Source of the DNA: Escherichia virus TH22
Sequence record: MT446396.1
Strand: one strand, 5' to 3'
Length of the DNA: 64,000 nucleotides
This document shows, in pieces, positions 1 to 64,000 of the stretch. The position numbers and the translations under genes were made by a program. The notes under the pieces were generated by a model. The model had not been told where the DNA came from, searched no databases, and saw only the letters and a program-made list of their open reading frames with translations. Position 1 is the stretch's first letter; each line of letters begins with the position of its first letter.

Positions 1-144
1 GTATGATTTTGATAAATGTGTGGCATCAAAATCATATGAATAAAGGATACCGTGGACGAGTTAAAGAGTGGGAACAAAAATGTGTTTCCCTACAAGAAGA
101 GCACAAAATTAAATGTGCCGAAGAATTTATTAAGGAGGTTCGTA

Positions 145-498
145 ATGGAACGGCCTAGTCTTGCATCACATGTTTATCAATTGGCTGAATATGATATTGG
201 TGCCAATTTATTATTAGGAATTGTCACCGCTATGCTCGGGGGGCTGGTTGGCCTGGTAATGACCACAGTTATGGCTGCAATCGAGGGAGTCATGCCTATT
301 GAGATGGGCTTCTTTATGATAATTGCTCCGGCTGTTGTGGCTTATTTTATCCCGGTTGTGTATGATATCTGTCACACAAATGCCTTGAATGCTCCTAGCC
401 GCAAGAGATACGCTTCGGCAATGGCTGAGTATAATAAGTTCCTAGACAAAACAAAACGCAATGACCTTGAAACCTTTATTAAGGAATGTAAATCATGA
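145..498 (+). CDS. hypothetical membrane protein
   Basis: ATG at 145 preceded by AAGGAGG; hydrophobic segments (LLLGIVTAMLGGLVGLVMTTVMAAI, FFMIIAPAVVAYFIPVV); track ORF 52..498 starts at GTG. Confidence 0.5.
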   Translation: MERPSLASHVYQLAEYDIGANLLLGIVTAMLGGLVGLVMTTVMAAIEGVMPIEMGFFMIIAPAVVAYFIPVVYDICHTNALNAPSRKRYASAMAEYNKFLDKTKRNDLETFIKECKS

Positions 499-785
499 AT
501 AAAATTGAAATTGCTATCCCCAAGTATTATGATGAGAAATCTGCAGAAAAAGCTATCTATTCTCTTCTAAATAAGACCTCTGAAATTGAAAAACACTGTG
601 AAGAAATCGCAGATGAATATGGTATCGAATTCAGCACTGGTGATTACGGCACCGGCCGTACATATCACCCAGTCGGTTATGGATGCTCTGAATGGTTCGC
701 TCACCATATTGAAAACAACGGCGGGCAAGTTGAAAACGGCATTGTTACTGTTGGTGCCTGGGTTTCCTCTTCTGAGGTGTGCTAA
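495..785 (+). CDS. small protein, WVSSS-x-EC C-terminal family, member 1
   Basis: ATGA overlap with upstream gene; C-terminus GAWVSSSEVC shared with next three genes. Confidence 0.55.
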   Translation: MNKIEIAIPKYYDEKSAEKAIYSLLNKTSEIEKHCEEIADEYGIEFSTGDYGTGRTYHPVGYGCSEWFAHHIENNGGQVENGIVTVGAWVSSSEVC

Positions 786-786
786 T

Positions 787-1068
787 ATGATGAATGATTA
801 CCGTAAAAATAAAGAACTGGCTAACGCAGTAAATGACATCCATAAAGCTATTCGTCGTGCCGAGGAAATTGCAAACAAATATGAGACTCATTTTAATATA
901 TACCCTGCTCGCGGTATGGGCGGTGACTATTATTCTCCTGGCGCCTTGAAAACTGACCTTGCTCATTGGGAAGAACATGGTGAAGCTCAATACGCTATTG
1001 TTAACCAACACGACTACACAACAAGCCTAGAGCATGGTGGTTGGGTGTCCTCTTCTTCTGAATGTTAA
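787..1068 (+). CDS. small protein, WVSSS-x-EC C-terminal family, member 2
   Basis: In-frame ATG at 787 directly after stop of member 1; ends GGWVSSSSEC; N-terminal region resembles member 1. Confidence 0.55.
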   Translation: MMNDYRKNKELANAVNDIHKAIRRAEEIANKYETHFNIYPARGMGGDYYSPGALKTDLAHWEEHGEAQYAIVNQHDYTTSLEHGGWVSSSSEC

Positions 1069-1076
1069 GGAATTAT

Positions 1077-1274
1077 ATGTCTCGTGAATTAGATTGTGCA
1101 ATCCGTACTGCTGCGGCAGCTATTGAAAACGTTATCCAGATTTGCAAAGAAGAACGCGAAGAAGCTGATATCTACATTGATGGTGTTCGTGACTTAGAAC
1201 GACATATCACGCTTTATAACGGTTGTATTACTATTAGTGGTACCTCTTGGGTATCATCCTCTTACGAATGCTAA
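1077..1274 (+). CDS. small protein, WVSSS-x-EC C-terminal family, member 3
   Basis: ATG 1077 with AAGGA upstream; ends TSWVSSSYEC. Confidence 0.55.
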   Translation: MSRELDCAIRTAAAAIENVIQICKEEREEADIYIDGVRDLERHITLYNGCITISGTSWVSSSYEC

Positions 1275-1284
1275 GGAAATAAAA

Positions 1285-1509
1285 ATGTCTGATATTAATG
1301 AATTAGAAAAAGCAGCACTTGAACTGGCTGCATTGTATAAGAAAGTAAAAGATATGGCTTCTGCTCAAGATTTTGGTGTCGAGCTCGATGATTATGACGG
1401 CGAAGTCCGACTTGAAGACTGGTTGAACAGCTCTTGTTATGGTGAAGAAGCTGGCCGTACCTTCGTTGCTCGTGCCGATGGTAAAATCTGGTACCCGAGC
1501 AGCTGCTAA
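1285..1509 (+). CDS. small protein, divergent member 4 of C-terminal Cys family
   Basis: ATG 1285 with AAGGAA SD; ends KIWYPSSC (W-x-x-SS-C, terminal Cys). Confidence 0.5.
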   Translation: MSDINELEKAALELAALYKKVKDMASAQDFGVELDDYDGEVRLEDWLNSSCYGEEAGRTFVARADGKIWYPSSC

Positions 1510-1539
1510 AATTATCACAAGGATGTGATAGGAGGACTT

Positions 1540-1869
1540 ATGCACAGAGATTCAGTATTTAAATATCTTTTAAAAACAGATAAAGAATTTTATATGGATG
1601 GACAAGCATTCTTGTTCGTTCGCGGTAAGCGTGAAATGTTTTATAAATGCGACCTCTCCATGCATCATCACATGTACCATACCCATGGCGAGTCCATACT
1701 AGGGTTCTCTGGTGATGAGACTAAACATATAGCTATGTATTATGACCATTTCAAGCTTAATGATTGTGGTGATAATGCTTTGGTCTGGAATCCATCTTGG
1801 TGTCGGTGGGATACAATAGACAACAATAAATTATTTTTAGAATATTGCAGAAGTAGTATACAACTCTAG
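1540..1869 (+). CDS. hypothetical His/Cys-rich protein
   Basis: ATG 1540 after SD ATAGGAGGA; His-rich stretch MHHHMYHTHGE. Confidence 0.45.
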   Translation: MHRDSVFKYLLKTDKEFYMDGQAFLFVRGKREMFYKCDLSMHHHMYHTHGESILGFSGDETKHIAMYYDHFKLNDCGDNALVWNPSWCRWDTIDNNKLFLEYCRSSIQL

Positions 1870-1933
1870 AAAATCGTGTTACTATTCTCTTATCAACTGA
1901 TGACACTCACGTTATCAGAACAGGAGAATAAAA

Positions 1934-2134
1934 ATGTCTATCGCAAACGAATTAATCAAAGTTCTGAACGAAGCCAAAGCCAACCAACTGGAGGTTAATC
2001 TCCAGGAAGTTTCAGATGGCATTAAAGTAACCATCAGCGGCGATGGCGTTCCAGGCACTACAGAGGTTTACGATTCTTTGGAAGAAGTGGTTTCTTGCAT
2101 TAAAAGAGCCGTTTACTTATATGGTATAATTTGA
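1934..2134 (+). CDS. hypothetical protein
   Basis: ORF with SD AGGAGAATAAAA upstream. Confidence 0.45.
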   Translation: MSIANELIKVLNEAKANQLEVNLQEVSDGIKVTISGDGVPGTTEVYDSLEEVVSCIKRAVYLYGII

Positions 2135-2325
2135 GGAAAATATTATGTATAATGTTCTTATTGTTTTTGTCACTCATCCGCAAGGTGGAGTAAGACAGAA
2201 TACTTCTCAAGTGGTTCAATTTTCTTCACTAGAGGCCGCCAATCTTGCTGCCTCACGAATTGAAGCGAAAAAATCGGCACTTGGAAAATATGAAGTAACT
2301 CGTCTTTACTAATGAGGAAAATATT

Positions 2326-3285
2326 ATGATGTTAGTTATTGGCTCTCGCGCATTGCATAACGCCGGTCTGATTGAAAGTAAGAAAATTGAAAACTCTGAT
2401 TGGGACTTTATAGCAGACCAAGGTTCCTGGAACAACTTTAAAACCCAGATGATGGGGCAGCATGTTCCTGTGGATAACCCAGATGTGCAAGCTTTTAAGT
2501 GTATGCACAACGGTAAAGAAACCTATTTTGAAGCATACATCGTCCGAGCCCTGACAAGTGTTCGTGAGCTGACTGATGAGCTACAAGAGGAAGATTTTAC
2601 TTCCAGTTATCGTCTGCTCAAATATGCGAAGGCGAATATTCAGAAAGACCGTCTATCTGGTTTTTACTGGGCGACTCCTGATATTTGTCTGGCAATTAAA
2701 CTGTCTCATCGTTACCTGAAGAACAATCCATTCTTCCTGAAGACCATGAGTCATATTAATTACCTTCGTAATAAGGGTGTTGTTCTTAATGATGAACTGC
2801 AGAAAATCATGCTGCAACGCCAGGCAGAAACATTGTCATATAGCCACCCTAAACTAGACGTGGGCAAGAAAACTTTCTTTAATGATACAATCTATACCCT
2901 TGACCATGACTCCATCCACGAGGCCGTGGCACTTGCTGATAAGCCTGCATATAAGTTCTATATGAAGGATGATTCAGAAGTCATGACCTCACGTGAAAAA
3001 TTTGAAGCACTCCCTGATGTTATTAAACTGGCAGGGGTTTATGAAGAAGCATGTGTGCTTGCTCTGGAACGTTCACAGGTTCCTAATGAGTTCAATATCT
3101 CTCCATCCGTGAGCTTCCATATTGCTCTGGAAAAAGTCTGTACCTCCATTACTTCTGGATGGTTCCGTGAGTATGCCTGGGAACATTACCAGGATGTGGT
3201 TAATATGTACAACACCCTGGGACACGAAGACTATGTTAAACGTTTCAAAGCTAACCAACATTTAATTCGTCCTTTCGAAAAATAA
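2326..3285 (+). CDS. hypothetical protein, possible nucleotidyltransferase fold
   Basis: N-terminal GS-x16-SDWDF pattern reminiscent of Pol-beta NTase motif; SD GAGGAAAAT. Confidence 0.5.
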   Translation: MMLVIGSRALHNAGLIESKKIENSDWDFIADQGSWNNFKTQMMGQHVPVDNPDVQAFKCMHNGKETYFEAYIVRALTSVRELTDELQEEDFTSSYRLLKYAKANIQKDRLSGFYWATPDICLAIKLSHRYLKNNPFFLKTMSHINYLRNKGVVLNDELQKIMLQRQAETLSYSHPKLDVGKKTFFNDTIYTLDHDSIHEAVALADKPAYKFYMKDDSEVMTSREKFEALPDVIKLAGVYEEACVLALERSQVPNEFNISPSVSFHIALEKVCTSITSGWFREYAWEHYQDVVNMYNTLGHEDYVKRFKANQHLIRPFEK

Positions 3286-3286
3286 G

Positions 3287-3344
3287 TGTGTACAACCAAA
3301 TGGGGCTATGACATAATGGTCCCACAATCAATGAGGAAAATATT
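3287..3344 (+). promoter_or_regulatory. early (sigma70-like) promoter plus leader
   Basis: GTGTACAA -35, 17-nt spacer, CATAAT -10, leader CAATGAGGAAAAT. Confidence 0.5.
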
Positions 3345-4031
3345 ATGAACGGTCCTAAAACTTTTAATAGTCAAGCTCGTGCAGTAGGTGGTTTTGCCGG
3401 CGGTATTTCTAATGATAAAATCAAGAACGAGCCTATGTTCTTCAACTGTAGTTTAGAATTTGCTTATAATAACGGCGGTCCTATTACTCGCAGCTTCATC
3501 ATGAACTTGCCAGATGATTGGAACACCGACCAGGTTGTATTTGATTCTCGGGTTCATATGCTGATGCCTGGTTGGTATCCTGCTATCCCAGGTTATCACC
3601 ATGACGATGTACCACGCCCGGATATTCCGGTTGGTCAACACTTTATTACTGCAGGGCAACCTGATTATGATAATCCTCGTTACCATTCTGAACATATTCT
3701 TGGTCTTGTTAACGCTGATGTGTGTCCTACTTATTTTGCAACCGGAACTGCACAATTTAGTCAGATTCCTGAAGGCGAACTTATCTATCGCCAGTGGCAT
3801 AAAGAAGTTCTGGAAAAAATTGAGTCCAATGAATTAACCAAGTGGGATGCTCCTGACCGCACGTTGCTCCAGTTTGATTGGCAGACATGGCATACAGGTT
3901 CTCGCGCAGTAAGTAACGGTTGGCGCTGGTTTGGTCGCGTGTCTCGTAATACCGACCGTGTTAAAAAGATTACAAATGAAATCCGCGTTAATGCTCAAGT
4001 ATATCTGGAATTCCCTATGGAGGGATGGTAA
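3345..4031 (+). CDS. hypothetical protein
   Basis: Early promoter (GTGTACAA -35, CATAAT -10) and SD upstream; 228 aa. Confidence 0.5.
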   Translation: MNGPKTFNSQARAVGGFAGGISNDKIKNEPMFFNCSLEFAYNNGGPITRSFIMNLPDDWNTDQVVFDSRVHMLMPGWYPAIPGYHHDDVPRPDIPVGQHFITAGQPDYDNPRYHSEHILGLVNADVCPTYFATGTAQFSQIPEGELIYRQWHKEVLEKIESNELTKWDAPDRTLLQFDWQTWHTGSRAVSNGWRWFGRVSRNTDRVKKITNEIRVNAQVYLEFPMEGW

Positions 4032-4606
4032 TGATGTATGAACCCGGTTGCATGGGTGATATGAAAGGTCCACAAGGATGTGCAGGTATTCCAGTTCCAA
4101 GAGATGAATTTATGATTACCAAAAGATATTGGGCAGACCTTGATGATGGCGATGAAGGAATCAAGGTGGAAAACGTTGATTGGTCGCGATGCAATCGCCA
4201 TATGAAAGAGCTTTTAATTGAGGAATATAAAATGAAGCACATCGTTAAAGGTTGGCAACCAGAACCACATAAAGAACAAACACCTGACCCATTGATTTGT
4301 TATAGTGAAAAATATGGTTTTCGTACATGGAGCGATGAATATGACAAGTTAGTGTGCTCCAGATTCTATGCCTGGATGGGAATACTATTTTTTCCAATCC
4401 TGTGGTTTTTCCTGACAACGAAAAATGACTTGCCAGTTTGCATATTCGGGGCAGCAGTGACTGCGGCCATTGCAGGTATTATCGCCTCATTTTTATGGAC
4501 TGCGATTATTGAAGTACCTTTTCGTATTTCTAAAGTTAAAAAGGTATATGACAATATCACAAAGAAAAATACATTGAACTCTTTTATTGAGGAATGTCGC
4601 AAATGA
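4025..4606 (+). CDS. hypothetical membrane protein
   Basis: C-terminal hydrophobic segments (WMGILFFPILWFFL, IFGAAVTAAIAGIIASFLW). Confidence 0.45.
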   Translation: MVMMYEPGCMGDMKGPQGCAGIPVPRDEFMITKRYWADLDDGDEGIKVENVDWSRCNRHMKELLIEEYKMKHIVKGWQPEPHKEQTPDPLICYSEKYGFRTWSDEYDKLVCSRFYAWMGILFFPILWFFLTTKNDLPVCIFGAAVTAAIAGIIASFLWTAIIEVPFRISKVKKVYDNITKKNTLNSFIEECRK

Positions 4607-4839
4607 GTATTGCAATTTATATTAAATCCGAGTCATGTGATTCTTACCTGTATTCCTATGATAAAGGTACGCCCGAAGTTGAAATCAAAGATGATTTAGA
4701 AATTGACCTGGACTTGTTCCGCCCAATTTCTGAATACAGAGTTCAAACTTCTAGTAGTGAATCACCTTCAACAGAAACACGCATTGAAATTATTATGGCT
4801 GAAATCTTTAAAAAATCTTGGGAACGTGATGATGAGTAA
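4603..4839 (+). CDS. hypothetical acidic protein
   Basis: ATGA overlap with upstream gene; start could be 4594. Confidence 0.4.
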   Translation: MSIAIYIKSESCDSYLYSYDKGTPEVEIKDDLEIDLDLFRPISEYRVQTSSSESPSTETRIEIIMAEIFKKSWERDDE

Positions 4840-5290
4840 GAAAAACGTGGTGAAAGAATTATCTGCTGGCATTATTTTCATGACTGAAGATAAAGAGTTA
4901 TTCATGGGGCGCGTGACTGGTTCTCGCAAACCGGGTATGCCTGCGCATAAATGGGATATCCCTAAGGGTCATGTTGAAGCCGGTGAATCCCCGATTGAAG
5001 CAGCTATGCGTGAATGTGAAGAAGAAACAGGCTTTACCCAGTATGACCCGGCATTCTTAAAAGACCTAGGCGAGTTCCGTTATTCAGATAACAAAAACCT
5101 TCACCTGTTTTTGTACACGGCCCCGGTCGAGCATGAGCAGTTCAGACATAGTAAATGCTCTGCCTATCATACCTTCCCGGATGGTAGTTCGGCCCCCGAG
5201 TTTGATGCATTTGCTCTGATTAAACCGAGCCAATGGCAATACGTAATGGGTAAATCGATGTACAAGGTTTTGACTCAAATTTTCGGATAA
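4829..5290 (+). CDS. nudE: Nudix hydrolase NudE-like
   Basis: Nudix box GHVEAGESPIEAAMRECEEETG; sits directly upstream of lysozyme e as in T4. Confidence 0.8.
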   Translation: MMSKKNVVKELSAGIIFMTEDKELFMGRVTGSRKPGMPAHKWDIPKGHVEAGESPIEAAMRECEEETGFTQYDPAFLKDLGEFRYSDNKNLHLFLYTAPVEHEQFRHSKCSAYHTFPDGSSAPEFDAFALIKPSQWQYVMGKSMYKVLTQIFG

Positions 5291-5316
5291 TAAATACCCC
5301 TATATAAGGGGGTATT

Positions 5317-5808
5317 ATGAATATATTCGAAATGTTACGCATAGATGAAGGTTGTAAGTTGGATTTGTACCGTGACACCGAAGGCTTTTGGACCATCGGC
5401 ATCGGTCAATTGATAACTAAGAACCCATCGAAAGACGTTGCTCGCGCTGAGCTGGACAAATTAATGGGTCGTGTTTGCAACGGTAGGATTACCCAGATTG
5501 AAGCTGAAACCTTGTTTAACCGTTCAGTGGAAAAAGCTAAAGCCGGAATCTTGAAACATCCTGTCTTAAAACCTGTTTATGATGTACTGGATGAAGTTCG
5601 TCGTTGCGCACTCATTAATATGGTATTCCAAATGGGTGTAGCTGGTGTAGCTGGTTTTCCTAAGGGGCTGCGATTGCTCAAGGCTAAATCATGGGAAGCT
5701 GCTGCTAAGGAACTGGCTGACTCAAGATGGTATAAAGTCCAGACTCCGAACCGGGCCAAACGAGTTATTGAAACTTTCCGTACTGGAACTTTTGACGCAT
5801 ACAAATGA
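5317..5808 (+). CDS. e: lysozyme (endolysin) e
   Basis: 163 aa; [12 protein letters not shown]...GFWTIGIG matches T4 lysozyme nearly residue for residue over the N-terminus. Confidence 0.95.
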
Positions 5809-5864
5809 GTTTACATCTCCAAACGATAGGGTTATAATGACCCTATCAACTACGGAGAACAAAC
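5809..5864 (+). promoter_or_regulatory. early promoter with -10 inside inverted repeat, upstream of denV
   Basis: GTTTACA -35, TATAAT -10 within GATAGGG..CCCTATC, leader ATCAACTACGGAG. Confidence 0.55.
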
Positions 5865-6281
5865 ATGACTCGCATTAATTTAACCCTGGTATCTGAACTT
5901 GCTGACCAACACCTTATGGCTGAATACCGTGAGCTTCCTCGCGTGTTTGGTGCTGTTCGTAAGCATGTGCAAAATGGTAAAAAGGTGTCTGACTTTAAAA
6001 TCCCATCATCTTTTCTTTTAGGAACTGGTCATGTCACCTTCTTTTATGATAAGCTTTTGTTCCTTAAAAACCGTCATCAAGAACTTATTGCTGAATGTTT
6101 AAAGCGAGGGTTTAATATAAAAGATATTTCTACCCAAGATTTAAATGATATTCCTGATGAATGGAAGAATGATTATCAACCATCAATCTGGTCAATTGAA
6201 ATCAGTCAATCCAGACTGAATGAGAAAATTTCTCAAAAGCCTACCTGGTACAAATACTATGGGAAAGCTGTGTACGCTTAA
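5865..6281 (+). CDS. denV: endonuclease V (pyrimidine dimer DNA glycosylase)
   Basis: 138 aa; [35 protein letters not shown] near-identical to T4 endo V. Confidence 0.95.
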
Positions 6282-6329
6282 CTAAAAAGGTTGTATAATG
6301 ATTTTATCAACCAAACAATGGAATATAAA

Positions 6330-6644
6330 ATGAAAACTTATCAAGAATTTATTACTGAATCTACTCAACAACGTGTTGAAGGTGGTTATGTCTGGATTGA
6401 ACAGTTAACCCCACCAAGTGAAACAAGCACTGGTTCGTGGAAAATTACTGTTGATGGTCCTGGTGGAAAACGCAAGACTATTAAAGAAATTAAAGGTTAT
6501 TATGACGAAGCTAAATCATGGGCTGGTAGTCATGTAATGCAGATTAAAATTGCAAACCCAGATAACGTTCATGCGGCAAAAGCGTTCCGTCGCATTGGTA
6601 ATAAACTTTATGATGCGTTTTTGCGCGATTTCCCTAAAGCTTAA
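6330..6644 (+). CDS. internal protein with capsid-targeting sequence
   Basis: N-terminus MKTYQEFITES matches T4 IP capsid-targeting sequence MKTYQEFIAE; track ORF starts 39 nt earlier. Confidence 0.7.
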   Translation: MKTYQEFITESTQQRVEGGYVWIEQLTPPSETSTGSWKITVDGPGGKRKTIKEIKGYYDEAKSWAGSHVMQIKIANPDNVHAAKAFRRIGNKLYDAFLRDFPKA

Positions 6645-6657
6645 CTAAAGAGCCATT

Positions 6658-6921
6658 ATGAAAACTTATCAAGAATTTATTACTGAATCCGCTAAAGCTC
6701 CTGCTGGTTCCTTTAAAGTCCGCGCCTTCGCTGGTGATGCTGAAGACTTTGGTACCATGAAGCGCAATGGTTATTCTTTCTTTGGCGGCGATGGCAAAGA
6801 AATTGTTACCTATGCAAAACGCCGCGAAATCGCATTTGTGGTTGCTGGTAAGAAAGTTGATGTTGACGATATTGAATGGGACTTTGAGACCTTTGGTATT
6901 GTTTCTGGCGGTAAAGCGTAA
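6658..6921 (+). CDS. internal protein with capsid-targeting sequence
   Basis: N-terminus MKTYQEFITESAKA; cargo domain unrelated to the neighbouring IP. Confidence 0.75.
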   Translation: MKTYQEFITESAKAPAGSFKVRAFAGDAEDFGTMKRNGYSFFGGDGKEIVTYAKRREIAFVVAGKKVDVDDIEWDFETFGIVSGGKA

Positions 6922-7063
6922 TAATTAAATGGGAATAACCTGGACCTCAATCCTGAGGGACTCCCGCCAACCTGTAATAAGGTCGAGCCCGCGGCGGTAA
7001 TGGGTAATACAGGAAGGGATGAATTAATGTGCCAAGGAACGGCCCCACAACTAAGAGACAACT

Positions 7064-7591
7064 ATGAAATTTTTAACTCCAATTTATCTAACCTTAATGC
7101 ACGCCTTCGCTGAACGCGCCATTGAACGCTTAGATTCAGACCAATACACCTGGTATGAACCTACTTCAAGAATGCAAGAGTTTGGTACTCTTAGACTTGA
7201 TGGTGGAAGACAAACAGGTAAAACAAGTGCCATTGCACAGTTCGCCGCAGATTGGGTTTCTAAGGGTAATGATGTGATTGTTATGTCGAGTTCTTCGCAT
7301 CGCTCACGAGAAATCTGTGATATAATAAAGCGGGTTTCTAAAGCACAACCACATCTTAATGTTGAACGACCTGGTTTTGTTGTATATGATACCGTTCGTT
7401 CATTTTTAGACGAAGATAATTTCCATAAGTATCGTGGGTTATCTGTTACTCGATTATTGATTATTATCGAAGAGCCTATTCGCCTTCCAGCGATGGATAA
7501 GTTCTATGAAGCTTACCAGGTAATGCTGAATAAATTTATGTGTCAAGGTTCTAAACCTCTGCCGTTATTCTTTGTGATAGGAATGCAATAA
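7064..7591 (+). CDS. hypothetical protein with P-loop-like motif
   Basis: GGRQTGKTS (Walker A-like) and LLIIIEEP (Walker B-like). Confidence 0.45.
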   Translation: MKFLTPIYLTLMHAFAERAIERLDSDQYTWYEPTSRMQEFGTLRLDGGRQTGKTSAIAQFAADWVSKGNDVIVMSSSSHRSREICDIIKRVSKAQPHLNVERPGFVVYDTVRSFLDEDNFHKYRGLSVTRLLIIIEEPIRLPAMDKFYEAYQVMLNKFMCQGSKPLPLFFVIGMQ

Positions 7592-7887
7592 TGACTCATG
7601 AAGAGCTTTTTGACCAAATCTATTTTATTCCAAAGGTTAGGTCTGAAGATTTCGTAAAGAATTTTGAAATCTTTAATAAAGCAAATTTCTTTGAGTACGT
7701 GTTTTTGTCTGGACCTTTTATTGGGTCCAGATTTCGTTGCACTGCTCCGAGTATTCGCTTGATGAAGTTGGTTCCTTACTTTACTCTGGAATTTATTTCT
7801 GGACCATGTAGGGGTATTATAACTCGTAGCCTCCTGACGTATGACCAGGATGTGCGATTAATTAGTGACTGGAAAAAATATGTCTAA
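7591..7887 (+). CDS. hypothetical protein
   Basis: ORF in compact operon, ATGA overlap with upstream gene. Confidence 0.4.
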   Translation: MTHEELFDQIYFIPKVRSEDFVKNFEIFNKANFFEYVFLSGPFIGSRFRCTAPSIRLMKLVPYFTLEFISGPCRGIITRSLLTYDQDVRLISDWKKYV

Positions 7888-8094
7888 ACTGACGATTGAA
7901 GGCTCTGATGCAGCCTTGAAAAGATTCGTTGAATGGTTTAATGGCCCTGGCGAACAAGACTTTCTGGAAGTCTGGGACGGTGGTCAATGGAACGGTAAAG
8001 AACTGGTTTATCCTAGCACTTATATCTCCGTACAAGGTTGGACGGATGGGCTTCGTTTGGTAGAATATGATATCGCAACCGGCGAGGAAGTGAA

Positions 8095-8098
<4 letters not shown>
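7880..8098 (+). CDS. hypothetical protein
   Basis: ATG 7880 (track ORF starts at GTG 7865). Confidence 0.4.
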
Positions 8099-8677
<579 letters not shown>

Positions 8678-8678
<1 letters not shown>

Positions 8679-8734
8679 TGTACAAGCAGGTTGAAATGAG
8701 TTATGATTATCCCATCAAACAAAAGGAGATAATC
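8678..8734 (+). promoter_or_regulatory. early promoter plus leader upstream of regB
   Basis: GTGTACAAG -35, TATGAT -10, leader CCCATCAAACAAAAGGAG. Confidence 0.5.
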
Positions 8735-9193
8735 ATGACTACTATCGATTCAAGTGTTTACATTCGCCGCAATAAACTTCGTCGTATTTTTGAAACGGAG
8801 TTCCTCAAAATTAATAATGCTATCAACAAGGCTTGTAAAGAAGCAGGTCTTGAAGCATTCTTCATTAAGTACAGTCCACACCTGTTGGACCGTGCAATCC
8901 AACGTGAAATTGACGAACAATATGTTTTTGACTTGTTTGGAAAAATCACACCACATGTAAAAGAAATCGTTGAATTCCTGGAGATGAAACCACTCCCGGA
9001 AGTTGAAGCACAAATTGACCCGAGTGTGAACTACCGTCCACTTCGTCTGGAAATCACAGACAAGAACCTATGGTTAGGAATGACAGTTAACCCAGCTCTT
9101 CCTGGGAAGTCTCCAACCATGTGTTGTCGTATGGCGTTTGTTAACTCTAATCGTCTTGAAGGAAAAATTAGCACAAAAGTGATTTATATCTAA
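8735..9193 (+). CDS. regB: RegB site-specific endoribonuclease
   Basis: VYIRRNKLRR...YSPHLLDRAIQREIDEQYVFDLF...LEITDKNLWLG aligns with T4 RegB; early promoter upstream. Confidence 0.9.
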   Translation: MTTIDSSVYIRRNKLRRIFETEFLKINNAINKACKEAGLEAFFIKYSPHLLDRAIQREIDEQYVFDLFGKITPHVKEIVEFLEMKPLPEVEAQIDPSVNYRPLRLEITDKNLWLGMTVNPALPGKSPTMCCRMAFVNSNRLEGKISTKVIYI

Positions 9194-9203
9194 TGGGGAA
9201 TTC

Positions 9204-9746
9204 ATGAAAAAAGTAATCGCCACCTTACTATTGACAGTTAGTATGTCTGCCCATAGCGTAGAGCCTACTTTCAGTAATGAACAGATGGAAAATCTTCAAT
9301 ATGCTTATGCGTTTGGAGAACAGTTCCAGAAAAATGGTAAGTACAAAGAAAATCCGCACCAACATAATGGTTTGGGATATATCATGGCTGGTTTAACCTG
9401 GCAGGAATCATCTGCTGGTGTTAATACAGGATTAAATAAAGATAAGCATCATGCATATGGTATATTCCAAAATTATCTTCCAACCGTGCGCGAGCGCGTA
9501 AAACAGGTTGGGTGGACAATGACAGATAAAGAAATAATCAAGATGATAAGCAAGAGAGAGAACAGTGCACGCTGGGCTTATATTGAGTTTTCATACTGGT
9601 TAAACATTCACAAGGGGGACATAAGAAAAACACTATCATCATATAACGCAGGGTGGAATGTGAAAGCTGGAAATACGTATGCTTCGCAAGTCCTAGAAAA
9701 AGCTAACTACTTAAAATCACGAGGCCTATTAAAAACGGTGGATTAA
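9204..9746 (+). CDS. secreted lytic-transglycosylase-like protein
   Basis: Signal peptide MKKVIATLLLTVSMSAHS; QESS, YGIFQ and SYNAG motifs resemble SLT domain. Confidence 0.55.
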   Translation: MKKVIATLLLTVSMSAHSVEPTFSNEQMENLQYAYAFGEQFQKNGKYKENPHQHNGLGYIMAGLTWQESSAGVNTGLNKDKHHAYGIFQNYLPTVRERVKQVGWTMTDKEIIKMISKRENSARWAYIEFSYWLNIHKGDIRKTLSSYNAGWNVKAGNTYASQVLEKANYLKSRGLLKTVD

Positions 9747-10106
9747 ATGGTAAGAGTCATAACTTTAGCCATAGGGTTAGTATTCAGCACGGGAGGAATA
9801 GCTTCAGTACAGAGCGATGACAATAATAGCATCATAGAATATGCAACGAGGACGGCCAAAGATTATTGCGCATCAAGCAATGTGGATTGTGTAATCCGGT
9901 TCAGTGCCAAGCTCACCGCGGCATATAAAGACGGTCAAAATGATGTTGAACACACTCTTATGAAAAAGAGCACTTTATCCAACAAATATGAAAAGAAACT
10001 ATTTGAAATGGATTGTATTCTGTCGAGTGCCAAATATAAAGCGGCCTGCACCAGTATGGTTGACAGGTTAGTCGATTCCTATAACAGAGGATTGAACTCT
10101 AAATGA
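9747..10106 (+). CDS. hypothetical secreted protein
   Basis: N-terminal signal-like segment MVRVITLAIGLVFSTGGIASV. Confidence 0.45.
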   Translation: MVRVITLAIGLVFSTGGIASVQSDDNNSIIEYATRTAKDYCASSNVDCVIRFSAKLTAAYKDGQNDVEHTLMKKSTLSNKYEKKLFEMDCILSSAKYKAACTSMVDRLVDSYNRGLNSK

Positions 10107-10567
10107 TTGTTAACTATATTAAGGGCGATATTGTCGCCCTTTTTCTCGAAGGAAACATCATAGCTCATGGCTGTAACTGCTTCCATACAATGGGTTCAGG
10201 CGTTGCTGGCCAACTGGCAAAGGCTTACCCAAAAATTTTAGAAATGGATAAGACAACAACTGAATACGGTTCCCGAGAAAAACTCGGTGATATGTCTATT
10301 GTTTTTAAACATAAGCCAACTGGATTTGGTATGTGCTATAACCTTTATACCCAGTATGAACCGGGTCCAAATCTGGATTATGGCGCTTTAGTAAATTGTA
10401 TGATAGAATTAAATCTACAAGCAGAAACCCTTTTGTTTAAACCGGTAATTTATATTCCCAGGATTGGCTGTGGTATTGCAGGTGGTGATTGGGATAAGGT
10501 TTCCCGGTTAATTGATATGTTTACTCCTGATATTGATTTGATAGTGGTGGATTATGAGTCAAACTAG
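10103..10567 (+). CDS. macro-domain protein (putative ADP-ribose binding/hydrolase)
   Basis: GDI...NIIAHGCNCFHTMGSGVAGQL and IPRIGCGIAGG follow the macro-domain motif pattern. Confidence 0.6.
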   Translation: MIVNYIKGDIVALFLEGNIIAHGCNCFHTMGSGVAGQLAKAYPKILEMDKTTTEYGSREKLGDMSIVFKHKPTGFGMCYNLYTQYEPGPNLDYGALVNCMIELNLQAETLLFKPVIYIPRIGCGIAGGDWDKVSRLIDMFTPDIDLIVVDYESN

Positions 10568-10760
10568 TATTCTTAAAAATGCTCACTGTGAAAAGTGTAA
10601 ATGGCCAGTTGTTTTTGCTTTATGCAACGATGAAATGATATGTGATTTTGATTATTGGTGCTATTGTTCTAATAAAGGGTGTGTGAATCATGCAGGCGCC
10701 GGTTTCTATTCCGGGTTTCAACCGTATCCAGACTTTGTAAAACAAGGTGAACCGAAATGA
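10554..10760 (+). CDS. hypothetical Cys-rich protein
   Basis: Multiple Cys pairs (CEKCKW, CYCSNKGC). Confidence 0.4.
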   Translation: MSQTSILKNAHCEKCKWPVVFALCNDEMICDFDYWCYCSNKGCVNHAGAGFYSGFQPYPDFVKQGEPK

Positions 10761-10942
10761 GTTTAAGTATTAGTCAGAAAAGTAGATTGTTTGAGCTTAT
10801 CCATGAGCTTTTGGACGAGCATACGGAAGCGAACGCTTTTTATGATGAATACGGCCCGATAGATGCCGAGCATCAGGAAGAATTTGCTAATCGGTTTGAT
10901 GAGAAAGAAAACGAATTAATTGCTTATGTGAATACTCTTTAA
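10757..10942 (+). CDS. hypothetical protein
   Basis: ATGA overlap with upstream gene. Confidence 0.4.
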   Translation: MSLSISQKSRLFELIHELLDEHTEANAFYDEYGPIDAEHQEEFANRFDEKENELIAYVNTL

Positions 10943-10951
10943 GAAGGTGAT

Positions 10952-11524
10952 ATGGCGAGTTTAATTTATCATTACGCGGCAATGAATGCAGGCAAAACAG
11001 CTTCATTGCTGACTGCAGCTTATTCCTATAAAGAGCGTGGAATGAGTGTGCTTTTGCTAAAACCTGTTATTGATAATCGGGACTCGGAATCTGAAATTAA
11101 ATCACGTATTGGTATTAGCCAGGAAGCAAACCTGGTAACGGCCGACATGAACCTGTTTGAATTCTATAAATGGGCCGAGTCTCAAAAGGATATCCATTGT
11201 GTCCTGGTCGATGAAGCTCAATTTTTGTTACCAGAGCAAATTGACCAGTTAGCACGAGTGGTTGATAATTATAATATCCCCGTTATGTGTTACGGGCTAA
11301 GAACAGATTTTCGGGGTCAGTTATTTCCCGGTTCGGCCAGACTTCTGGCTATTTCGGATAAACTGGTTGAATTAAAGGGCGTCTGCCATTGCGGCCGGAA
11401 AGCAACCATGACCGCTCGAGTAATCGACGGTGCTGCTGTAAAGGTCGGCGAGCAAGTATTGGTCGGTGGGAATGAATCGTACGTATCTTTATGCAGGAAA
11501 CATTGGCTCGAATTGACAAGCTGA
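10952..11524 (+). CDS. tk: thymidine kinase
   Basis: MASLIYHYAAMNAGKTASLL P-loop and C-terminal zinc motif CHCGRKATMTAR match T4 Tk. Confidence 0.95.
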   Translation: MASLIYHYAAMNAGKTASLLTAAYSYKERGMSVLLLKPVIDNRDSESEIKSRIGISQEANLVTADMNLFEFYKWAESQKDIHCVLVDEAQFLLPEQIDQLARVVDNYNIPVMCYGLRTDFRGQLFPGSARLLAISDKLVELKGVCHCGRKATMTARVIDGAAVKVGEQVLVGGNESYVSLCRKHWLELTS

Positions 11525-11531
11525 GGTCCTT

Positions 11532-11807
11532 ATGATATATAAGATTTGGACGTATATCTCTATTTTTGTTATTGCTGGAATTGCATTTATCCCCACACAA
11601 ACAGATAGCGAGAGATATGAAAGGGAAATTGAAATAGTAGCAAGCACGTACCATTCTGTTAATAAAGAATGCCCGAATAAAAATGGAATAAATTTACAAA
11701 AAGCACATTATATGCTGACTGTTACTAGCCCAGTGCAAAGAATATGGGTTGATAGACATTTTTCTGATTTATTTGCAATATATTGTTTCAAGTTTAAAAG
11801 ATTATAA
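11532..11807 (+). CDS. hypothetical membrane protein
   Basis: N-terminal TM segment IWTYISIFVIAGIAFIP. Confidence 0.45.
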   Translation: MIYKIWTYISIFVIAGIAFIPTQTDSERYEREIEIVASTYHSVNKECPNKNGINLQKAHYMLTVTSPVQRIWVDRHFSDLFAIYCFKFKRL

Positions 11808-11810
11808 ATA
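11803..11810 (+). promoter_or_regulatory. late promoter TATAAATA upstream of rI
   Basis: Exact TATAAATA octamer. Confidence 0.5.
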
Positions 11811-11881
11811 CAGTTACTAACTAGTATTCCGCTATGTTAAGGCTGCAAAGCGTAATCATGACCAACAATAAGGAGTCCTTT

Positions 11882-12178
11882 ATGGACCTTATTCGAGGAC
11901 TTTCTCTAAGTCTATTACTAATGGGCTGTTTAGGCCCAAATCTGTCCTCTGCTACAGATGGTAAATTTACCCAGTACGCAGATAGTGCGATGCAAATCTA
12001 TTCGCAATTCAAAGAACCCAGCGTCGAGCAGTCCGAACAATTTTGGGCTTTTATTAAAACCGAATGGAACAATAAGAGTCAATGTGTAAATGAAATCACA
12101 TGTCAAATTGATGGCCGGGCTGCTGCAGTCGAATACGCTAAATTAATGAAGGTAAAATTGGAAGATGAAATTCGATGA
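11882..12178 (+). CDS. rI: lysis inhibition regulator RI (antiholin)
   Basis: VEQSEQFWAFIKTEWNNKSQC...AAAVEYAKLMKVKLE aligns with T4 RI; late promoter TATAAATA at 11803; start could be 11834 or 11858. Confidence 0.8.
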   Translation: MDLIRGLSLSLLLMGCLGPNLSSATDGKFTQYADSAMQIYSQFKEPSVEQSEQFWAFIKTEWNNKSQCVNEITCQIDGRAAAVEYAKLMKVKLEDEIR

Positions 12179-12548
12179 TTTCGTAACAGGTCGTGGGTCT
12201 GAGGTGGATTCATACATTGGGTGGCTATTAGTCTCTTTAGCATATTTTAAGTCCGCCCATCTTGAAACCAAAAGTTACGCCCGCCATAAAGCTTATGATT
12301 TCTACTTCACAGAAATCCAAGGTCCACTCGACCAGTTCAGTGAGCAATGGTTAGGTTACAGCGGGAAACAATACAAAGCTGCATTACCGTCCGCCTCGGA
12401 CTTGCCGAAAGATACAATTTTGTTTTTAGATGAAATGATTAAAAGCTCTGAAAGAGTCTATAAAGTTGTGCCCAAGGCTATTCAATCGACTCTGGACGAT
12501 ATCGTTGGCGTTTTCTTTCAAACCAAGTACCTGTTAACATTAGAGTAA
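12165..12548 (+). CDS. hypothetical protein
   Basis: ORF followed by UUCG-tetraloop terminator. Confidence 0.45.
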   Translation: MKFDDFVTGRGSEVDSYIGWLLVSLAYFKSAHLETKSYARHKAYDFYFTEIQGPLDQFSEQWLGYSGKQYKAALPSASDLPKDTILFLDEMIKSSERVYKVVPKAIQSTLDDIVGVFFQTKYLLTLE

Positions 12549-12552
12549 TTCA

Positions 12553-12586
12553 AAAGGTCTGCCTTCGGGTGGACCTTTTTTCATTT
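12553..12586 (+). terminator. rho-independent terminator (UUCG tetraloop)
   Basis: GGTCTGCC-TTCG-GGTGGACC stem then T-run. Confidence 0.6.
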
Positions 12587-12590
12587 AGGG

Positions 12591-12648
12591 GTTTACATCC
12601 TCATCAAAAGGGTGTACTATTATCCCATCAACTACTGAGGAGAATACA
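12591..12648 (+). promoter_or_regulatory. early promoter plus conserved leader
   Basis: GTTTACA -35, TACTAT -10, leader ATCAACTACTGAGGAG. Confidence 0.55.
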
Positions 12649-12852
12649 ATGAGAATTAAAAATATCAAGATTGATGCAGTTAATACTGGTGATGAGGTTG
12701 TTATCTATCTTAATGATTATGCAATCTTTATGGACAGTGCCACTGATGAAGAAGTGGTTGAACTCTTACAGAAAGCTCCATTTGAACTGTGTGAAGAAGA
12801 TGCTACCCATCTTTCATCAGCAATTTTCTCATTATCATATGTGGTGGAATAA
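12649..12852 (+). CDS. hypothetical protein
   Basis: Early promoter and conserved leader with SD GAGGAG upstream. Confidence 0.45.
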   Translation: MRIKNIKIDAVNTGDEVVIYLNDYAIFMDSATDEEVVELLQKAPFELCEEDATHLSSAIFSLSYVVE

Positions 12853-13088
12853 TGAAACTTACAAATACCATGGTTTCATTGGAATATGAAACCAATAATC
12901 ATATTCTTGAAATTAAGATATTTGATGACGGAAGCATATTTGCTGATTACCGCGGATATAGAATTCGCCTGGAAAAGGAACAGCTTAAAGATGTTGAGCT
13001 TTTTAAAGAAACATTAAAAAGTTGTGGGTGTAAACTGAAAAATACTCAAGTCCAAGAATTAATTTCTACCATCAACAAATACTGGTGA
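12852..13088 (+). CDS. hypothetical protein
   Basis: Start overlaps upstream stop. Confidence 0.4.
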   Translation: MKLTNTMVSLEYETNNHILEIKIFDDGSIFADYRGYRIRLEKEQLKDVELFKETLKSCGCKLKNTQVQELISTINKYW

Positions 13089-13092
13089 TATT

Positions 13093-13275
13093 ATGTTAAC
13101 TACTGAACAAATTGAAAAAATTATTAAACTCGCCTGGCATATTGAAAATGCATCTAATGACCTGGCAGTGGAATTATGTGAAGGCTATTCATATTCTGGA
13201 ATAGAACAGTGTAAGCGTGATTTGAATAGTTCTAAAGCTAATTTGGTTGAATATCTGAATGGGTTGAAAGCATAA
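13093..13275 (+). CDS. hypothetical protein
   Basis: Compact operon ORF. Confidence 0.4.
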   Translation: MLTTEQIEKIIKLAWHIENASNDLAVELCEGYSYSGIEQCKRDLNSSKANLVEYLNGLKA

Positions 13276-13532
13276 TGGCTGTTGGATTTGCAAAAGATGG
13301 CGCTGAACAGTTAGAGATGGAAGCGGTTGTACAAGCCGCTATCACCCATGCGAGAGCACAGGTTGCAGTTGAAAGGGAGTCTGCTGAATTCTGTTTTGAC
13401 TGCGACGAAAAAATTCCTGAAGCGCGGAGACAAGCGATTAAGGGTGTGATATATTGTGTTGGTTGTCAATCAATGCATGATGAAATTTTTAAACGTGAGC
13501 CACGTAACTGTTGGCATAGGAGCATGAGATGA
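13275..13532 (+). CDS. TraR/DksA-like C4 zinc-finger protein
   Basis: C-x2-C-x17-C-x2-C (CFDCDEK...YCVGCQ). Confidence 0.5.
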   Translation: MAVGFAKDGAEQLEMEAVVQAAITHARAQVAVERESAEFCFDCDEKIPEARRQAIKGVIYCVGCQSMHDEIFKREPRNCWHRSMR

Positions 13533-13623
13533 TTTACTATCTTGAACCTTGGGCTTGGTTAATAATGGCTGTAGGGCCTGTTTTAATTGGTTTATTCTTT
13601 TCATGGTTAGCGAGGAAACTGTA

Positions 13624-13839
13624 ATGTTATACGACCCAAGTGGTAATTCTGAAAATGGTGTGATTGTTCTGGAGCCTGAGCATCCGACTGGTGAGGTGTA
13701 CCGTACCGTTGAAGTGTGTGAATGTAATTTCGTTGAAGGAAATACCGGTGGGATTTCCATTGAGCAAGATGATGATGTTATTTACCTGGATGCAAGCCAA
13801 GTAGAAGCTCTTTATAGTATTTTAAAACATAACCGTTAA
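13624..13839 (+). CDS. hypothetical protein
   Basis: ATG 13624 after SD GAGGAAA (track ORF begins 13549). Confidence 0.4.
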   Translation: MLYDPSGNSENGVIVLEPEHPTGEVYRTVEVCECNFVEGNTGGISIEQDDDVIYLDASQVEALYSILKHNR

Positions 13840-13851
13840 GAGGAAATTAAA

Positions 13852-14406
13852 ATGATTATTGAAAAATCTGGGTTGTTTGGTGACCTGACTGCCGATGTAA
13901 TTGATAATGCAATCGTGCTTAAACAAGAAGATGATACAGTCGTTTTGACCATTCAAGATATTCAGAACCTGTACAAGTTGTCTGTTATTGATGCAGAGCA
14001 GTATATTCGAACTCATAATCGTGTCTTTAAAATTAACGATGAAGTTGTGGCTTGGTTGTATCGAGGTGAAAATGGCTTTAATCTGGAAACCGAATGGGCT
14101 TGTTTATCCATTAAAAACCGTTCAGAATTTTTAGAGAAAATTTTTAAACTGTTCCAAGAAGAGTGTGTACCTGAGCTCGAATGGAAAATCCATGGTTGTG
14201 ATGCTATTATGCATTCAAGCGAAACCTTTGAAGGTGATGAAGAAGGTGATTATAATACTGAATTCAGTGTCCACCAACATCAAGGTCGCGATATGTTATC
14301 TATCATCCAGACCCACGATGGTGAAGCTGAAGTAGTATTCACTAAAGACGAATTAAAAGTTCTGGTAAAATACCTGAACACTGTTATCCCAACTATGAAC
14401 GCATAA
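13852..14406 (+). CDS. hypothetical acidic protein
   Basis: 184 aa, rich in D/E. Confidence 0.45.
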   Translation: MIIEKSGLFGDLTADVIDNAIVLKQEDDTVVLTIQDIQNLYKLSVIDAEQYIRTHNRVFKINDEVVAWLYRGENGFNLETEWACLSIKNRSEFLEKIFKLFQEECVPELEWKIHGCDAIMHSSETFEGDEEGDYNTEFSVHQHQGRDMLSIIQTHDGEAEVVFTKDELKVLVKYLNTVIPTMNA

Positions 14407-14415
14407 GGAATTACA

Positions 14416-14868
14416 ATGATTATTAATGAAAACGCCTGGCACGTTAAATTACACGACCGTTTTTATGGCCATTATTCTCGCCCACACTCTTTGTGTGCTT
14501 ACTTCTGGAAAATTGTATGGGTCTGCTTTATTTGTTCTGTGCTTGCAGGTAGTACAATCTTCGCCTTAACTGTTGCAGGTGCTGGTGTATTGGAGCAGTT
14601 CTTTGTATTAAGTACTCCTGTTGGTTTAGGGTTAGGGTTTATTTTAGGACTAGCTACAATGGCTCTTATTTTGGCGGTAGCATTTGGTTTAATATATGGT
14701 CTAATGAATTTATGGGCCTGGTATGATTTACGTAAAGAAGAAAAAGAATGGGAACGAATTAAAGCCAAACGCGAAGGAAAGGAAATTAAAGAAAACGTTT
14801 TCATTCAATATATCAAAGCTCGTAAATCTAAGATGTGTCCGGTAATCCATTTTGAGGCGAAGAAATGA
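14416..14868 (+). CDS. hypothetical membrane protein
   Basis: Several hydrophobic helices (VWVCFICSVLAGSTIFALTVAG; GLGLGFILGLATMALILAVAFGLIYGL). Confidence 0.45.
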   Translation: MIINENAWHVKLHDRFYGHYSRPHSLCAYFWKIVWVCFICSVLAGSTIFALTVAGAGVLEQFFVLSTPVGLGLGFILGLATMALILAVAFGLIYGLMNLWAWYDLRKEEKEWERIKAKREGKEIKENVFIQYIKARKSKMCPVIHFEAKK

Positions 14869-15875
14869 GAACAGTTATGAAGGGATATTTTGGGTCCCAT
14901 CTTTATGGAACAAGTACTCCGGAATCTGATGTCGATTTTAAGGAAATCTTTGTTCCACATCCACGTGATATTCTGTTAGGTACGGCAATGAATCATACAA
15001 ACTTGAACACGAATAACACGGCATCCAAAAACACTAAAGACGATGTTGACCACGAGCTTTATAGCCTGAAATATTTCTTTAAACTGGCGGCTGAAGGTGA
15101 AACTGTTGCTCTGGACATGATTCACACTCCGGCTAACCTGGTAGTCAAATCCGATTTACCAGATGTATGGAAGTTTATCCAAGACAACCGTTCACGGTTC
15201 TATACGACCAACATGAAAGCATATTTGGGGTACGTCCGTAAGCAAGCTTCAAAATATGGTGTTAAAGGTTCTAGACTGGCTGCTTTACGTGGTGTACTGG
15301 CAATTGTTAACCAGATTCCTGAACAGTGGGTTGACTACCAAGAAGATGGTTCGACTAAACAACGTCGCACTAAAGTTGAAGATATTAAGCATCGTCTCCC
15401 AGAGAATGAATTCTGTGAATGGGTATTCCATAACCATGAGAAAACCGGTCCTCAAACGTTTTATACTGTTCTCGGTCGCAAATACCAAACTACTTTGTCA
15501 TTAATCGAGCTTAAGCAATCTCTGAATAAACTTGATGCCGAATATGGTGAACGCGCTCGTAAGGCCGAAGCTAACGAAGGTATTGACTGGAAAGCTCTGA
15601 GCCACGCTTATCGTGCTGGATATCAGTTGAAGGAAATTTATATGACCGGTGACCTTCAATATCCTTTACGAACAGCCCCATTTATCCTTGAAATCAAACA
15701 AGGGCTACATGCTTTTAAAGATGTACAAGCTGAACTTGAAGCAATCGTCGATGAAGTCGAAACCAATGCCATCTGGGCGGCCAAGAACGGCATGCCCGAT
15801 AAGGTAGACATGAAGTTCTGGGACAAGTTTGTTGAAGAGGTATATCTTGACAACCACAATTCCTATTATCGTTAA
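14865..15875 (+). CDS. nucleotidyltransferase-fold protein (Pol-beta superfamily-like)
   Basis: N-terminal GSHLYGTSTPESDVDF fits the GS-x(9-13)-DhDh NTase motif; ATGA overlap with upstream gene. Confidence 0.55.
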   Translation: MRTVMKGYFGSHLYGTSTPESDVDFKEIFVPHPRDILLGTAMNHTNLNTNNTASKNTKDDVDHELYSLKYFFKLAAEGETVALDMIHTPANLVVKSDLPDVWKFIQDNRSRFYTTNMKAYLGYVRKQASKYGVKGSRLAALRGVLAIVNQIPEQWVDYQEDGSTKQRRTKVEDIKHRLPENEFCEWVFHNHEKTGPQTFYTVLGRKYQTTLSLIELKQSLNKLDAEYGERARKAEANEGIDWKALSHAYRAGYQLKEIYMTGDLQYPLRTAPFILEIKQGLHAFKDVQAELEAIVDEVETNAIWAAKNGMPDKVDMKFWDKFVEEVYLDNHNSYYR

Positions 15876-15884
15876 TGAAGAAAT

Positions 15885-16071
15885 GAAGGTCTTCTTATCA
15901 TATGGAAGACCCAATAAAGGTCGGCGCTGGTATCTCGAAGCAGTCTGTCGGAAAACTGGCAGACGAATCAACATTAAGTACACGTGTAAACCAACTTCCA
16001 AACAAACCAGGCGTTTTGTTAACTGGGCTATCAATATTATAAGATTCCATAATTTTTGGAGTGCAATCTAA
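15885..16071 (+). CDS. hypothetical small basic protein
   Basis: Short ORF ending just before terminator at 16071; weak SD. Confidence 0.3.
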
Positions 16072-16096
16072 GGACCCTTCGGGGTCCTTTTTTATT
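16071..16096 (+). terminator. rho-independent terminator (UUCG tetraloop)
   Basis: AGGACCC-TTCG-GGGTCCT then TTTTTATTTT. Confidence 0.7.
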
Positions 16097-16106
16097 TTAA
16101 AAAGTA

Positions 16107-16174
16107 GTGTACAACAAGATGGTCATGAGGCATAATGATTCCATACTGAGTTACCAAATAAACTGGAGAATAAA
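16107..16174 (+). promoter_or_regulatory. early promoter plus CATACTGAGTTACCAAA leader
   Basis: GTGTACAA -35, CATAAT -10. Confidence 0.5.
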
Positions 16175-16381
16175 ATGTTAGAATTAATCAAAGCTGCTGG
16201 TGAAAAAGGTCTGATGGTTAACACTCGTGACCCTGAACAACGTCAAGCATTTGGTGAGTTAAAAGCCAAAGGTCTGGTTAAAGCATCCCTTGGTATTGGT
16301 AATGCTTTGCGTGTGACTTTGACCCCTGCAGGTAAAGCAATGTTCTTCCCTAAACCATTACCAAAACGTCGTCGCAAGTGA
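16175..16381 (+). CDS. hypothetical protein
   Basis: Terminator then early promoter with CATACTGAGTTACCAAA leader upstream. Confidence 0.45.
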   Translation: MLELIKAAGEKGLMVNTRDPEQRQAFGELKAKGLVKASLGIGNALRVTLTPAGKAMFFPKPLPKRRRK

Positions 16382-16387
16382 GGAATT

Positions 16388-16690
16388 ATGAAAAAGTATG
16401 AAATTGACATGATTGATGCATGTCTGAAATCTGCTGACCATTTTAAATTGAAAATGCACAAGTTAAGAGGAATGGTCAAAACTCCAGAAGAGAAGAAACG
16501 TTATGCTCTGAAGGAGAAATGTAAAGCTCTTATCATGATGGATAAGCTGCAAATGGTCGCCGCAGAAGCTCACAGGACAAGAAAAGCAGAGGCTCTTGGT
16601 GTTTATATGGCTGAACAGATTCATCGCGCACAGCAAGCCGTTAAGAGCGCCTGGTTCAGTGGTGAAAATACTGAAAGAACTTTTAATTAA
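16388..16690 (+). CDS. hypothetical protein
   Basis: SD GAGGAATT upstream. Confidence 0.45.
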   Translation: MKKYEIDMIDACLKSADHFKLKMHKLRGMVKTPEEKKRYALKEKCKALIMMDKLQMVAAEAHRTRKAEALGVYMAEQIHRAQQAVKSAWFSGENTERTFN

Positions 16691-16692
16691 AT

Positions 16693-16760
16693 GTGTACAC
16701 AAGTATGGGAGCGTGGCATAATGTTCCTATACTGAGTTACCAAACAAACGGGAGAATAAA
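16693..16760 (+). promoter_or_regulatory. early promoter plus CATACTGAGTTACCAAA-type leader
   Basis: GTGTACAC -35, CATAAT -10, leader TATACTGAGTTACCAAA. Confidence 0.5.
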
Positions 16761-17285
16761 ATGGAAGCCAAATCAATCTTTAATCTGATTAATTACAATA
16801 ATGGTAATTTTAAATCAGAAGCACAAAGCAAGTTCTTTAATGATGTTGCTTGTGCAGGTGAGATTACAGTATCAGGTGGTCAAACTTATAAAAACGCCTG
16901 GAACTGGATTGTGACTGTTGATTCAGTTGGTATTGTTGATGTGTATAAAAACACTAACAAAAACCGCTCTTTGTTCTGGTCAAGAGAGACTAATGCTGAG
17001 TATCAAGCGGCAAGAGCAAAGAAAAATATGCCAACTGAATCTGATATCCAAAACATCAAATCAGATATCCAATATTATGATGGTCTGATTGCTGAACAAC
17101 AAGCAGTGCTTGATAAGTTCAATGAAATCAAAGCATGTAAAGAGATTCCTGAATTCATGCGGGAATCAGTTAATGAACAATACAATCTCACTTCAGAGCG
17201 TATTGAAACCTATACCAAACAAAGAGCAGAGCGCCAGGTACTCCTTCAGAAGTTTGAAGAGCGTTTAAAGACGGTTCTCGCATAA
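16761..17285 (+). CDS. hypothetical protein
   Basis: Early promoter with CATACTGAGTTACCAAA leader upstream. Confidence 0.45.
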   Translation: MEAKSIFNLINYNNGNFKSEAQSKFFNDVACAGEITVSGGQTYKNAWNWIVTVDSVGIVDVYKNTNKNRSLFWSRETNAEYQAARAKKNMPTESDIQNIKSDIQYYDGLIAEQQAVLDKFNEIKACKEIPEFMRESVNEQYNLTSERIETYTKQRAERQVLLQKFEERLKTVLA

Positions 17286-17348
17286 ACGCTTTATACCAAG
17301 GATGGTATAATGGTTCTGACCTTTGATTAATCTATTGAGGAAATTATT

Positions 17349-18197
17349 ATGTCACAAGCAATTAATGAAATTCGTTCTGAAGTTAAAAAAGTTGTTAAAT
17401 TTAACAGTATTCCAAGCACTAAAGATGTGGTTTTAAATGTTCTATATATGATGTGGAATAAGTTCAATGTTTGTACTAATTCTGCTGAATTCACTAAAAT
17501 CTTTAATAAAACAACGGGCTTGCTTACATTAGAAGACCGAGTCATGAAATCTCTTCAACGTTCAGGTATGTTGTCTCGTGCTAATGTCAAAATTTTACTT
17601 AAAAATTATAATAAAGGTTATGACCTTTATGGTCGTGCGATTAGCACCATGACATTTGATGAAGTGGTCAAAGACCTTCATACTAACCAACGACGTTTAT
17701 TAGCTCTTGGTGCTCGTTTAGCAAGCGGTCAAGATAAACAAATGACCTTTAAAACCAATAATTCTTTAGATTATAAACTATTTAATGTTATTAAAGGTCA
17801 AAATGAAGGCGAATACAGTATTTCTTCTTTTAGCGGATGTCAATACGAAAACTGGAAATTCCACCTCCGTTTGGCTTTGTCTGAACTCGAACATCATGGG
17901 GTTCTTACCTTCTATGATGTTAAAACTGGAGGTGTCCAGCGCATTAAACTATGTCAAATTAAAGACCGAGTTGTAGTTGAGAGTCCTTCAGAGCAAGCTC
18001 CTAAAATGGAACCTGTTCCAGTGCGAAGCAATGAAAAATATTCAGAGCAAATTGAGCTTTTCACTAAACAGATTGAAGAACTTAACATCACTATCCAGCA
18101 GCAAGATGATGAAATTTTCCGTCTGTCAGGACTGAACAATGCAGCGAAAGCCGAACGTCAGAAACTGATGAACGTTATTGAATTGCTTAAGGATTAA
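17349..18197 (+). CDS. hypothetical protein with C-terminal coiled coil
   Basis: Extended -10 promoter (AAGGATGGTATAAT) upstream; heptad-like C-terminus. Confidence 0.5.
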   Translation: MSQAINEIRSEVKKVVKFNSIPSTKDVVLNVLYMMWNKFNVCTNSAEFTKIFNKTTGLLTLEDRVMKSLQRSGMLSRANVKILLKNYNKGYDLYGRAISTMTFDEVVKDLHTNQRRLLALGARLASGQDKQMTFKTNNSLDYKLFNVIKGQNEGEYSISSFSGCQYENWKFHLRLALSELEHHGVLTFYDVKTGGVQRIKLCQIKDRVVVESPSEQAPKMEPVPVRSNEKYSEQIELFTKQIEELNITIQQQDDEIFRLSGLNNAAKAERQKLMNVIELLKD

Positions 18198-18198
18198 T

Positions 18199-18414
18199 AT
18201 GACCATTTTGATTATCAGTATTATTTTTGGTTATCTTTTGACGGGATTTATTACTACCCTGTTGCTCCACAAGTTTGATAGTCCCTACGAAAGTGGGGAC
18301 GAGTATGATGCGGTGTTCACAACATTTTGCTGGCCTATATTCTGGGTAGTCGCTGTTATAATGTGTGTGGCCTGGCCTTTTGCTAAACTCTATAAAAAAT
18401 TATTTGGATTATGA
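18199..18414 (+). CDS. hypothetical membrane protein
   Basis: TM segments ILIISIIFGYLLTGFITTLLL and WPIFWVVAVIMCVAWPF. Confidence 0.4.
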   Translation: MTILIISIIFGYLLTGFITTLLLHKFDSPYESGDEYDAVFTTFCWPIFWVVAVIMCVAWPFAKLYKKLFGL

Positions 18415-18415
18415 T

Positions 18416-19297
18416 ATGAACATTAAAACACGTAAAGAATATTCTCGATTTGAACAGCGTGAAGGTCGTGCAACCCGTCTTATCGCGATGAATTCTCTGG
18501 TTAACTTTGGTAAAATCAAATCAGGTTCTGCCACCCAGGGGTATGGGCAACGTATTGTAAGAATTAACTCTCTGAATGATTACTGCCGCCGCCCTGCGTT
18601 TTTGTTTGGTGCCACAGTTCGTAAGAGCATTAAGGAAATCCTGGCTGGCGGGCTTCGTATTCGCAAGGCTCCGGTTAACATCAAGAACTATAATTTTAAC
18701 TCTGACAACTTGATTATCAATATCAAGAATGATGGTATACAGATTAAGTTCAAACCAACCACCAAGGGCGACGTTGCTCTTTGTGATACCTTTAAAGAGG
18801 TTATGGGTATCGCGCTGTTTTATATGCGCCATGCTGTTGAAGCATACACGTTTGAAGAAGATACAAATTATATCCACCAAACGGAAAAATTCCTTAAAAC
18901 TATAGTCATTGATATTAAATTAACTAAAGAATATCTTTTGTCTTATGCACCTTATCAAGAGAAAAAGGAACCAGAAATGGCAGAACATATCCCTACTGCG
19001 ACATATAACCCAGCAGTTACAGGTCAGTTTAAATCTTACGACCAGGCTAAAATTTCACCACTGGAAGTTAAAAATATGTATCAATGGAAAATCCAGCCAA
19101 ACAGCTCTCTTGAAATCTTTAACCCACCAATGAAGCCTATTGAGAGCTATCATGCTGATGCTATCCAGGAATCAGTCAACCGCTTAAACGGTCTGATTGA
19201 AGATGAGAAAAAGGGTATTCAGGATGTTCTGAATCGCATCAAGAATATGGAAACACAACGCAATAAATTGCAGGCGGCGATTTTAGCATTAAAATAA
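18416..19297 (+). CDS. hypothetical protein with C-terminal coiled coil
   Basis: ATG overlapping upstream stop; C-terminal heptad-like segment. Confidence 0.5.
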   Translation: MNIKTRKEYSRFEQREGRATRLIAMNSLVNFGKIKSGSATQGYGQRIVRINSLNDYCRRPAFLFGATVRKSIKEILAGGLRIRKAPVNIKNYNFNSDNLIINIKNDGIQIKFKPTTKGDVALCDTFKEVMGIALFYMRHAVEAYTFEEDTNYIHQTEKFLKTIVIDIKLTKEYLLSYAPYQEKKEPEMAEHIPTATYNPAVTGQFKSYDQAKISPLEVKNMYQWKIQPNSSLEIFNPPMKPIESYHADAIQESVNRLNGLIEDEKKGIQDVLNRIKNMETQRNKLQAAILALK

Positions 19298-19355
19298 TGT
19301 TTACTTCCAAGGATGGAGGGAGTATAATGAATTCCTACTTTATGAGGAGAACACT

Positions 19356-20345
19356 ATGACACGTAACGAATATATCCAGGCCTTTAACACCACTATCGAT
19401 GCAAAAGTAAAACCATTAATAGGTGAATCGGCTATCCTTTTAATTATCAATTACTGGTTAAATCAGATTGACTCGACGATTGTTGCATCCGGGCGCTTCA
19501 AGAAAGACATTGCGACTATTGCGAGCCGTGCCGGTAAAGATGATATCAAGAAAACTTTTAAAGGTTCCCGAGTCCTGGCATACCTGGTTAATAAAGACCT
19601 TCTTAATAAGTTTGGCGTTGAATCCAGACATGGTAAAGGTACAATTGGATATCATTGGTTTGGTGATGTTGAAAAATACTACCTTGATAAACAAGGCTAT
19701 ACTGTTTCTGAATTCGCAAATTGCTGGGCTCGTGAATTCAGAGATAACAAAATGTCTATCATCAAATCAGCGACAAAATTGATGGGTAGCGATTATCGCA
19801 CTATCTCCCATTTGGCTGAGCACATGATAAATGTTAAAGAGTCTGGTGAAAACCAGGTAATTATTACAGTTAAGTATGAATTCTTTACGCCGGTAGCTAC
19901 TCCAGAAAATGTCAAAAAGTATCTTGATGCCGCGAGCACGCTTACTTCACAGATGCAGTGCGCCCTTAACTATATGCGCACTGTTGAAAAAATTAAAGTA
20001 GACCCTATCACCAGTACTCATGGTTGGAAAGGTTGGAAAATTGTGGTGACATTACGCGAAGTTAAATGCGCAAAACAACCAACTGATGCAGAAATTTATA
20101 AAAAGAAAAGTGAGGAAATTATGAATGCTCCGCAAGAAACCACCCTTGAAGACCTGATTGATAATCTGAATAATGAGCCAGTGGAACAAAAAGCGCCTGA
20201 AATTGTTGCTCTGGAAATGGCGTATAATAAAGCTCTTGCTGTTAATAAAAAGGCAACTGAAGACTATACCAAAGCCAAGCGACTTTGGGAAGAATCAACT
20301 AATCGTCTGGATAAACTGGAACAGGCTCTGGAGCTACTGAAATGA
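19356..20345 (+). CDS. hypothetical protein with C-terminal coiled coil
   Basis: Extended -10 promoter (GGAGTATAAT) upstream; C-terminal heptad-like segment. Confidence 0.5.
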   Translation: MTRNEYIQAFNTTIDAKVKPLIGESAILLIINYWLNQIDSTIVASGRFKKDIATIASRAGKDDIKKTFKGSRVLAYLVNKDLLNKFGVESRHGKGTIGYHWFGDVEKYYLDKQGYTVSEFANCWAREFRDNKMSIIKSATKLMGSDYRTISHLAEHMINVKESGENQVIITVKYEFFTPVATPENVKKYLDAASTLTSQMQCALNYMRTVEKIKVDPITSTHGWKGWKIVVTLREVKCAKQPTDAEIYKKKSEEIMNAPQETTLEDLIDNLNNEPVEQKAPEIVALEMAYNKALAVNKKATEDYTKAKRLWEESTNRLDKLEQALELLK

Positions 20346-20635
20346 AACAACGTTTAGCTGAAGATATTGCAGAAACTGCATTTCCAGAATGGACCCCCGC
20401 AGCGGGGTTTAATAAAGGTCTTATAAACTGGACTGATGATTATAGTCAGGTTCCCGATTGGGATATGGTAATGGCTATGGTTCGCCGCCGTGAACGTGCT
20501 TCTAAGAGCGTTCCTAACTGTCCAGAATGTGGAACTGAACAGGTCCAGTTAGTCCATTGGCAGACTAGTACTCTTCGTTACAAATGCAGACATTGTAAAC
20601 ACAAATTTGAGCGAGACGAAAATGGCAAAGCGTAA
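20342..20635 (+). CDS. hypothetical zinc-ribbon protein
   Basis: CPECG...CRHC pattern. Confidence 0.45.
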
Positions 20636-20864
20636 AGAATATCTTGAGACTGCTGATAAGGCGGTCCGTGAATTAACTCTGGCCTATTATAAAGAACACG
20701 GTAAACTTCCGGATAGTTATTCAGTATTGAAATCTGCTTTAACTCGTTCATATAATAATATGCGTTCAGAAGTTTATGGTATTATGGTCAAACATAAAGA
20801 ACAAACCGGTCAATACCCCGATTATACTGAGACCTTCAAACAAGTATTAGGAATTAAGGAATAA
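20607..20864 (+). CDS. hypothetical protein
   Basis: Start may be ATG 20622 instead. Confidence 0.4.
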
Positions 20865-20865
20865 T

Positions 20866-21129
20866 ATGTTTAAAGTATATGGTTATGATTCATCTATTCA
20901 TCGCTGTGTATTCTGCGATAATGCAAAACGTTTTTTGGATGTTAAAAAACAACCTTACGAGTTCATCAACGTTATGCCAGAAAAAGGTGTGTTTGATGAT
21001 GAGAAGATTGCCCAACTCCTGGCTGCACTTGGTCGCGAATCTCAAATTGGTTTGACCATGCCGCAAGTATTTGCTCCTGACGGAAGTCATATTGGCGGCT
21101 TTGACCAACTGCGAGAATATTTTAAATGA
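20866..21129 (+). CDS. nrdC: thioredoxin/glutaredoxin NrdC
   Basis: 87 aa; MFKVYGYDSSIHRCVFCDNAKR...GLTMPQVFAPDGSHIGGFDQLREYFK closely matches T4 NrdC. Confidence 0.9.
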   Translation: MFKVYGYDSSIHRCVFCDNAKRFLDVKKQPYEFINVMPEKGVFDDEKIAQLLAALGRESQIGLTMPQVFAPDGSHIGGFDQLREYFK

Positions 21130-21293
21130 TTGAATTATCGTTGGGTGTTTTGTATCTTATCATCGGTATTGGTTATGCTAAGACCCTAGCTAAATTAGAT
21201 GATTTCGGTGCAGGTGACTTTTGCTGGTGGCTGACGTCTATGATTTGTTGGCCTTTATTTCTGGTTGGTGCTTCATTCTGGAACTTTAAATGA
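21126..21293 (+). CDS. hypothetical small membrane protein
   Basis: 55-aa ORF with ATGA overlap; hydrophobic. Confidence 0.35.
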   Translation: MIELSLGVLYLIIGIGYAKTLAKLDDFGAGDFCWWLTSMICWPLFLVGASFWNFK

Positions 21294-21466
21294 CCGAATT
21301 TGATATGGCTTATAAAACCTGCGCAAGAGAGTTTGATACTCCTGCGCCTAGTAAAGAAACCGTATTGGCAAATCTCCCGGATTGGTTAAAAGAAGAAGCC
21401 AACGAATGGGGTTGGACTGATACTTGTGTACGCGACCAGTTATTTGAATTTATGGTGGAATTATGA
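21290..21466 (+). CDS. hypothetical protein
   Basis: 58-aa ORF, ATGA overlaps both neighbours. Confidence 0.35.
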   Translation: MTEFDMAYKTCAREFDTPAPSKETVLANLPDWLKEEANEWGWTDTCVRDQLFEFMVEL

Positions 21467-21771
21467 GTGAATTAGACGGACAAACAATTTATCTGGGCGA
21501 TGGCAACGAAGACGACCTGGAATATAAACTATACGAATACATGGTCGCCCTGGCAAAGGAAGAAGGTATTGACTTTGCTGTGGCTAACCCGTATGGTGAG
21601 AACACTGTTGTAATTGGTGGCACTGCTTATGAAGTCCAATGGCAATACGTTGGGCTTGAATCTATAGAATATGAAGAAGATAAGCATGGCGATTGGCATC
21701 CGGTGGGTCCCTGGTACTGGGACGACGGCGAGCCTGATTTTGAAGTATCAAGCTATTGGAGTGACCAATGA
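21463..21771 (+). CDS. hypothetical acidic protein
   Basis: ATGA overlap chain. Confidence 0.4.
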   Translation: MSELDGQTIYLGDGNEDDLEYKLYEYMVALAKEEGIDFAVANPYGENTVVIGGTAYEVQWQYVGLESIEYEEDKHGDWHPVGPWYWDDGEPDFEVSSYWSDQ

Positions 21772-22088
21772 CTATTGAAAATGAATTAGATGTTGATGCT
21801 GTTTTAAGCGAAATCATTGAAGACCATGATGCGTTTACTGAATCATACGAGTTTGAATTTTCGGACTACCTGGTTCCGGTTGAATTAGGCGAATGGACAC
21901 AAACCGGCAAATACCAATATCGCCAGGCAATTTATTTCAGCAAAAAACATAATGTGCATGTGGCTGTAAACGAAACTCGTACCGGTTCTTATCATACCGA
22001 CTGGGACCATATGGTCCCGACTGTTGAACTGGTTAAGCTCCAAGAACGTGTCGTAACCCAAACTATCAGAGAATGGATTACGCTATAA
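21768..22088 (+). CDS. hypothetical protein
   Basis: ATGA overlap chain. Confidence 0.4.
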   Translation: MTIENELDVDAVLSEIIEDHDAFTESYEFEFSDYLVPVELGEWTQTGKYQYRQAIYFSKKHNVHVAVNETRTGSYHTDWDHMVPTVELVKLQERVVTQTIREWITL

Positions 22089-22205
22089 AACCATGGTATA
22101 CCGCTCGATGGGAAACCGTCGAGCCAGAGGAACCTGTTTACAACGATTCCGAAATAGATTATAATGAACCTTCAAACAATGATTTAATCGATATGGAGTT
22201 TGGAT

Positions 22206-22379
22206 ATGAGTACCAAAATTGAAATTGGCCGTCATAAAGGCCGCCTGATTGAAAAATCACTTTATGAACTGTCGGATTCCCGTAAGTTACCTGATGAAGA
22301 ATCTGCTTTAATTTTTGCCGCGGCGGATTATATCCATTGGCTTGAAGCTCAACTTCGCTTTGCTGATGAGGCCTTCTGA
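22206..22379 (+). CDS. hypothetical protein
   Basis: 57-aa ORF, stop overlaps next start. Confidence 0.3.
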   Translation: MSTKIEIGRHKGRLIEKSLYELSDSRKLPDEESALIFAAADYIHWLEAQLRFADEAF

Positions 22380-22681
22380 TGAATTTATTTGAATTTGAAG
22401 GTAAAACTGTTCGTATTACTGAAGAAGATGTTGACCATTATGTTGACTGGCCTGAATTAAACGGCAATCGCGGTTTTGAGTCAGGCGAGCTCTGTGAAGG
22501 TGCTGAAGTTAAAATCTTGAAGGTGGAGATTTCTCCATGGGGCAATCCTGAAATCATTGGCGTAACTGCTATCGAATTCAATGGTAAGGTATACGAATAC
22601 ACTAAAGAAATGTTTGAAGATACTAAAGCTTCATTCTGGTGTTTTTGGACTAACGATGATAATGAATTTGAGGTCGCATGA
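22379..22681 (+). CDS. hypothetical protein
   Basis: ATGA overlap chain. Confidence 0.4.
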   Translation: MNLFEFEGKTVRITEEDVDHYVDWPELNGNRGFESGELCEGAEVKILKVEISPWGNPEIIGVTAIEFNGKVYEYTKEMFEDTKASFWCFWTNDDNEFEVA

Positions 22682-22854
22682 AAACTGCATTAGTCTATAC
22701 CGAAAAGTTAAATGGTGTCAAGGTCTGGAAACTTCTTATTAAAGGAAGTCCTACCGACCAGTTTATGGCCACCTGTGTAGGATTGTATACTCGTCCTACT
22801 AAAAAGATGATTCGTCAATTTAAACGGTTACACCGCGCGTTTTATAAGATTTAA
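22678..22854 (+). CDS. hypothetical small basic protein (RPTK-x-IRQ tail family)
   Basis: 58 aa; C-terminus RPTKKMIRQFKRLHR shared with ORFs at 44599 and 45991. Confidence 0.35.
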   Translation: MKTALVYTEKLNGVKVWKLLIKGSPTDQFMATCVGLYTRPTKKMIRQFKRLHRAFYKI

Positions 22855-22889
22855 TAAATACCCTTATCTAATAATGGTAAGGGTTTATT

Positions 22890-23363
22890 ATGTTGTTGAC
22901 TGGCAAATTATACAAAGAAGAAAAACAAAAACTTTATGATGCACAAGCTGGTAAGTGTCCAATTTGCCACCGTGATTTGGACTCCGATGTTCAGGCCAAC
23001 CATCTTGACCATGACCACGAATTGAACGGGCCAAAAGCTGGTAAGGTTCGCGGGTTACTATGCAATCTGTGCAATGGGACAGAAGGACAAATGAAGCATA
23101 AGTTCAGCCGTTCGGGTCTGAAAAGTCGCGATGTTGACTACCTGGAATGGTTAGAGAGTTTGCTTGTCTATCTGAAATCTGATTATACCGAAAACAATAT
23201 TCACCCCAATTTTGTAACAGACAAAGCCAAAGAGTTCGGTCGTCTGGGGAAAGAAGAAATGATTCGGGAAATGCTTTTGAATGGTATGACTTATAATGAA
23301 TCTGACACCAAAACACAATTAATGGCTTCATTTAAGAAGCAGCTTAGAAAGAGTTTAAAATGA
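22890..23363 (+). CDS. 49: endonuclease VII (Holliday junction resolvase)
   Basis: 157 aa; MLLTGKLYKEEKQKLYDAQAGKCPICHRDLDSDVQANHLDHDHELNGPKAGKVRGLLCNLCN near-identical to T4 gp49. Confidence 0.95.
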   Translation: MLLTGKLYKEEKQKLYDAQAGKCPICHRDLDSDVQANHLDHDHELNGPKAGKVRGLLCNLCNGTEGQMKHKFSRSGLKSRDVDYLEWLESLLVYLKSDYTENNIHPNFVTDKAKEFGRLGKEEMIREMLLNGMTYNESDTKTQLMASFKKQLRKSLK

Positions 23364-25177
23364 CAATTGAAAACGAAATTGAAGGATTGATTCATAAAAC
23401 TAATAAAGACCTTTTAAACGAGAATGCTAATAAAGATTCTCGTGTTTTTCCAACTCAACGGGACCTTATGGCTGGTATTGTATCTAAACACATTGCCAAA
23501 AATATGGTCGCGTCTTTTATTATGAAAGCACATGAAAGTGGAATTATTCATTTCCATGATATTGATTATTCCCCTGCTCTTCCATTTACTAATTGCTGTT
23601 TAGTAGATTTAAAAGGAATGCTTGAGAACGGATTTAAGCTTGGTAATGCACAGATTGAAACTCCTAAATCAATCGGTGTTGCTACTGCAATTATGGCACA
23701 AATTACTGCACAGGTTGCTTCTCACCAATATGGCGGAACGACTTTTGCTAATGTAGACAAAGTATTTTCTCCTTATGTTAAACGTACATACGCAAAACAT
23801 ATTGAAGATGCAGAAAAATGGCAAATCACTGATGCATTGAATTATGCCCAATCTAAAACAGAAAAAGACGTATACGATGCATTCCAAGCTTATGAATATG
23901 AAGTAAATACGCTCTTTAGTTCAAATGGGCAAACGCCTTTTGTGACAATTACGTTTGGCACGGGAACTGACTGGACTGAACGAATGATTCAGAAAGCAAT
24001 TCTGAAAAATCGTATCAAAGGTCTTGGTCGCGATGGGATAACTCCTATTTTCCCTAAACTTGTTATGTTCGTTGAAGAAGGTGTTAATCTTTATAAAGAC
24101 GACCCGAACTATGATATTAAGCAGCTTGCTCTAGAGTGTGCAAGCAAAAGAATGTATCCTGATATTATTTCAGCTAAGAACAATAAAGCTATCACTGGTT
24201 CATCTATTCCTGTTTCTCCAATGGGTTGCCGTAGTTTCTTGGGCGTATGGAAAGATTCGACTGGTAATGAAATTCTTGATGGACGTAATAATCTTGGTGT
24301 TGTAACACTGAATCTTCCTCGCATTGCGTTAGATTCTTATATTGGAACACAGTTCAATGAACAGAAATTTATCGAATTGTTCAATGAGCGAATGGATTTG
24401 TGTTTTGAAGCTTTGATGTGTAGAATTAGTTCTTTAAAAGGAGTTAAAGCGACTGTTGCTCCTATTCTTTACCAAGAAGGTGCATTCGGGGTTCGTCTTA
24501 AACCTGATGATGATATAATTGAGTTATTTAAAAACGGTAGAAGTTCAGTGTCTTTGGGATACATTGGTATTCACGAATTGAATATTCTTGCCGGTCGTGA
24601 TATTGGGCAAGAAATTTTAACTAAAATGAATGCTCGTCTTAAGCAGTGGACTGAAAGAACCGGTTTTGCTTTTAGTTTGTATTCTACACCTGCTGAAAAC
24701 CTTTGTTATCGCTTCTGTAAACTTGATACTGAAAAATATGGAAGTGTAAAAGATGTTACCGATAAAGGATGGTACACTAACAGTTTCCACGTTTCAGTAG
24801 AAGAAAATATTACTCCGTTTGAAAAGATTTCTCGCGAAGCCCCATATCATTTCATTGCGACAGGTGGTCACATTTCTTATGTTGAACTTCCTGATATGAA
24901 AAATAACTTAAAAGGTCTTGAGGCTGTATGGGATTATGCCGCGCAACATTTAGATTATTTTGGTGTTAATATGCCAGTAGATAAATGTTTTACGTGTGGA
25001 AGTACCCATGAAATGACTCCTACTGAAAACGGATTTGTTTGTTCTATTTGTGGAGAAACTGACCCTAAAAAGATGAACACAATAAGAAGAACTTGCGGTT
25101 ATTTGGGAAATCCGAACGAACGTGGATTTAATCTCGGCAAAAATAAAGAAATCATGCATAGGGTTAAACACCAATGA
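23360..25177 (+). CDS. nrdD: anaerobic ribonucleoside-triphosphate reductase
   Basis: 605 aa; C-terminal glycyl-radical region RTCGYLGNP; uninterrupted (no intron). Confidence 0.95.
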   Translation: MTIENEIEGLIHKTNKDLLNENANKDSRVFPTQRDLMAGIVSKHIAKNMVASFIMKAHESGIIHFHDIDYSPALPFTNCCLVDLKGMLENGFKLGNAQIETPKSIGVATAIMAQITAQVASHQYGGTTFANVDKVFSPYVKRTYAKHIEDAEKWQITDALNYAQSKTEKDVYDAFQAYEYEVNTLFSSNGQTPFVTITFGTGTDWTERMIQKAILKNRIKGLGRDGITPIFPKLVMFVEEGVNLYKDDPNYDIKQLALECASKRMYPDIISAKNNKAITGSSIPVSPMGCRSFLGVWKDSTGNEILDGRNNLGVVTLNLPRIALDSYIGTQFNEQKFIELFNERMDLCFEALMCRISSLKGVKATVAPILYQEGAFGVRLKPDDDIIELFKNGRSSVSLGYIGIHELNILAGRDIGQEILTKMNARLKQWTERTGFAFSLYSTPAENLCYRFCKLDTEKYGSVKDVTDKGWYTNSFHVSVEENITPFEKISREAPYHFIATGGHISYVELPDMKNNLKGLEAVWDYAAQHLDYFGVNMPVDKCFTCGSTHEMTPTENGFVCSICGETDPKKMNTIRRTCGYLGNPNERGFNLGKNKEIMHRVKHQ

Positions 25178-25644
25178 ATTATGATAGATTTTATCCTTGT
25201 GATTTTGTGAATGGCCCTGGATGCAGGGTCGTTCTTTTCGTTACAGGTTGTTTGCATAAATGTGAAGGGTGTTATAATAAATCAACATGGAATGCTAGAA
25301 ATGGGGTTCCATTCACTGGTGAAACACTAGAACAATTAATTGAATGTTTGAATAATGATTATATAGAAGGATTAACTATAACTGGAGGAGACCCTCTCTA
25401 TCCTGATAACCGAGATGTTATTCACTCTGTGGTTCAAACTGTTAAAAATCTTTATCCAAATAAAAGCATTTGGATGTGGACAGGATATAAGTTTGAAGAT
25501 ATTAAACAACTAGAAATGCTTAAATATGTTGATGTTATTATTGATGGGAAGTATGAGAAAAATCTTCCGACCAAAAAACTGTGGCGAGGGTCAGATAATC
25601 AGCGACTTTGGTCAAATACCGATGGGGTGTGGAAACATGATTAA
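25174..25644 (+). CDS. nrdG: anaerobic RNR activating protein (radical SAM)
   Basis: 156 aa; CxxxCxxC radical-SAM-type cluster (CLHKCEGC); ATGA overlap with nrdD. Confidence 0.95.
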   Translation: MNYDRFYPCDFVNGPGCRVVLFVTGCLHKCEGCYNKSTWNARNGVPFTGETLEQLIECLNNDYIEGLTITGGDPLYPDNRDVIHSVVQTVKNLYPNKSIWMWTGYKFEDIKQLEMLKYVDVIIDGKYEKNLPTKKLWRGSDNQRLWSNTDGVWKHD

Positions 25645-25758
25645 ATTTAATTATATTATGGATACTATAAATGATATGATTTTTCATTTTGGTCCAGAAT
25701 TTTATTCGCAGTATAGTTTAGTGCTTATCAATGCTTGGTTAATCAATTAAGGGTAAAT

Positions 25759-25974
25759 ATGAATAAATTTCGTAATGCTGTTTCTGATATCCTGGCCAAT
25801 ATTACATTTGTCCTGTTTATTGTGTGCCTTTTAATCCTGGTTATCCCATTTGGATTGCTGTTTGTGATGATTGGTGCCCTGAGTACTGAAAAGGGCCTTG
25901 AAGGGTCTGAGTTCGACAAACGAATCCAGGCTGTCCATAGTGTTATTGCTAAAATGATGAAGGTGAAAGAATGA
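25759..25974 (+). CDS. hypothetical membrane protein
   Basis: TM segment ITFVLFIVCLLILVIPFGLLFVMIGAL. Confidence 0.4.
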   Translation: MNKFRNAVSDILANITFVLFIVCLLILVIPFGLLFVMIGALSTEKGLEGSEFDKRIQAVHSVIAKMMKVKE

Positions 25975-26270
25975 AACGTTTCGAAGAATATGTAGCTACT
26001 AATTGGACCGCATGGGACAAGTTCGGTGATGAATGGTACTTCCATGACTGTGACTTGGACCCGAAATTCTTTGCTGATAAAGAAGAAGACCTTAAAGATA
26101 TCTATGCTCTATCTGAGATTCATGGAATCAAACCGACGGTTTATTTCTCTTTCGATGACACAGGTTTCCTTATTCAGGTTTATGTCCCGTATGCAACCGC
26201 CAGCGATGAAGAAGTTATTAAAACCTGGAACTACCAAGGAGTGATTTCCTGTGGGCCAAAACTCGACTAA
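25971..26270 (+). CDS. hypothetical acidic protein
   Basis: ATGA overlap with upstream gene. Confidence 0.4.
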   Translation: MKRFEEYVATNWTAWDKFGDEWYFHDCDLDPKFFADKEEDLKDIYALSEIHGIKPTVYFSFDDTGFLIQVYVPYATASDEEVIKTWNYQGVISCGPKLD

Positions 26271-26568
26271 GATTGAAATCTATGGTATCCCCGAAGAAGT
26301 CGGTCGATGCCCTGGTTGTATGCACGTCAGGAGCCTTCTGGGCTCCTTAAACCTTCCTTATACATTCTATTCAGTCCTTAACAAACAAGGCTCTGAAATC
26401 GCTTATGACAGGCCTTTAATCGTGTCTTTGGCTAAGCGTGGTGGATATCCTACTCTTAACATTCGTTACCCGGTGATTTTTGTCAATGATGAAAAAATGA
26501 CCAATATTCCTGCCTTTAAAACAAAACTGATATCCCTGGGGTACGACCAGGACTTAATTGAAGATTAA
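26251..26568 (+). CDS. nrdH: glutaredoxin-like protein NrdH
   Basis: CPGC redox motif; GTG start with AAGGAG 9 nt upstream; position next to nrdG. Confidence 0.6.
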   Translation: MGQNSTKIEIYGIPEEVGRCPGCMHVRSLLGSLNLPYTFYSVLNKQGSEIAYDRPLIVSLAKRGGYPTLNIRYPVIFVNDEKMTNIPAFKTKLISLGYDQDLIED

Positions 26569-26635
26569 AAAGGGGTGTACAAGCCCCTTTGAACGGTGTA
26601 TCATTATCCCATCAACTACTGATGAGGAAAACAAA
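26567..26635 (+). promoter_or_regulatory. stem-loop carrying early promoter -35, plus conserved leader
   Basis: AAAGGGG-TGTACAAG-CCCCTTT hairpin with -35 in loop; leader ATCAACTACTGATGAGG. Confidence 0.5.
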
Positions 26636-26812
26636 ATGGTTATTGAAGATAAAGAAATTAAAGTCAACCAGTATTATTCAATCAACGGCAAAGCTGTTTT
26701 AGTAACTGAAATATCTAGCCTGGATGTGTGGTATACCATAATTGACCTTGGTATTAAAATGATTTGTGACCGTGGAGTGTTTTGTTCGATAGCTAAGGAA
26801 ATTAAATTATGA
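26636..26812 (+). CDS. hypothetical protein
   Basis: Early promoter and conserved leader upstream. Confidence 0.35.
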   Translation: MVIEDKEIKVNQYYSINGKAVLVTEISSLDVWYTIIDLGIKMICDRGVFCSIAKEIKL

Positions 26813-27063
26813 GCCTGAAATTACACTCAATGAAAAATATCATTACCCTTAATCTGGATGATGAGCGCCTAATTTTTCTCACCGTCACTGATAAGAATAT
26901 TGAAATTGCAAATGGTCCTAAGACTTATTGTTGCCCAGTGAAGAATTGGAAGCATGTAACCTTTTTGACCCTGTGCGACCGTCTGAAAGACCTTAAGTTG
27001 GATTTGGATGTCAAAGATATTCAGTACATTAAAAATCTTATTGGATACAAACTGTTGAGGTAA
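26809..27063 (+). CDS. hypothetical protein
   Basis: ATGA overlap with upstream gene. Confidence 0.4.
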   Translation: MSLKLHSMKNIITLNLDDERLIFLTVTDKNIEIANGPKTYCCPVKNWKHVTFLTLCDRLKDLKLDLDVKDIQYIKNLIGYKLLR

Positions 27064-27065
27064 CT

Positions 27066-27359
27066 ATGGGTAAAACTATTCGTCGTAAAGATTTGTCTTC
27101 TAAAGATTTTAATTGCATAGCTAGACGTAAAGCGCCTGATGGTGTATCAGAAGAAACTTTAAACGAAAATATCTTCCGTTCAGACAAATGGAAGCGTATG
27201 CGTGGCGTTGATTCAGAAGTCAAGAATGAGATGAATCGTCAACTGCGTAAAGAAGTTCGTCAGTTGAAAAAAGATGTATACGTTGAGGATGATTTGGATT
27301 ATAATACTTCTCATCTTGTTGCAAAACGTAAATCAAACGAGTGCTATCGTTACAGCTGA
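27066..27359 (+). CDS. hypothetical basic protein
   Basis: ORF rich in K/R. Confidence 0.4.
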   Translation: MGKTIRRKDLSSKDFNCIARRKAPDGVSEETLNENIFRSDKWKRMRGVDSEVKNEMNRQLRKEVRQLKKDVYVEDDLDYNTSHLVAKRKSNECYRYS

Positions 27360-27366
27360 GGAAAAC

Positions 27367-27498
27367 ATGAATATCAAACGAATGCTTTTTAAACAAGGAT
27401 TATACGCTTTAAATTCTGCTCCAAAAGGCGATACAACTAAGTGGTCAGTAAATGACTGGATTAAATTTATTGATGAAAACGGTAACTGGAAAATTTAA
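27367..27498 (+). CDS. hypothetical small protein
   Basis: 43-aa ORF, ATG 27367 with SD GAGGAAAA. Confidence 0.3.
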   Translation: MNIKRMLFKQGLYALNSAPKGDTTKWSVNDWIKFIDENGNWKI

Positions 27499-27696
27499 AT
27501 GAATCCTGAATCTAAATTATCACAGCGAATTGTTGAATCTCGTCGTCAGTTCTTTGAAAATATGATAGCTCAAGGTATTGATGATGAAGTTTTTCTGAAC
27601 TGGTTTTGGAATCTCTATTATTCAAAATGTGCAGGAACAATATTATTATCGGCCGCATTGATGTACGAAGGCTGGAAAGGCGCTAAAGCGCAGTAA
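27499..27696 (+). CDS. hypothetical protein
   Basis: Start overlaps upstream stop. Confidence 0.4.
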   Translation: MNPESKLSQRIVESRRQFFENMIAQGIDDEVFLNWFWNLYYSKCAGTILLSAALMYEGWKGAKAQ

Positions 27697-27768
27697 AAAC
27701 CAACGGGGTCATGGTATAATGACCCTAGGATAATAAAATTTTAATTTAATGAGACTGAGGAATATATC

Positions 27769-28095
27769 ATGACTGCATCTATCACTAACATCATCGCTAA
27801 TTTCGCATTTGCTAAAGTTAACACTCTGATGAAATCTGGTTTTGTTACTCCTGAGATTCTGGACCAGTGGGAAGGCGATGTACAGAAACTGATTATTGCA
27901 GAAGGTCAGACAATGGGCAAAGCGCGTATTCGTGAAAGCCTTGTCCAGTATATCCTGAATGAATTTGATGTAGTAGCGTTTGGTTTACCGCTTCTGCGTG
28001 AAAACAAAGAAGTTTCTGATAAAGCTATCAAGCGTATGAAGGCCCAGCGCAAGAAGGGGTTTGTTGACCTGAAAATTGTTAAGGGTGCGAAATGA
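27769..28095 (+). CDS. hypothetical protein
   Basis: Early promoter in inverted repeat GGGGTCATGGTATAATGACCC upstream. Confidence 0.45.
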   Translation: MTASITNIIANFAFAKVNTLMKSGFVTPEILDQWEGDVQKLIIAEGQTMGKARIRESLVQYILNEFDVVAFGLPLLRENKEVSDKAIKRMKAQRKKGFVDLKIVKGAK

Positions 28096-28349
28096 TGTGT
28101 CCTGCTATTGAATTACCTGAAGGTGTTGCGGTAATAGTATCTTACAAGTATGCTAATGGAATTCGCCGAGCTCATAAAATTAGTCACGGTTACTATTTAC
28201 AAAGGATTTTAAATTATTTCATTTCAATGGGATATGAATTCAGAATCTATCCTATGTGTACTAAAACCAAGTACACTAAAATCGATGCTTGGGAAGCTTG
28301 GGGGGAAGGTATGACATTAGACGAATTCCTGGACTACTTAAATGATTAA
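28092..28349 (+). CDS. hypothetical protein
   Basis: ATGA overlap with upstream gene. Confidence 0.4.
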   Translation: MMCPAIELPEGVAVIVSYKYANGIRRAHKISHGYYLQRILNYFISMGYEFRIYPMCTKTKYTKIDAWEAWGEGMTLDEFLDYLND

Positions 28350-28608
28350 AATTAAACTCTCTCATTATGAGAAAAACCTGGAAATGATTGCTATGAAAGA
28401 AGAACTCCTGAATGATGTACGTCTGGCAGGTTATGCTGTTTGTGTCAATGATGTTGGTGTCCTCCAGATTGAAGGTGACCACTTTATTATTGAATATGAA
28501 TTTCATCAGTATTGGTTGTATGCTAAAGATGAAGTAGGTGGGATTGATTATGTTGACCAGTTTGATAAGCTTGACGATGTTTTAGAAGCTGCTCAGATGG
28601 TGTACTGA
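28342..28608 (+). CDS. hypothetical protein
   Basis: Overlapping start/stop chain. Confidence 0.4.
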   Translation: MIKIKLSHYEKNLEMIAMKEELLNDVRLAGYAVCVNDVGVLQIEGDHFIIEYEFHQYWLYAKDEVGGIDYVDQFDKLDDVLEAAQMVY

Positions 28609-28874
28609 TGCACATCAATCATACAATGATATCCGTCCAGGACCTGGGAACGTTTTGGGTGGATGAATTTATGAAAATAACATTCTTCCCGCACGCAGAA
28701 GGGTACGGCTCTTGGGAGTCCCATATTAGTATGCTGAATGAAGGGCAATACCGCAACGAACATGACCGCCTGATGGAATTCATTAGCGATGCCGAGGTTA
28801 TCCCTTATATTGACATTCATGAATTTAAGGCAATTATGGAGAAGGTCTTTCAGGCTTACTGTTTACTTCGCTAA
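28608..28874 (+). CDS. hypothetical protein
   Basis: Overlapping start/stop chain. Confidence 0.4.
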   Translation: MHINHTMISVQDLGTFWVDEFMKITFFPHAEGYGSWESHISMLNEGQYRNEHDRLMEFISDAEVIPYIDIHEFKAIMEKVFQAYCLLR

Positions 28875-28922
28875 TGCTTTGTATTAAGGATGATATAATA
28901 TTCATATACTAAGCGAGGCGAT

Positions 28923-29480
28923 ATGAACGAAATTAAATTAACCAAGAATAACTATGTAAATAATAAAGAGCTTCTGAAAGCTATTTCGGAGTGGAAACAG
29001 AAGCTGAATGCGAACACCGACCCGAATAAAATTATTCGCCAGAACGACGTTATTGGTCTGGCAATTATGCTTATAGCCGAAGGTCTTAGCAAACGTTTCA
29101 ACTTCTCCGGATATACCCAATCCTGGAAGCAAGAAATGATTGCAGACGGAATTGAGGCCGCAATAAAAGGTCTTCACAACTTCGACGAAACAAAATACGA
29201 TAATCCACATGCTTACATAACAATGGCTTGCTTCAATGCTTTCGTTCAGCGTATCAAAAAAGAACGTAAAGAAATGGCAAAGAAATATAGCTACTTCGTC
29301 CATAACGTGTATGATTCACGTGATGACGATATGGTGGCTCTGGCTGATGAAACATTTATCCAGGACATCTATGACAAAATGACACAGTACGAATCCTCTT
29401 TAGTTAAAGCGCCAGGGTCTGATAAGAGCGCCAAAGATAAAGAAGGTGATTTGGATTTTTTATATGGAACATCAATTTGA
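28923..29480 (+). CDS. 55: late-transcription sigma factor gp55
   Basis: 185 aa; [12 protein letters not shown]...[36 protein letters not shown]...[16 protein letters not shown] near-identical to T4 gp55. Confidence 0.95.
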
Positions 29481-29697
29481 TATTACCGATTTTTTAGATA
29501 AAATCGAGGAAGACTTTACTGCGCTCCCATATTTCATTAAACTTTATCTGCGAGACATAAAAGGTCTTCCAATTGATATCGACCCTTTAAACGTCCGGAA
29601 TCTGGAATTTACTTCACCGGATAATAACGTTGATTACCGTTATCATGTAGATAATGCTAATCTATATTTTACAATTGAGTTAACTCCCAAGGATTAA
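29464..29697 (+). CDS. hypothetical protein
   Basis: ATG 29464 overlapping end of gene 55 (track ORF starts at GTG 29446). Confidence 0.4.
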
Positions 29698-29698
29698 T

Positions 29699-30010
29699 AT
29701 GCAAGCTCCAGATATTTCTCAACTGACCGATAAGCAGATTGAAGAAGCACAGGAACGTCTCGAAGAAGCGAACGCACTCGAAGCACAGAGTCAAGCGGCA
29801 AAGATTCTGAAAAAGAATGCTCGTGAAATTGCACGACTGAATAAGCATGCTCAAGGGGCAGTGCTGGAAAACAATTTTGAAGCATACAAATATGCTTTAG
29901 TTAAACTGCGTGGAATTTACCGCCAACCAGTTACGGAAGACCTGATTAAGTTGATGTGGGAAACTACTCGCAAACAAATTTGGGAAATCGTAAATGGCAT
30001 TAGTAAATAA
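29699..30010 (+). CDS. hypothetical protein
   Basis: Start immediately after upstream stop. Confidence 0.4.
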   Translation: MQAPDISQLTDKQIEEAQERLEEANALEAQSQAAKILKKNAREIARLNKHAQGAVLENNFEAYKYALVKLRGIYRQPVTEDLIKLMWETTRKQIWEIVNGISK

Positions 30011-30194
30011 ACCTTTTAAACGGCTTCTTGTTGGAGCCGCTTTCAGACTTCGCTCATATGGTAATATCTGTATCAAGCAGACTGAAACCGAATATAAAAT
30101 GGTTGGGCAGTATTCCGATGAAATTTTTCGGATTGAGCCTGTAGCCAAGGTTTGGGTGGATTCACATCAACTTAAGAAGTGGTGGCAACGATGA
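29994..30194 (+). CDS. hypothetical protein
   Basis: ORF overlapping upstream gene end. Confidence 0.3.
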   Translation: MALVNKPFKRLLVGAAFRLRSYGNICIKQTETEYKMVGQYSDEIFRIEPVAKVWVDSHQLKKWWQR

Positions 30195-30511
30195 TAACAT
30201 GGACTGCCGGTTAATGAATGACGAATACGAAAAAGTTTAAGAGGTGTATTATGACTATTGATGATGTAAATATTCTTACTTCCGACGAATTAAAACGATT
30301 GGGTAATATATTTCAAGACGAACATCCTGATTTTTAAGAGGTCATATGAATGACGAATTCGACGGATTTTGATAAGATTAAATCTGATAAAAATGAGATG
30401 ATACTTCAATTTGAAGCCGCTCGTATTAAAGCAGAAAATGAAGGTACTATTACCCATAAGAAAATCAAGTTCAAGTCTAATCGCGAACCTCTGTATGGTG
30501 TATTAATTGGA

Positions 30512-30540
30512 AAGGAAGCCTAGTGCTTCCTTTTTGCTTT
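30512..30540 (+). terminator. rho-independent terminator
   Basis: GGAAGC-CTAGT-GCTTCC then TTTTTGCTTT. Confidence 0.6.
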
Positions 30541-30719
30541 ATATTCGGGATGATAAAATGAACCAACTGAGGAGATTATATGGAATTATTTTTAGGATAT
30601 GTTGTGTTATTCATGGCATTCTACACATTCACACGAGCTTGTTGGATAGGATTCTTTTCTACTCCTGACGGGTTCATTTCAATAATTTTATTTTGCACTG
30701 CGATAACGGCGCTTGGCTT

Positions 30720-31739
30720 ATGAAAATTTTAAATTTAGGTGATTGGCACTTGGGTGTCAAAGCTGACGACCCATGGGCTCAAAACATTCAACGTGATGGT
30801 ATTTTACAGGCGATTGCATATTCCAAAGCAAATGGAATTAAAGTCTGGATTCAATATGGTGATATTTTTGACGTCCGTAAGGCTGTAACGCATAAGACAA
30901 TGGAATTCAGCCGCGAGATTATGGAACTCCTTCGTGAAGCAGGAATTACTATGCACACGATAGTCGGGAACCATGACATGAATCTGAAGAATAAGATTCA
31001 TCCTAATGCTATCACCGAACTCCTGAATAAGTATGACCATGTTAAAATCTACGACAAGCCAACGACTGTTGATTTTGACGGTTGTCAGATTGATATGATT
31101 CCATGGATGTGTGACGAGAACGCGACTGACATTCATCAACACATCAAAACTTCTGGTGCCGAATATTGCATCGGTCACTGGGAATTAACCGGGTTTTATT
31201 TCTATAAAGGATTGAAATCCCACGGGCTTGAGCCTGATTTCCTTAAGAAGTACAAGCAAGTTTGGTCTGGGCACTTCCATACCATTTCGGAAGCTGCGAA
31301 CGTTAAGTACATAGGAACGCCATGGACATTAACAGCAGGTGATGAGAATGACCCGCGCGGATTCTGGGAATTTGATACAGAAACCGAAGAGATGAAATTT
31401 ATTCCGAATGAAACCACTTGGCATCGGAAGATTTTCTATCCAAACGAAACTATTAACTACGACGACTTCAAAGACTTATCAGTCCGTGTTATTGTAGAAA
31501 AAGTCGATAAAGACCTGACCAAGTTCGAATCTGAATTAGAAAAGCGTGTACATGAATTGCGTGTTGTCAATAAGGTTGATAACAGTGTTGATACGACTGA
31601 CTCCGAAGAAGAGTTAGACATAAAACGCTTAACTGATATGATGGCAGAATATATTGATGCATTACCTGACACCAATGAGAAAGAATCAAAAGCTCTTAAA
31701 GCATTGGCCAACAAATTATATCTTGAGGTGCAACCGTGA
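30720..31739 (+). CDS. 47: recombination endonuclease subunit gp47 (Mre11-like)
   Basis: 339 aa; MKILNLGDWHLGVKADD and phosphoesterase motifs GDIFD, GNHD match T4 gp47. Confidence 0.95.
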   Translation: MKILNLGDWHLGVKADDPWAQNIQRDGILQAIAYSKANGIKVWIQYGDIFDVRKAVTHKTMEFSREIMELLREAGITMHTIVGNHDMNLKNKIHPNAITELLNKYDHVKIYDKPTTVDFDGCQIDMIPWMCDENATDIHQHIKTSGAEYCIGHWELTGFYFYKGLKSHGLEPDFLKKYKQVWSGHFHTISEAANVKYIGTPWTLTAGDENDPRGFWEFDTETEEMKFIPNETTWHRKIFYPNETINYDDFKDLSVRVIVEKVDKDLTKFESELEKRVHELRVVNKVDNSVDTTDSEEELDIKRLTDMMAEYIDALPDTNEKESKALKALANKLYLEVQP

Positions 31740-31999
31740 GACTTTATGATTTTAATGAAGCGGGGCTTGAACATATCCGCGAATGTGATGTGGTTGACGA
31801 CGATAATCAACCGAATACTATTAAGTATTGGTTTGAAGCTATCACTGACCGGGAAACCGGTCAACTTATCAAAGTCTATGTAGTCACCGATTGGGCCGTA
31901 GAATTTAGTTTTAATGTAATGGAAGATGATACTCCAGAGACATTAATTCATATGGCTGAATCATGCATCAAGGATGCTTATTACGATGAAGACTTTTGA
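31736..31999 (+). CDS. hypothetical protein
   Basis: ORF between genes 47 and 46. Confidence 0.45.
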   Translation: MRLYDFNEAGLEHIRECDVVDDDNQPNTIKYWFEAITDRETGQLIKVYVVTDWAVEFSFNVMEDDTPETLIHMAESCIKDAYYDEDF

Positions 32000-32192
32000 A
32001 TTTAATCTTGATGATGAATTTGTAGCAAATATTGATTATACCGAAGAAGATTCTAGATATGTCGGAATAATTTATATCACATCAAAAACGGCGCAGGGAG
32101 TGGTTTGCATGGCTGAATTTGATGAATGCTTTTTAGATTATGATGATATGATAGAATGGTCTAAAAGATACATTAAAAGGAATCTTTTGTGA
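31986..32192 (+). CDS. hypothetical protein
   Basis: ORF between genes 47 and 46; start may be 31974. Confidence 0.4.
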   Translation: MKTFEFNLDDEFVANIDYTEEDSRYVGIIYITSKTAQGVVCMAEFDECFLDYDDMIEWSKRYIKRNLL

Positions 32193-33871
32193 AGACTTTT
32201 AAGCTTAAGAAAGTTATCTATAAAAATATTATGTCGGTTGGTGCTCAACCGATTACTGTTGAACTGGATAAAGTCCAGAAAACTCTTGTAACTGGCAAGA
32301 ATGGCGCAGGTAAATCTACGTTCCTTGAAGCGGTTACCTTTGCTATGTTCGGTAAGCCTTTCCGTGATGTAAAGAAAGGTCAGCTGATTAACTCGAGCAA
32401 CAAAAAAGATATGCTCGTTGAATTGTGGATGGAATATGATGGAAAAGAATACTATATCAAACGCGGGCAAAAACCCAATGTTTTTGAAATCTCTTGTGGC
32501 GGTAAACGTCTTGATGAATCTGCCAGCAGTAAAGACTTCCAAGCGGAATTTGAACAGCTTATCGGAATGTCCTACGCAAGCTTCAAACAAATTGTCGTAC
32601 TCGGCACAGCTGGATATACCCCTTTTATGGGCCTATCCACTCCTGCAAGAAGAAAACTCGTCGAAGACCTGTTAGAGGTTTCTGTACTGGCCGATATGGA
32701 TAAGCTGAACAAATCTCTTATCCGCGAAGTCAATAGTCAAATCCAGGTAATGGATGTGCAGCATGATGGTATCGTTCAACAGATTAAAATCTATCAGGAC
32801 AACGAAGACCGTCAAAGAAAATTGTCAGGTGATAATCTGTTGCGGCTGCAAACGATGTATGATGAACTTGCTACAGAAGCACGTGGAATCAAGGCAACTA
32901 TCGAAGAAGCAACAACAAGACTGACCGAGATAATTTTGGGAGAAGACCCCGAGCACGAACTCACAAAGTTAAAGCAGGAATCATTCCTGATTAAATCGAA
33001 GATTGACGATTACCGAAAGGTTGTTGGTCTGTACGAGAAGGGCGGTTGTTGTCAGACTTGTGCCAGTCAGTTGCATCCAGGAGACCCTATTGTCGCCAGG
33101 ATTGAGTCAAAGATTGAAGAATGTAATGCATCAGCTGATAAGCATAAAGCTCGCCAGAATGCTGTTCAAGAGCAATTTGATGCGTATACCAAGGCAAGAC
33201 AAAACCAGCGTACAATAGCTCAAGACATTCAAACTAAGAAACAAACCTTAGTCCAGACTGTCGAAAAAGCTAAAAAGGTTAAAGCATTAATCGAGCAAGC
33301 TAAGTCAGAATTTATTGACCATGCAGCAGACATTAAAATGCTTCAAGACCAGCTTGATAAAATAGTCAAACAGAAATCCGACCTTGTGATGGAAAAATAT
33401 CAACGTGGTATCCTAACGGATATGCTGAAAGATTCTGGTATTAAGGGCGCGATTATTAAGAAATATATTCCTATCTTTAATAAGCAGATAAACGCTTATC
33501 TTAAAGTTATGGAAGCTGATTATAGCTTTACGTTAGATGAAGAGTTCAACGAAACGATTAAATCTCGTGGTCGTGAAGACTTTAGTTATGCATCATTTAG
33601 CCAGGGTGAAAAAGCTCGTATAGATATTGCATTGCTGTTTACATGGCGCGATATTGCTGCGAAAGTATCTGGTGTTAATATTAACACATTGATTCTGGAT
33701 GAAGTTTTTGACTCGGCCACTGACGTAGAGGGTGTTAAAGCAATTGCTACCATCCTGAACAAATTGGAAGACACCAACATCTTTATCATCAGCCACCGAG
33801 ACCATGACCCGGAAGCATACGGGCAACATCTCCAGATGAAAAAAGTTGGTCGATTCACTGTTATGGAATAA
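32189..33871 (+). CDS. 46: recombination endonuclease subunit gp46 (Rad50-like ATPase)
   Basis: 560 aa; Walker A GKNGAGKST, central coiled coil with CxxC hook (GGCCQTC), C-terminal signature and Walker B ILDEVFD. Confidence 0.95.
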   Translation: MKTFKLKKVIYKNIMSVGAQPITVELDKVQKTLVTGKNGAGKSTFLEAVTFAMFGKPFRDVKKGQLINSSNKKDMLVELWMEYDGKEYYIKRGQKPNVFEISCGGKRLDESASSKDFQAEFEQLIGMSYASFKQIVVLGTAGYTPFMGLSTPARRKLVEDLLEVSVLADMDKLNKSLIREVNSQIQVMDVQHDGIVQQIKIYQDNEDRQRKLSGDNLLRLQTMYDELATEARGIKATIEEATTRLTEIILGEDPEHELTKLKQESFLIKSKIDDYRKVVGLYEKGGCCQTCASQLHPGDPIVARIESKIEECNASADKHKARQNAVQEQFDAYTKARQNQRTIAQDIQTKKQTLVQTVEKAKKVKALIEQAKSEFIDHAADIKMLQDQLDKIVKQKSDLVMEKYQRGILTDMLKDSGIKGAIIKKYIPIFNKQINAYLKVMEADYSFTLDEEFNETIKSRGREDFSYASFSQGEKARIDIALLFTWRDIAAKVSGVNINTLILDEVFDSATDVEGVKAIATILNKLEDTNIFIISHRDHDPEAYGQHLQMKKVGRFTVME

Positions 33872-33905
33872 TGCTTTAAACAAGGATGTTATAATAGAGG
33901 CTATT

Positions 33906-34097
33906 ATGGCTGACTTCTTAACCGGGCAGCATTTACTGGCTGTCCCTGAAATTAAACGGTATGTGTTAGTTAATACCTTTTCGAAAGATGAACACCTTGT
34001 CACTGAACGTGACTTGCAAAACGCTTTCGGTGAAGAATATGTTAAAATAATCGCGAACAGACACAATGCCTGGTTCGCATATGAATACTTTGATTAA
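33906..34097 (+). CDS. hypothetical protein
   Basis: ATG 33906 with SD (track ORF starts at 33846). Confidence 0.4.
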   Translation: MADFLTGQHLLAVPEIKRYVLVNTFSKDEHLVTERDLQNAFGEEYVKIIANRHNAWFAYEYFD

Positions 34098-34121
34098 TTG
34101 ATAATGAATAGAGAGAATATT

Positions 34122-34529
34122 ATGAACAACGTAACTGCTAAAGATATCCAAGTTAAAACCATCCGCACCGACGCTAACCCACATAACCAAAACCGTGTGC
34201 GCAAATCCTGGGTTCTGGCCTGTGATGAAGCATCTGCTACCCGTCTGCAGTCTCTGCCGCAAGAAATTAAATTCATGCTGTACGGTGTGATTGATACTGA
34301 TGTATCTGATAAGTGGATTGAACTGATGCGTAATCACTACAACGATTCACTGGCTGCTGGTGCTAAACTGGTTATCGACCGTGACGGTTCCGAACGTCTT
34401 GAAGATGATTATTGTGTTAATTCTGACGACCATCTGGTGCAAGCTGGTTCTATTATTGCTGCGCAACTTCCAGAGTATATTGAATCTCTTCCGGAAGCTA
34501 TCCGCAAACAAATGGCAGTTGTTGCTTAA
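34122..34529 (+). CDS. RpbA-like protein
   Basis: ~135 aa ORF between genes 46 and 45, where T4 has rpbA; called by synteny and size only. Confidence 0.45.
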   Translation: MNNVTAKDIQVKTIRTDANPHNQNRVRKSWVLACDEASATRLQSLPQEIKFMLYGVIDTDVSDKWIELMRNHYNDSLAAGAKLVIDRDGSERLEDDYCVNSDDHLVQAGSIIAAQLPEYIESLPEAIRKQMAVVA

Positions 34530-34559
34530 TTAATTTTGATTTGAATAAAAGGTAATTAA

Positions 34560-35255
34560 ATGAAATTCTCTAAAGACACTATCACAGTTCTGAAAAACTT
34601 CACTTCCATTTACTCTGGCATTATGCTTAAGCCAGGTAATACCATCCTGACTCGTTCCGTAACTGGAGCGTCATACGGCGAAGCCGAAATCAATGATACA
34701 ATTGACTTTGAAGCTGCAATTTATGACTTGAACGGCTTCTTAAGTATTCTTAGCCTGGTAACTGACCAAGCTGAAGTATCTCTGGCTGAAGACGCATCAA
34801 ACATCATTATCAAAGACCAACGTTCAACGATTCACTGGCCTGCAGCAGACCCGAGCACTATCGTGTTCCCTGCTAAGAAGATTCCTTTCCCGGTAGCTAA
34901 GGTTATCTTCGACCTGAAAGGTAGTGACCTGCAGCAGCTTCTGCGTGTGGCTGGTGGTTTGTCTCTGGATACTTTTGCAATCACCAACAAAGACGGTAAG
35001 ATTGTTATCCATGGTTATAATCAGCTCGAAGATAAAGAGTTAGCGCGTCCATTGTATTCCCTGGTGTGCGGCGACTACGAAGGTGATGCAGCGTTTAAAT
35101 TTATCATTAACAAACTGAACATGAAAATGATTCCGGCCGATTACCGTGTTATGCTTTGGGCGAAAGATGATAAATTTGCTACGAAGTTTGAAGGCACACA
35201 AGCAAGCTATGTGATTGCAATGGAACAAGGCTCTAGCCACGAATTCCAAGATTAA
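34560..35255 (+). CDS. 45: sliding clamp gp45
   Basis: MKFSKDTITVLKNFTSIYSGIMLKPG...IHWPAADPSTIVFPAKKIPFPVA...KMIPADYRVMLWAKD aligns with T4 gp45. Confidence 0.95.
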   Translation: MKFSKDTITVLKNFTSIYSGIMLKPGNTILTRSVTGASYGEAEINDTIDFEAAIYDLNGFLSILSLVTDQAEVSLAEDASNIIIKDQRSTIHWPAADPSTIVFPAKKIPFPVAKVIFDLKGSDLQQLLRVAGGLSLDTFAITNKDGKIVIHGYNQLEDKELARPLYSLVCGDYEGDAAFKFIINKLNMKMIPADYRVMLWAKDDKFATKFEGTQASYVIAMEQGSSHEFQD

Positions 35256-35311
35256 TAAATGGGGCTTCGGCCCCATGGAGTACAAAGTAGAAACTAATAT
35301 GAGGAAAATAT

Positions 35312-36271
35312 ATGTTAACGGTTAATGACAAAGAATTCATGTGGGAACAAAAATACCGCCCAGGTACATTATCAGAGTGTATTCTTCCGGCTCATGATAA
35401 AGAAACATTAGAGGCGATTGTTAAAAAAGGTTTGATTCCCAACTTGATTCTGGTCAGTAGTTCCCCTGGTACTGGTAAGACAACAGTTGCGAAAGCTATG
35501 TGTGCGGATACAAATTCCGATATGCTGTTTGTTAACGGCTCCGATTGCCGAATTGACTTTGTGCGTAATGAATTGACTCGCTTTGCATCATCTAAATCAA
35601 TCGAAGGTCGCCGCAAGGTAATCGTTATCGATGAGTTCGACCGCGCGGGTCTGGCTGAATCACAACGACACCTTCGTAGCTTTATGGAAGCTTATTCGAG
35701 CAACTGTTCAATCATTATGACCGCGAACAATATCGATGGCATCATCACTCCGCTGCAGTCTCGTTGTCGCGTAATTAAGTTTGGTGAAGCAACTCCAGCT
35801 GACCAGACCACTATGATGAAAGAGATGATTCATCGTGCAGTCGCGATATGTAAAAACGAAGGCGTTGAAATCGAAGACCTGAAAGTTGTTGCTGCTCTGG
35901 TTAAGCATAATTTCCCGGACCTGCGTAAGACAATTAATGAGCTTGACCGTTACTCCGCAAAGGGTGTTATCGATTCTGGTATTCTAAGCATCGTGACAAA
36001 CAATCGCACACCAATTGATGATGTGATTGATGCCCTTAAAGACCGTAACTTTAAAGTTCTCCGTGGCCTGGCTCCTAAGCATGCAAATGATTATTCAAGC
36101 TTCATTGCAAAGCTGGCTGATGAAATGTATGGCAAACTGACTGGTGCAAGCATCATCCGTATGTATGAGATTGTGGGTGAGAATAATCAGTACCATGGCA
36201 TTGCAGCCAATACCGAAGTTCACTTGACTTATCTGTTTGCTCAACTGGCTGGGGAAATGAAATGGCTGTAA
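35312..36271 (+). CDS. 44: clamp loader large subunit gp44
   Basis: 319 aa; Walker A SSPGTGKTT and Walker B VIVIDEFD; strong match to T4 gp44. Confidence 0.95.
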   Translation: MLTVNDKEFMWEQKYRPGTLSECILPAHDKETLEAIVKKGLIPNLILVSSSPGTGKTTVAKAMCADTNSDMLFVNGSDCRIDFVRNELTRFASSKSIEGRRKVIVIDEFDRAGLAESQRHLRSFMEAYSSNCSIIMTANNIDGIITPLQSRCRVIKFGEATPADQTTMMKEMIHRAVAICKNEGVEIEDLKVVAALVKHNFPDLRKTINELDRYSAKGVIDSGILSIVTNNRTPIDDVIDALKDRNFKVLRGLAPKHANDYSSFIAKLADEMYGKLTGASIIRMYEIVGENNQYHGIAANTEVHLTYLFAQLAGEMKWL

Positions 36272-36840
36272 GTCTCTTTGATGATGACGTTCAATTAAAC
36301 GAACATGAGGTTGCGTGGAAATCACGCGACTTTAACAAAATTCAGGAATTGTCCGATTCATACAAAGAGAAAGCAGAAAATGAATTGTTCGCGATTCTTA
36401 ATGACATAACCGTTAGTAAAAAACCACGAAACCTGATTCAATCGGAAAACTACAATAAATTCTGGTTAGAAAACGCATTGAGCCAACATGTCGATTGCAT
36501 CATGCAGGTGAACGTGATGAACTTAATCGGTTCCGGGTTAACAGACCAACAGCATTATAATTATTTGCTGCATGCGGTTCCACAAGGCAAGCGTTATGGC
36601 AAATGGGCTAAGGCTGAGCCGGATGTAGTCAGCGTCCAGCTTGTGTTAAAGCTTTTAATGAAATATTATACAATTAATGCAGATGATGCTTTGATGTATA
36701 TGGAAACATTGAAAGTCAAAGGTAGTCTTAAAGATGTTTTGAAAAAGACAAAAGGTCTGGTGACGGATGAATTCTTAAAGACCGTTACCAGTAATGTGAA
36801 AGAACAAAAAGAAATTAAAAAACAAATATTGGAATGGTAA
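36262..36840 (+). CDS. 62: clamp loader small subunit gp62
   Basis: NEHEVAWKSRDF...KGLVTDEFLKTVTSNVKEQK resembles T4 gp62; overlaps gene 44 stop. Confidence 0.9.
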   Translation: MAVSLFDDDVQLNEHEVAWKSRDFNKIQELSDSYKEKAENELFAILNDITVSKKPRNLIQSENYNKFWLENALSQHVDCIMQVNVMNLIGSGLTDQQHYNYLLHAVPQGKRYGKWAKAEPDVVSVQLVLKLLMKYYTINADDALMYMETLKVKGSLKDVLKKTKGLVTDEFLKTVTSNVKEQKEIKKQILEW

Positions 36841-36841
36841 A

Positions 36842-37210
36842 ATGATTGAAATTACATTAAAGCAACCTGAAGACTTCCTGAAAGTTAAAGAAACTCTGAC
36901 CCGTATGGGCATCGCAAATAATAAAGACCGTGTACTTTACCAGAGCTGTCACATCCTCCAAAAGCAAGGCCGTTACTATATTGTTCACTTCAAAGAAATG
37001 CTGCGCATGGATGGCCGCCAGGTGGATATTGATGGTGAAGACTATCAGCGCCGTGATTCCATCGCTCAACTGCTCGAAGACTGGGGCTTAATCACTATCA
37101 AAGAAGAAGAGCATAATGAATTGTTTGCAGTAACAAACAACTTCCGTGTTATCTCCTTTAAACAAAAAGACGACTGGAAGCTCGTAGCCAAATACACAAT
37201 TGGCAATTAA
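36842..37210 (+). CDS. regA: translational repressor RegA
   Basis: 122 aa; MIEITLKQPEDFLKVKETLTRMGIANNKD...YIVHFKEMLRMDGRQV near-identical to T4 RegA. Confidence 0.95.
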   Translation: MIEITLKQPEDFLKVKETLTRMGIANNKDRVLYQSCHILQKQGRYYIVHFKEMLRMDGRQVDIDGEDYQRRDSIAQLLEDWGLITIKEEEHNELFAVTNNFRVISFKQKDDWKLVAKYTIGN

Positions 37211-37217
37211 TTTAAAG

Positions 37218-37239
37218 CAAAGGGACTTCGGTCCCTTTT
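37218..37239 (+). terminator. rho-independent terminator (UUCG tetraloop) between regA and gene 43
   Basis: AAGGGAC-TTCG-GTCCCTT then TTTG. Confidence 0.6.
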
Positions 37240-37299
37240 GTAGTATAATAACATCAAGTCATAAACAAAAGTCAATCACTCGACTATAAAGGAAACCAA

Positions 37300-40014
37300 A
37301 TGCAAGAATTTTATTTAACTATCGAACAAATCGGTGACAACCTACTCGAACGATACATTGACAAGAATGGTCATGAACGTGTTCGTGAAATCCCCTATGC
37401 CCCGTGCCTGTTTATGCATGCCCGCGAAGACCAAGCTGCAAAATATACAGACATCTATAATAAAGGTTGCGTGAAAAAAGAATTCGATTCCATGCGTGAT
37501 GCATCCCAGTGGATGAAGCGAATGAATGACATGGGTCTCGAAGCTATGGGTATGGATGACTTTAAACTCGCATACTTGTCCGACCGTTACCCGCACGAAA
37601 TCAAATACGATTCAAGTAAAATCCGTGTGGCTAACTTCGATATCGAGGTGACATCTCCTGATGGGTTCCCTGAGCCGTCTGAAGCACGTCACCCTATTGA
37701 TGCCCTGACGCACTATGATTCGATAGACGATAAATTCTATGTCTTTGACCTTTTGGGCTCACCATACGCCACTGTGGAGCAATGGTCTATCGATATTGCT
37801 GCTAAGCTGCAAGAAGATGGCGGTGATGAAGTCCCTGAAGAAATCCTGGAAAAAATTGTTTATATGGCTTTCGATTCAGAAGAAGAAATGCTCCAACAGT
37901 ATTTGGTATTCTGGAACGAGAAAACTCCGGTTATGTTAACTGGTTGGAACATCGAGAAGTTTGATATTCCATATATCTACAACCGCCTTAAAAATGTATT
38001 TGGTGAAGCTACGGCAAAACGTTTGAGTCCACATCGTCGTACAAAAGTTAAGGTCATTAACAACGGTTTCGGTGAAGAACAAGAAATCGTTCAGATTCTG
38101 GGTATCTCTGTTCTGGATTATCTGGACCTGTATAAAAAGTTCAGCTTCACAAACCAACCGTCTTATTCGTTGGATTATGTTGCGGAATCTGAGCTGGGTG
38201 TTGGTAAACTCCCGTATGATGGCCCGATTTCTAAACTGCGCGAATCAAATCACCAACGGTATATTTCTTATAACATCATCGATGTTTATCGTGTTGTACA
38301 GATTGACCGTAAGCGTCAGTTTATTAACCTTAGCCAGTCAATGGGTTATTATGCAAAAATGCAGATTCAGTCTGTATTCAGCCCAATCAAAACTTGGGAT
38401 GCGATTATCTTTAACAGCCTGAAGACTCAAAATAAAGTCATTCCGGAAACCAAATCACATGTTCGTCAATCGTTCCCAGGTGCATTTGTTAAGGAACCGA
38501 TTCCGAACGCATACAAATACGTTATGAGCTGTGACTTAACATCTCTGTATCCGAGCATCATCCGACAGATTAACATTAGTCCAGAAACGATTGCCGGGTC
38601 ATTTACACCAGCGCCAATGTACGAATACATCGCAGGAACTGCTGACCGTCCATCTGATACATTTAGTTGTGCTCCAAACGGTATGATGTATTTTAAAGAT
38701 GTTGCGGGTATTATTCCAACAGAAGTCACCAAGGTGTTTAATCAGCGTAAAGAGCACAAAGGTTATATGCTTGCGGCTCAACGTAATGGTGAACTGATTA
38801 AGGAAGCCCTGCGTAATCCAGGAACTGGTACAACCGAGCCTGAAGTTGATTATCGTTATGACTTTGATGATAATATGAAAACAACCTTGCATGGTCTGAA
38901 TCAAACAGTTCTGAATGGTATGTTGTACAAAGCGCAGATGGAAGAAGTTGCAGGCATGACCGCACAGATTAACCGTAAACTGCTTATCAACAGTTGTTAT
39001 GGCGCTCTGGGTAATATCTGGTTCCGTTACTTTGACCTGCGAAATGCAACCGCGATTACATCTTTCGGACAACTTACATTGCAGTGGATTGAGCGTAAAG
39101 TTAACGAATATTTTGATAGTGTTTGTGGTACAAGTGGTGAAACATATGTATTCTATGGCGATACTGACTCCATTTATATCCAGTGCGATAACCTGATTAA
39201 AAAGGTTGGTGGCGAATCTAAATTCCGCGATACAAACCACCTGGTTGACTTCATGGACAAGTTTGCGAAAGACCGTCTGGAACCAGCAATCGATAAAGCT
39301 TTCCGTGAGCTGGCTGAATACATGAACAACAAACAGCACCTTATGTTTATGGACCGTGAAGCGATTGCATGTCCTCCGTTGGGTTCTAAAGGTGTTGGTG
39401 GATTCTGGACGGCGAAGAAGCGTTATGCTCTGAACGTGTACGATATGGAAGGCACCCGATATGCTGTTCCGAAACTGAAAATCATGGGTCTGGAAACTCA
39501 AAAGTCGAGTACGCCAAAAGCATGTCAGAAAGCCCTGAAAGAATGTATCCGTCGCATGCTGCAAGAAGGTGAAGAATCTCTGCAGACATACTTCAAGGAA
39601 TTCAATAAGGAATTTAATGAGCTTAACTACATGACAATCGCAGGTGTATCATCGGTTAACAACATCCAGAAATATAATGAGGGTGGTTTCCCTGGATTTA
39701 AGTGTCCGGCTCATATCAAAGGCGTGCTCGCTTACATGCGTGCAACCAAAGGGTTGAAGACTGTTCCACAAATCATGGAAGGGGAAAAGGTGTATGTGCT
39801 TCCTCTTAAAGTTGGTAACCCGTTTGGCGAAACTGTGATTGCATGGCCATCAGGGATTGAACTCCCGATTGAAATTCGTGACCAGGTTCTGCAGTGGATG
39901 GACTACAACACACTGTTCCAGAAGACTTTTGTCAAACCGTTAACGGGGTTCTCTGAAGCAGCAAAGGTTGATTACGAAAAGAAAGCAACTCTTTTTGATA
40001 TGTTTGACTTTTAA
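37300..40014 (+). CDS. 43: DNA polymerase gp43 (family B)
   Basis: 904 aa; exonuclease motifs (FDIEV) and polymerase motifs (SLYPSII, YGDTDS) aligned with T4 gp43. Confidence 0.97.
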   Translation: MQEFYLTIEQIGDNLLERYIDKNGHERVREIPYAPCLFMHAREDQAAKYTDIYNKGCVKKEFDSMRDASQWMKRMNDMGLEAMGMDDFKLAYLSDRYPHEIKYDSSKIRVANFDIEVTSPDGFPEPSEARHPIDALTHYDSIDDKFYVFDLLGSPYATVEQWSIDIAAKLQEDGGDEVPEEILEKIVYMAFDSEEEMLQQYLVFWNEKTPVMLTGWNIEKFDIPYIYNRLKNVFGEATAKRLSPHRRTKVKVINNGFGEEQEIVQILGISVLDYLDLYKKFSFTNQPSYSLDYVAESELGVGKLPYDGPISKLRESNHQRYISYNIIDVYRVVQIDRKRQFINLSQSMGYYAKMQIQSVFSPIKTWDAIIFNSLKTQNKVIPETKSHVRQSFPGAFVKEPIPNAYKYVMSCDLTSLYPSIIRQINISPETIAGSFTPAPMYEYIAGTADRPSDTFSCAPNGMMYFKDVAGIIPTEVTKVFNQRKEHKGYMLAAQRNGELIKEALRNPGTGTTEPEVDYRYDFDDNMKTTLHGLNQTVLNGMLYKAQMEEVAGMTAQINRKLLINSCYGALGNIWFRYFDLRNATAITSFGQLTLQWIERKVNEYFDSVCGTSGETYVFYGDTDSIYIQCDNLIKKVGGESKFRDTNHLVDFMDKFAKDRLEPAIDKAFRELAEYMNNKQHLMFMDREAIACPPLGSKGVGGFWTAKKRYALNVYDMEGTRYAVPKLKIMGLETQKSSTPKACQKALKECIRRMLQEGEESLQTYFKEFNKEFNELNYMTIAGVSSVNNIQKYNEGGFPGFKCPAHIKGVLAYMRATKGLKTVPQIMEGEKVYVLPLKVGNPFGETVIAWPSGIELPIEIRDQVLQWMDYNTLFQKTFVKPLTGFSEAAKVDYEKKATLFDMFDF

Positions 40015-40086
40015 GTGTTTACAACGGCAAAGGATTGCCGTATGATTACTCCATCAACTACTGATGATTAAATTAAGGATATTAAA

Positions 40087-40329
40087 ATGGAAACATTAAT
40101 TGCAGGTACTGTTGTTCTTGGTGCTGGTTCTTTCTTCCTGGCTGCACTGGCATATTTTCTGCCGTGGATTATCGCGCTACTGCGAGGAACCAAAAGTAAT
40201 TGCGGAATCTTCTTTGTTAACCTCCTGTTAGGTTGGACAATGGTCGGGTGGTTTATTGCATTTATCTGGGCACTCGTTGCTGAACGTAAATCAAACGCAC
40301 AAGTAATTATCATCAAGGAAACCAAATGA
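40087..40329 (+). CDS. imm: superinfection immunity protein Imm-like
   Basis: 80-aa two-TM protein with LLGWTMVGWFIAFIWAL segment; directly downstream of gene 43 as in T4. Confidence 0.7.
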   Translation: METLIAGTVVLGAGSFFLAALAYFLPWIIALLRGTKSNCGIFFVNLLLGWTMVGWFIAFIWALVAERKSNAQVIIIKETK

Positions 40330-40469
40330 AGATGATTACAATTATTGTACTGATTGCATTTTTTGGTATGTCAATCTATTGGGCAATAATGACTCCACAT
40401 ATGATTCCAACTTTAATTTTGGGTTGGGTATTTTTGGGGCTCCAAGCCCGCTATGAATGTTTTAATTGA
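40326..40469 (+). CDS. hypothetical small membrane protein
   Basis: 47-aa hydrophobic ORF, ATGA overlap with imm. Confidence 0.4.
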   Translation: MKMITIIVLIAFFGMSIYWAIMTPHMIPTLILGWVFLGLQARYECFN

Positions 40470-40479
40470 GGAAAATACA

Positions 40480-40983
40480 ATGAAAAAGTTAGCTATCGCA
40501 GCTGTTATACTGTTATCTGGTTGTGCTTACCAGGGTGATGTAGTTAATGCCAGTGAGATTGGTAAAGCGCGAATTGCTGCAGACCGTCAGGTGCATAATG
40601 GTTCCTTTGATTTCAAAGGTGGTACTGGACTTATCTACAAACGCGACAACAATCAATGTGGAAATAACTGCGCGAAATATGCTCAACAAGAAATTGAGTA
40701 CAAACGCGAGCAAGCTGCGAAGCATGATGAAGTAATCGCTAAATTAGAAGCAGAAACTAAGCGACAAAATGACTTGGATACTGTTAACCAGATTTCACAG
40801 GTCTGTATGTCATACATCAATATGCAGATAAACATCATGCGCGCGGAAGCTTATCAGGCAGCAGAGGCTGGTTCTCCAAAAGCTAATGAGTATCGCGATA
40901 TGTATCAGCGTTCTGCTCAAAACCGTCTGAGCTATATTAATAAATGTGTAGCTAAAGAGAAAGCACGCCAAGGTATTAACTAA
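40480..40983 (+). CDS. putative lipoprotein
   Basis: Signal peptide with lipobox (MKKLAIAAVILLSGC); SD GAGGAAAAT. Confidence 0.55.
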   Translation: MKKLAIAAVILLSGCAYQGDVVNASEIGKARIAADRQVHNGSFDFKGGTGLIYKRDNNQCGNNCAKYAQQEIEYKREQAAKHDEVIAKLEAETKRQNDLDTVNQISQVCMSYINMQINIMRAEAYQAAEAGSPKANEYRDMYQRSAQNRLSYINKCVAKEKARQGIN

Positions 40984-41068
40984 CATTAATTGCTCTAAAA
41001 ATACAGTGATATAATTATCCTATCTTAAACCTGTGAGAAAAATATAATGGTGCCTATGGAAAAAATGA

Positions 41069-42247
41069 ATGTCTATTGCAGATTTGAAATCCCGTTTGAT
41101 TAAAGCTTCTACATCCAAAATGACTGCGACTCTTACTAAGTCCAAGTTTTTTAATGATAAAGATGTAGTTCGTACAAAAATCCCGATGCTGAACATTGCA
41201 ATCAGCGGTGCACTAGATGGTGGTATGCAGTCAGGTTTGACTATTTTTGCTGGTCCGTCAAAACACTTTAAATCCAATATGGGTTTAACGATGGTCTCTG
41301 CATATATGAACAAATACCCCGATGCAATCTGTTTGTTCTATGATTCAGAATTTGGTATCACAGAAGCATATCTTCGTGCAATGAAAGTTGACCCGGAACG
41401 TGTTATTCACACACCAATCCAGTCGGTTGAACAATTGAAAGTTGATATGGTTAACCAGCTTGAAGCAATTGAGCGTGGTGAAAAAGTCATTATCTTTATT
41501 GACTCAATCGGTAACATGGCGTCTAAAAAAGAAACAGAAGATGCGATGAACGAAAAAGTCGTTGGCGATATGACTCGCGCTAAATCCCTGAAATCTCTAT
41601 TCCGTATTGTTACCCCATATTTTAGTATCAAGGATATCCCTTGTGTCGCGGTTAACCATACAATTGAGACGATTGAGATGTACAGCAAAACCGTTATGAC
41701 CGGTGGTACAGGTGTTATGTATTCTGCAGACACCGTATTCATTATCGGTAAACGTCAGATTAAAGAAACTGGTAAAGAACTTGAAGGTTTCCAATTTGTT
41801 CTGAACGCCGAAAAATCTCGTATGGTCAAAGAGAAAAGTAAATTCTTCATTGATGTAAAATTCGATGGGGGTATTGACCCGTATTCTGGCCTGCTTGATA
41901 TGGCAATGGAAATTGGATTTGTGGTGAAACCGAAAGTTGGTTGGTATAACCGTGAATATCTTGATGTTGAGACCGGTGAAATGGTCCGCGAAGAAAAATC
42001 ATGGCGTGCAAAAGATACTAACTGTACCGAATTCTGGGGTCCATTGTTCAAGCACGAACCTTTCCGTGATGCAATCAAACGACATTACCAGCTGGGTGCA
42101 ATCGATAGCAATGCTGTTGTTGACGCCGAAGTTGATGCGCTTATTGCCTCCAAGGTTGAAAAATACTCTGCCCCTGAAGGTAAGGCAAAACCATCTGCGG
42201 CAGATATCGAAAACGATTTAGATATGATGGAAGACCTTGATGAATGA
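41069..42247 (+). CDS. uvsX: RecA-like recombinase UvsX
   Basis: 392 aa; Walker A GPSKHFKS; strong match to T4 UvsX along full length. Confidence 0.95.
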   Translation: MSIADLKSRLIKASTSKMTATLTKSKFFNDKDVVRTKIPMLNIAISGALDGGMQSGLTIFAGPSKHFKSNMGLTMVSAYMNKYPDAICLFYDSEFGITEAYLRAMKVDPERVIHTPIQSVEQLKVDMVNQLEAIERGEKVIIFIDSIGNMASKKETEDAMNEKVVGDMTRAKSLKSLFRIVTPYFSIKDIPCVAVNHTIETIEMYSKTVMTGGTGVMYSADTVFIIGKRQIKETGKELEGFQFVLNAEKSRMVKEKSKFFIDVKFDGGIDPYSGLLDMAMEIGFVVKPKVGWYNREYLDVETGEMVREEKSWRAKDTNCTEFWGPLFKHEPFRDAIKRHYQLGAIDSNAVVDAEVDALIASKVEKYSAPEGKAKPSAADIENDLDMMEDLDE

Positions 42248-42581
42248 TATCGATTTATCTGATTTAGATAATTTCGAGAAAGATGCGGAGGGAGCTAAGG
42301 CTCCTTCTGTGCCTTACTACGAAAAAAGTTTGGAGATTATCCGGCAATCCATGGGAACCGTACGACAGGAAATTCTGTTATCACTCCCTGATGGGTCCAA
42401 TCACATTGTGTACGTAACCGGAATTAAAATTGAACCATCTGGAAAAGTTTCAGTTGATTTCGGCACCCCTTCTGAAGACCGCAAAGCGGAGCTTGCAGTG
42501 CATGTAGAAAAGTGTGTTACAATGCAAATACAAGATGAAATTGATAAGATTAAAATGAAAAAGAGGTGGTGGAAGTGGTAG
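42237..42581 (+). CDS. hypothetical protein (gene 40 position)
   Basis: ORF between uvsX and gene 41; called by synteny only. Confidence 0.4.
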   Translation: MMNDIDLSDLDNFEKDAEGAKAPSVPYYEKSLEIIRQSMGTVRQEILLSLPDGSNHIVYVTGIKIEPSGKVSVDFGTPSEDRKAELAVHVEKCVTMQIQDEIDKIKMKKRWWKW

Positions 42582-44005
42582 AAACTATTTTATCCCAGCT
42601 ACTCTTTAACAAGGAATATTTTGTTAAAGTCTGGCCATATCTGAATAGCACATATTTTGAAAAGGGTCCCGCGAAGACCCTTTTTAATACGATTAACGAA
42701 CACGTAAAAGAATATCAAGCTGTACCAACTAAGACTGCACTTGATATTGCACTTGACAACTCTGACCTTTCTGAAGTCGAATATGAAGGCACAAAGAAAC
42801 TTTTAGGAGTCCTGGCCGATACTCCAGAAGACCAGGAATGGTTGGTTAGAGAAACCGAAAAGTATGTACAGAAGTCTGCGATGTTCAATGCCACATCCAG
42901 GATTATCGAAATCCAGAGTAATGCCGAACTTCCTAAAGATAAACGTGATAAACGAATCCCGGATATCGGTGCTATCCCTGACATCATGCGTGATGCATTG
43001 TCCATCTGTTTTGATTCTGCCCTTGGTCATGACTGGTTAAACGATTACGAGGCTCGATTCCAGACTTATCTGAACAAATCGAAGAAAGTTCCGTTCCGCA
43101 TTAACATCCTGAATAAAATTACGAAAGGCGGGGTTGAGTACGGTACAGAGAACGTTTTACTAGCCGGGACGAATGTCGGTAAATCTCTGGGGCTTTGTTC
43201 GTTAGCGGCTGACTATCTTCAGACTGGTCATAACGTTCTTTATATAAGCATGGAAATGGCCGAAGAAGTATGTGCCAAACGTATTGATGCCAACTTGCTG
43301 GATGTATCTCTGGATGATATTGATGAAGGTCATATATCATGGGCGGAATATAAAGCTAAGATGGAAAAATGGCGTGCTTCCGGGACTCTCGGGACTCTGA
43401 AGATAAAACAATATCCAACTGGTGGTGCTCATGCGGATACCTTCCGTGCATTACTGAACGAGTACAAACTGAAGCAAGGGTTTGTACCGGATGTGATTAT
43501 TGTTGACTACCTGGCAATCTGTGCAAGCTCAAGACTGAAAACGTTTACCGAAAACAGTTACGGCCTGATTAAGATGGTTGCAGAAGAACTTCGTGGTCTG
43601 GCAGTTGAGAAAAATGTGGTCTTGTGGACTGCAGCGCAGACAACCAGGGGCGCGAACGTTGCAGCCGAGATTGATATGGCTGACATTGCAGAATCCTTTG
43701 GTATTGCTCACACGGCTGACTTTATGCTGGGTGTTGTTGAGACCGAAGAATTCGCTCAAATGGGGCTGCAGTTAATCAAACAGCTTAAGTCTCGTTATGG
43801 TGATAAGAACTACTATAATAAATTCAAGATGGGTGTTAAGAAAGGTAATCAGCGCTGGTATGAGGTTGATGATGATTCGGCTCCTAAACAAGGCCCTACG
43901 GTTAAAGAAGCCACCGGTGAGATGAATCGCCAGGCCGAAATGAATCGACAAACCAGGGTCAACAGGAGCGACCTGGATGACCTTGCTGCTCAAATGAAAT
44001 TTTAA
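42566..44005 (+). CDS. 41: replicative DNA helicase gp41 (DnaB-like)
   Basis: Walker A GTNVGKS; KQLKSRYGDKN; apparent GTG start overlapping upstream gene; matches T4 gp41. Confidence 0.95.
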   Translation: MVEVVETILSQLLFNKEYFVKVWPYLNSTYFEKGPAKTLFNTINEHVKEYQAVPTKTALDIALDNSDLSEVEYEGTKKLLGVLADTPEDQEWLVRETEKYVQKSAMFNATSRIIEIQSNAELPKDKRDKRIPDIGAIPDIMRDALSICFDSALGHDWLNDYEARFQTYLNKSKKVPFRINILNKITKGGVEYGTENVLLAGTNVGKSLGLCSLAADYLQTGHNVLYISMEMAEEVCAKRIDANLLDVSLDDIDEGHISWAEYKAKMEKWRASGTLGTLKIKQYPTGGAHADTFRALLNEYKLKQGFVPDVIIVDYLAICASSRLKTFTENSYGLIKMVAEELRGLAVEKNVVLWTAAQTTRGANVAAEIDMADIAESFGIAHTADFMLGVVETEEFAQMGLQLIKQLKSRYGDKNYYNKFKMGVKKGNQRWYEVDDDSAPKQGPTVKEATGEMNRQAEMNRQTRVNRSDLDDLAAQMKF

Positions 44006-44014
44006 AATATTTTA

Positions 44015-44038
44015 AAAGGGGCTTACGGCCCCTTTTTC
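44015..44038 (+). terminator. rho-independent terminator after gene 41
   Basis: AAAGGGGC-TTAC-GGCCCCTTT then TTCTT. Confidence 0.65.
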
Positions 44039-44076
44039 TTATGTTATAATGACCCTATCAACTACTGGAGAATAAA

Positions 44077-44394
44077 ATGAAAACTATTGATTGCAAGGCG
44101 GAATACAAAGTTTATTATCATGGCTCAAGCTCTAATGCTGGAATCCAAAATATGCTTTGCCCTCCTGATGCAACTGGTGTTCTGTCAGAAGTTGGGCGTA
44201 AGAAAAATTTAGGGCGTGTGTTTTTTACTGAAGATATTGGTTTGGCGCGTATCTATGCAGGAAGAGCAGCTCGCTCATATGGAGGAGAACCCCGTCTTTA
44301 TCGTGTGATTGCACCTGTTGACGTGGTTTGTTTAAATGATACTAAAGGCGCAACCGTTTATCACGCCGCCTGGGCCTTCTGTGAGGAAATCTAA
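44077..44394 (+). CDS. hypothetical protein
   Basis: Terminator, promoter and conserved leader upstream. Confidence 0.45.
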   Translation: MKTIDCKAEYKVYYHGSSSNAGIQNMLCPPDATGVLSEVGRKKNLGRVFFTEDIGLARIYAGRAARSYGGEPRLYRVIAPVDVVCLNDTKGATVYHAAWAFCEEI

Positions 44395-44598
44395 ATGTAT
44401 AAATTAGAGAACGTAGTGTTTATTGGTTGGTTTGAAAATGGTAATATGTTTACCAAAGAAACCGCGCTGGATGTTAGTGACCAAAATATGATTGAATGGG
44501 TTACAGTGCAGTATGCAGAAGTGAATAATGCGCTGGTTAAAGCCTTTGTTAATGACAATAAAGTTTTTGAATATGATGCCCGCATTGAGGAAATTTAA
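44395..44598 (+). CDS. dmd: Dmd antitoxin (discriminator of mRNA degradation)
   Basis: VVFIGWFENGNMFTKE...VQYAEVNNALVKAFVNDNKVFEYD aligns with T4 Dmd. Confidence 0.85.
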   Translation: MYKLENVVFIGWFENGNMFTKETALDVSDQNMIEWVTVQYAEVNNALVKAFVNDNKVFEYDARIEEI

Positions 44599-44838
44599 AT
44601 GAATATCACATTAATGAAACCTACCCCTAGTTCTTTTTGGAATAAATCTTTTGGTAAGCATAATATGTTTATCCAACGCACCGTAAGCAGCTGGGAACTA
44701 GTTCTTTCGGAAGACCATGGCGGTTATGAACAAGAATACGTAGAGTTCTTCGAATTTCCTGTGAAACCTACCAAGCGTCAGATTCGTCAGACAAAACGCA
44801 AATTCCGTAAAATTTATCTGGAAGATGCATTAAAATAG
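44599..44838 (+). CDS. hypothetical protein (RPTK-x-IRQ tail family)
   Basis: C-terminal KPTKRQIRQTKRKFRK. Confidence 0.45.
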   Translation: MNITLMKPTPSSFWNKSFGKHNMFIQRTVSSWELVLSEDHGGYEQEYVEFFEFPVKPTKRQIRQTKRKFRKIYLEDALK

Positions 44839-44895
44839 TGTACAACAAAGGGATAATGCTGTATATTATCCATATCAACTACTGAGGAGATTGAA
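44838..44895 (+). promoter_or_regulatory. early promoter plus conserved leader upstream of sp
   Basis: GTGTACAAC -35, TATATT -10, leader ATCAACTACTGAGGAG. Confidence 0.5.
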
Positions 44896-45189
44896 ATGAA
44901 AAAGTTATTAATCGCGGCAATTCTTACCGTAGCATCATGTGGTACAGCTCCAGTTACTGCTGGACTTGATAAAAACCTTTGTGAGTGGTCTATGACTGCG
45001 GACCAAACTGATGTTGAAACTCAAATTCGCGCTGACATCATGAATATTACTAAACGTGACCGCCCTGATATGGTTAAAGAAGTATCTGACCAATTGACTT
45101 CTGGTGACGTTATGCAGTATAACTATGTTCTGTATTGCGATGCTTCATTTGACAATAGCAAAATTGTTCAATGGGTTACAGGTGAATAA
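44896..45189 (+). CDS. sp: Spackle periplasmic protein
   Basis: 97 aa with signal peptide; DKNLCEWSMTADQTDVETQIRADIMNITKRDRP...VMQYNYVLYCD matches T4 Sp. Confidence 0.85.
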   Translation: MKKLLIAAILTVASCGTAPVTAGLDKNLCEWSMTADQTDVETQIRADIMNITKRDRPDMVKEVSDQLTSGDVMQYNYVLYCDASFDNSKIVQWVTGE

Positions 45190-45190
45190 A

Positions 45191-45628
45191 ATGATTAACA
45201 GAAATTTGGTTATCAAAAAACTTCGTTGTAAAAATCCAAATGCGCAGGCATACAGGGTGTTTTGGAGCGACGAAATTCAATATCTGGGTTATTTTCTTGT
45301 TGATAGTGATGATAGAATTACGTTTGCTCATAAACTTCTTAACAAAGAATTAAACCATTGGAAAGAACTTATTGCAGTCAAGTCTAAATTATTTTCGCGC
45401 AATACAATGCACCAATTGGTTTATTTTTTCGCTGATGGTATTCCTGACAAGGTTGAGTTTGAAGGGTTTGAATTTAAAGACATCAACCCTGACAATGAAT
45501 TGAATGACAGTATTGTTAATATGGGTATCCCTGGCAAGTACATCAAAAACAGTCTTTTGAAAATTCTGGAAAATCCTGTTTATTCAGTTGACGACCAGAT
45601 TTTTAATGCCTTCATGAAGCGAGATTAG
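45191..45628 (+). CDS. hypothetical protein
   Basis: ATG 45191; C-terminal 11 aa DDQIFNAFMKR identical to next gene. Confidence 0.45.
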   Translation: MINRNLVIKKLRCKNPNAQAYRVFWSDEIQYLGYFLVDSDDRITFAHKLLNKELNHWKELIAVKSKLFSRNTMHQLVYFFADGIPDKVEFEGFEFKDINPDNELNDSIVNMGIPGKYIKNSLLKILENPVYSVDDQIFNAFMKRD

Positions 45629-45629
45629 T

Positions 45630-45989
45630 ATGAGTTATTATAATTTTCTGAATTTTGAACTGGTGAGCAATAATAATGGTAATGCTCACTATGAATTTCG
45701 TGAGCCCCGTTATAATCAGGCGATTGGTTATATCATCGTTAAAGATGGTGTTATCATAAAGGCTCGTTCGTTTATGACAATGAATGGGCCTTGTGAAGAT
45801 AATCGTGGTTATCCATTTGATAAAAAGAACGTACGCGATTGTGCAGTATGGATAACCGGAAACCCTGAAATTGGGGTCATGATATCTACTGAAGCAAATG
45901 ACATTCTGGAAGGGGCTTGGGTTAAAGCTCAAGAACCGCCTACTGATATTGATGACCAGATTTTTAATGCCTTCATGAAGCGAGGTTAA
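45630..45989 (+). CDS. hypothetical protein
   Basis: C-terminal DDQIFNAFMKRG, identical tail to upstream gene. Confidence 0.45.
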   Translation: MSYYNFLNFELVSNNNGNAHYEFREPRYNQAIGYIIVKDGVIIKARSFMTMNGPCEDNRGYPFDKKNVRDCAVWITGNPEIGVMISTEANDILEGAWVKAQEPPTDIDDQIFNAFMKRG

Positions 45990-45990
45990 T

Positions 45991-46212
45991 ATGTTTGTTT
46001 TGACCCAATTCTCTAAAGCAATATATAGTTACTCTTGTCAGTGGGAAGTCTTTATTGATACTCCGTCTCCCAAGTATGGAGTTTTTGGACGAGTAACTAC
46101 TCAAGCTTATGTTGCACGACCGACCAAACGTCAGATTCGTAAACTTAAAAAGGCACATCGTCAATTGATTAAAAGAAGGGAACAATATGAGTGCAATGTG
46201 TACGGGCTCTAA
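45991..46212 (+). CDS. hypothetical protein (RPTK-x-IRQ tail family)
   Basis: C-terminal RPTKRQIRKLKKAHRQLIKRR. Confidence 0.4.
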   Translation: MFVLTQFSKAIYSYSCQWEVFIDTPSPKYGVFGRVTTQAYVARPTKRQIRKLKKAHRQLIKRREQYECNVYGL

Positions 46213-46378
46213 GATTTCGGTCTTCCAGATTTTTGAAGAATATGAAATCGTGTCGCAAGACCAAGAAGCAATCCATGTTATCGCTGATGATGGTGTTACC
46301 TGGATTATTCCGTTGTATCATGAAGACACTTATGAAGTGACTGATGCAAATGGTGATAAAGCTATCTTCGTTGTATAA
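46187..46378 (+). CDS. hypothetical acidic protein
   Basis: 63-aa ORF overlapping upstream stop. Confidence 0.35.
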   Translation: MSAMCTGSKISVFQIFEEYEIVSQDQEAIHVIADDGVTWIIPLYHEDTYEVTDANGDKAIFVV

Positions 46379-46397
46379 ATAGCGGAAAGGGGGTGTT

Positions 46398-46565
46398 ATG
46401 AAAACATTCAAAGATTTTATCAACGAAGATATGGCTGCCGGTGATGCAGGTGGAAACCCAACTAATATCGCAACAGGTACCACTTCCGGGGCAGTTGTCA
46501 ATAAAGGCCCTGAACAAATCCCATCAAAAAAGCGTAAGAATAAAGACGATAAACCTACAGTATAA
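46398..46565 (+). CDS. hypothetical small protein with CTS-like N-terminus
   Basis: 55 aa; N-terminus MKTFKDFINED resembles internal-protein capsid-targeting sequence; SD GGAAAGGGGG. Confidence 0.4.
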   Translation: MKTFKDFINEDMAAGDAGGNPTNIATGTTSGAVVNKGPEQIPSKKRKNKDDKPTV

Positions 46566-46597
46566 TGGTCCTTCGGGGCCATTGAAATGAGGAAACT

Positions 46598-47626
46598 ATG
46601 TCATATATTGATAGAGAATTTGCAGTCAGAGCTTTATCGTATCAACCACGTTATAGAGAAGTCACCGGGAGCACATTTAAGGCAAACTGTCGTTGCAAGG
46701 TTTGTGGTGACTCCCAGAAAGATTCGCACAAGGCTCGATTCTGGGCGTATACCAATCCGTCTGATGGTGCGGTTTACGTGAAATGTTTTAACTGTGACTA
46801 CTCCACGCATATAAGCAAATACATAAAAGAGTTTGAGCCGGATTTGCACCGGGAATATATGGTTGAGAAGTACAAGGAAAACGCCTTCGGTCGACAACGT
46901 AATGAAGTTGCAGAAGCTCCGAAAGAACAAGAAAAAACTCCGGTTATTGAAGAGCTTGCTTTTTGCGAAAGAATCGATACTTTACCAGAAGCGCATCCGA
47001 TAGTTAAGTATGTGAAAAGTCGGTGTATTCCGAGCAATGTTTGGAACCGGTTATGGTTTACAAACAAATGGCCTGCATTAGTTAACTCCGTTAATCCTGG
47101 GACGTATAAGAATGAAACGAATGAACCACGCTTGGTTATTCCTATCTTCAACGGCAAAAAAGAAATCGAATCTTTCCAAGGACGAGCTCTTCGCAAAGAT
47201 GCACCACAAAAATATATCACAATCAAAGCTCACCCAGAAGCTTCCAAAGTCTATGGCGTAGACAAGATTGATGAGCGCAAGCGCGTGTGGGTAATGGAAG
47301 GTCCGATTGATAGTTTGTTTATCCCTAACAGCATTGCGATAACCGGTGGAACATTAGCATTGGAAGCCGTTCCTTATGCTGAAACCCGAGTATGGGTAAT
47401 GGACAACGAGCCAAGACATCCGGATACGATTAAACGTATGAAGAAGCTCGTTGAAGCGGGTGAAGCCGTTATGTTCTGGGACAATGCACCATGGCATACG
47501 AAAGACATAAATGAGATGGTTAAATCGGAGGGCGCAACCCCTGAACAAATCGAATCATATATGGCCGATAACATTGCTCAAGGGTTGATGGCGAGAATGC
47601 GACTTTCGAAGTACGCAAAAGTTTAG
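46598..47626 (+). CDS. 61: DNA primase gp61
   Basis: 342 aa; N-terminal zinc-binding region CRCKVCGDS...CFNC and Toprim-like core; matches T4 gp61. Confidence 0.95.
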   Translation: MSYIDREFAVRALSYQPRYREVTGSTFKANCRCKVCGDSQKDSHKARFWAYTNPSDGAVYVKCFNCDYSTHISKYIKEFEPDLHREYMVEKYKENAFGRQRNEVAEAPKEQEKTPVIEELAFCERIDTLPEAHPIVKYVKSRCIPSNVWNRLWFTNKWPALVNSVNPGTYKNETNEPRLVIPIFNGKKEIESFQGRALRKDAPQKYITIKAHPEASKVYGVDKIDERKRVWVMEGPIDSLFIPNSIAITGGTLALEAVPYAETRVWVMDNEPRHPDTIKRMKKLVEAGEAVMFWDNAPWHTKDINEMVKSEGATPEQIESYMADNIAQGLMARMRLSKYAKV

Positions 47627-47747
47627 GAAGGGATTCCGGTAAGTTCCACAGAAAAACATCAAGAGCTAAAAAGCCCATGATGTTTCTTGTCTTTCTTACT
47701 GGTTAATTTCCAAATCCGATGGAATAATATTCACATTATTCCATCTA

Positions 47748-47942
47748 TATAAGGCCGATTAATGCCAGTAAAATATCTACAACTGATTCGAGTGCAATGA
47801 CTGGTAATATAACACCATGTGTCAATGCAACAGGGGCAACAACGAAGTTCCAGAGTAGAACTAAACAGAGTATCGAAAGGACCAGAATCGTTCGCTTACG
47901 ACTGCCTTTGATGGCTTGAATTAGACTAGATAGTTTGAGCAT
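47748..47942 (-). CDS. hypothetical small hydrophobic protein
   Basis: Only non-overlapped minus-strand ORF; ATG preceded by AAGGAGG; two hydrophobic segments. Confidence 0.45.
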
Positions 47943-47961
47943 ATATCCTCCTTCCGTGTAT

Positions 47962-47990
47962 TTATGCTTCAAACCAATATGATATAATTA
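47962..47990 (+). promoter_or_regulatory. middle promoter (MotA box) upstream of gene 56
   Basis: TATGCTTCA MotA-box-like about 12 bp upstream of TATAAT. Confidence 0.5.
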
Positions 47991-48027
47991 ACATACAAAA
48001 TAACATGAATTGATAAGGAAAAATATA

Positions 48028-48546
48028 ATGGCTCATTTTAATGAATGTTCACAACTGATTGCCGGTGTTGATAAAGCTGAAGAAGCTTATGACAATGCAA
48101 TTACAAAAGGTACTGACCCGCTGCAGATTATGCTTGATATGCAGAAATCATTGCAAGTTCGTCTGGCTACTGAAAAACCAGAATATAACTCACATCCAGA
48201 TGAATTGGCTACTGCAGGTGATGTTGTTGCATGGCTTCGTAACCAGAAAGATTATGTCGACGACGAATTCCGTGAACTTCTGACTTCTCTCGGTGGTATG
48301 TCTAATGGCGAGAAAGCTGCATCTAGTGTATGGAAACCATGGAAAGTCCAACATGCTGAATTCCGTAATCGTCGTATTGATGAGTTGTCTCCCGAAGACC
48401 AGCTCGAAATTAAATTTGAGATGATTGATATCCTGCACTTTGTTCTGAACATGTTCCATGGCCTTGGACTGACTGCAGAAGAAATCTTTAAATTGTATTA
48501 CCTGAAAAACGCTGAGAACTTTGCTCGTCAGGACCGGGGTTATTAA
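48028..48546 (+). CDS. 56: dCTPase/dUTPase gp56-like (all-alpha NTP pyrophosphatase)
   Basis: MAHFNEC...DPLQIMLDMQ...ETAGDVVAWLRNQKD...IDILHFVLNMF...IFKLYYLKNAENFARQDRGY closely matches T4 gp56. Confidence 0.9.
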   Translation: MAHFNECSQLIAGVDKAEEAYDNAITKGTDPLQIMLDMQKSLQVRLATEKPEYNSHPDELATAGDVVAWLRNQKDYVDDEFRELLTSLGGMSNGEKAASSVWKPWKVQHAEFRNRRIDELSPEDQLEIKFEMIDILHFVLNMFHGLGLTAEEIFKLYYLKNAENFARQDRGY

Positions 48547-48548
48547 GT

Positions 48549-48556
48549 TATAAATA
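48549..48556 (+). promoter_or_regulatory. late promoter TATAAATA upstream of soc
   Basis: Exact TATAAATA about 30 nt upstream of soc ATG. Confidence 0.6.
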
Positions 48557-48587
48557 CACCCGTAATTAAACAACAAAGGAGTTAATT

Positions 48588-48821
48588 ATGGGTGGTTTCG
48601 TTAATATCAAAACCTTTACGCATCCAGCTGGTGAAGGTAAAGAAGTTAAAGGTGTTGAAGTATCTGTTCCGTTTGAAATCTATTCAAATGAGCATCGTAT
48701 TGCAAATGCACACTATCAGACTTTTCCTTCCGAAAAGGCCGCTTATGTCACCGTAGCGTCTAGTGCAGCTGATTGGCGAACTAAGAACGCGGCGATGTTT
48801 ACGCCTACCCCAGTAGTTTAA
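48588..48821 (+). CDS. soc: small outer capsid protein Soc
   Basis: GFVNIKTF...AHYQTFPSEKAAY matches T4 Soc; late promoter TATAAATA 30 nt upstream. Confidence 0.85.
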   Translation: MGGFVNIKTFTHPAGEGKEVKGVEVSVPFEIYSNEHRIANAHYQTFPSEKAAYVTVASSAADWRTKNAAMFTPTPVV

Positions 48822-48825
48822 TTAT

Positions 48826-48852
48826 AGGGACTCTTCGGAGTCCCTTTTTGCT
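48826..48852 (+). terminator. rho-independent terminator after soc
   Basis: GGGACTC-TTCG-GAGTCCC then TTTTTGC. Confidence 0.7.
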
Positions 48853-48897
48853 TTTAATAGAAGCGGTATAATTATTTCAATTACAGAGGAGAATACT

Positions 48898-49095
48898 ATG
48901 TTAAACCGTTGGATTAAACCAAACAAAGCTTTAGATGAAATTATTGCGCATGATGTCCATTTTAAGTATGGTCTGGGTGTGTTTGATGAAGTTATCGTAC
49001 ATTCATTCATGATGCATGACGATGACTCTTTAGAATTCAATATTGAAATCAGTTATGATGATGGTCAAGTTGAATTTAAACGAGGTTTCCTATGA
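48898..49095 (+). CDS. hypothetical protein
   Basis: Follows terminator at 48826; SD GAGGAGAATA. Confidence 0.4.
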   Translation: MLNRWIKPNKALDEIIAHDVHFKYGLGVFDEVIVHSFMMHDDDSLEFNIEISYDDGQVEFKRGFL

Positions 49096-49433
49096 TTAGT
49101 TGGCTCAAGAATTTATTCAAGACTAAACCAAACGAGGGCGTGGTTCCAGTTAGCCCGCCAGATGTTAAGCTAAGAGAATATGCTTACATGGGTGATGGTA
49201 TGATGGAAGAAGTGGTCAAATCGAAATCAAAAGACCTATATTCTACAATGTCAGAAGAAGACTTACAAAAACGTTTAACTCGACTGCAAGAACAAAGAGC
49301 CCAAGCGCAAAGCAGTATCGATACTACTTCGATTGTGGTCACCGCTGCCGCAGTTAGTTCGTGGACCGGTGATTCGTCTTATTCCTCCTATGATTCGGGA
49401 AGCTGTGATTCGTCTTCCAGCTCGTGTGATTAA
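49092..49433 (+). CDS. hypothetical protein with Ser/Cys-rich C-terminus
   Basis: C-terminal SSWTGDSSYSSYDSGSCDSSSSSCD. Confidence 0.4.
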   Translation: MISWLKNLFKTKPNEGVVPVSPPDVKLREYAYMGDGMMEEVVKSKSKDLYSTMSEEDLQKRLTRLQEQRAQAQSSIDTTSIVVTAAAVSSWTGDSSYSSYDSGSCDSSSSSCD

Positions 49434-49628
49434 ATGAGAATTACAAGTTGGCTTAAAGATTGGTTGGTTACTCCAGGGATTGATGATTCCTGGGTGGCCA
49501 GAGCCGAGGAAGAAATGCAGCGCGAAGCCGAAGAATGGGCCGTTAACGGGCTTAAAGCCATGCAGGAAAAGAAGACCGAACGAGCAGCGCTTAAACTGAT
49601 GCGTGATATCTACGGAGATAAATCATGA
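49434..49628 (+). CDS. hypothetical protein
   Basis: Start immediately after upstream stop. Confidence 0.4.
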
Positions 49629-49774
49629 CACAAGAAGATGCTGAACGCCGAGCAAAAGAAGCACTGGATTTGCTTTTGAAAATTGGCAGTAAAATGATGG
49701 AAGAAAACGAAAAGTACATCAAGGAAAATAAAGTTCCTGATGGTCCATTAGTCGGTAAGAGGAAAACATTATGA
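49625..49774 (+). CDS. hypothetical small protein
   Basis: 49-aa ORF with ATGA overlaps both sides. Confidence 0.3.
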
Positions 49775-50253
49775 AAGTATATGAATTAGAATTCTATGTC
49801 CGTGATTCGGCAGGTCAAACACGACCTTACGATGCTACCGCATGCCTTATCATGGTTTACAATGGCATGGATTCGGTCACTGCATTGGAAACAAAATTAA
49901 TGAACTTGACGATGCCAGAAAACGTTATGCTGAAGGTATTTCATAGAAAAAACGTTGATGTTGCCGAAGGGTGTCCGTTTACTGTTTCTGAAGCTCTGCA
50001 CATCAAAGGCTATCGTCACCCAGACCTTTATGGCGAAGATACCATTTTCTATAAAGATAGAGATAAAATGGCCACTGAACGTCTTCAAGGTCGCACATAT
50101 CTGATTTCCACTACCGACGACCTTGCTGAAGTCGAACGTCAGATTTGGAAACACTTTGATATTGGTCTGCGCTTTACTTTAACAGAAGAAGCTCTGCACG
50201 ATACTAAAGTCCGAGCTCGTATGTATGGTTACGGCCCTATCGGTGGTTACTAA
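49771..50253 (+). CDS. hypothetical protein
   Basis: 160-aa ORF; in the T4 mrh/srh region by synteny, no sequence assignment. Confidence 0.45.
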
Positions 50254-50432
50254 TGGATTTATTTGAACTTTTTGAAGAGCCTAAAGCTCCTACGGAAGCC
50301 CGTGTGGACCTAGTTGACGAACTTGATGCGATTATACAGAAGCACGGTTTTAGCCTCCCAATGGAAGTTCTACGCGACCTGGCCTCATATTACGATGACC
50401 CACCTCCATGGGCACCATGGGTGAAACAATGA
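50253..50432 (+). CDS. hypothetical small protein
   Basis: 59-aa ORF with overlapping start/stop. Confidence 0.3.
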   Translation: MDLFELFEEPKAPTEARVDLVDELDAIIQKHGFSLPMEVLRDLASYYDDPPPWAPWVKQ

Positions 50433-50677
50433 ACTGGTTAACAAATATTCCCACATCGGCGCTGGATATCGACCGTAAACATGCTCATAAGGAAATCGAG
50501 CAACAAAAAATTAATCGTTTACAAAGGCTTAAGACTGAATCCGAGACAATTAAAGTCGAAACCCCGATAAAATCGAAAAGTTCTTACTCATCATATCAAT
50601 CTCCATCATACCAATCTCCGATTGGTATGGCCGTAGACATTGCAGTCTTTGGCGTTCCACTTGGAGTGTTTAAGTAG
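50429..50677 (+). CDS. hypothetical protein with Ser/Tyr-rich segment
   Basis: KSSYSSYQSPSYQSP followed by hydrophobic C-terminus. Confidence 0.4.
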   Translation: MNWLTNIPTSALDIDRKHAHKEIEQQKINRLQRLKTESETIKVETPIKSKSSYSSYQSPSYQSPIGMAVDIAVFGVPLGVFK

Positions 50678-50733
50678 TTTACTTACTCCCCTCCTAATGA
50701 CATAATGGTCTTTCTTACAACAGAGAGACCATT

Positions 50734-51294
50734 ATGAACATCATCAAATCTGATACCGAACCCAACCAGTTAAAATTTAGTGAAATGGAGATAGCTTCAT
50801 TATTTGAATGCCGTACATCAAAGGTTGATAAGACCTTGCATTCAAATGTCAACTCAATCATCAAGTCAAGGTTGTCTATACCCGATACAGTCTTGTGGCG
50901 CGGGGTAACCCAGCAAGAGATTGATTTGTTAGATGAAGCAAAAGAATCAATGCAACCTTTTGAATTTGGACGGATAACCTCCTTTACAGAAGACTATGGT
51001 ATTGCCAGGGATTTTGCTGCAATGGAATATGTGACTAGGACTATCGTCAGATTGAATCAGACCAAAGCTTTTTGTTACCATGATGCGATGCGCAAAATCG
51101 CACTTGATGTTCCACTTGAATTCTTCAATACAGCTTCTGGTTCCGCACGGGCAGCTACATTAAGGCGTGAAGAATACATGGACATGATTGATTCCGAGCT
51201 TGAATGGTTTGTTCCAGTTGACCAGAAATTCGTGGTAGTTGATGCTGGATTTATTGATGATTATTATGTTCTTGACTGTGTACAAGAGCAATAA
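50734..51294 (+). CDS. ADP-ribosyltransferase, ModA/ModB family
   Basis: R-S-E signature: LWRG, SFTEDYGIARDFA (STS-like), ELEWFVP (ExE-like). Confidence 0.55.
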   Translation: MNIIKSDTEPNQLKFSEMEIASLFECRTSKVDKTLHSNVNSIIKSRLSIPDTVLWRGVTQQEIDLLDEAKESMQPFEFGRITSFTEDYGIARDFAAMEYVTRTIVRLNQTKAFCYHDAMRKIALDVPLEFFNTASGSARAATLRREEYMDMIDSELEWFVPVDQKFVVVDAGFIDDYYVLDCVQEQ

Positions 51295-51338
51295 GACACG
51301 TTAAGATGTTCCTATCAACTACTGATGAGGATAATAAA

Positions 51339-51953
51339 ATGCTGTACACTGATGACGTTTTGAATGGAATTATTGACACTGCCGCTTCTAGTGAGTCTTT
51401 TCGTAACCAATGCCAAGCGGAGATTGATGCTCTTTATACAGATAATGAGCAATCAGTACTCTGGCAGTGTATGGAAAATAAACCTGACCTGATTCAAGAA
51501 GACTTGTCCAGGATTATCCGCAACAATCTGAATACTGCACCACCCCCGGCGTTGTTCCGTGGTATATCAAAGAAAACTATGGAATACCTGGAAGATTTAA
51601 GATATGTTGGTGCAACGATTGAATTCAATCGTGTAATGAGTTTTTCCAGGGACTGGCAGGTTGCAAGAAATTTCGCATCATACAGTTTCTATGGAACAAG
51701 GAATATTTTCTGCATAAACAATGCACCATATGCGTATAACTATCAGGAAGCAATCTTCAAAATGATTTGTGGTGCTCCTCCTGAAGAGTTCAATGGTGCA
51801 TATCCAGAAGCAACCAGGAAGTCAAACTTGCACCTGGTTAATGATGAAGATGAGTTTATGTTTCCCGCTGGGACTACGCTCCGCGTAGACTTGATTGAAA
51901 CACACCCATTGAATAACCTGTATACTGTTTGGCATTTGACTGTTTTGAACTAA
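51339..51953 (+). CDS. ADP-ribosyltransferase, ModA/ModB family
   Basis: LFRG, SFSRDWQVARNFA, EDEFMFP; paralog of upstream gene. Confidence 0.55.
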   Translation: MLYTDDVLNGIIDTAASSESFRNQCQAEIDALYTDNEQSVLWQCMENKPDLIQEDLSRIIRNNLNTAPPPALFRGISKKTMEYLEDLRYVGATIEFNRVMSFSRDWQVARNFASYSFYGTRNIFCINNAPYAYNYQEAIFKMICGAPPEEFNGAYPEATRKSNLHLVNDEDEFMFPAGTTLRVDLIETHPLNNLYTVWHLTVLN

Positions 51954-52088
51954 CCAAAGACCTTAGAACCATTATACACAGTAAAAATAAAAGCGTTAAA
52001 GGCGAAAAAGTGGTGTACATGAAAGATGAACGGTGTATAATAATTTCATACTGAGTTACCAAATCGTCCGTAAGATGAGAAAAATATC

Positions 52089-52835
52089 ATGACTTTATCA
52101 AAAACCAAAACGCTGAAAGTTAAACGTCGCCTGGAACACACTCAAGCTTCTGCTAAACGTCGTGGCAAGGACTTTAACCTGGATTTCAATTACCTGGTTA
52201 ACATTCTTGACCAAAAAGTTTGTGCTTATTCTGGTGAAACATTTAATAACTCTATTGAAGGTGAGAAGTTATCATTAGAGCGTTTTAACAATGACATTGG
52301 TTATATCAAAGGTAATGTTATTCCTGTTAAAAAGAAATACAACACCATGCGTTCTGATTGGTCCCTGGATGAGCTTAAACAACGTCGTGATGATGTTGCT
52401 GTAAAAATTGCTCGTCCATCTGTCAAGAAGATTGAAAAGTTAAATCTGACTGCAGAGAAATGGGAACAGATTAAAAAGTCATATACCCATATCAAGAACA
52501 TCCAACACAAACGTGAGAATCGCGTTAAGCATTATGCTCAAATGAGTAAATCAGAGCAGTCCAAAGAAAACCAATTAAAAATGGTTGCTCTGAAGGCTCG
52601 CATTGATGGTTCCCGTATTGCGGAAGGTCATGAGCTTACTAAATTGAACGTCTTGCTCAAAGGTAATGACTGGAAAGTTACCAAGAAATTAACTAATGCT
52701 GAAACGCTTTTTGATTGCTATGATAAAATCATTCAAGGTCTTGAGCGTTTTGAGAAGATTGGTTTTATTGGTAAATTAAAACTGAAACGTGGTCTGCCTT
52801 TGAACGCGTCAATTTTTAAACTGATTAGAGGTTAA
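52089..52835 (+). CDS. hypothetical protein with degenerate HNH-like motif (Srd position)
   Basis: CAYSGETF...LSLERFNNDIGYIKGNVIPVKKKYNTMRSD resembles an HNH pattern with Cys/His replaced. Confidence 0.45.
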   Translation: MTLSKTKTLKVKRRLEHTQASAKRRGKDFNLDFNYLVNILDQKVCAYSGETFNNSIEGEKLSLERFNNDIGYIKGNVIPVKKKYNTMRSDWSLDELKQRRDDVAVKIARPSVKKIEKLNLTAEKWEQIKKSYTHIKNIQHKRENRVKHYAQMSKSEQSKENQLKMVALKARIDGSRIAEGHELTKLNVLLKGNDWKVTKKLTNAETLFDCYDKIIQGLERFEKIGFIGKLKLKRGLPLNASIFKLIRG

Positions 52836-52839
52836 TGTG

Positions 52840-53136
52840 ATGTACTACGCATATGTGCTGGTCCACAAAGATAAAGATGGTTTTGAACACCCATTGGAGT
52901 ATGATGGAAAGGTTACCTTATACACCACAAAAGTGGGCGCAGAATATGAACTTGCCAACTATTCATATACTACAAGCCGCTATTTACGCATGGGACGTAT
53001 TGAAACAGTATGCACACCTAGAAAATGGTGGTTTGATAAGTGGGAAACAAAAACTGTTTTTCCTACTGAAGAACACGCACGAGAATTGAAATTAATTTTA
53101 GATACTTTATATGTTAAGCGAGTAAAATTGGCATGA
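52840..53136 (+). CDS. hypothetical protein
   Basis: ATG 52840 (track start GTG 52837); directly upstream of dda. Confidence 0.4.
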   Translation: MYYAYVLVHKDKDGFEHPLEYDGKVTLYTTKVGAEYELANYSYTTSRYLRMGRIETVCTPRKWWFDKWETKTVFPTEEHARELKLILDTLYVKRVKLA

Positions 53137-54461
53137 TTAAATTTGAAGACTTGAACACAGGACAAAAAGAAGCTTTTGATTATATTACTGAAGCTATTCA
53201 GCGACGTTCAGGGGAATGTATCACTCTGAATGGTCCAGCTGGCACAGGTAAGACCACTCTGACAAAATTTGTCATTGACCACTTAGTGCGTAATGGAGTT
53301 ATGGGAATTGTGCTTGCTGCACCAACTCACCAGGCGAAAAAAGTTTTATCTAAATTGTCTGGTCAAACAGCGAATACAATCCATAGTATCTTGAAGATTA
53401 ACCCAACGACATATGAAGACCAAAACGTTTTTGAACAGCGCGAAATGCCTGACATGTCAAAATGCAATGTTCTGGTTTGTGATGAAGCAAGTATGTATGA
53501 CGGGTCTCTGTTTAAGATTATTCTTAACTCTGTTCCTGAATGGTGCACTATTCTTGGAATTGGTGATATGCACCAGCTGCAGCCAGTTGACCCGGGAAGC
53601 ACACAGCAAAAGATAAGCCCGTTCTTTACGCATCCTAAGTTCAAACAGATTCATCTGACTGAGGTCATGCGAAGCAATGCTCCTATCATTGAAGTGGCGA
53701 CAGAAATTCGCAATGGCGGCTGGTTCCGTGACTGTATGTATGAAGGTCATGGCGTGCAAGGTTTCACCTCACAAACCGCTTTAAAGGATTTCATGGTAAA
53801 CTATTTCAGTATTGTAAAAGATGCTGATATGTTGATGGAAAACAGGATGTATGCATACACGAATAAATCAGTTGAAAAACTGAACAATATTATTCGTCGC
53901 AAGCTCTATGAAACGGATAAAGCATTTTTACCGTATGAAGTCCTGGTTATGCAAGAGCCGCACATGAAAGAGCTGGAATTTGAAGGTAAGAAATTCAGCG
54001 AAACCATTTTTAATAATGGTCAGTTGGTTCGCATCAAGGATTGCAAATACACTTCCACTATTCTCCGCTGTAAAGGCGAATCGCACCAGTTAGTGATTAA
54101 TTACTGGGACCTGGAAGTTGAGTCAATTGATGAAGATGAAGAATATCAGGTTGACCGCATCAAAGTTTTACCAGAAGACCAGCAACCAAAATTCCAGGCA
54201 TATCTGGCGAAAGTTGCTGACACATACAAACAGATGAAAGCCGCTGGTAAACGTCCAGAGTGGAAAGACTTCTGGAAAGCGCGCAGGACCTTCTTGAAAG
54301 TCCGTGCTCTTCCGGTCAGTACAATCCACAAGGCCCAAGGCGTTTCAGTGGACAAAGCATTCATCTATACTCCATGCATCCATATGGCCGAAGCTTCATT
54401 AGCGAGCCAGTTGGCTTATGTTGGAATCACACGAGCGAGGTACGACGCATATTATGTATAA
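53133..54461 (+). CDS. dda: DNA helicase Dda (SF1B)
   Basis: Walker A GPAGTGKTT, LAAPTHQAKKVLSKLSG, C-terminal YVGITRARYD; matches T4 Dda. Confidence 0.95.
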   Translation: MIKFEDLNTGQKEAFDYITEAIQRRSGECITLNGPAGTGKTTLTKFVIDHLVRNGVMGIVLAAPTHQAKKVLSKLSGQTANTIHSILKINPTTYEDQNVFEQREMPDMSKCNVLVCDEASMYDGSLFKIILNSVPEWCTILGIGDMHQLQPVDPGSTQQKISPFFTHPKFKQIHLTEVMRSNAPIIEVATEIRNGGWFRDCMYEGHGVQGFTSQTALKDFMVNYFSIVKDADMLMENRMYAYTNKSVEKLNNIIRRKLYETDKAFLPYEVLVMQEPHMKELEFEGKKFSETIFNNGQLVRIKDCKYTSTILRCKGESHQLVINYWDLEVESIDEDEEYQVDRIKVLPEDQQPKFQAYLAKVADTYKQMKAAGKRPEWKDFWKARRTFLKVRALPVSTIHKAQGVSVDKAFIYTPCIHMAEASLASQLAYVGITRARYDAYYV

Positions 54462-54699
54462 AGTACATAAAGAAGATTTAGATAATCTTATCTATGGTAT
54501 TCAGGACGCGGTTGAATTTTTCGAAGATAATCCGACTATCGTCGTGCAGGGTAATTACGTTTTGCTGGAACTGAATCTTATTCGGAAACGTATGGCCGCG
54601 ATTGAATATTTTAACAATGAAGAGCCAGGGATTTTTATCTCCGACTATGTTGCTGGTGAAATTCAGAAATTAAAAGAGATGTGCGATGGTTGCTGGTGA
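54454..54699 (+). CDS. hypothetical protein
   Basis: C-terminus altered by 40-bp tandem duplication at 54649-54728. Confidence 0.4.
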   Translation: MYKVHKEDLDNLIYGIQDAVEFFEDNPTIVVQGNYVLLELNLIRKRMAAIEYFNNEEPGIFISDYVAGEIQKLKEMCDGCW

Positions 54700-54728
54700 A
54701 ATTCAAAAATTAAAAGAGATGTGCGATG
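54649..54728 (+). repeat. 40-bp tandem direct duplication (2 copies, 1 mismatch)
   Basis: GTTGCTGGTGAAATTCA(G/A)AAATTAAAAGAGATGTGCGATG twice in tandem; second copy ends in dexA ATG. Confidence 0.85.
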
Positions 54729-55409
54729 ATTGATGCTATTATTGACTTTGAAACTCTGGGAAACGGCTCGAAGGGAGCCGTTATTGACCTGGCTCTGATT
54801 ACATTCGAATCTGACCCTGCTATTGTGGAATCATTCGAAACCCTGGTTAATCGCGGCAAACGTATCAAGTTTAGCCTTGAATACCAAAAAGGTAAGCGTC
54901 TGTTCGATACAACAACCATGGGTTGGTGGAAAAAGCAATCAGCAGAAGCCCGTGTTAACTTGGCTCCTTCTGCGCAAGATGTTGATACTCTGACCGGTAT
55001 CCAACAGGCAATTGATTATCTGAATGGTAATGGAATTAACAAATACGAAAGCCTTATGTGGTGTCGTGGAATGTCTTTTGACTTCCCGTTGTTTGTTGAC
55101 CTTATCCGTGACCTACAGCGCAATGAGGGTATTCCCGAGCGTGAATTGAATACCTATGGCCTGGAGCCGGTTGTATTCTGGAACCAGCGAGATATCAGGA
55201 CAGCAATCGAAGCCCTATCACTCGTCCGTAAGATGTGTGAAACTCCATTACCAAAGGGGACTTTAGATGGATTTGTGGCGCATGATTCGGTGCATGACTG
55301 CGCGAAAGATATTTTGATGCTTAAGTACGCCCAGCGCTATGCTCTTGGTTTAGATGAAGTTCCTTCCGAAGAAGATGCAGACCCGTTATCTTTACCGAAA
55401 AAACGATAA
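54726..55409 (+). CDS. dexA: exonuclease A (DexA)
   Basis: 227 aa; DEDDh-like N-terminus MIDAIIDFETLG; position after dda as in T4. Confidence 0.9.
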   Translation: MIDAIIDFETLGNGSKGAVIDLALITFESDPAIVESFETLVNRGKRIKFSLEYQKGKRLFDTTTMGWWKKQSAEARVNLAPSAQDVDTLTGIQQAIDYLNGNGINKYESLMWCRGMSFDFPLFVDLIRDLQRNEGIPERELNTYGLEPVVFWNQRDIRTAIEALSLVRKMCETPLPKGTLDGFVAHDSVHDCAKDILMLKYAQRYALGLDEVPSEEDADPLSLPKKR

Positions 55410-55415
55410 AAAGTA

Positions 55416-55476
55416 GTGTACAAGGCCAATGGAAAGAGACATAATCATCTCATCAACTACTGATGAGGATAACAAA
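55416..55476 (+). promoter_or_regulatory. early promoter plus conserved leader
   Basis: GTGTACAAG -35, CATAAT -10, leader ATCAACTACTGATGAGG. Confidence 0.5.
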
Positions 55477-55734
55477 ATGATTACTTCTTTTGAAATTGGC
55501 CAACAATATGAAATGTCTGCTCTTCAAGCTGCTGAAGCAGGTCTGACTGAAGCGTTTGAATGTGCATTTACAAATATTCGTGGTAAAATCTTTACTGTCA
55601 ATAAAATTGCGGTATATGATAAAGAAACAGACATGAACAAAGGCATCTACCTGAACGTGTCAAACGCCAAAGGTCGTCGTGAAATTATGGTTGTACAACC
55701 TAATCAACTGGCGATGTTCAATAAGGTTGCATAA
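55477..55734 (+). CDS. hypothetical protein
   Basis: Early promoter and conserved leader upstream. Confidence 0.4.
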   Translation: MITSFEIGQQYEMSALQAAEAGLTEAFECAFTNIRGKIFTVNKIAVYDKETDMNKGIYLNVSNAKGRREIMVVQPNQLAMFNKVA

Positions 55735-56486
55735 TGAAACCAGAATTTATTGACTTTGATGTTGTAAGTATGTATGTTCGCCCAATTAAACCATTAAAAC
55801 TTGAGAAACAAAATATGACTATTGAAATTAACAAAACTTATCATCTGGTTAAACCTATTACTCAAAACGCAGCTATGATTTCTGGGTATAATACTCTGGC
55901 TGATGCTTTAGGTGAAGGTGAATTTATTGTTGAAACTTTTGTAAAAAGTAACTGGTTTTATAACGCATATATTCTGCATGCACGTCGCCTTGATACTAAT
56001 GAAGTAGAAAAAATTATTGTTTATGAAGCTGAGATTGAGCTCTTCAAGGAAGTTGAAGAAACTCCTATCAAAGTTGGCAAAATCTATCAACTTGTTGGAT
56101 ATGGTGATTTTGATAATACTAATGCATTGAATGCCGGTTGGCGCGTACTGAAAGGTATTTTTGGATTTGCTCCATTTACCGTTAAAACAGTTAAGTACCA
56201 CAATCACCAAAGCATCTTTGAATTTACTGCGGTCAATGAATCAGGTGACAATCTTGAAGCTATCCTTTATCCGCGTGAATCTGTACTGCTGGAAGAAGTT
56301 AGCGAACTGGGTGACCCTATTGACTTGTTATGTAAACCAGTTCAAATCAAACGCCCATTTAACAGTTCCATTTGTGGTTGGGTAACAGACCAGTGGATTG
56401 AAGATGGCGTTGAACTCCTGAACGTTGTTCATGCTGGTGAATTTACTGTTGTTCCACGTTCCATGGTTGTTGAAATTTTTAATTAA
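55734..56486 (+). CDS. hypothetical protein (paralog of 56565..57056)
   Basis: C-terminal GWVTDQWIEDGVELLNVVHAGEFTVVP shared with next gene. Confidence 0.45.
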   Translation: MKPEFIDFDVVSMYVRPIKPLKLEKQNMTIEINKTYHLVKPITQNAAMISGYNTLADALGEGEFIVETFVKSNWFYNAYILHARRLDTNEVEKIIVYEAEIELFKEVEETPIKVGKIYQLVGYGDFDNTNALNAGWRVLKGIFGFAPFTVKTVKYHNHQSIFEFTAVNESGDNLEAILYPRESVLLEEVSELGDPIDLLCKPVQIKRPFNSSICGWVTDQWIEDGVELLNVVHAGEFTVVPRSMVVEIFN

Positions 56487-56492
56487 ATTTAA

Positions 56493-56564
56493 GTGTACAA
56501 ACTCTTGGGGTCAGAGTATAATGACCCCACTGGAGAATAAACTTATTAACCAAGAGAGAAAATT
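56493..56564 (+). promoter_or_regulatory. early promoter with -10 inside perfect inverted repeat
   Basis: GTGTACAA -35; GGGGTCA-GAGTATAA-TGACCCC. Confidence 0.5.
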
Positions 56565-57056
56565 ATGAAAGTTGAAGCTGGTGATATTGTACGTGTTTCT
56601 AAAGAATCTCGTTCTAAAGCTGCTGGTCGTTTTGTTGAGGTTGTGGGTCTTCGCACTAATTTAGTAGGTGGAATTAAAGAAGTTAAAGTGCGTATTATTC
56701 CTAAAAATGGTCAGACTGAAACTCAATTGGCTTATGTGCATCCTAAATTCCTGGAATCAACCGAATTTACTGGGTACATCGCTCCTGTGACCGAAGAAGT
56801 TGAAACCATTGACCAGTCTCATGTTGGGGTTGATTTTAAATGGAAATTGGGCAAAGGTGTCTTTTTTGTTTCACCTAAACCGTTTGAATATGTTGACGAA
56901 CCTTTTGGTACTTATGAAACCACTAGCATGTCTGGTTACATCACAGACCAGTGGGTTGAAGAAGGCGTTAAGCTCTATAACATTGTGTTCCTTGGAACCT
57001 TTAAGGTGGTTCCTGAAAGCTTTATCGTTGAGTATGCTGATATTCATCGTGCCTAA
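56565..57056 (+). CDS. hypothetical protein (paralog of 55734..56486)
   Basis: C-terminal GYITDQWVEEGVKLYNIVFLGTFKVVP. Confidence 0.45.
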   Translation: MKVEAGDIVRVSKESRSKAAGRFVEVVGLRTNLVGGIKEVKVRIIPKNGQTETQLAYVHPKFLESTEFTGYIAPVTEEVETIDQSHVGVDFKWKLGKGVFFVSPKPFEYVDEPFGTYETTSMSGYITDQWVEEGVKLYNIVFLGTFKVVPESFIVEYADIHRA

Positions 57057-57104
57057 ATTATAAAAATGATAGGGTAATTTTGCCCTATCAATGAGGAGAA
57101 TATT

Positions 57105-57329
57105 ATGTTTAATGAAGATTGTGTGACCACTTCCCTGACCGCTGAAGAGTTTTGGGACACTGCTGAAAGTGATAAAGTGATTGTGAAGAAAAACATCAAT
57201 GAATTTCTTTGCACCACTGATATCATTTATGTGTATGCAGACAAAGACGCAGAATTACCTAGCTATGCGCTGTTCCGCGAAGAATCAGAAGATGGTACAG
57301 ATTTTTGGAAGGAGATTTATAATGTCTAA
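57105..57329 (+). CDS. hypothetical acidic protein
   Basis: Promoter in inverted repeat and leader upstream. Confidence 0.4.
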   Translation: MFNEDCVTTSLTAEEFWDTAESDKVIVKKNINEFLCTTDIIYVYADKDAELPSYALFREESEDGTDFWKEIYNV

Positions 57330-57693
57330 ATTTGAAACTGATAAGTGGTATTATTTTAAAGATAATGTTGCTGAAAGCAGATTCCGTTTGTTATGCACAG
57401 ATAATGATAATATAGCCAATGCTATAATCAATGGCGAGGGATTTAGACCAGTCAGAATTGAAGATGGTGATGTGTATAAAATGGAATTATCAACTGGTGA
57501 ATTTGTGAGTCTATTCATAAAGGAAGACGAATTCCGTTTCTTTGAAGAAGAAAAAGATGACGATACTGAAGATGAATGCGAAGACGCAGCTACATCTGAA
57601 CCAAGCGAATTCCCTTTGACTAAAATCACCATTTCTAATAACTCTGAAGCCTGGACCGTTTACCAGATGTTGAAAGCACACTTTAAGGAATAA
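57322..57693 (+). CDS. hypothetical acidic protein
   Basis: ATG 57322 with SD AAGGAGA. Confidence 0.4.
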   Translation: MSKFETDKWYYFKDNVAESRFRLLCTDNDNIANAIINGEGFRPVRIEDGDVYKMELSTGEFVSLFIKEDEFRFFEEEKDDDTEDECEDAATSEPSEFPLTKITISNNSEAWTVYQMLKAHFKE

Positions 57694-57694
57694 C

Positions 57695-57871
57695 ATGCCA
57701 CTTTATGATTACAAATGCCAATCTGATGACTGCGCGAAAGAATACGAAAAAATCAAGAAAATCTCTGAAAGAGATAATGATGTTTGTCCTGATTGTCATC
57801 GGCTGGCTGTTCGGTTAGTCTCGGCTCCCAAACATGTTAATGGCGGTTTTTACGACCTGCTGACTAAGTGA
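57695..57871 (+). CDS. FmdB-like zinc-ribbon protein
   Basis: 58 aa; MPLYDYKCQSDDC...CPDCH zinc-ribbon pattern. Confidence 0.45.
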   Translation: MPLYDYKCQSDDCAKEYEKIKKISERDNDVCPDCHRLAVRLVSAPKHVNGGFYDLLTK

Positions 57872-57877
57872 GAAATT

Positions 57878-58138
57878 ATGAAATACATTAATCGTTCTAT
57901 TGCTGCGCTGGTTCTGGCAGTTTCATTAGCTGGTTGTACTGATGCAGATAACGCCATTCGTGTATTAGATGCAAACGGCTATGAGCAAATCCAAATCACC
58001 GGATATAATTGGTTCTCTTGTGGTAAAGATGATTTCCAACACACAGGCTTTACGGCCGTGGGTCCAACTGGTAAGAAAGTTGAAGGAACTGTTTGTTCTG
58101 GTTTGTTGTTCAAGAATTCAACCATCCGATTTGAATGA
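57878..58138 (+). CDS. putative lipoprotein
   Basis: Signal peptide with lipobox LAGC. Confidence 0.45.
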   Translation: MKYINRSIAALVLAVSLAGCTDADNAIRVLDANGYEQIQITGYNWFSCGKDDFQHTGFTAVGPTGKKVEGTVCSGLLFKNSTIRFE

Positions 58139-58145
58139 GGATATT

Positions 58146-58550
58146 ATGTTTAAAATTGGAAAGAGTTATTGCATTAAAGATTTAGATGGCTTCCTTAAAC
58201 ATGTCGGTATGCCCGGTTGCATTTTGAACCAGCAAGGAACCTCTATTATTGATTTGATTACTACCAAAGAGTTTTCAGTCACCAAGATGGAAGCAAATGT
58301 TGTGACGGAATTTAGTACTATCGATGGAACTGGATTTTCTTTCCATAGTCGTAATGGAACCGGTCTTATTTTTGGTGATGAATTTAAATATTTTGAAGAA
58401 GCTCCGGTAAAGGAATGTGATTCTGAAATAACCGAACAGGAATCAAAAGAGGATATCGTTGTTACCGGTGGCGATGTTATTATTACGGTTAAAACTGAAG
58501 CCGGTCGCCTACAAGCTATTAAAATGTTAGAGCAGCTTCGATTCAAATAA
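58146..58550 (+). CDS. hypothetical protein
   Basis: ORF followed by UUCG terminator. Confidence 0.45.
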   Translation: MFKIGKSYCIKDLDGFLKHVGMPGCILNQQGTSIIDLITTKEFSVTKMEANVVTEFSTIDGTGFSFHSRNGTGLIFGDEFKYFEEAPVKECDSEITEQESKEDIVVTGGDVIITVKTEAGRLQAIKMLEQLRFK

Positions 58551-58572
58551 AAGGCCTTCGGGCCTTTTTGCT
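58550..58572 (+). terminator. rho-independent terminator upstream of gene 39
   Basis: AAGGCC-TTCG-GGCCTT then TTTGC. Confidence 0.65.
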
Positions 58573-58615
58573 TTAAAATATGTGACTTATAATACCTCCA
58601 TACACAAGAGGAAAG

Positions 58616-60448
58616 ATGATGATTAATAATGAAATTAAAGTACTCTCGGACGTCGAGCATATCAAAAAACGTTCCGGGATGTATATTGGTTCCAGTTCAA
58701 ATGAAGCGCATGAGCGATTCTTGTTTGGTGAATATAAGTCCGTAAGCTATGTTCCTGGTATTGTAAAACTGATTGATGAAATTATTGATAACTCTGTTGA
58801 TGAAGCAATTCGCACCAGTTTTAAATTTGCCAATAAAATTGATGTTCAAATTAAAGACAATCAGATTTCGGTTTCTGATAATGGCCGTGGTATTCCACAA
58901 GCAATGGTTACAGACCAAAACGGTGAACAAATCCCTGGCCCTGTTGCAGCATGGACTATTCCAAAAGCAGGTGGCAACTTCGGTGATGATGCTGAACGTA
59001 AAACTGGCGGGATGAATGGCGTCGGGTCTTCTCTGACCAATATTTTCTCTGTATTGTTCACCGGGATTACCGCTGATGGTGCAAATGAAATCACCGTTAA
59101 CTGCTCCAATGGTATGGAAAACAAAGGTTGGTCTACCAAGAAATCTAAGGGTAAAGGTACAACTGTTATTTTTGTTCCGGACTTCAGTCACTTTGAAGAA
59201 AATAGTCTGTCCCAGATTTATCTGGATATTACATTGGACCGTCTGCAGACTCTTGCGGTTGTTTATCCGGATATTCAGTTTACCTTTAATGGTAAAAAGG
59301 TTGATGGCAATTTCAAGAAGTTCGCCAAGCAATTCGGAACCGAAGTTGTTATCCAGGAAACTGATACAGTATCGATGGCCTTTACGACTAGCCCGGATGG
59401 TTTCCGCCAGTTGACTTATGTCAACAACATTCATACAAAGAATGGTGGGCACCACGTTGAATGTGTTATGGATGATATCTGTGAACATCTTCAGCCAGCC
59501 ATTAAACGCAAATATAAAGGCATTGAGGTGACAAAGGCACGAGTTAAAGAATGCCTCACCATGCTTATGTTCATCCGCGATATGAGCAACATGCGATTTG
59601 ATTCCCAGACTAAGGAGCGATTGACTTCTCCGGCTGGTGAAATTCGAAATCACATTAAGATTGATGCCAAGAAAATCGCACAAGCTATTCTGAAAAATGA
59701 ACCGCTGATTATGCCGATTGTTGAAGCTGCATTAGCCCGTAAATTGGCTGCAGAGAAAGCAGCAGAGACCAAGGCGAATAAGAAAGCTTCAAAGGCCAAG
59801 GTGCAAAAGCATATCAAGGCTAACGAATGGGGCAATGATAAGCTGGAAACGACTCTGTTCCTGACCGAAGGTGATTCTGCAACCGGTCCATTTATCAAGG
59901 TCCGCGACCGTGAATTACAAGGTGCTTATCCGTTACGTGGTAAGTTCAAAAACACATGGGGTCTGAAAGCTGTTGACGTTATGAAGAACGCCGAAGCCTT
60001 TGATGTTTGTGCGATTACTGGTTTAACGATTGGACAACCGGCCGAGAATATGAATTACCGAAACATTGCTATCATGACAGATGCGGATGTGGATGGTGTT
60101 GGTAGTATCTATCCATCGTTATTGGCGTTTTTCAGTAACTGGCCGGAGCTGTTCCATGAAGGGCGAATTCGCTTTGTGAAAACTCCTGTTATTATTGCGC
60201 AGCTCAAAGATAAACAAGAATGGTTTTATTCTCTTCCTGATTATGAAGAAGCTAAGGATAAACTTCCGAAGCATACTATCAGATATATAAAGGGACTTGG
60301 TTCTCTGGAAGATGCCGAGTACAAACGCGTATTGCTCGAACCGGTATTCGAAGTTGTTCAATTGCCCGACAACTGGAAAGAACTGTTCGAAATGCTCTTC
60401 GGTAAAGATTCCCAGCAGCGTAAAGATTGGATGAATGCAACACTATAA
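58616..60448 (+). CDS. 39: DNA topoisomerase II large subunit, fused gp39+gp60 form
   Basis: 610 aa; GHKL ATPase N-terminus and Toprim region in one uninterrupted ORF. Confidence 0.95.
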   Translation: MMINNEIKVLSDVEHIKKRSGMYIGSSSNEAHERFLFGEYKSVSYVPGIVKLIDEIIDNSVDEAIRTSFKFANKIDVQIKDNQISVSDNGRGIPQAMVTDQNGEQIPGPVAAWTIPKAGGNFGDDAERKTGGMNGVGSSLTNIFSVLFTGITADGANEITVNCSNGMENKGWSTKKSKGKGTTVIFVPDFSHFEENSLSQIYLDITLDRLQTLAVVYPDIQFTFNGKKVDGNFKKFAKQFGTEVVIQETDTVSMAFTTSPDGFRQLTYVNNIHTKNGGHHVECVMDDICEHLQPAIKRKYKGIEVTKARVKECLTMLMFIRDMSNMRFDSQTKERLTSPAGEIRNHIKIDAKKIAQAILKNEPLIMPIVEAALARKLAAEKAAETKANKKASKAKVQKHIKANEWGNDKLETTLFLTEGDSATGPFIKVRDRELQGAYPLRGKFKNTWGLKAVDVMKNAEAFDVCAITGLTIGQPAENMNYRNIAIMTDADVDGVGSIYPSLLAFFSNWPELFHEGRIRFVKTPVIIAQLKDKQEWFYSLPDYEEAKDKLPKHTIRYIKGLGSLEDAEYKRVLLEPVFEVVQLPDNWKELFEMLFGKDSQQRKDWMNATL

Positions 60449-60451
60449 ATA
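60444..60451 (+). promoter_or_regulatory. late promoter TATAAATA overlapping stop of gene 39
   Basis: Exact TATAAATA, followed by 16-bp palindrome. Confidence 0.45.
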
Positions 60452-60490
60452 GATGTGGGAGAATATTCTCCCGTCTTATAGGAGAAGTCC

Positions 60491-60643
60491 ATGAAAAAGT
60501 GGTGGGTTACGTTGTCAAATGGCGAATACGGTTATCTGTGGGCCGAGACTAAACCTCTGTTTGCATCCTTTGTCACCATTATGTGCGAGACCTGGGATGG
60601 TGAATACTATACCGCATATGGGCAAGTCTATAAAGTTGAGTAG
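60491..60643 (+). CDS. hypothetical small protein
   Basis: 50-aa ORF; TATAAATA at 60444, palindrome GGGAGAATATTCTCCC, SD and terminator. Confidence 0.35.
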   Translation: MKKWWVTLSNGEYGYLWAETKPLFASFVTIMCETWDGEYYTAYGQVYKVE

Positions 60644-60645
60644 CC

Positions 60646-60670
60646 AAAAGGACCTTCGGGTCCTTTTTTA
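60646..60670 (+). terminator. rho-independent terminator
   Basis: AAAGGACC-TTCG-GGTCCTTT then TTTATT. Confidence 0.7.
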
Positions 60671-60719
60671 TTATGTACAAGCCACAAAAATTGTGTTAAG
60701 ATATCCTTGAGGTGAACAT

Positions 60720-61004
60720 ATGATTATGTCTGACGGAAGTTTAGTTAATCTGCAGAATGTTGCACGTTGTATTATGGAAGCTGGTCTGAGGAAGGTACAG
60801 GAACTCCCAGATAGCGACAGGAAGCGAAGTTACTTGTTGGCTGTAAGAACAGCAGCCATGAGCATTAAGGCTGGTCAGAAGGTCCCTGAGGAGCGAATTG
60901 AAGCACTCCTTGCATTGATATACCATGGCCAAGAACATAAAGCTACCATGCGTAGTATGAGAAAAATATTGCAGGAGATTGGAAATGACAAACTTCAAAG
61001 TTAA
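60720..61004 (+). CDS. hypothetical protein
   Basis: Promoter-like sequence and SD upstream. Confidence 0.4.
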   Translation: MIMSDGSLVNLQNVARCIMEAGLRKVQELPDSDRKRSYLLAVRTAAMSIKAGQKVPEERIEALLALIYHGQEHKATMRSMRKILQEIGNDKLQS

Positions 61005-61188
61005 TATGGAACTGTTTGATAAAGCTGTCCATAAAGAATACCGTGTTATCCAACGATTTTTTGATATAAGAGAAGCTGAAGAGTTTAAAGAACGCTTCAA
61101 AGAAATCCGTATTAAAATAGCTTCAGACACCGCAACAAAGGATGAACTTCTTGAAGTTGCAGAATTAATCAAACGTAACATAAAGTGA
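60985..61188 (+). CDS. hypothetical protein
   Basis: ATG 60985 with SD AGGAGA. Confidence 0.4.
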   Translation: MTNFKVNMELFDKAVHKEYRVIQRFFDIREAEEFKERFKEIRIKIASDTATKDELLEVAELIKRNIK

Positions 61189-61195
61189 GAAAAAC

Positions 61196-63430
61196 ATGAT
61201 TTTAGAAACTGAAAAGGAAACAATCCTTGGTAATGGTGCCAAGGCATCAGCATTCACAATCCAGGCATCTCCAAAGGTGTTTAAGATTCTGACCAGTGAC
61301 CTTTATACAAATAAGGTGCGCGCGGTTGTTCGTGAGCTGATTACCAATATGATTGATGCTCATATGCTCAATGGTTGTCAGGATAAATTCATTGTTCAAG
61401 CTCCTGGTGAACTGGACCCACGCTTTGTGTGTCGTGACTTTGGTCCAGGTATGAGTGATTTCCAGATTCGTGGTGATGAAAACACTCCAGGTCTGTATAA
61501 CAGTTTCTTTGCATCATCCAAGGCCGAATCTAATGATTTTATTGGTGGCTTTGGTTTGGGCTCTAAATCTCCGTTCAGTTATACAGAGACGTTTAGCCTG
61601 ATTTCGTATCATGATGGTCAAGTTAATGGTTATGTCGCTTATATGGACGGCGATGGTCCACAGATTAAGCCAACCTTTAGCGAACCAATGAAACCTGGCG
61701 ACCGCACAGGGATTGAAGTTGTTGTCCCGGTTGATAGTAATGATTTTGGTAAGTTCCGCCACGAGATTGCATATATCATGCGCCCATTTGCTGGACTGGC
61801 TGAAGTACAAGGCGTAGGCGAAATTAATTATTTCCCGGAATTTGATGATTATTATGCTCCAGAGCGTATTAATTATAGCAGTCCAGAACGTTATGGGCTT
61901 TATGCAATTTACGGTGGAATTGTTTATCCAATTGCTGACGGTTATACAAAGAAAACCTGGATGACTGCCAAAAATGATGTTGTCTTTATTAAGTTCCCGA
62001 TGGGTTCGTTGGATATTGCACCTTCTCGCGAAGCATTATCACTGGACAAACGTACTGTAGCAAATATCGTTGAACGTATTGAATCGCTTGATAAGAAGGT
62101 CATGGAAGATGATTGTAAGAAATGGCAGGAAACAGAATGTATCCGCCATACGTATCGCGAATTGCAGAGTCTGAGTTATGAAGCTCGTAATTTTCTGAAA
62201 GCTCGTAATGCTGAAACGAAATTTACGAAATCGCAATTGACCTTTAACCAGATGTACGAAATGTTCGAGCTGGATAAAGACCTTATTAATGCCGGGGTTG
62301 TCTATGATATCTATAGCACTACCCGTCTGAAACGTCTGCGCAACTCAAGCTCGAACACGAATACTGCAAGTCTGACGAGCATGTTTGGTATTCAGAATAA
62401 TACCTTGAACATTGTTATTGACGATGCTAAAGGGCGAATTGCGATGATTCGTGGTATCAGTTCAATGCTATATGACACCAGCGCGAAAGCCAAAAAGCTC
62501 AAAGCATCTGGTAAAGTCCCGACTGTACAAGGTAGTAGTCTATTGTTCGTTGACCCAACCAGCGAAATTCAAACATGTCTGATGGTTCAACTTCAAGAAC
62601 GATTTAAAGGCGATACAGTTAATATCTATCGTACGTCTGAACTGACCGCCCTTGTAAAAGACTGGATTCCGGTTGCTGACCCGAAAGCGCGCGTTAAGTC
62701 AAAGACTCCATCATTGATTCGTTGGACTAAAACTAATGGCAAATGGCAGTCTGTTGAAGAATTTACATGTGCAGCTGATGCAGAGGAAATCGATGGTTAT
62801 GCTGTATTCATTAACCGCAGTAGCATTTCCCCGTTGAATCAAGAATATGGCACCACGACCTTCGGGACCCAGACATTGTGTAAACTGGCAAACCTGTTGG
62901 AAATCAATGAATTCTGTGTTATTCGTCCACAGCTTCAGAAAAAGATTACCAAGCTGGCGCAGTGTGATTGTCTGATTGAAGCTGCAGTCAATCGTTATGT
63001 GGAATTGATTGATGCGGTTGATGCGGACCAGTACATTGCCGCTTCAAGCCGTTCACGTTATTATATTCCTATCCTGTCTGAATATGCAGAACTGAATTTT
63101 ATGTTCAAGTATTTTTATGCAAAAGATGTTCAGAAAGATGTGAATACTGACTATGCCGAACTAATGCAGTTCAATAAGTTCTTTGCTTATAACGCATATA
63201 ACAGTGGAACAGTTGATAAGACCATGCAGGAAACTCTGGTCCTTTGTAATAAGATTTATGACGACCTGACCAAAAACGCTTCGGTAACAAGCGATAAAAT
63301 GGTTTTTGAATTTGAAAAGAATCACCCGATTGTTTCACACTTTTTATATAACCGTAACGCCATGTCAACTGAACAAGTACAGAACGTTGCTCAAATCATG
63401 AAGGCCGTGGAAGCGGCCAATAAGGAATAA
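61196..63430 (+). CDS. rIIA: rIIA protein (membrane-associated, GHKL ATPase-like)
   Basis: 744 aa; TEKETILGNG...FKILTSDLYTN...RAVVRELITNMIDAH...DFIGGFGLGSKSPFSYT...YVAYMDGDGPQIKPTF matches T4 rIIA. Confidence 0.95.
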   Translation: MILETEKETILGNGAKASAFTIQASPKVFKILTSDLYTNKVRAVVRELITNMIDAHMLNGCQDKFIVQAPGELDPRFVCRDFGPGMSDFQIRGDENTPGLYNSFFASSKAESNDFIGGFGLGSKSPFSYTETFSLISYHDGQVNGYVAYMDGDGPQIKPTFSEPMKPGDRTGIEVVVPVDSNDFGKFRHEIAYIMRPFAGLAEVQGVGEINYFPEFDDYYAPERINYSSPERYGLYAIYGGIVYPIADGYTKKTWMTAKNDVVFIKFPMGSLDIAPSREALSLDKRTVANIVERIESLDKKVMEDDCKKWQETECIRHTYRELQSLSYEARNFLKARNAETKFTKSQLTFNQMYEMFELDKDLINAGVVYDIYSTTRLKRLRNSSSNTNTASLTSMFGIQNNTLNIVIDDAKGRIAMIRGISSMLYDTSAKAKKLKASGKVPTVQGSSLLFVDPTSEIQTCLMVQLQERFKGDTVNIYRTSELTALVKDWIPVADPKARVKSKTPSLIRWTKTNGKWQSVEEFTCAADAEEIDGYAVFINRSSISPLNQEYGTTTFGTQTLCKLANLLEINEFCVIRPQLQKKITKLAQCDCLIEAAVNRYVELIDAVDADQYIAASSRSRYYIPILSEYAELNFMFKYFYAKDVQKDVNTDYAELMQFNKFFAYNAYNSGTVDKTMQETLVLCNKIYDDLTKNASVTSDKMVFEFEKNHPIVSHFLYNRNAMSTEQVQNVAQIMKAVEAANKE

Positions 63431-63431
63431 T

Positions 63432-64000
63432 ATGTTTAATATCAAATGTATGTCTAAAGCCGAACAAGCTGATGTGGTCCAGATGTATTCAACGGGCAAT
63501 TATACCCAGCCTGAATTGGCAGAATATTTTGCTGTGTCCGTTGACACCATTCGCCGCGTTTTGAAAAATGATAAAGAATCAAAATTAGCTAAAACCATTT
63601 CTGCATCACTGAAAGCAGCTGTTGGTGTGGCGATTAATGCTCCGGTGACAGTAACGGTTGAAGTCCCGGTTACTGATACAATCGGCGGAAGCCGACCGGA
63701 AATCGTATGGAATGCATCAAGCAAATTCGTTTCCATCACTGAAGGCCGTACAGTCTGGAACGCAACAAAAGACCATAAACACTTTGATGATATTATTCAG
63801 GCACTCAAAGAATCTCGTTTTGACGATGCTATCGAGTTTATCTCAATCAAAGCTGCAGTACAAAAATATGTGAAAGGCGATGTGCGTATTGAAGGCGGTA
63901 GTCTGTTCTATCAGGGAATTGAACTGCGCTCTGGTCTGGTTACTCGTATCATCGATTCAATGCAAAATGGCGAAGACTTTGAATTCTATCTGCCGTTCCT
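63432..64000 (+). CDS. rIIB: rIIB protein (5' partial, runs off window end)
   Basis: NIKC..K.EQA.VV..YS.GNYTQ.ELA and RIEGGSLFYQGIELRSGLV match T4 rIIB. Confidence 0.9.
   Translation, partial: MFNIKCMSKAEQADVVQMYSTGNYTQPELAEYFAVSVDTIRRVLKNDKESKLAKTISASLKAAVGVAINAPVTVTVEVPVTDTIGGSRPEIVWNASSKFVSITEGRTVWNATKDHKHFDDIIQALKESRFDDAIEFISIKAAVQKYVKGDVRIEGGSLFYQGIELRSGLVTRIIDSMQNGEDFEFYLPF

Follow-up and report, generated by a model that had tools for sequence, protein, structure and literature searches.

The window analysed here, i.e., the whole stretch of 64,000 nucleotides, represents a T4-like phage of the genus Gaprivervirus. Direct alignment showed it to be collinear with phage TH55 over 25 kb, with 4 mismatches and no gaps, and a single base in 5.8 kb distinguishes it from UPEC07. 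Along the plus strand, a homologue of dda.1 is followed by dda, an open reading frame (ORF) of the dexA.2 family, dexA and the genes of the motB region. The dda helicase gene occupies positions 53133-54461 (plus strand), as indicated by its match to phrog_325 (Dda-like helicase, E 9e-167) and by the annotations of related phages, and its stop overlaps the start of the dexA.2-family ORF within ATGTATAA (54454-54461). This small ORF extends from 54454 to 54699 on the plus strand and translates into 81 amino acids with the C-terminus KEMCDGCW. It matches phrog_5263 (E 5e-32, the match beginning at residue 13 of a 93-aa ORF) and, among the precomputed Pfam matches, PF26837 (Phage_T4_Y00H_G); a local Pfam scan of the small ORF returned no family, the precomputed match notwithstanding. 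Both the sequence match and the position between dda and dexA place the product in the DexA.2/DexA.1 family (PF26837, phrog_5263), and it is 31% identical to T4 DexA.2 and 28% identical to T4 DexA.1. The ATG at 54454 is likely to be the DexA.2 start, since the family profile begins there, a strong predicted Shine-Dalgarno pairing precedes it (-9.4 kcal/mol) and it overlaps the dda stop, while the in-frame ATG at 54418, which would yield a protein of 93 aa, is probably not used. In T4, DexA.2 is an uncharacterised 9.5-kDa protein that is reported to be a target of cGAS conjugation by a CBASS defence system (PMC10097602), and its gene lies on a polycistronic transcript reaching from dda.1 to dexA.1 (bioRxiv 10.1101/2024.04.04.588121). 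The downstream gene, located at 54726-55409 on the plus strand, encodes 227 aa and had been named dexA in the sequence-only reading, a name borne out by 65% identity to T4 DexA across the entire 227 residues (E 8e-115). The product further matches phrog_255 (exonuclease) and the Rv2179c-like 3'-5' exoribonuclease domain PF16473, and both the full-length similarity and the 3'-5' exonuclease domain expected of T4 exonuclease A are present.

The junction between the two genes is occupied by a 40-base tandem duplication, which is real and well supported. Direct reading of the sequence revealed two head-to-tail copies without a spacer, copy 1 at 54649-54688 (GTTGCTGGTGAAATTCAGAAATTAAAAGAGATGTGCGATG, plus strand) and copy 2 at 54689-54728 (plus strand), which are identical at 39 of 40 positions; the sole mismatch is G54666 in copy 1 versus A54706 in copy 2, corresponding to position 18 of the unit. 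Tandem Repeats Finder reported the same structure (54649-54732, period 40, 2.1 copies, 95% matches, score 154), as did a separate repeat search (54649-54688 versus 54689-54728, 98% identical), and the position previously proposed for the duplication was thereby confirmed to the base. Given the base composition of the window, about 4e-17 adjacent 39/40 matches would be expected by chance in 64 kb. No other strong tandem repeat is present in the 64-kb window; two further ones, at 50589-50619 (15 bp, 2.1 copies) and at 58759-58804 (24 bp, 1.9 copies, with indels), are much weaker.

The first bases of the unit form the codon for V66 of DexA.2 and the last three exactly the ATG of dexA, and its length is of the form 3n+1. 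Copy 1, which has the same sequence as the most frequent one-copy allele among the relatives, encodes V66 to D78 of DexA.2, and its last bases are a duplicate of the dexA start codon. Copy 2 contains the new DexA.2 tail with its stop, a 26-nt spacer and the functional ribosome-binding region and ATG of dexA. The copies are joined at GATGGTTG, and the two-copy sequence spanning this junction reads GATGGTTGCTGG. The periodic stretch measures exactly 80 nt, the period being broken by the bases on both sides. The junction lacks perfect microhomology, an imperfect (G/A)TTG being the only candidate, and the suggestion that the duplication arose by short-homology recombination is hence weakly supported. 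Two specific routes were rejected: neither a 39-bp duplication through ATG/ATG microhomology nor a 40-bp duplication through TTG/TTG reproduces the observed junction without an extra change.

In phages with one copy, DexA.2 consists of 79 aa ending in KEMCDD, its TGA overlaps the dexA start by 8 nt within ATGATTGA, and the three genes dda, dexA.2 and dexA are linked by successive overlaps. Because the unit is of length 3n+1 and ends exactly with the dexA ATG, its duplication yields a new DexA.2 tail, an intact dexA and an additional ORF of 15 codons. The DexA.2 frame is shifted across the junction for three codons, by which CDD is replaced by CDGCW and the protein is extended to 81 aa with its stop at 54697-54699; dexA starts at the ATG at 54726 in the second copy. 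Both of these consequences, the new C-terminus and the retention of the dexA start in copy 2, had been anticipated correctly from the sequence. Where the one-copy relatives possess the 8-nt overlap, the window contains a new spacer of 26 nt between the DexA.2 stop and the dexA ATG (54700-54725, plus strand), which includes the Shine-Dalgarno-like element AAGAG at 54714-54718. The dexA coding sequence is unchanged, and its ATG still has native sequence in front of it for 40 nt or more, AAGAG included. An N-terminally extended DexA starting at the ATG of copy 1 was considered and rejected, as the two ATGs are 40 nt apart and thus out of frame. Instead, the copied dexA ATG at 54686, together with the ribosome-binding region in copy 1, opens a predicted upstream ORF of 15 codons, MVAGEIQKLKEMCDD, at 54686-54733 on the plus strand. 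Read in the former DexA.2 frame, this ORF contains a second instance of the motif that is most conserved in the DexA.2 family and terminates at the ancestral DexA.2 TGA (54731-54733), which overlaps the dexA start. In the window, the stop/start overlap with dexA is therefore no longer provided by DexA.2 and is held by the predicted upstream ORF. The predicted Shine-Dalgarno pairing of the upstream ORF equals that of dexA (-4.8 kcal/mol), and the ORF may be translated. Neither this ORF nor the ancestral 8-nt overlap had been described in the sequence-only reading. As judged from the sequence, the duplication separates two formerly overlapping genes and breaks neither of them.

Translational coupling usually takes the form of overlapping stop and start codons. 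The Shine-Dalgarno pairing of dexA is weak in comparison with the background (mean -2.7 kcal/mol, 25th percentile -4.1 kcal/mol), and with a weak ribosome-binding site and an overlapping upstream stop the translation of dexA was probably coupled to the upstream gene in the ancestral arrangement. After the duplication, dexA translation would be maintained, possibly by direct initiation at the weak Shine-Dalgarno site; alternatively, it might depend on re-initiation by ribosomes released 26 nt upstream or on a relay through the predicted 15-codon ORF. Folding of the two-copy RNA and of both possible one-copy alleles yielded similar structures and did not support a structural switch, the mean unpaired probability of the dexA start region ranging from 0.52 to 0.58 in all alleles. 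A scan of 52800-55800 identified neither a promoter nor a terminator in the unit, with counts at background level, and no terminator-like site in the region. The last residues of DexA.2 are not conserved in the family; the alignment with T4 ends before them. Similar folding, the lack of promoter and terminator in the unit and the unconserved DexA.2 end together argue against a larger effect, and our best estimate from these predictions is that the duplication would be a nearly neutral variant.

The distribution of the duplication among relatives was determined by a megablast search with an 801-bp query (54300-55100), which retrieved 33 phage records from each of which the junction was extracted. 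Ten of the records, representing nine isolates, are collinear with the duplication, and the other 23, representing 18 isolates, lack exactly 40 bp. Two copies occur in TH55, UPEC07, ECML-359, TH41, MN01, TH54, TH57, UPEC01 and VR20, and one copy in EAWsc9, vB_YenM_P8, pEC-M719-6WT.2, P896, 212, CJ20, P479, TH44, DCP80, DK-13, SP18, PSD2001, RZ, TH15, TH40, VR26, VR7 and VR25. The comparison with related isolates that had been called for thus returned the same structure in 9 of 27 isolates, by which the duplication is not isolate-specific. The carriers originate from Uganda, the USA, Lithuania and Bangladesh (the record of ECML-359 states no country) and were sequenced by different groups. Look-ups by exact protein match added about nine further two-copy assemblies from metagenomes and read archives (Logan, ENA), some of which may derive from the sequencing of isolates that are already included in the count; several of the additional two-copy alleles came from an exact match to the DexA.2 protein, and this subset is biased towards an unchanged tail. 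An unbiased look-up based on DexA alone gave ten contigs with identical DexA, four of them with two copies and six with one. Across all 53 loci the copy number is either one or two, and three copies occur in none of them. Scans of IMG/VR for the two-copy and the one-copy junction returned only the already known isolates VR20, VR25 and VR26. In the JGI metagenomes, no match to the junction was obtained, the unit being found in a single contig and in one copy, so that the prevalence outside the isolates was taken from the protein look-ups. Our search of the literature on dexA.2 and on Gaprivervirus together with duplication found no description of this variant.

All 26 two-copy loci comprise exactly 80 nt between conserved anchors and share the junction GATG|G(T/C)TG. 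They fall into seven alleles in which the copies differ at 0 to 3 of the 40 positions. The allele type of the window, with A at unit position 18 of copy 2, is present at 17 loci. In VR20 and UPEC01, the copies differ instead by C/T at unit position 36, with T in copy 2. In alleles from metagenomes, further variants are found in copy 2 (T at position 5, or C at position 2) and in copy 1 (C at position 9, or T at position 36). Copy 1 never carries any of the variants at positions 2, 5 and 18, and the one-copy alleles are devoid of them with a single exception, the phage pEC-M719-6WT.2, the only place outside copy 2 where the A at position 18 is found. As these variants are specific to copy 2, this copy appears to have had a history of its own, and the two-copy sequences are to be regarded as an established allele class rather than as repeated fresh events. 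As a separate observation, two Logan assemblies (SRR32022338 and SRR32022217) possess a one-copy allele that starts with ATT instead of GTT, corresponding to V66I in DexA.2, on flanks identical to those of the window.

The sequences surrounding the duplication are mosaic and, on the evidence of the alignments, appear very finely shuffled. According to the table of variable sites, the duplication resides on at least five flanking haplotypes, and in trees of the flanks the carriers are scattered among the non-carriers, a pattern compatible with recombination. The blocks of identity shared with the window measure 148-356 bp in the more distant carriers and 0.5-1.3 kb in ECML-359, MN01 and three one-copy phages. 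The latter, EAWsc9, vB_YenM_P8 and pEC-M719-6WT.2, match the window without a difference over 746-1259 bp surrounding the site. EAWsc9 illustrates the mosaicism: it is identical for 1259 bp at the site, whereas 299 differences separate it from the window in the 2.8 kb on the left-hand side (modA/srd, dda). The occurrence of the copy-2 marker A in pEC-M719-6WT.2, alone among the one-copy phages, suggests a collapse back to one copy, as this marker is the expected product of a deletion by crossover within the first 17 bases of the repeat. Two variable sites, 54642 and 54645, are located only 4-7 bp to the left of the duplication and differ among carriers, and in one allele from a metagenome (L039) the two copies are identical and the left flank resembles that of DK-13. 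A single origin can accommodate these two features only if crossing-over or gene conversion acted over a few tens of bases, or if transitions recurred.

Taken together, the duplication of the dexA.2/dexA junction is probably an inherited 40-bp polymorphism of Gaprivervirus that had a single origin, was spread by recombination, is occasionally lost and is nearly neutral. It would most likely have originated once, in an illegitimate event such as a slip of replication or an end-joining reaction with essentially no microhomology. A single event is favoured because independent recurrence of so odd a junction is unlikely; perfect microhomology is lacking, and the available ATG and TTG matches give other junctions. 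The copies would then have persisted long enough to diverge from each other, homologous recombination between co-infecting phages would have transferred the duplication onto different flanking haplotypes, and recombination or slippage between the two copies would occasionally have led to its loss.

Several other explanations have to be weighed against a single origin with recombinational spread. One of them, to which we assign a low probability, is that the same 40 bp were duplicated repeatedly and independently at a mutational hot spot, e.g., a site at which a topoisomerase or polymerase pauses. Such recurrence would account for sites distinguishing the haplotypes as near as 4 bp to the duplication, for the identical copies of L039, which match the one-copy allele of the DK-13 type on the same left flank, and for the alternation of one-copy and two-copy states among very close relatives. 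However, the exact recurrence of a junction that is neither perfectly microhomologous nor that of ATG/ATG (39 bp) or TTG/TTG is difficult to reconcile with independent events, and the copy-2-only variants at positions 2, 5 and 18, which are common to carriers, are not expected of fresh duplications. Moreover, the right flank of L039 equals that of VR20 and its left flank that of UPEC01, which fits recombination within one allele family.

A second possibility, likewise doubtful in our view, is that the duplication has been kept by selection, through the uncoupling of dexA, through the second start and upstream ORF or through the altered Cys-Trp tail of DexA.2. This explanation concerns the maintenance of the duplication and is compatible with a single origin. 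It would be in line with the presence of two copies in about one third of the isolates and in 4 of the 10 DexA-identical contigs, in many backgrounds and on several continents, although direct repeats can be lost, and with the weak Shine-Dalgarno sequence of dexA, owing to which the architecture of coupling could matter. It would also be consistent with the finding that, among the variants of copy 2, those at positions 2 and 5 are synonymous in the frame of the new tail and those at 18 and 36 in that of the upstream ORF, and DexA.2 of T4 is, as mentioned, targeted by a host defence system (PMC10097602). In contrast, the pattern of silent sites is either biased, due to the retrieval by exact protein match, or based on too few sites, the chance expectation for two sites being about 1/9. 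Both alleles exist on identical flanks, with apparent losses, and neither the folding analysis, the absence of promoter and terminator from the unit nor the unconserved last residues of the DexA.2 family point to a selected function. In a more specific form, the duplication might be a balanced, selected variant in which MVAGEIQKLKEMCDD acts as a regulatory upstream ORF or micropeptide, or in which the Cys-Trp tail makes DexA.2 functionally different; we consider this distinctly improbable. If it were true, the dosage of exonuclease A or the interaction with host defences would be altered, and the locus would provide a natural snapshot of the separation of overlapping genes and of the birth of a short ORF.

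A very recent slippage private to this isolate or its immediate lineage, as had been proposed from the sequence, would be suggested by the difference of the copies at just one of 40 bases and by the existence of one-copy phages with identical flanks. It is nevertheless very unlikely, since the identical allele, including G/A, occurs in TH54 and TH57 on flanks that are about 3% different within 500 bp on either side (31 and 35 differences from the window in about 1000 bases), and since the same breakpoint is shared by VR20 and UPEC01 with their different copy polymorphism; the existence of seven two-copy alleles, of variants private to copy 2 and of several flanking haplotypes equally speaks against it. 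Finally, assemblers are known to make errors at short tandem repeats, and the duplication had also been suspected to be an artefact of sequencing or assembly, i.e., a repeat wrongly expanded or collapsed by the assembler in a genome with a single copy, a chance we regard as negligible since more than one assembly and pipeline yielded the same 80-bp structure, which was recovered from nine isolates sequenced independently in different laboratories and from about nine assemblies produced by other pipelines (Logan; ENA contigs with k119 and k141 prefixes), with copy-specific substitutions common to independent records that would not be expected from an artefact.

The inherited polymorphism is a new instance of an ordinary, known kind of mutation and does not imply a new biological system. 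From the genetics of T4 rII it is known that spontaneous tandem duplications arise at sites of little or no homology and are lost by recombination between the copies. The duplication in the window resembles these T-even duplications in being short, head-to-tail, formed with little or no homology, inherited, frame-shifting and liable to loss by recombination or slippage; in contrast to them, it is a natural polymorphism present in 9 of 27 isolates in several alleles, and it damages neither of the flanking genes. A variation of copy number between close relatives, apparently with changes on identical flanks, is also characteristic of variable-number tandem repeats and contingency loci. However, the many reversible copy-number states of such loci were not observed among the 53 loci, which have one or two copies of a long unit, with the loss deduced from sequence comparison, and no essential reading frame is switched on and off by frameshift. 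Similarly, the features of a leader-peptide attenuator were not found, as there is no terminator-like site in 52800-55800 and no distinctive change in folding or accessibility.

A closer parallel is provided by refactored T7 and decompressed phiX174, in which overlapping genes have been separated by engineered duplication of the shared bases. As in these constructs, the overlap has been duplicated and the genes separated, with both coding sequences and the downstream ribosome-binding site kept. In the window, however, the event is natural and comprises 40 bp for an overlap of 8 bp, the end of the upstream protein is altered and a small extra ORF is left behind. The locus is thus a natural example in which the duplication of a gene junction undoes an overlap and yields a spacer, a protein tail and a small ORF in a single step. 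In T4 (NC_000866, 2644-2651, minus strand), dexA.2 is followed by the same overlap, ATGATTGA, with dexA.1 as the next gene. The one-copy Gapriverviruses have the same 8-nt overlap, and in the window the 15-codon ORF keeps it with dexA; unlike in T4, DexA.2 of the window stops 26 nt upstream, and any coupling would have to proceed through re-initiation over a short distance or through the upstream ORF as a relay. Within T4, DexA.2 and DexA.1 are 35% identical and form a paralogous pair (2409-2889, minus strand), which looks as if a whole gene had been duplicated in tandem at this locus long ago. Both events are tandem duplications at this locus, and the window protein matches both members of the pair; while the T4 duplication is old and comprises a whole gene of about 240 bp, that of the window comprises 40 bp with the 3' end of one gene and the start of the next.

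For the annotation of Gapriverviruses, two alleles of the dexA.2 gene end, encoding proteins of 79 or 81 aa, should be expected, and the repeat should not be 'fixed'. In addition, the identity blocks of 0.1-1.3 kb around the site illustrate how finely T4-like genomes are shuffled, and the duplication provides a handy 40-bp marker for recombination and repeat collapse in phages that are used for phage therapy and biocontrol. Three records of related phages contain peculiarities around this locus. In the RefSeq record of T4 (NC_000866, dexA.2 at 2644-2889), the product of dexA.2 is named 'dextranase', which looks like a misannotation driven by the name of the gene. The record of vB_YenM_P8 labels the dda.1 homologue (1041-1337) as 'mobile nuclease'; all other records list it as 'hypothetical protein'. 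In DCP80 (PQ671644, 140,978 bp), unlike in all other relatives, the ORF behind dexA is immediately followed by genes for terminase and tail sheath (3777-5761), which reflects a misassembly or else an extensive deletion or rearrangement.
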